From Candidatus Methylomirabilota bacterium (GTDB lineage Bacteria > Methylomirabilota > Methylomirabilia > Rokubacteriales > CSP1-6), in assembly GCA_046726415.1 (NCBI GenBank), contig JBKPAK010000099.1, positions 1-16,013 of the forward strand: a stretch of 16,013 bases of DNA. Reading direction: 5' to 3'. The notes beneath the pieces are model-generated. The model saw nothing but the letters and a program-made list of their open reading frames with translations. It had not been told where the DNA came from and searched no databases. Position 1 is the first letter of the stretch, and the number at the start of each line of letters is the position of its first letter. Positions 1 to 16,013 of this stretch are shown one piece after another. The position numbers and the translations under genes were made by a program.

Positions 1-54
1 CATACGAGATCTGACCGGCAGTCTCGTGGGCTCGGAGATGTGTATAAGAGACAG
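1..54 (+). other. Illumina Nextera adapter remnant (P7 tail + 10-nt i7 index + Read2 primer site + Tn5 mosaic end); sequencing artefact
   Basis: CATACGAGAT (1-10, 3' end of P7), CTGACCGGCA (11-20, index position), GTCTCGTGGGCTCGG (21-35) and AGATGTGTATAAGAGACAG (36-54, 19-bp mosaic end) match the standard Nextera adapter layout. Confidence 0.98.
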
Positions 55-56
55 AT

Positions 57-311
57 GGCAACCTGGACGTCCGCCTTCATGATCCTTCGAGACCGCGGCC
101 ACCGGCGCCGGCTCCTGGGGCTCCCGCGGCTTCCGCGCCACCGGGCACCGCCGAAGGCGGCGCCCCGCGCACACCTCCGGGCGGGCCGCCCCCGGCCGCG
201 CCGGGCACGCCGCCGACCGCCGAGACTCCCCCGGCGTCGCGGCGCCAGCTTCCGCCGAATCTCCTTCGCCGCCTTCCGACGGCGCCGCAGGGCAATGCGC
301 CTCAGCAGTAG
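57..311 (+). CDS. 3' fragment of a Pro/Ala-rich protein, probably a type II secretion component (GspC/GspN-like) upstream of gspD; 5'-truncated
   Basis: Open frame from the adapter junction: GNLDVRLHDPSRPRPPAPAPGAP...RRQLPPNLLRRLPTAPQGNAPQQ, TAG at 309-311, overlapping the gspD start by 17 nt. Product inferred only from position before gspD. Confidence 0.55.
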   Translation, partial: GNLDVRLHDPSRPRPPAPAPGAPAASAPPGTAEGGAPRTPPGGPPPAAPGTPPTAETPPASRRQLPPNLLRRLPTAPQGNAPQQ

Positions 312-2781
312 CCTGCGGTCCAGCCTCGCCATCCTCATCGTGGCGAACTTACTGGCGGGTTGCGCGACATCCCGACCCAAGCCAATGGAACCGCCGCCCA
401 CCTCCGTGTCGGTGTCGGTCGAGCCTGCCGCGCCCACGCCAAAGCCCCAAGCCCTCGCGCCCCCGACGGCGCCGCCCCCCGCATCGATCGGCCCACGGCC
501 CGCTGACGCGGCGCCCCAAGACGAGCCGCCTCCGCCCCCGCCGGCGGTGCCTCCGCCCCCGAAGCCCCCCGCGGCGCCGGCCAAAAGCGGGAGGAATATC
601 GTCCTCAATTTCGACAACGCCGACATCGAGACGGTGATCCAGGCGGCCAGTGAGATCGTCGGGTTTAACTACGTGCTGGCCCCGGACGTTCGCGGCAAGG
701 TCACGGTACAGACTGCCGGAAGAATCCCGCAGGAAGAGGTGTTCGGCGTTCTCCTGGCGATCCTGGAAGTCCACGGCTTCACGGCCATCAAGGCCGGGAA
801 CCTCTACAAGATCATGCGCATCGAGGGCGCGCGCGAGCGGGCGGTGCCTACTATCGTGGGCCCGACCAGCGATGCGAGCCGCGCCGACGACGAGGTCATC
901 ACGCAGATTGTTTCCGTGCGCTATGGGTCGGCCGTCGATCTCACCACCCTCCTGCGCCCCATGATCTCCGCGCGAGGCTCGCTGGCCGCCCACCGCGAGA
1001 CCAACGTGCTGATCATCACCGACACCGCCGCCAACATCAGGCGGCTGCTCGAGGTCGTCCGGTTGATCGACGTCGAAGTCGCTCTCGAGGAGCTGCAGAT
1101 CATTCCCATACGCTTCGCAGACGCCAACGACCTGGCCACCATTCTGAACCAGCTCTATCAGAGCGGGCGCGTTCGGCCGGGCGGAGCTCCCGGAGTGCCT
1201 GGAGCGCCCGGGGCCGCCGTCCCGGCCGCTCCTCCTCCGGCACCGGGCGCGCCCGCGCCGCCCCGGCCGCCCGGACCCGCCACGGCTGAAGCGACAGGCG
1301 CGGAGCGGGCGCCATTCATCATCGCCGAACGGCGCTCGAACTCTCTGGTGATCCACGCGCGCAAGCGCGATGCCGATGCCATTAAGCGGCTCATCGAGCA
1401 GCTCGATCAGAACATCTACAGCGGCCGTCGGGTCTTCATTTACTACGCCGAGAACGCGAAGTCGCGGGATCTGGCCACCACCCTGAATTCAATCTACGGC
1501 GCTCCCCAGACGTCGACGACGACGACCTCGACCACGCAACCCACGTCGACGTCGCCGTTCGGGCCGACGCCCGGCGGGCCGTCGAGTCCCTTCACGCCCG
1601 GGGGATCGCGTCTCTCTCCATCGGGTCCCGCGCCCACCGCCCCCAGCGGTCCCCCGGTCGTGGGTACCGGGATGGTGGCCGAGGCCGGGGTGCTCGAAGG
1701 TCAGGTCCGCTTCGTGTCGGACGAGACGACGAACTCCGTCATCGTCACCACCTACCCGCGCGCATGGGACGAGATCCAGGACACCATCAAGCAGCTGGAC
1801 CGGATGCCTCGCCAGGTCCTCATCGAGGTAATGGTGACCGAGGTGACCCTGAGCGACGACATGCGCCTGGGCATGGACTGGGCGATCCGCACCGGCAAGT
1901 TCACCATCGCGTCGCAGAGCATCGGCACCGGGCCGTTCTTGAATGTTCCCGACCCGATCTTCCCCCGTCCCGGCCGCCCGGATGGCGGGACGGCCGGGGA
2001 CGCCATGAGGAACCTAACCTCGCTCGTCCTGCCGGCCGGGGGACTCACCGCGATTGCCTTCTCGGCCGACCAGTTCTTCGCCATGATCACCGCGCTGGCC
2101 GCCGACAACCGCATCAACGTCATCTCGAATCCTCACATCCTCACGTCGGAGAACAAGAAGGCGGTCATCAACGTCTCCACGTCCATTCCCATCGTCACGA
2201 GCCAGCAGATTCCCTTCGGCACTGGGACGACGGCGGGTCAGGCGGCCATCGTGGGCACGCAGTCGGTGGAATACCGCGACACGGGCGTGGTCCTCACCGT
2301 CACCCCGCGCATCGGCGAGCGGGGCACGGTGGCCCTCGACGTGAAGCAGGAGGTCAACGACGTCGGCGAGCAGGTCCCGCCCACCAATTCGCTGTCGATC
2401 ATCAAGCGGGAAGCAGAATCATCGGTGGTGCTGCTCAACGCCCAGACGCTGGTCCTAGGAGGCCTGATCCGGGATCGGCGCGTCACCGTGAACCGCGGTA
2501 TCCCGTGGCTGAAGGACATCCCGATCCTCGGCTACATGTTCGGCTTCAAGAGTGACACTCTCCAAAAGACGGAGCTGCTGATCCTCATCACCCCACGGGT
2601 GGTGGGCACGGCGATGGACGCCGCCAGGATCACCGACGAGCTACGGCGCGCGTCGCCGAGCCTAGACGATGCGATCAAGAAGGCGCCGCGGCAACCGAAT
2701 ATTCTAGTCCCCCCCGGGGCCACAGTCCCCCCGATGGCTCCGCCCCCACCGACGGCTCCCCCCCCGCCACCGAGCCCCTGA
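295..2781 (+). CDS. gspD: Type II secretion system secretin GspD, lipoprotein type (828 aa)
   Basis: ATG at 295 begins a signal peptide ending in lipobox LAG-C (Cys23). N0 domain IVLNFDNADIETVI...VRGKVTV; repeated N domains (ETNVLIITD, RSNSLVIH, TTNSVIVT); secretin core QVLIEV...SNPHILT...YRDTGVVLTVTPRI...TLVLGGLI...IPWLKDIPILGYMF...ELLILITPRVV. The ORF-track start at 40 lies in the adapter. Confidence 0.95.
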   Translation: MRLSSSLRSSLAILIVANLLAGCATSRPKPMEPPPTSVSVSVEPAAPTPKPQALAPPTAPPPASIGPRPADAAPQDEPPPPPPAVPPPPKPPAAPAKSGRNIVLNFDNADIETVIQAASEIVGFNYVLAPDVRGKVTVQTAGRIPQEEVFGVLLAILEVHGFTAIKAGNLYKIMRIEGARERAVPTIVGPTSDASRADDEVITQIVSVRYGSAVDLTTLLRPMISARGSLAAHRETNVLIITDTAANIRRLLEVVRLIDVEVALEELQIIPIRFADANDLATILNQLYQSGRVRPGGAPGVPGAPGAAVPAAPPPAPGAPAPPRPPGPATAEATGAERAPFIIAERRSNSLVIHARKRDADAIKRLIEQLDQNIYSGRRVFIYYAENAKSRDLATTLNSIYGAPQTSTTTTSTTQPTSTSPFGPTPGGPSSPFTPGGSRLSPSGPAPTAPSGPPVVGTGMVAEAGVLEGQVRFVSDETTNSVIVTTYPRAWDEIQDTIKQLDRMPRQVLIEVMVTEVTLSDDMRLGMDWAIRTGKFTIASQSIGTGPFLNVPDPIFPRPGRPDGGTAGDAMRNLTSLVLPAGGLTAIAFSADQFFAMITALAADNRINVISNPHILTSENKKAVINVSTSIPIVTSQQIPFGTGTTAGQAAIVGTQSVEYRDTGVVLTVTPRIGERGTVALDVKQEVNDVGEQVPPTNSLSIIKREAESSVVLLNAQTLVLGGLIRDRRVTVNRGIPWLKDIPILGYMFGFKSDTLQKTELLILITPRVVGTAMDAARITDELRRASPSLDDAIKKAPRQPNILVPPGATVPPMAPPPPTAPPPPPSP

Positions 2782-2802
2782 ACCCCAGCGACCGCCCTCG
2801 CG

Positions 2803-3450
2803 TCAGCGAAAGAGCACCACAATCTCCCACACCCTGACGCCGAGCTTGGCCAGTGAGGGTGTGGCCGAAGACACGGTACCCGATCCCAGGATCTGGCGGC
2901 GCTCGCCGTCGGTCAGCTCGCCGAAGTCCTGGTCAGGGCCCAGGCGTACGAGCACGGTCTCGCCGAGCCGATAGTCGCCGCCCAATCGCCCACCCTCCCA
3001 GGACACGACCATGCCGCCCCCCTCTCTGCCGAAGCCGCGCAGCTGAAAGGGACGGCCGTTGAGCTTGGCCAAATCCTGCAGGGTCGTGCCGATGGTGATG
3101 CCGTCAGCGCTCCGCCAGCGCGTCTTGCCGCCCCCGATGATGATGCGCTCCGGTGTCGTAAAGTTCGGGTCACGCCACAAGATCTCCAGGGCGTCATGGG
3201 TCTTGCCGAGGACGACGGTGCCCAGGCGCCAGCCGCCGTCCGGCGCAGGCAGCGGACGGCGCTCGACGTGCTCCCCGCCGAAGATTCTCGCGAGATCGCT
3301 CTCGCTGGTGCGCGCGGTGATCGCGCCGACGCGCACGCCGGGCACGAACTCCCATTGGTTCGGCGGCACCGGTTCGGGCTTCCGAGGTGCGGCCAGCGTC
3401 ACATAGGGCAGCGCGAGGAGGGCGGCCACGAGCCAACTGCGCTTCCGCAT
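2803..3450 (-). CDS. Exported hypothetical protein (alternative start 3477)
   Basis: MRKRSWLVAALLALPYVTLAA is signal-peptide-like. The 215-aa globular-looking ORF fills the space between gspD and the btpA-family gene. TATAGT -10-like hexamer at 3489-3494 on the minus strand. Confidence 0.75.
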   Translation of the reverse strand: MRKRSWLVAALLALPYVTLAAPRKPEPVPPNQWEFVPGVRVGAITARTSESDLARIFGGEHVERRPLPAPDGGWRLGTVVLGKTHDALEILWRDPNFTTPERIIIGGGKTRWRSADGITIGTTLQDLAKLNGRPFQLRGFGREGGGMVVSWEGGRLGGDYRLGETVLVRLGPDQDFGELTDGERRQILGSGTVSSATPSLAKLGVRVWEIVVLFR

Positions 3451-3515
3451 GACGGCGAAGACGCCACCCGTCGTCATTGGCCGGGCTCACTATACCGTCC
3501 CCGTCAAGGCGTGAG

Positions 3516-3524
3516 TGTTACAAT
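3516..3524 (+). promoter_or_regulatory. Extended -10 promoter element (TGnTACAAT) for the btpA-family/GH3 operon
   Basis: TGTTACAAT, an AT-rich island in GC-rich DNA, 12 nt upstream of ATG 3537. Confidence 0.55.
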
Positions 3525-3536
3525 TCGCGTGAGCCC

Positions 3537-4316
3537 ATGCGAGTCTCGCGGACGCTGATCGGCATGGTGCACCTGGCGCCGTTGCCCGGGAGCTCGCGCT
3601 GGGGCGGCTCCATGGAGCGAGTTGCCGAGCACGCTCTTGCCGATGCCCGCGCCCTCGTCGAGGGCGGCATCGATGCCCTCCTCGTGGAAAATTTGGGCGA
3701 TGCGCCCTTTGCTCCGGGTCGCGCGGAGGCATCCACGGTCGCGGCGCTCAGTGTGGTCGCCGCCGCCCTGCACGCAGCCTATCCGGCCACGCCGCTGGGC
3801 ATCAACGTGCTCCGGAACGACGCTCGCTCTGCCCTCGCGGTCGCCTGCGCCACCGGGGCCACCTTCATTCGCGTCAACGTTCATGCAGGCGCCGTCGTCG
3901 CCGACCAGGGACTCCTCCAGGGCGATGCGTACGGTACTCTGCGCGAGCGTCGCCTGCTAGGCGCCGAGGTGGCGCTCTTCGCCGACGTGCGAACCAAGCA
4001 CGCGGCGCCGCTCGCCGCCGTCGATCTGGAGCACGAGGCCCGGGACCTCGTGGATCGCGGGCTCGCCGATGCCCTGATCGTGACCGGACAGTCGAGCGGT
4101 GAGGCAGCGGTCCTGTCGGACGTCAAGCGCGTGCGGGATGCCAGACCGGACACACCGCTCCTGGTGGGCAGTGGCGTCACCGCGGAGTCCGTGGCCGAAC
4201 TGCTGAGCGTCGCGGATGGCGTCATCGTGGGGACCTGGATCAAGCGGGATGGGCGCATCGGCAACCCGGTCGACCCGTCCCGCGTCCATCGCCTGGTGGA
4301 TGCTGCGCGCCGCTGA
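3537..4316 (+). CDS. BtpA/SgcQ family protein (TIM-barrel)
   Basis: Family motifs LIGMVHLAPLPGS, ALLVENLGDAPF, GINVLRND, FIRVNVH, FADVRTKH, ADALIVTG, LLVGSGVT, DGVIVGT. Confidence 0.92.
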   Translation: MRVSRTLIGMVHLAPLPGSSRWGGSMERVAEHALADARALVEGGIDALLVENLGDAPFAPGRAEASTVAALSVVAAALHAAYPATPLGINVLRNDARSALAVACATGATFIRVNVHAGAVVADQGLLQGDAYGTLRERRLLGAEVALFADVRTKHAAPLAAVDLEHEARDLVDRGLADALIVTGQSSGEAAVLSDVKRVRDARPDTPLLVGSGVTAESVAELLSVADGVIVGTWIKRDGRIGNPVDPSRVHRLVDAARR

Positions 4317-4322
4317 CTGCTC

Positions 4323-5501
4323 GTGAGTCGTGCGAGCGGCAAGGCGCGTCGGGCCATGGCCCTCGCCGCAGTGCTGCTGGCCGCCGCCAGTCAGACCGCG
4401 TTTTCCGGGTCCCGGAACTCGAAATCGATGCCCGAGCTCGATCTCGGCTCGCTTCTCCTCGTCGGGTTCTCGGGCACCGAGGTCTCTGGCAACCGAGAGC
4501 TGGAAGAGCTGTTGTGTGTGATGCGGGTCGGGGGCATCATCCTGTTCGCGCGGAACATCGCCGACGCCGAGCAGGTGGCTCGTCTGACGCGCGATGCTCG
4601 GGACGCGAGTCGCGCCTGTAGCGGCCGCGCTCTGCTCGTCGCCACCGACGCCGAGGGGGGTCAGGTCATGCGCCTGGGCCCGAACGCCGGCTACACACCC
4701 ACCCTCTCGCACCAAGACCTCGGCAGCGACAACGATCTCGCCATGACCGAGCTGGAGGCGCGCCGCATCGGCCGCATGCTCCGCGAGGCGGGCATCGGCT
4801 GGAATCTCGCCCCGGTGGTCGACGTCGGTTACAATCCGGCCAACCCGGTCATCGTCCGGCCAGCGCGGAGCTTCGGAGCCGGCCCCGTGCTGGTGACCGA
4901 CCACGCGCGCGCCTATATCCGGGGCATGCACGCCGAGGGGGTCCTCACCGCGCTCAAGCACTTTCCCGGCCACGGCTCGAGCTTTGCCGACTCGCACCTG
5001 GGCTTCGTCGATGTCACCGACACCGCCAGCCGCGATGTGGAGATGCTGCCGTATCGCACGCTGATCGCCGAGGGACGTGCCGACAGCGTCATGACCGCGC
5101 ACGTCTTCAACCGCCGCCTGGATCCCCGCTACCCGGCCACCCTCTCCCGCTCGACGATCCGGGGCCTCCTGCGCACGGAATTGCGCTTCCAGGGCGTGGT
5201 GGTGAGCGACGATCTCCGGATGGGAGCCATCGAGAAGCAGTGGGGGCTGGTCGACGCCGTCGTGATGGCGCTGCGGGCCGACCTCGACATGTTGCTGATT
5301 GGTGAGGATCGCCTGGCCGATGGGCATTCGGCCGCGGCCAAGGCCCTCGGGGCGCTCCGCGCCGCGCTCAGCGATCGACGGCTCGACGCCAAGCAGGTGG
5401 CGGCGGCGATCCAGCGGGTCCGAGCGCTGAGGGCGCGCGCGGCGGCCTTGGAGGCGCCGGCTCGACCCGCCGACGTATCGTCGGCGAGCGAGCCGCAATA
5501 G
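4323..5501 (+). CDS. nagZ: Glycoside hydrolase family 3 beta-N-acetylhexosaminidase (NagZ-like) with N-terminal signal peptide (alternative start 4356)
   Basis: GGIILFARN, DAEGGQVMR, NLAPVVD, KHFPGHGSSFADSH (NagZ signature with Asp-His dyad), MTAH and SDDLRMGAI (nucleophile Asp). Starts 6 nt after the btpA-family stop. Confidence 0.9.
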   Translation: MSRASGKARRAMALAAVLLAAASQTAFSGSRNSKSMPELDLGSLLLVGFSGTEVSGNRELEELLCVMRVGGIILFARNIADAEQVARLTRDARDASRACSGRALLVATDAEGGQVMRLGPNAGYTPTLSHQDLGSDNDLAMTELEARRIGRMLREAGIGWNLAPVVDVGYNPANPVIVRPARSFGAGPVLVTDHARAYIRGMHAEGVLTALKHFPGHGSSFADSHLGFVDVTDTASRDVEMLPYRTLIAEGRADSVMTAHVFNRRLDPRYPATLSRSTIRGLLRTELRFQGVVVSDDLRMGAIEKQWGLVDAVVMALRADLDMLLIGEDRLADGHSAAAKALGALRAALSDRRLDAKQVAAAIQRVRALRARAAALEAPARPADVSSASEPQ

Positions 5502-5508
5502 GGTGACG

Positions 5509-5595
5509 ATGGGGCCGCGCAATATCCCCCTGAGCCCCCCGCGCTCGCCGCATGCCGGGGACCCAGGCGTCCCTCGATTCTCGGAAAGACTCCTA
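5509..5595. repeat. Intergenic structured repeat, copy A (REP/MITE-like)
   Basis: Starts ATGGGG and ends CTCCTA. By manual alignment, 5535-5595 matches 11618-11680 at about 47 of 63 columns. Lies between convergent stop codons. Confidence 0.6.
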
Positions 5596-5640
5596 GCGCA
5601 CCGTACGAGTCTCGGAAAGACTCCTAGCGCACCATACAAG
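5579..5640. repeat. 31-bp tandem duplication overlapping the 3' end of the nucleoside hydrolase gene
   Basis: TCTCGGAAAGACTCCTAGCGCACCGTACGAG (5579-5609) and TCTCGGAAAGACTCCTAGCGCACCATACAAG (5610-5640), 29/31 identical. Confidence 0.95.
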
Positions 5641-6544
5641 CCCCGAGGCGCGCGAGGAATACCTCCAGAAAGGCCTCGGCCCGGACGCGCACGGCGATGC
5701 GGCAGTTGGCCGGACCGGCGGCCCTCCGCGTTTGCCCGTCTGGCCCGATGGTCAGGCGCACGGCCTCCCACTCGACGAATTCGCCGACGACGGCCCCCAC
5801 GGCGAGCGGATCGTGGAGGATCATCCCCGCCTCACCTCGCCCGACGTGCGCCGCAAAGGAGCGGGCTGTGAAGGCCGCAATCCGGTCGGCGAGATTCTGG
5901 GGGAGAGCGCGCAGGACGTCCTCCAGACGAGCGTGGGAGAGAACGACCTGACGCGTCGCATCGAGCGGGACCACGTCGATAGGCAGCCCCGCGGCGAGCA
6001 CCCGGGCAGCGGCCTCGGGGTCGACGTGGATGTTGAATTCCGCCGCCGGCGTGACGTTGCCGGGGACGTCCACCGCCCCGCCCATGACAACGACCCGGCC
6101 GACGGTTCGCAACGCCTCGGCATCGCGGCCGAGAGCGAGTGCGAGATTGGTGAGCGGGCCAAGGGCGACGATCGTGAGGCGCGCGCCGAGCCGGCGCGCC
6201 GCCTCTGCGATGACGTCAGTCGCGCTGGCCGGGGCGAGGCGCGCGGCGGGCGCTGGCCAGCCCGGCACATCGCCGAGGCCATCGTCACCGTGGTAGTGCG
6301 TGGCGGTCACCAGCGCGCGCGAGAGCGGGTACGCGGCCCCCGCGGCCACGGTGGGAATCGGCGTGGGTCGGCAGAGGCTGACGAGCCGCTGCGCGTTGAT
6401 CGTCGCCGCATCGAGGGGAACATTGCCGGCGACCGCGGTGAGAGCTTGCACGGTAATCTCGGGCGATCCCCAGGCCAGCAAGAGCGCCAGCGCGTCGTCC
6501 ACCCCTGGGTCAGTATCGATGAGGACTGGCTTCGCGTGCCCCAT
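5624..6544 (-). CDS. Inosine/uridine-preferring nucleoside hydrolase family protein
   Basis: N-terminal DTDPGVDD motif, [25 protein letters not shown]...[25 protein letters not shown]. Strong SD (GAGGAGG) upstream of ATG 6544. Confidence 0.95.
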
Positions 6545-6567
6545 GAATCCCGCCTCCTCCTCGCGCC

Positions 6568-6590
6568 ATCGTAAGCGTGCATGGTAGGAT
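6568..6590. promoter_or_regulatory. Back-to-back -10 elements: TACGAT (minus, 6568-6573) for the hydrolase and TGgTAGGAT (plus, 6582-6590) for the selenoprotein
   Basis: TAnnnT hexamers on both strands of a 72-bp divergent intergenic region, each upstream of an SD-like purine run. Confidence 0.4.
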
Positions 6591-6616
6591 ACGCGGGACA
6601 TTCCCAGGGGGAAGCC

Positions 6617-6844
6617 ATGGACATCGAGATCCTGTACTGCGCCGAGTGAAACTACCTCCCACAGGCCTCCAGTTTGCAGGCCGCCATCAAGAGTCGCTAC
6701 GGCATCACCGCCACCCTTCGCATGGGAGCGGGCGGAATCTTCGAGGTGTTCATCGACGGGAAGAGTGTCTACTCGAATCAGACGACGTATCGCTTCCCGA
6801 CCGACGAGGAGATCTTCGAGCAGATCGACGCGGCTAAGCAGTAA
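6617..6844 (+). CDS. SelT/SelW/SelH (Rdx) family selenoprotein, 75 aa, Sec at TGA 6647-6649
   Basis: SD-like AGGGGGA, then [75 protein letters not shown]. It has the Rdx hallmarks I-x-YCxxU, GxFEV and RFP. The frame stays open 64 codons past the TGA. Confidence 0.93.
6664..6682 (+). promoter_or_regulatory. Putative bacterial SECIS hairpin
   Basis: GGCCT (6664-6668) pairs with AGGCC (6678-6682), with inner C-G and A-U pairs and an apical GUU loop (6672-6674) about 22 nt 3' of the UGA. This fits bacterial SECIS geometry with a G in the apical loop. Confidence 0.7.
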
Positions 6845-8138
6845 GGCTCCGCCCCATCTCTTCCCGAACCGACGCGGCCAGGCTTCGCTCGAGCTCGTCG
6901 CGGAACGCGGGGTGGGCGACGGCGAGCAGGGCAGCTGCCCGCTCGCTCGTCCCCCGTCCCCGCAGCCGAGCCGCCCCGTATTCCGTCACCACCGCGTCAA
7001 CGACGAAGCGCGGGGTGGTCACCGCCGATCCCCGCGCCAGTTGCGGCACGATCCGAGACACCGTCCCCTCTCGCCCGGTCGAAGGCAGGGCGATGATGCT
7101 CGCCCCGTCGCGCGAGCGCGAGGCTCCGAGGACGAAATCGAATTGGCCACCGATGCCCGCCACCTGACGCGGCCCGAGGCTTTCGGCGTTGACCTGGCCG
7201 GTCAGATCGATCTCCAGCGCGGAGTTGATGGACACGAAGCGGTCGAGCTGGGCGACGATGTCTGGGTCGTGGACGAAGGCCGAGGAATCCATGTTCACTG
7301 TGGGATTGTCGTGGACGAACTCGAAGAGCCGACGGGTGCCCATCGCTTCGGCGATGTCCATGCGGCCCCGGTGGAACGGCTTGCGCGCGCCGGTGACCAC
7401 CCCGCGCTCGAGGAGGGGCAGCACCGGATCGACGAGAAGTGAGTGGATGGCCAGGTCGCGATGATCGATGAGAGCCTCCAGCACGGCTTGGGGGATGGCC
7501 CCAACGCCCACCTGTACGGTGGCTCCGTCGGGAACCAGGCCGGCCACGTGGCGTGCGATGGCCCGCTCGACGTCGCCCACGGGCGATGCCGGATACGGGA
7601 TCAGCGGCTCGTCCACCTCCACCCAGGCGTCGATCTGGCTCCGGTGCAGAAAGGCGTTGCCCCGCGTGCGCGGCATATTCGGATTGACCTGAGCGACGAC
7701 GAGCGGCGCCTCGCGTGCGGCCGGAAGGGCGATCCCCGTGGAGACGCCTAAGCTCACATAGCCTCCGGCGTCGGGCGTCGAGGTGTGGACGAACACGCAG
7801 TCGGGAGCCCAGTATCCGGCCCGACCGAACTGCGCGATGAGCTCGAAATAGCGCAAGGGCGCGAACTCGACCCGGCCCTGACGGCGGGCCTCCTCCAGCC
7901 GCGGCGACATGTGCCAGGTGACATACCGAAGCGTCGCGTGCTCGGGGCGCACAAATGGATAGTTGCCCAGGTGAATGCCGCCCATCAAGGTGAGCCCGGT
8001 CAGGCGCTCCGCCTGCCGACACACTTCGCCGACGAGCGCGGCTGGTTCTCCACAGCCGGGTGGGAACAGCACGCGCATACCCGGCGCGAGGTGACCCACG
8101 GCCTCACTCAGCGAACACCTGACGAAGCCACGAGTCAT
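6834..8138 (-). CDS. Acetyl-CoA hydrolase/transferase family protein (4-hydroxybutyrate CoA-transferase-like)
   Basis: [102 protein letters not shown]. 3' end overlaps the convergent selenoprotein gene by 11 nt. Confidence 0.93.
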
Positions 8139-8146
8139 GGGCGCGC

Positions 8147-8152
8147 ATTATA
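8147..8152 (-). promoter_or_regulatory. Consensus -10 (TATAAT) 8 nt upstream of the CoA-transferase ATG; likely leaderless or near-leaderless transcript
   Basis: Minus strand reads GGTATAATgcgcgcccATG with no SD. Confidence 0.65.
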
Positions 8153-8198
8153 CCGTCGGTTCCGCGCTACCATGGGGGGCCATGATCCACCGAACGCG

Positions 8199-8399
8199 AT
8201 GACCAATCGCCGCGGTCTCACCGCCTTGGTCGTCGTCGCCCTGGCCGCCGCCGGATGCAGTGGCGCGACGGCGGATCCGTTTCCGCGGGCGACGCGAGCT
8301 CCGGACGTCCGTTGTCTTGCCCCCGCCGAGTCTGGATCGCCCGGACAGGATCCGAACGCCCGGCCGATGTTCTTTCTCTTTTGCATGCAGAGCCCGTGA
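8199..8399 (+). CDS. Small putative lipoprotein (66 aa)
   Basis: MTNRRGLTALVVVALAAAG-C has a basic N-terminus, hydrophobic core and lipobox AAGC. The mature part has two further Cys and ends RPMFFLFCMQSP. It fills the gap between the CoA-transferase and SDR genes. Confidence 0.7.
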   Translation: MTNRRGLTALVVVALAAAGCSGATADPFPRATRAPDVRCLAPAESGSPGQDPNARPMFFLFCMQSP

Positions 8400-8423
8400 A
8401 TCGTCGGACGGCCTTTCGTCACC

Positions 8424-9302
8424 ATGGACCGCCAGGCTGATCGCCGGAGCGTTTCGAGCCAGGGCAGTCCGAAGGACGCCGGATGCGGGTCAGCCGATAG
8501 GAGCGGCGACCGATCGCCGCGGCATCTATCGACGCGCGTCGCTCTCATCACCGGTGGTGGTCGCGGTATCGGGCACGCCATCGCCATGGCGTTCGCCGGC
8601 GCGGGTGTGAATGTGGCGCTCGTCGGGCGACGATCAGCCGTCTTGGACGGGGCGGCTGACCAAGCGCGGCGTCTCGGCGTCCGCGCCCTGGCGGTCACCC
8701 TCGACGTCACTGATCTCACCGCGATCCCGCAGGCCGCCCGCGGCATCGCGGCCGAGCTGGGCACCATTGACATCCTCGTCAACAATGCGGGCATCGCCGA
8801 ATCGGCGCCCTTCGCGCGGACGGATGCCCAGCTGTGGGACCGCCACCTCCGGCTCAATGCCACGGCGCCCTTCTTCCTGGCTCGCGAGGTGCTTCCCGGC
8901 ATGCTGGACCGGGGCTGGGGGCGCGTGATCAACGTGGCCTCGTTGGTCGGTCTCCACGGCGCCGCCTACGTCGCCGCATACGCCGCGTCGAAGCACGCCC
9001 TCGTCGGACTCACGCGCGCCCTCGCCGCCGAGGTGAGCGGCCGAGGCGTCACGGTCAACGCCCTTTGCCCCGGCTTCGTGGCCACCGATATCGTCTGGAA
9101 CAGCGCGCGCACCATCGCGGCCAAGACCGGGCGCTCGTTCGAGGAGGCCGTTGCCGTTCTGGCGGAACGCAACCCCGGGGGCCGCCTCATCCAGCCCGGG
9201 GAAGTTGCCGCGGCCGCCCTGAAGCTGCTCGACGCGGACTCGATCAACGGCGAGGCGATCGCCATCGACGGCAGCGCTGCCGAGCCGGCGAGGTCGCCAT
9301 GA
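8424..9302 (+). CDS. Short-chain dehydrogenase/reductase (classical NAD(P)-dependent SDR)
   Basis: TGGGRGIG, DILVNNAG, NVAS, YAASK catalytic motif, VNALCPGFVAT. About 35 aa precede the Rossmann fold, so the start is uncertain. Confidence 0.93.
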   Translation: MDRQADRRSVSSQGSPKDAGCGSADRSGDRSPRHLSTRVALITGGGRGIGHAIAMAFAGAGVNVALVGRRSAVLDGAADQARRLGVRALAVTLDVTDLTAIPQAARGIAAELGTIDILVNNAGIAESAPFARTDAQLWDRHLRLNATAPFFLAREVLPGMLDRGWGRVINVASLVGLHGAAYVAAYAASKHALVGLTRALAAEVSGRGVTVNALCPGFVATDIVWNSARTIAAKTGRSFEEAVAVLAERNPGGRLIQPGEVAAAALKLLDADSINGEAIAIDGSAAEPARSP

Positions 9303-9313
9303 CGCAATGGGCA

Positions 9314-11569
9314 TCAGCCTGGGCGAGGGGTAAAACTCCGCACCGGTCGATACGGCTCAGGCCACGGCAGATCGTAATCCTGCTCATAGGCGGCGTGTCG
9401 CGTCCAGTACGGGTCATAGAGATGCCCGCGGGCCAGCACGCAGAGATCGGCCCGCCCAGCGGCGAGGATGCTGTTGACGTCGGCGTACGAGGCGAGGTTT
9501 CCCACCGTCATGGTCGGAATGCCCGCTTCGAGTCGGATGCGCTCGCTAAATGGGGTCTGGTACAGCCGCCCATAGGCGGGCTGGGCGTAGGGCACCGTCT
9601 GACCCGCTGAGACATCGATGATGTCGCAGCCGTGTGCCTTCAGCATGGCGGCGGTCTGGACGGCCTCCTCGCCCGTGGTCCCACCGCCCGCCCAGTCGCT
9701 GGCCGAGATTCGCACGGATATCGGCTTTTCGGCGGGCCACACGCAGCGCACGGCGTCGAAGATCTCGAGCGGATAGCGCATCCGGTTGGCCAGCGAGCCG
9801 CCGCAGTCGTCGGTCCGCGCGTTGGTGAGCGGCGAGATGAAGCTGGCGAGCAGGTATCCATGGGCAAAGTGCAGCTCGATAAGATCGAAGCCGGCCTCCT
9901 TCGCCATCGCCGTGGCGCGCGCGAAATCCTCACGAACGCGATCCATGTCGGCGCGGTCCATGGCTTTCGGCACCTGGCTCCCAGACCGGTAGGCGATCGG
10001 CGAGGCCGCGATGAGCGGCCAGTTCCCCGATATCAGCGGCTCGTCATCATCGCCTTCCCAGGGCCGCCGGGTCGAGCCCTTGCGCCCGGCGTGGCCGAGC
10101 TGGAGGCCGATCTTTGCGGCGGTGTACGCGTGAACGAAGTCGACGATGCGCCGCCAGGCCACCACGTGCTCCGGCTTGTACATCCCAGTACAGCCGGGAC
10201 TGATGCGTCCGTCTCGGCTGACGTCGGTCATTTCGGCCATGACCAGACCGGCTCCACCCACGGCGCGGCTGCCCAGGTGAACGAGATGCCACTCCCCCGG
10301 TGTGCCATCCTCCGCGGAGTACTGACACATGGGCGAGACCACGATGCGGTTGACCAGCACCAGCGAGCGCAGCCGGAATGGCGTGAACATGGGCGGCGGA
10401 GTGGGCAGGGGGATCTGCCGGCCGCTCTGGAGGGAAGCCTGCTCGGCGAACCATCGATTCACCGTCTCCACGAGCTTGGGGTCGCGCTGCTTGAAGTTCT
10501 CGTGGGTGACGCGCAGGCTGCGCGTGAGAAGGCTGAACGCGAATTGGATCGGTTCTAGGCGCCCGTCGTATCGCTCGGTCTCCTCGAACCAGCGCAGGCT
10601 CACCTCGGCCGCCCGCTGAAGGCTCTCCACCTCGGGCCGCCGCTCCGCCTCGTACGCCTGCAGCGCCGTCTGCACGTCGCGGTGCCATCTGAGCGCCCGG
10701 CTCAGCGCGATCGCGTCCTCCATGGCCAGCTTGGTGCCCGACCCGATGGAGAAGTGGGCGGTGTGAGCGGCGTCGCCCACGAGGACGAGGTTCTGCCAGT
10801 GCCAGCGCGCGTTCCGCACGGTGGGGAAGCTTCGCCACAGGGAGCGGTTGTTGAGGATGCGATGGCCGGCCAGCTCCTGGGCGAAGAGTCGCTCGGCGTA
10901 GGCGACGGTGTCGTCCTCCGTGGCTCGGTCCAACCCCGCCCGCCGCCAGGTGGTCTCGGTCGACTCGAGGATGAACGTCGAGGCGCCTTCCTGGTAGCGG
11001 TAGGCGTGGACGCGCCAGAGCCCGTGCTCGTTTTCCTTGAAGAGAAACGTGAAGGCCCGATAGGGAAACGTGGTGCCCAGCCAGACGAATCGACTCGGAC
11101 GCCAGTCGAGGCTTGGCCCGAAGTGCCGGGCGTAGCGCGTGCGCACCGCGCTGTTGACGCCGTCGGCGGCCACGATCAGATCGGCGTCGGCGAACGGTCC
11201 CAGGTCGTCCACCTCGGTCTGAAACTGGAAATGTACGCCCAGGGCCTCGCCGCGCCGCCGGAGAATATCGAGCAGCGCTTGGCGCGACAGTCCAGCGAAC
11301 CCGTGGCCGGTCGAGGTGAGCACCTGCCCCTGGTAGTGGATGTCGATGCTGTCCCAGTGGGCGAAGCTTGCCGTCATGTCCCGGTAGGTTTCGCCGTCGG
11401 CATCCGCGAAGTGACCCAGGGTGGCGTCCGAGAACACCACCCCGAAACCGAAGGTATCGTCGGCGCGATTGCGCTCGAGGACCGTGACATCGTGGCCGGG
11501 ATCGGCTTTCTTGATAAGGATGGCCAGGTATAGCCCGGCCGGCCCTCCGCCGACGGTGACCAGCTTCAT
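9314..11569 (-). CDS. abmA: Bifunctional salicylyl-CoA 5-hydroxylase / 2-aminobenzoyl-CoA monooxygenase-reductase (FAD monooxygenase + Old Yellow Enzyme-type domain)
   Basis: N-domain GGGPAG, DTFGFGVVFSD, AADGVNS, GDAAHTAHFSIGSGTKLAMED; C-domain NRIVVSPMCQYSA, QLGHAGRKGS, ELHFAHGYLL. The 751-aa fusion architecture is typical of the AbmA/SdgC family. Confidence 0.9.
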   Translation of the reverse strand: MKLVTVGGGPAGLYLAILIKKADPGHDVTVLERNRADDTFGFGVVFSDATLGHFADADGETYRDMTASFAHWDSIDIHYQGQVLTSTGHGFAGLSRQALLDILRRRGEALGVHFQFQTEVDDLGPFADADLIVAADGVNSAVRTRYARHFGPSLDWRPSRFVWLGTTFPYRAFTFLFKENEHGLWRVHAYRYQEGASTFILESTETTWRRAGLDRATEDDTVAYAERLFAQELAGHRILNNRSLWRSFPTVRNARWHWQNLVLVGDAAHTAHFSIGSGTKLAMEDAIALSRALRWHRDVQTALQAYEAERRPEVESLQRAAEVSLRWFEETERYDGRLEPIQFAFSLLTRSLRVTHENFKQRDPKLVETVNRWFAEQASLQSGRQIPLPTPPPMFTPFRLRSLVLVNRIVVSPMCQYSAEDGTPGEWHLVHLGSRAVGGAGLVMAEMTDVSRDGRISPGCTGMYKPEHVVAWRRIVDFVHAYTAAKIGLQLGHAGRKGSTRRPWEGDDDEPLISGNWPLIAASPIAYRSGSQVPKAMDRADMDRVREDFARATAMAKEAGFDLIELHFAHGYLLASFISPLTNARTDDCGGSLANRMRYPLEIFDAVRCVWPAEKPISVRISASDWAGGGTTGEEAVQTAAMLKAHGCDIIDVSAGQTVPYAQPAYGRLYQTPFSERIRLEAGIPTMTVGNLASYADVNSILAAGRADLCVLARGHLYDPYWTRHAAYEQDYDLPWPEPYRPVRSFTPRPG

Positions 11570-11577
11570 CCGAGAAC

Positions 11578-11680
11578 ATGGGGAGCCGCCTCGGCGAAGC
11601 CGGGGGATCTCTCGATACCCCCGGCGCTCGTGGCGACCCGGGGAGCCCGGGACGTTCCTCGGTACTCCGACATGCTCCTA
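11578..11680. repeat. Intergenic structured repeat, copy B (REP/MITE-like)
   Basis: Starts ATGGGG and ends CTCCTA (CTA = VWA gene stop). Hairpins GCCGGGGG (11599-11606)/CCCCCGGC (11618-11625) and CCCGGG-GAG-CCCGGG. Similar to 5509-5595. Confidence 0.6.
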
Positions 11681-13693
11681 CGAGACGCGCGTGCGCTTGG
11701 AGCGGACGTAGTCGACGAGCAGGTACTCTCCGAGGCGGTCGGGGGTCGAGAAAAACGCCCGGCCGTGATTGATGCGCGCCATCTCCTCGACGAATGCGGT
11801 GAGCCAGGAGCTGCGCTCGAGCATGAAGGTGTTGATGGTGATGTGGTCCCGCGTGCACCGGCGGACCTCGCGCAGCGTTTCCTGAATCGTCTCGCGGGTG
11901 GGCGGATAGTTGAAGTCGGCGTGGCCACTGCGCGTGAGGTGGGCGGTGGGCTCGCCATCGGTGACCATGAGGATCTGCTTGGTGCCGCCGGCGTGACGCC
12001 CGAGCAGGCGCCGGGCGAGGGCGAAGCCGGCGTGCATGTTGGTCCCGTAATCGCAGTCGCTCCAGGAGAGCCGCGGGATCTGGGCCGGTTTGTATTCCTT
12101 GGCATACATCGAGAAGCCGATCAGGTAGAGGCTGTCGCGCGGAAACTGACTGCGAATCAGCGCGCTGAGGGCCATGGCCACCTTCTTGGCGGGTCCAAAG
12201 TAACCGTTGTTGAGCATCGAGCGGCTCAGGTCGAGCATGACGGCGGTGGCCGCCTGGGTGCGAAGCTCGGTGCGGAAGACCTCGAAGTCGCCGGGGGCCA
12301 GGTGCACCGGAGTGCCCGTCCCCGCCCGTTCCACGGCGTTCATCACGGTTTCCTTGAGATCGAGGAGAAAGGGGTCGCCGAATTCGTACGCCTTGGTCTC
12401 GTCGGCCTGATCGCCGCCGGCTCCGCGCTGAGACACGGCGTGTCCGCCGATGCGGTCTCGCTTGAGGCGGGCGAAGATGTCCCGGAGGGCCTTGTCACCG
12501 ATGCGGCGAATGGCCTTGGCGGTGAGCTTCACCTCGTCTCCCTCGCGCTCGAGGTAGCCCGCTTCCTCCAATTTTTGGGTGACGTCCTGCAGGTCTTCCA
12601 GGTCCCGCGTGGCCTCGGGACCCAAGAGCTTCTCGAACTCCGCGCGGTCGACTCTCTGCAGATCGTCGGGGCTCTTGGCACCCCGCAGCTGGCGCTCGAG
12701 CTCATCGAGGCGCTGCAGCTCCTCCATAAGGCGCATGGCCTCGCGAAGGGTCAAGGGATCCTCTCCGCGGAAGTCATAGGCCTGGCGGAGCTGGTCCATG
12801 GGCAGGAGCTCTTCGAGGTTGGCGGCAAGCTTGGCCAGCTGCCGCTCGAGCTGTTCGTCGCGGCCGAGCAGGGACCGCATCATCTCCTGGAGCTGCTGGC
12901 GCTGGTCGGCGGACATGCTCTCCATCAGCGACTGCATCTGGGCCATCTGCTGGGCCATGTGGGCGAGAAGCTGGTCGAGGCTCTCCACCCCAGGGAAGTA
13001 CTGCCCCCATTTGTCCTTGAACTCCCGGAAGTTGGGTTCCCGCCCCTCAGCTCGATCCTGAAGCATCCGGTTGAGGTCCTTGAGCATCTCGCGAAGCCGC
13101 TGGAGATCCTGAGGGCCCATGCCCTGCAGCGCCTGCTGCATCCCCTGGAGAAACGGCTTCAGCATTTGCTGTCGAAGCGACTGCATCAGCTCCTGGAAAA
13201 GCCGCCAGGCTTCGGGATCCATGAACTCGTACTTCTGGAGCTGCATGATCTGCCCGCCGGGATCGGGAGGGAGCTGGTCGAGCGCCGCGCGCCGCTGAGC
13301 CGCCATCTCCTCCAGCTGACGCAGGCCCTCTTGGGGGATCTCCCCCCGCTGCGCGCGCTCCCGAGTTTCCGTCAGACGCCGCTCGATGCCCTCGCGCTCG
13401 GTCTGTCGAATCTTGTCCAGCTGCTGTTTGATGTCGTCGAGCGCAGAGCCGAGGTCATAGCGGTCCAGCTCGCGCTGCCGCCGCTGCCGGACGCGCTCGA
13501 CCAGATCCCGGAGACTGGGCAGCCGCGGACCCTGGGATCCCTGCAGCCCACGCTGGAACAGCCGGCGGAGGGCGCTCCGGAGATCGCCGTCGGCCATCAA
13601 CTCCTCGGACATCGCATCGAGGAGATCGTCGGCATCGAGGTCCCCGATCTTCTGCGTGCCGTCCCAGCGCGAGTAGCGAATTCGTGTGCTCAT
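11678..13693 (-). CDS. VWA domain-containing protein with long helical N-terminal region (671 aa)
   Basis: Starts MSTRIRYSRWDGTQ, followed by Q/E/L/M-rich helical segments. C-terminal VWA with MIDAS DLSRS, GTN and VTDGEPTAH. A promoter lies directly upstream of ATG 13693. Confidence 0.9.
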   Translation of the reverse strand: MSTRIRYSRWDGTQKIGDLDADDLLDAMSEELMADGDLRSALRRLFQRGLQGSQGPRLPSLRDLVERVRQRRQRELDRYDLGSALDDIKQQLDKIRQTEREGIERRLTETRERAQRGEIPQEGLRQLEEMAAQRRAALDQLPPDPGGQIMQLQKYEFMDPEAWRLFQELMQSLRQQMLKPFLQGMQQALQGMGPQDLQRLREMLKDLNRMLQDRAEGREPNFREFKDKWGQYFPGVESLDQLLAHMAQQMAQMQSLMESMSADQRQQLQEMMRSLLGRDEQLERQLAKLAANLEELLPMDQLRQAYDFRGEDPLTLREAMRLMEELQRLDELERQLRGAKSPDDLQRVDRAEFEKLLGPEATRDLEDLQDVTQKLEEAGYLEREGDEVKLTAKAIRRIGDKALRDIFARLKRDRIGGHAVSQRGAGGDQADETKAYEFGDPFLLDLKETVMNAVERAGTGTPVHLAPGDFEVFRTELRTQAATAVMLDLSRSMLNNGYFGPAKKVAMALSALIRSQFPRDSLYLIGFSMYAKEYKPAQIPRLSWSDCDYGTNMHAGFALARRLLGRHAGGTKQILMVTDGEPTAHLTRSGHADFNYPPTRETIQETLREVRRCTRDHITINTFMLERSSWLTAFVEEMARINHGRAFFSTPDRLGEYLLVDYVRSKRTRVS

Positions 13694-13699
13694 GCGCCG

Positions 13700-13728
13700 A
13701 CCGTACGCGATGCCATCGCCGCCGTCAA
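13700..13728 (-). promoter_or_regulatory. sigma70-type promoter (TTGACG-17-TACGGT) 6 nt before the VWA gene ATG; leaderless
   Basis: Minus strand TTGACG (13728-13723), 17-nt spacer, TACGGT (13705-13700), cggcgc, ATG. No SD. Confidence 0.7.
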
Positions 13729-13798
13729 CGTTCCCGGGGCGCCGCCGCCGCCGGGCGCTCGGCCGAGGCCCCACACGCTCAAGTCCTCGGCAGGAGGC

Positions 13799-13827
13799 GT
13801 GACATCGCCCGCCGCGTTCCGTATGCT
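13799..13827 (+). promoter_or_regulatory. sigma70-type promoter (GTGACA-17-TATGCT) 7 nt before the aminotransferase ATG; leaderless
   Basis: GTGACA 13799-13804, 17-nt spacer, TATGCT 13822-13827, ATG at 13835. No SD. Confidence 0.7.
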
Positions 13828-13834
13828 GTCGGCC

Positions 13835-15037
13835 ATGAATGCACACGCCAGCGCCGCCGTGGAGCACCTGCTGTCGATCCGCGCCCGTCTCGCGCCCCCT
13901 GCCGCCACGCGTCCCGTCGCCGATCCCCTGTTCGACTTCGGCGCCGGTCAGCCGGATCCGAGCTCGTTTCCCTATGACGGCCTCGTGGACGCCACCGCGC
14001 GCGTGATGAAGGCCGAGGGCGCCGACGCCCTTATGTACGGCGAGTATCAGGGGTACCGCCCCTTGCGCGAACTGGTGTGCCACAAGTACGAGCTGTTCGA
14101 GGGACTGAAGGTCACCCCCGAGAACATCTTGATATCGAACGGCTCCGGGCATGCGCTCGCGCTGGCCTTCAGCGCCTTCGTGGACGTGGGCGATCCAATC
14201 ATCATCGAGGCGCCGACCTTCTCGGGCACGCTCCACACCATCCGCCGGCACGGGCCCGAGGTCCTGGGTGTTCCCGTGGACGCCGAGGGCATGGTGACGG
14301 ACGCAGTCCGCGACCACCTCGAGCGCCTGCGCCGCGAGGGGCGCCAGTGCAAGCTCATCTACACCATCGTCAACTTCCAGAATCCGGCCGGTCCCTGCCT
14401 CTCCCGGCGCCGGCGTCACGAGCTGATCGACCTGGCCCACCGCTACGACACGATCGTCCTGGAGGACGACGCCTACAACGAGCTTCGGTTCGAGGGCGAG
14501 GTGCAACCGCCGGTGTACGCGCTCGACACGGGTGCCCGCGTGATCCGCGCGGGAACGCTCTCGAAGATCCTCGGCGCCGGCGTGCGCCTGGGCTGGCTTT
14601 GCGCGCCCCGCCCGCTGATCCCGATACTACAGAGGTTCCTCTACGGCGGCGGCGTGAGCCCGTACATGTCCCGGGTGGCCACCTACTACATGCGCGATCA
14701 CATGGCCGAGCACGTGGCCACCCTGGTGGACGTCTACCGCGCCAAGCGCGATGCCATGCTGCGGGGACTCTGGGAAATCCTCGAGGATACCGACGTCCAG
14801 ATCAGTCGGCCCGAAGGCGGCTTCTTCATCTGGATCACGCTGCCGTCCGGGACGAGCCCAGCGCGCCTGATGGAGCTGGCCGTGAGAGCGCGCATTCAGT
14901 ACAGCCCCGGCCCGGCCTTCTTCGCCAATGGTGGCGGAGAGCAGAACATCCGCCTCGCCTTCAGCTACGAGCCACCGGAGCGCTGCTACGAGGGTGCTCG
15001 CCTCGTGGCGCAGGCGATCCGGGAGGCCCGCGGGTAG
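13835..15037 (+). CDS. PLP-dependent aminotransferase class I/II (2-aminoadipate/aromatic aminotransferase-like)
   Basis: [57 protein letters not shown] (PLP lysine), [14 protein letters not shown]. No HTH domain. Confidence 0.93.
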
Positions 15038-15095
15038 CGCTCCCGCCGCATCGCAGGTGGCGGTGACTCGGCACCTCGGAAAGGAAACTGGCGAC

Positions 15096-16013
15096 ATGCC
15101 CCTCGCCTTCGACACCATCGTCGAATCGAGTCCTGAGACCTGGCGGATCGAGACGGTGGGCTCCGGGCCGTCCGGTCGTCTGCCCCTCACGGCCGAGATG
15201 CTGCTCGAGCACCCCAGCGGGGACATCTTCGGACTGACCCAGAGCGCCGGCATGGGGTGGGATCCGCGAGAACTCCTGCGGCCGCAGTTCCTCCTGCTCA
15301 GCACCCAGGGCGGCGTGCGGCGCGCCGACGGACGTCCGGTCGCCCTCGGCTATCACACCGGCCATTGGGAAGTCGGACTCCTGATGCAGGCCGCGGCCGA
15401 GGAGCTGGTGCGGCTCGAGTGCCTGCCGTTCGCGGCGTTCGTCAGCGATCCATGCGACGGTCGGACACAGGGGACGACCGGGATGATGGACAGCCTGGCC
15501 TACCGCAACGACGCCGCCATCGTGTTTCGCCGCCTGATCCGCTCATTGCCCACGCGCCGCGGCGTGCTGGGCATCGCCACCTGCGACAAGGGCCTGCCCG
15601 CCATGATGCTGGCGCTGGTGGCGATGCGCGATTTGCCGTGCGTGCTCGTACCAGGCGGCGTGACGCTCCCGCCCCGCGATGGCGAGGACGCGGGCAAGGT
15701 CCAGTCGATCGGCGCGCGCTTTGCCCACGGAGAGCTGACTCTGGAGCGCGCGCAAGAGCTGGGCTGCCGCGCCTGCGGCTCGCCGGGAGGCGGCTGTCAG
15801 TTCCTGGGAACAGCGGCCACCTCGCAGGTGATCGGCGAGGCGCTCGGACTCTCACTGCCCCACTCCGCCCTCGCGCCGTCGGGGCAGCCCGTCTGGCTCG
15901 ACATGGCCCGCCGCTCGGCGCGCGCGCTTGCCCATCTCGAGTCGCGACGGATTCCCACGCGCGAGATCGTGACCGATGCCGCCGTTCGAAACGCCATGAC
16001 GGTGCACGCCGCC
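15096..16013 (+). CDS. YagF/YjhG-family D-xylonate dehydratase (IlvD/Edd family), 3'-truncated by window end
   Basis: SD AAGGA upstream. Translation MPLAFDTIV...[10 protein letters not shown]...[15 protein letters not shown]...LLSTQGG...[12 protein letters not shown]...[25 protein letters not shown]...[11 protein letters not shown]...[16 protein letters not shown]. Absent from the ORF track because it has no stop in the window. Confidence 0.9.

Follow-up and report, generated by a model that had tools for sequence, protein, structure and literature searches.

The DNA analysed here (the window) is a stretch of 16,013 nucleotides from a Candidatus Methylomirabilota bacterium. Between a divergent nucleoside hydrolase gene and a convergent CoA-transferase-family gene, it contains a small forward-strand gene at 6617–6844, which is predicted to encode a SelW-like selenoprotein of the Rdx family. 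The gene has 75 codons, one of which is UGA (selenocysteine, Sec), and is terminated by TAA at 6842–6844. A purine-rich, Shine-Dalgarno-like stretch (AGGGGGAAG, 6606–6614) was read directly on the same strand upstream of the ATG start codon (6617–6619). From this ATG the frame runs through Y-C-A-E-U and then through 64 more sense codons, including those of the GGIFEV and RFP motifs, to the TAA. The first residue of the CxxU motif (Cys8) is encoded by TGC at 6638–6640, and the in-frame TGA at 6647–6649 occupies residue 11, where it is predicted to be read as Sec. A SECIS-type hairpin lies just downstream on the same strand, at 6664–6682. The original prediction had named all of these elements, from the Shine-Dalgarno sequence and the ATG to the YCAE-TGA stretch, the 64 sense codons with their two motifs and the hairpin, and each of them was found at its place in the sequence. 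A scan of 6400–7000 for promoters and terminators found none.

On the 5' side, the nucleoside hydrolase gene (IU_nuc_hydro, Pfam PF01156, 257.1 bits) occupies 5624–6544 on the reverse strand. Its ORF in the ORF list extends to 6601 (5624–6601), a start that was rejected. The Pfam match begins at residue 26 of the long ORF. The ORF is probably over-extended, and the true start is probably the ATG at 6544, which is preceded by GAGGAGGAGG and leaves an intergenic region of 72 nt (6545–6616) before the SelW-like gene. On the 3' side, a gene of the acetyl-CoA hydrolase/CoA-transferase family (Pfam PF13336 and PF02550) occupies 6834–8138 on the reverse strand, and it shares 11 nt, with its stop among them, with the 3' end of the SelW-like gene. 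The best NCBIfam match of this neighbour, butyryl-CoA:acetate CoA-transferase, scored 245.9 bits, far under the cut-off of 674.8. Also on the reverse strand, 9314–11569 encodes a 751-aa protein in which an FAD monooxygenase is fused to an OYE-type flavin oxidoreductase, and this protein scored 1129.8 bits against NF006101, 'bifunctional salicylyl-CoA 5-hydroxylase/oxidoreductase' (cut-off 1078). Together with the nearby CoA-transferase and SDR genes, the fusion may belong to an aromatic-acyl-CoA pathway. At 1–2781 on the forward strand, a GspD-type secretin gene (Secretin, three Secretin_N stretches and an N0 domain) continues beyond the 5' edge of the window.

In the public gene calls, the full SelW-like gene is replaced by a 56-aa ORF (6674–6844, forward strand), the product of which is P0005. 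This ORF starts at a TTG inside the hairpin loop, has no CxxU site and is the sole ORF of this frame in the ORF list under table 11. The relatives have been treated in the same way. Among the best 120 of 357 database relatives, 116 are 55–63 aa long, and the four short relatives that were fetched all begin 3' of the TGA. Only four entries of the best 120 are full-length, and they give the codon as W (P0001–P0003) or G (P0004). The active site is thus absent from the databases because the relatives, as judged from the best 120 of 357, are either truncated or have the codon read as W or G. At NCBI the truncated ORFs are labelled 'Rdx family protein' of Rokubacteria/Methylomirabilota MAGs, and at JGI those of the ortholog group carry the label 'selT/selW/selH-like putative selenoprotein'. 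Gene callers had been expected to miss the gene or to call it a pseudogene. It is neither skipped nor called a pseudogene; the ORF called from TTG 6674 lacks the CxxU site. We conclude that 6617–6844 is a real gene, the public annotation of which is N-terminally truncated.

With the TGA translated as U, the readthrough product matched the Rdx model of Pfam (PF10262) with 62.1 bits (cut-off 22.6), covering profile positions 2–73 of 74, and the NCBIfam model TIGR02174 CXXU_selWTH with 55.1 bits (cut-off 34.2). Membership in the Rdx family, as originally proposed, is supported by both scores. The top-scoring NCBIfam model was NF041051 SelTWH_Campy, an equivalog of 70 positions and thus similar to the product in its short length. 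The score of 78.1 bits is below its cut-off of 88, therefore the product is not a member of this equivalog. An AlphaFold2 model built from a 30-sequence alignment (A2) reached a pLDDT of 96 and a pTM of 0.83. Its topology is b1-a1-b2-b3-b4-a2 (strands 3–8, 33–37, 42–46 and 49–53, helices 14–28 and 63–74), and this predicted model has the thioredoxin-like fold of the Rdx/SelT-SelW-SelH family. The CxxU motif is located between b1 and a1. C8, which is invariant in A2, and U11 follow the strand 3–8, and U stands in the column of the second Cys of the CxxC/CxxU motif.

When the predicted model was compared with the PDB by Foldseek, the top matches were 2fa8, 2obk, 2oka, 2p0g, 2ojl, 3dex, 2ljk and mouse SelW (2npb). 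Bacterial SelW-related structures came first (TMq 0.79–0.91, rmsd 1.1–1.7 Å), MIEN1 and mouse SelW came next, and ordinary thioredoxins ranked well below them. A sequence search of the PDB at E < 0.01 returned Rdx-family entries only (2ljk, 2fa8, 3dex, 2oka, 2p0g, 2ojl and 2obk), with 2ljk as the best match (E = 1.4e-6). In the two alignments shown, those with 2ljk (YCEPC) and 2fa8 (YCTQC), the U falls in the column of the second CxxC cysteine. It is also aligned with a Cys, encoded by TGC, of the Cys-containing paralogue in the same genome (L060, CTQC), so the expectation of Cys or U at the TGA column held in all three. The solved bacterial proteins 2fa8 (Atu0228), 2obk, 2oka, 2p0g, 2ojl and 3dex share the fold and the place of the redox motif with the product. 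However, they carry CxxC rather than CxxU, are about 100–108 aa long as deposited compared with 75 aa here, and are only 21–28% identical to it. The mammalian proteins SelW (2npb) and MIEN1/C17orf37 (2ljk) likewise belong to the Rdx family and share the CxxU/CxxC position, and the Foldseek probability was 1.00 for both.

Of 41 genomes searched from the genus, family and order, 36 had an orthologue. Exactly one TGA was found in 35 of the 36, and in the remaining orthologue, that of G023, the contig ends within the gene and only residues 25–74 are covered. The DNA was read for 35 orthologous genes, the window's own included. All 35 have TGC-N6-TGA, with TGC at Cys8 and TGA at residue 11. The ten codons before the UGA, which encode strand b1 of the predicted fold, are conserved at the protein level (I, Y, C and E) and vary synonymously (TAC in 29 and TAT in 6; GAG in 24 and GAA in 11), and the two 'x' positions of CxxU show the codon behaviour expected of them. 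Therefore, selection acts on one continuous frame. A Shine-Dalgarno-like stretch and the ATG before codon 1 are also conserved in the orthologous loci; by eye, a GGAGG-like purine-rich stretch lies at most 20 nt before the start codon in most of the 20 printed loci.

The hairpin is formed by pairing of GGCCU (6664–6668) with AGGCC (6678–6682), continued by the inner pairs CA (6670–6671) with UG (6675–6676) after one C.C mismatch, and it is closed by the apical loop GUU (6672–6674). The stem begins 15 nt after the UGA and the loop begins 22 nt after the A of the UGA. The UGA is thus closely followed by a stem-loop, the small apical loop of which includes a G. In the SECIS of the E. coli fdhF type, the hairpin is part of the ORF, follows the UGA directly, has G/U in the apical loop and is read by SelB. 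The hairpin of the SelW-like gene resembles the fdhF element in placement and in its G/U loop, but differs from it in sequence and stem length.

The folding energy of the hairpin region (MFE −11.7 kcal/mol) does not stand out from that of its shuffles (mean −12.3 kcal/mol, z = 0.22), and an equal or better fold was obtained for 115 of the 200 shuffles. Among the 35 orthologues, 97.1% of the 245 pair cells are paired, compared with 14–55% when the 3' partner is slid by 1–3 columns; the observed percentage was reached by 40 of 500 column shuffles. No compensatory double change was found in the 7 pairs of the 35 sequences, and three changes were one-sided, from A-U to G-U. Covariation is not visible because the element is too conserved. 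RNAalifold preferred another, weaker stem. No match in the window attained the gathering score of an Rfam family, and with relaxed thresholds only a chance match to Sphinx_1 (E = 1.3) was obtained in 6600–6760. In three orthologues (L029, L033 and L034), which have Q-E instead of Q-A (GCC to GAG), the two outer pairs are broken (alignment A1, columns 21–42). By eye, these three could instead pair GCCUCC with GGAGGC in a shifted stem of six pairs, which would enclose a larger loop, and a switch of the SECIS register is possible there.

A different kind of constraint was observed in the codons. In the 35-orthologue codon alignment, codons +5 to +11 (Q A S S L Q A, 6662–6682, forward strand) form a synonymously frozen block. 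A single codon is used at +6 (GCC, 35/35), +7 (TCC, 35/35), +8 (AGT, 32/32) and +11 (GCC, 32/32), counted in the sequences carrying the residue, and codon +9 is TTG in 26 of 35 and CTG or CTC in the other 9. Several of these codons are infrequent within their families in the genes of the window: TCC accounts for 16% and AGT for 7% of Ser, and TTG for 5% of Leu. Outside +5 to +11, the 8 other invariant columns of 4- or 6-fold degeneracy use 2–4 codons each. The depth of metagenome contigs also peaks at 6654–6695, which we read as contigs of relatives matching there at 90% or more. There is good evidence in these alignments that an RNA element of SECIS type is under selection over 6664–6682, and this hairpin would be bound by SelB. 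The GGCCT/AGGCC stem, the GUU loop and the distance of about 22 nt given in the original prediction were all found, and the synonymous sites over this SECIS-like hairpin are frozen; folding energy and compensatory changes did not speak for it.

If the TGA were a true stop, the product would be the ORF of 56–62 aa, and the ten codons before the TGA would either encode a leader peptide or have no coding role. The public calls treat the 116 short relatives in just this way, and the hairpin alone is not significant. However, the truncated product would have neither strand b1 nor any part of the CxxU site, both of which belong to the fold that was predicted with a pLDDT of 96. The upstream codons are in frame, and they are conserved as protein with synonymous variation, behind a conserved Shine-Dalgarno-like stretch and ATG. 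Moreover, the TTG at which translation would have to start is CTG or CTC in the 9 of 35 orthologues noted above. We regard termination at the TGA as very unlikely.

The search was extended to 251 genomes of the phylum, and an orthologue was found in 153 of them (the count includes the unpublished G235). All 150 of 150 among the matches listed have one TGA. Four more matches of the phylum scan are G026 and G037, each with one TGA in the search of genus, family and order, G023, which is cut by the contig end, and G138, which was unseen. The orthologue was present in 132 of 158 genomes of family f1, 18 of 21 of f4, 1 of 1 of f5, 1 of 1 of f3 and 0 of 1 of f2. It is limited to families of one order, and none of the 68 genomes in other families has it. 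The UGA is thus conserved in the manner of a bacterial selenoprotein gene, both in the 35 genes read as DNA and among the matches listed. Unlike the hairpin taken alone, this conservation and that of the synonymous sites over the hairpin go far beyond what chance would give.

This constancy bears on what the codon is read as. Ambiguity between Sec and Cys at UGA is known from other systems, and it raises the general possibility that the UGA is recoded often or mainly as Cys, or passed by near-cognate readthrough, according to the selenium supply, in which case the protein would be partly CxxC in soil. In contrast, a Cys codon occupies the site in 0 of 150 among the matches listed. That no switch to a Cys codon is seen there argues that Sec itself is selected, and frequent decoding as Cys appears extremely unlikely.

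The organism had been predicted to possess the Sec machinery, and selA, selB, selC and selD were all found in the genome, each above its cut-off. selA (591.9 bits), selB (374.2 bits, matching the whole model) and the tRNA-Sec gene (71 bits) are clustered on one contig (C313), and selD (335.6 bits) is on another (C223). The anticodon of the tRNA was determined by ARAGORN as TCA, i.e. tRNA-Sec(UCA). In the phylum, selA was above the cut-off in 215 of 251 genomes (G074 and G115 in this count are unpublished). Among the 153 genomes with the TGA gene, at least 16 had no selA match at E ≤ 1e-60. Five of these were rechecked; three have selA fragments at contig ends, and two of the three have selB alongside. 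Neither selA nor selB was found in G009 (98% complete) and G192 (92% complete), which keep the TGA gene, and this is probably a gap of binning or assembly. The genomes without a selA match are weak counter-evidence because the assemblies are drafts.

Two further genes of this genome contain an in-frame TGA. In selD (locus L011, position 1531), the TGA is in SCAGUASK and is followed by an 8-pair hairpin with the loop GAUC; selenophosphate synthetase is therefore itself a selenoprotein here. The other belongs to the Rdx genes, of which the genome has three: the SelW-like gene, a Sec form with CVVU (C264) and a Cys form with CTQC (C321). The Sec form (C264:9810–9992, locus L059) has an in-frame TGA in CVVU and a 12-pair hairpin with the loop GUG, which is at the same distance from the UGA as that of the SelW-like gene; the TGA is likewise present in its orthologues from G016 and G005. 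The hairpins of this paralogue and of selD are stronger, with a G-first apical loop 25–26 nt from the U of the UGA, and a G-first loop at this distance is common to all three UGA-containing genes, the SelW-like gene included. The 12 matches to PF00384 (molybdopterin oxidoreductases) in the genome have no stop inside the matched part, which says little because the Sec site of a formate dehydrogenase may fall outside that part.

An alternative genetic code (code 4 or 25) would turn the motif into CxxW or CxxG, as the four full-length database entries have it, with W in P0001–P0003 and G in P0004. In contrast, TGA ends 4 of the 8 Pfam-supported ORFs in the window, one of them the 751-aa protein, which matches NF006101 end to end, and TGA is also used as the stop in 3 of 20 orthologous SelW-like genes. 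An alternative genetic code is therefore excluded. The full Sec machinery in the genome and the Cys, rather than Trp or Gly, at the aligned position of the homologues argue in the same direction, and reading of the TGA as Trp or Gly is left with practically no likelihood.

In the soil-metagenome contigs of three runs (X1, X3 and X7) that cover 6647–6649, no other letter is listed at the TGA, and the only differences listed in 6500–6900 of these contigs are 6655 C>T and 6691 G>A. Of the 23 runs listed, none is an RNA run. A pseudogene, or a sequencing or assembly error for TGC or TGT, has nothing in its favour beyond the bare in-frame stop and is scarcely conceivable against these contigs, the TGA in the identical codon position in all 35 genes read and in 150 of 150 among the matches listed, and the purifying selection on both halves of the gene; the concern that the TGA might be such an error is thus answered.

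We therefore return to the SelW-like selenoprotein. With a probability of roughly 0.93, the gene encodes a 75-residue SelW-like (Rdx-family) protein of thioredoxin fold with the active site Cys8-x-x-Sec11, in which Sec is inserted by way of SelB and the hairpin. As judged from sequence comparison, the in-frame TGA most likely encodes Sec. In the proposed mechanism, the UGA at 6647–6649 would be decoded by Sec-tRNA(Sec), which SelB would deliver after binding the mRNA hairpin at 6664–6682 with its G-first apical loop, and the selA, selB, selC and selD genes of the genome would provide the decoding machinery. We infer that Sec is actually inserted at this UGA. The product is most likely a thiol/selenol oxidoreductase, and its redox chemistry would most likely consist in cycling between a selenolate-thiol form and a Cys8-Sec11 selenenylsulfide.

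The surroundings of the gene are conserved to different extents. All 20 close loci have the hydrolase gene next to the SelW-like gene, as do 5 of the 10 more distant ones. The CoA-transferase-family gene is the tail-to-tail neighbour at all 20 close loci and at 9 of the 10 more distant loci within the order, and this pairing may be plain inherited synteny. A functional tie between the selenoprotein and this gene seems very unlikely. If the pairing were selected, a bacterial SelW-like protein would for the first time be placed in the context of a substrate or pathway, possibly as a dedicated redox partner of the CoA-transferase, or the pairing might reflect mutual regulation through the overlapping 3' transcripts.

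Genes of this kind have been described before. According to the sections of two papers used here, no selenoprotein family in the Sargasso Sea data was more abundant than the bacterial SelW-like CxxU proteins, with 48 genes, in which the UGA is directly followed by a stem-loop whose small apical loop has a G (Zhang, Fomenko & Gladyshev 2005, PMC1088965), and Cys homologues of SelW-like proteins are few or absent where Sec is used (Zhang et al. 2006, PMC1794560). As far as those sections describe them, the published bacterial proteins share with the present one the small Rdx/SelW type with CxxU, the UGA with a stem-loop directly behind it and a G in the small apical loop, and the Sec-decoding host. 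The difference is one of lineage and not of kind: the present ortholog group is found in soil bacteria, and its named relatives are Rokubacteria/Methylomirabilota MAGs. The eukaryotic SelW genes, in the same source, have their SECIS in the 3'-UTR (PMC1088965), unlike the SECIS-type element here, which is within the coding sequence, 15 nt after the UGA. In the titles and abstract openings of the literature pairing Rokubacteria with selenocysteine, no paper on this gene was found.

Since the family and the recoding have been known for about twenty years, the result is a correction of a gene model and not a discovery. The protein is an ordinary member of a known family with textbook decoding, and it adds nothing on selenoproteins or on recoding as such. 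Its practical value is in annotation, as the public protein sets of this lineage hold almost only N-terminally truncated products. For the organism itself, the gene would be a case, read from its sequence, of Sec decoding being used by a soil bacterium whose phylum is known chiefly through metagenomes.
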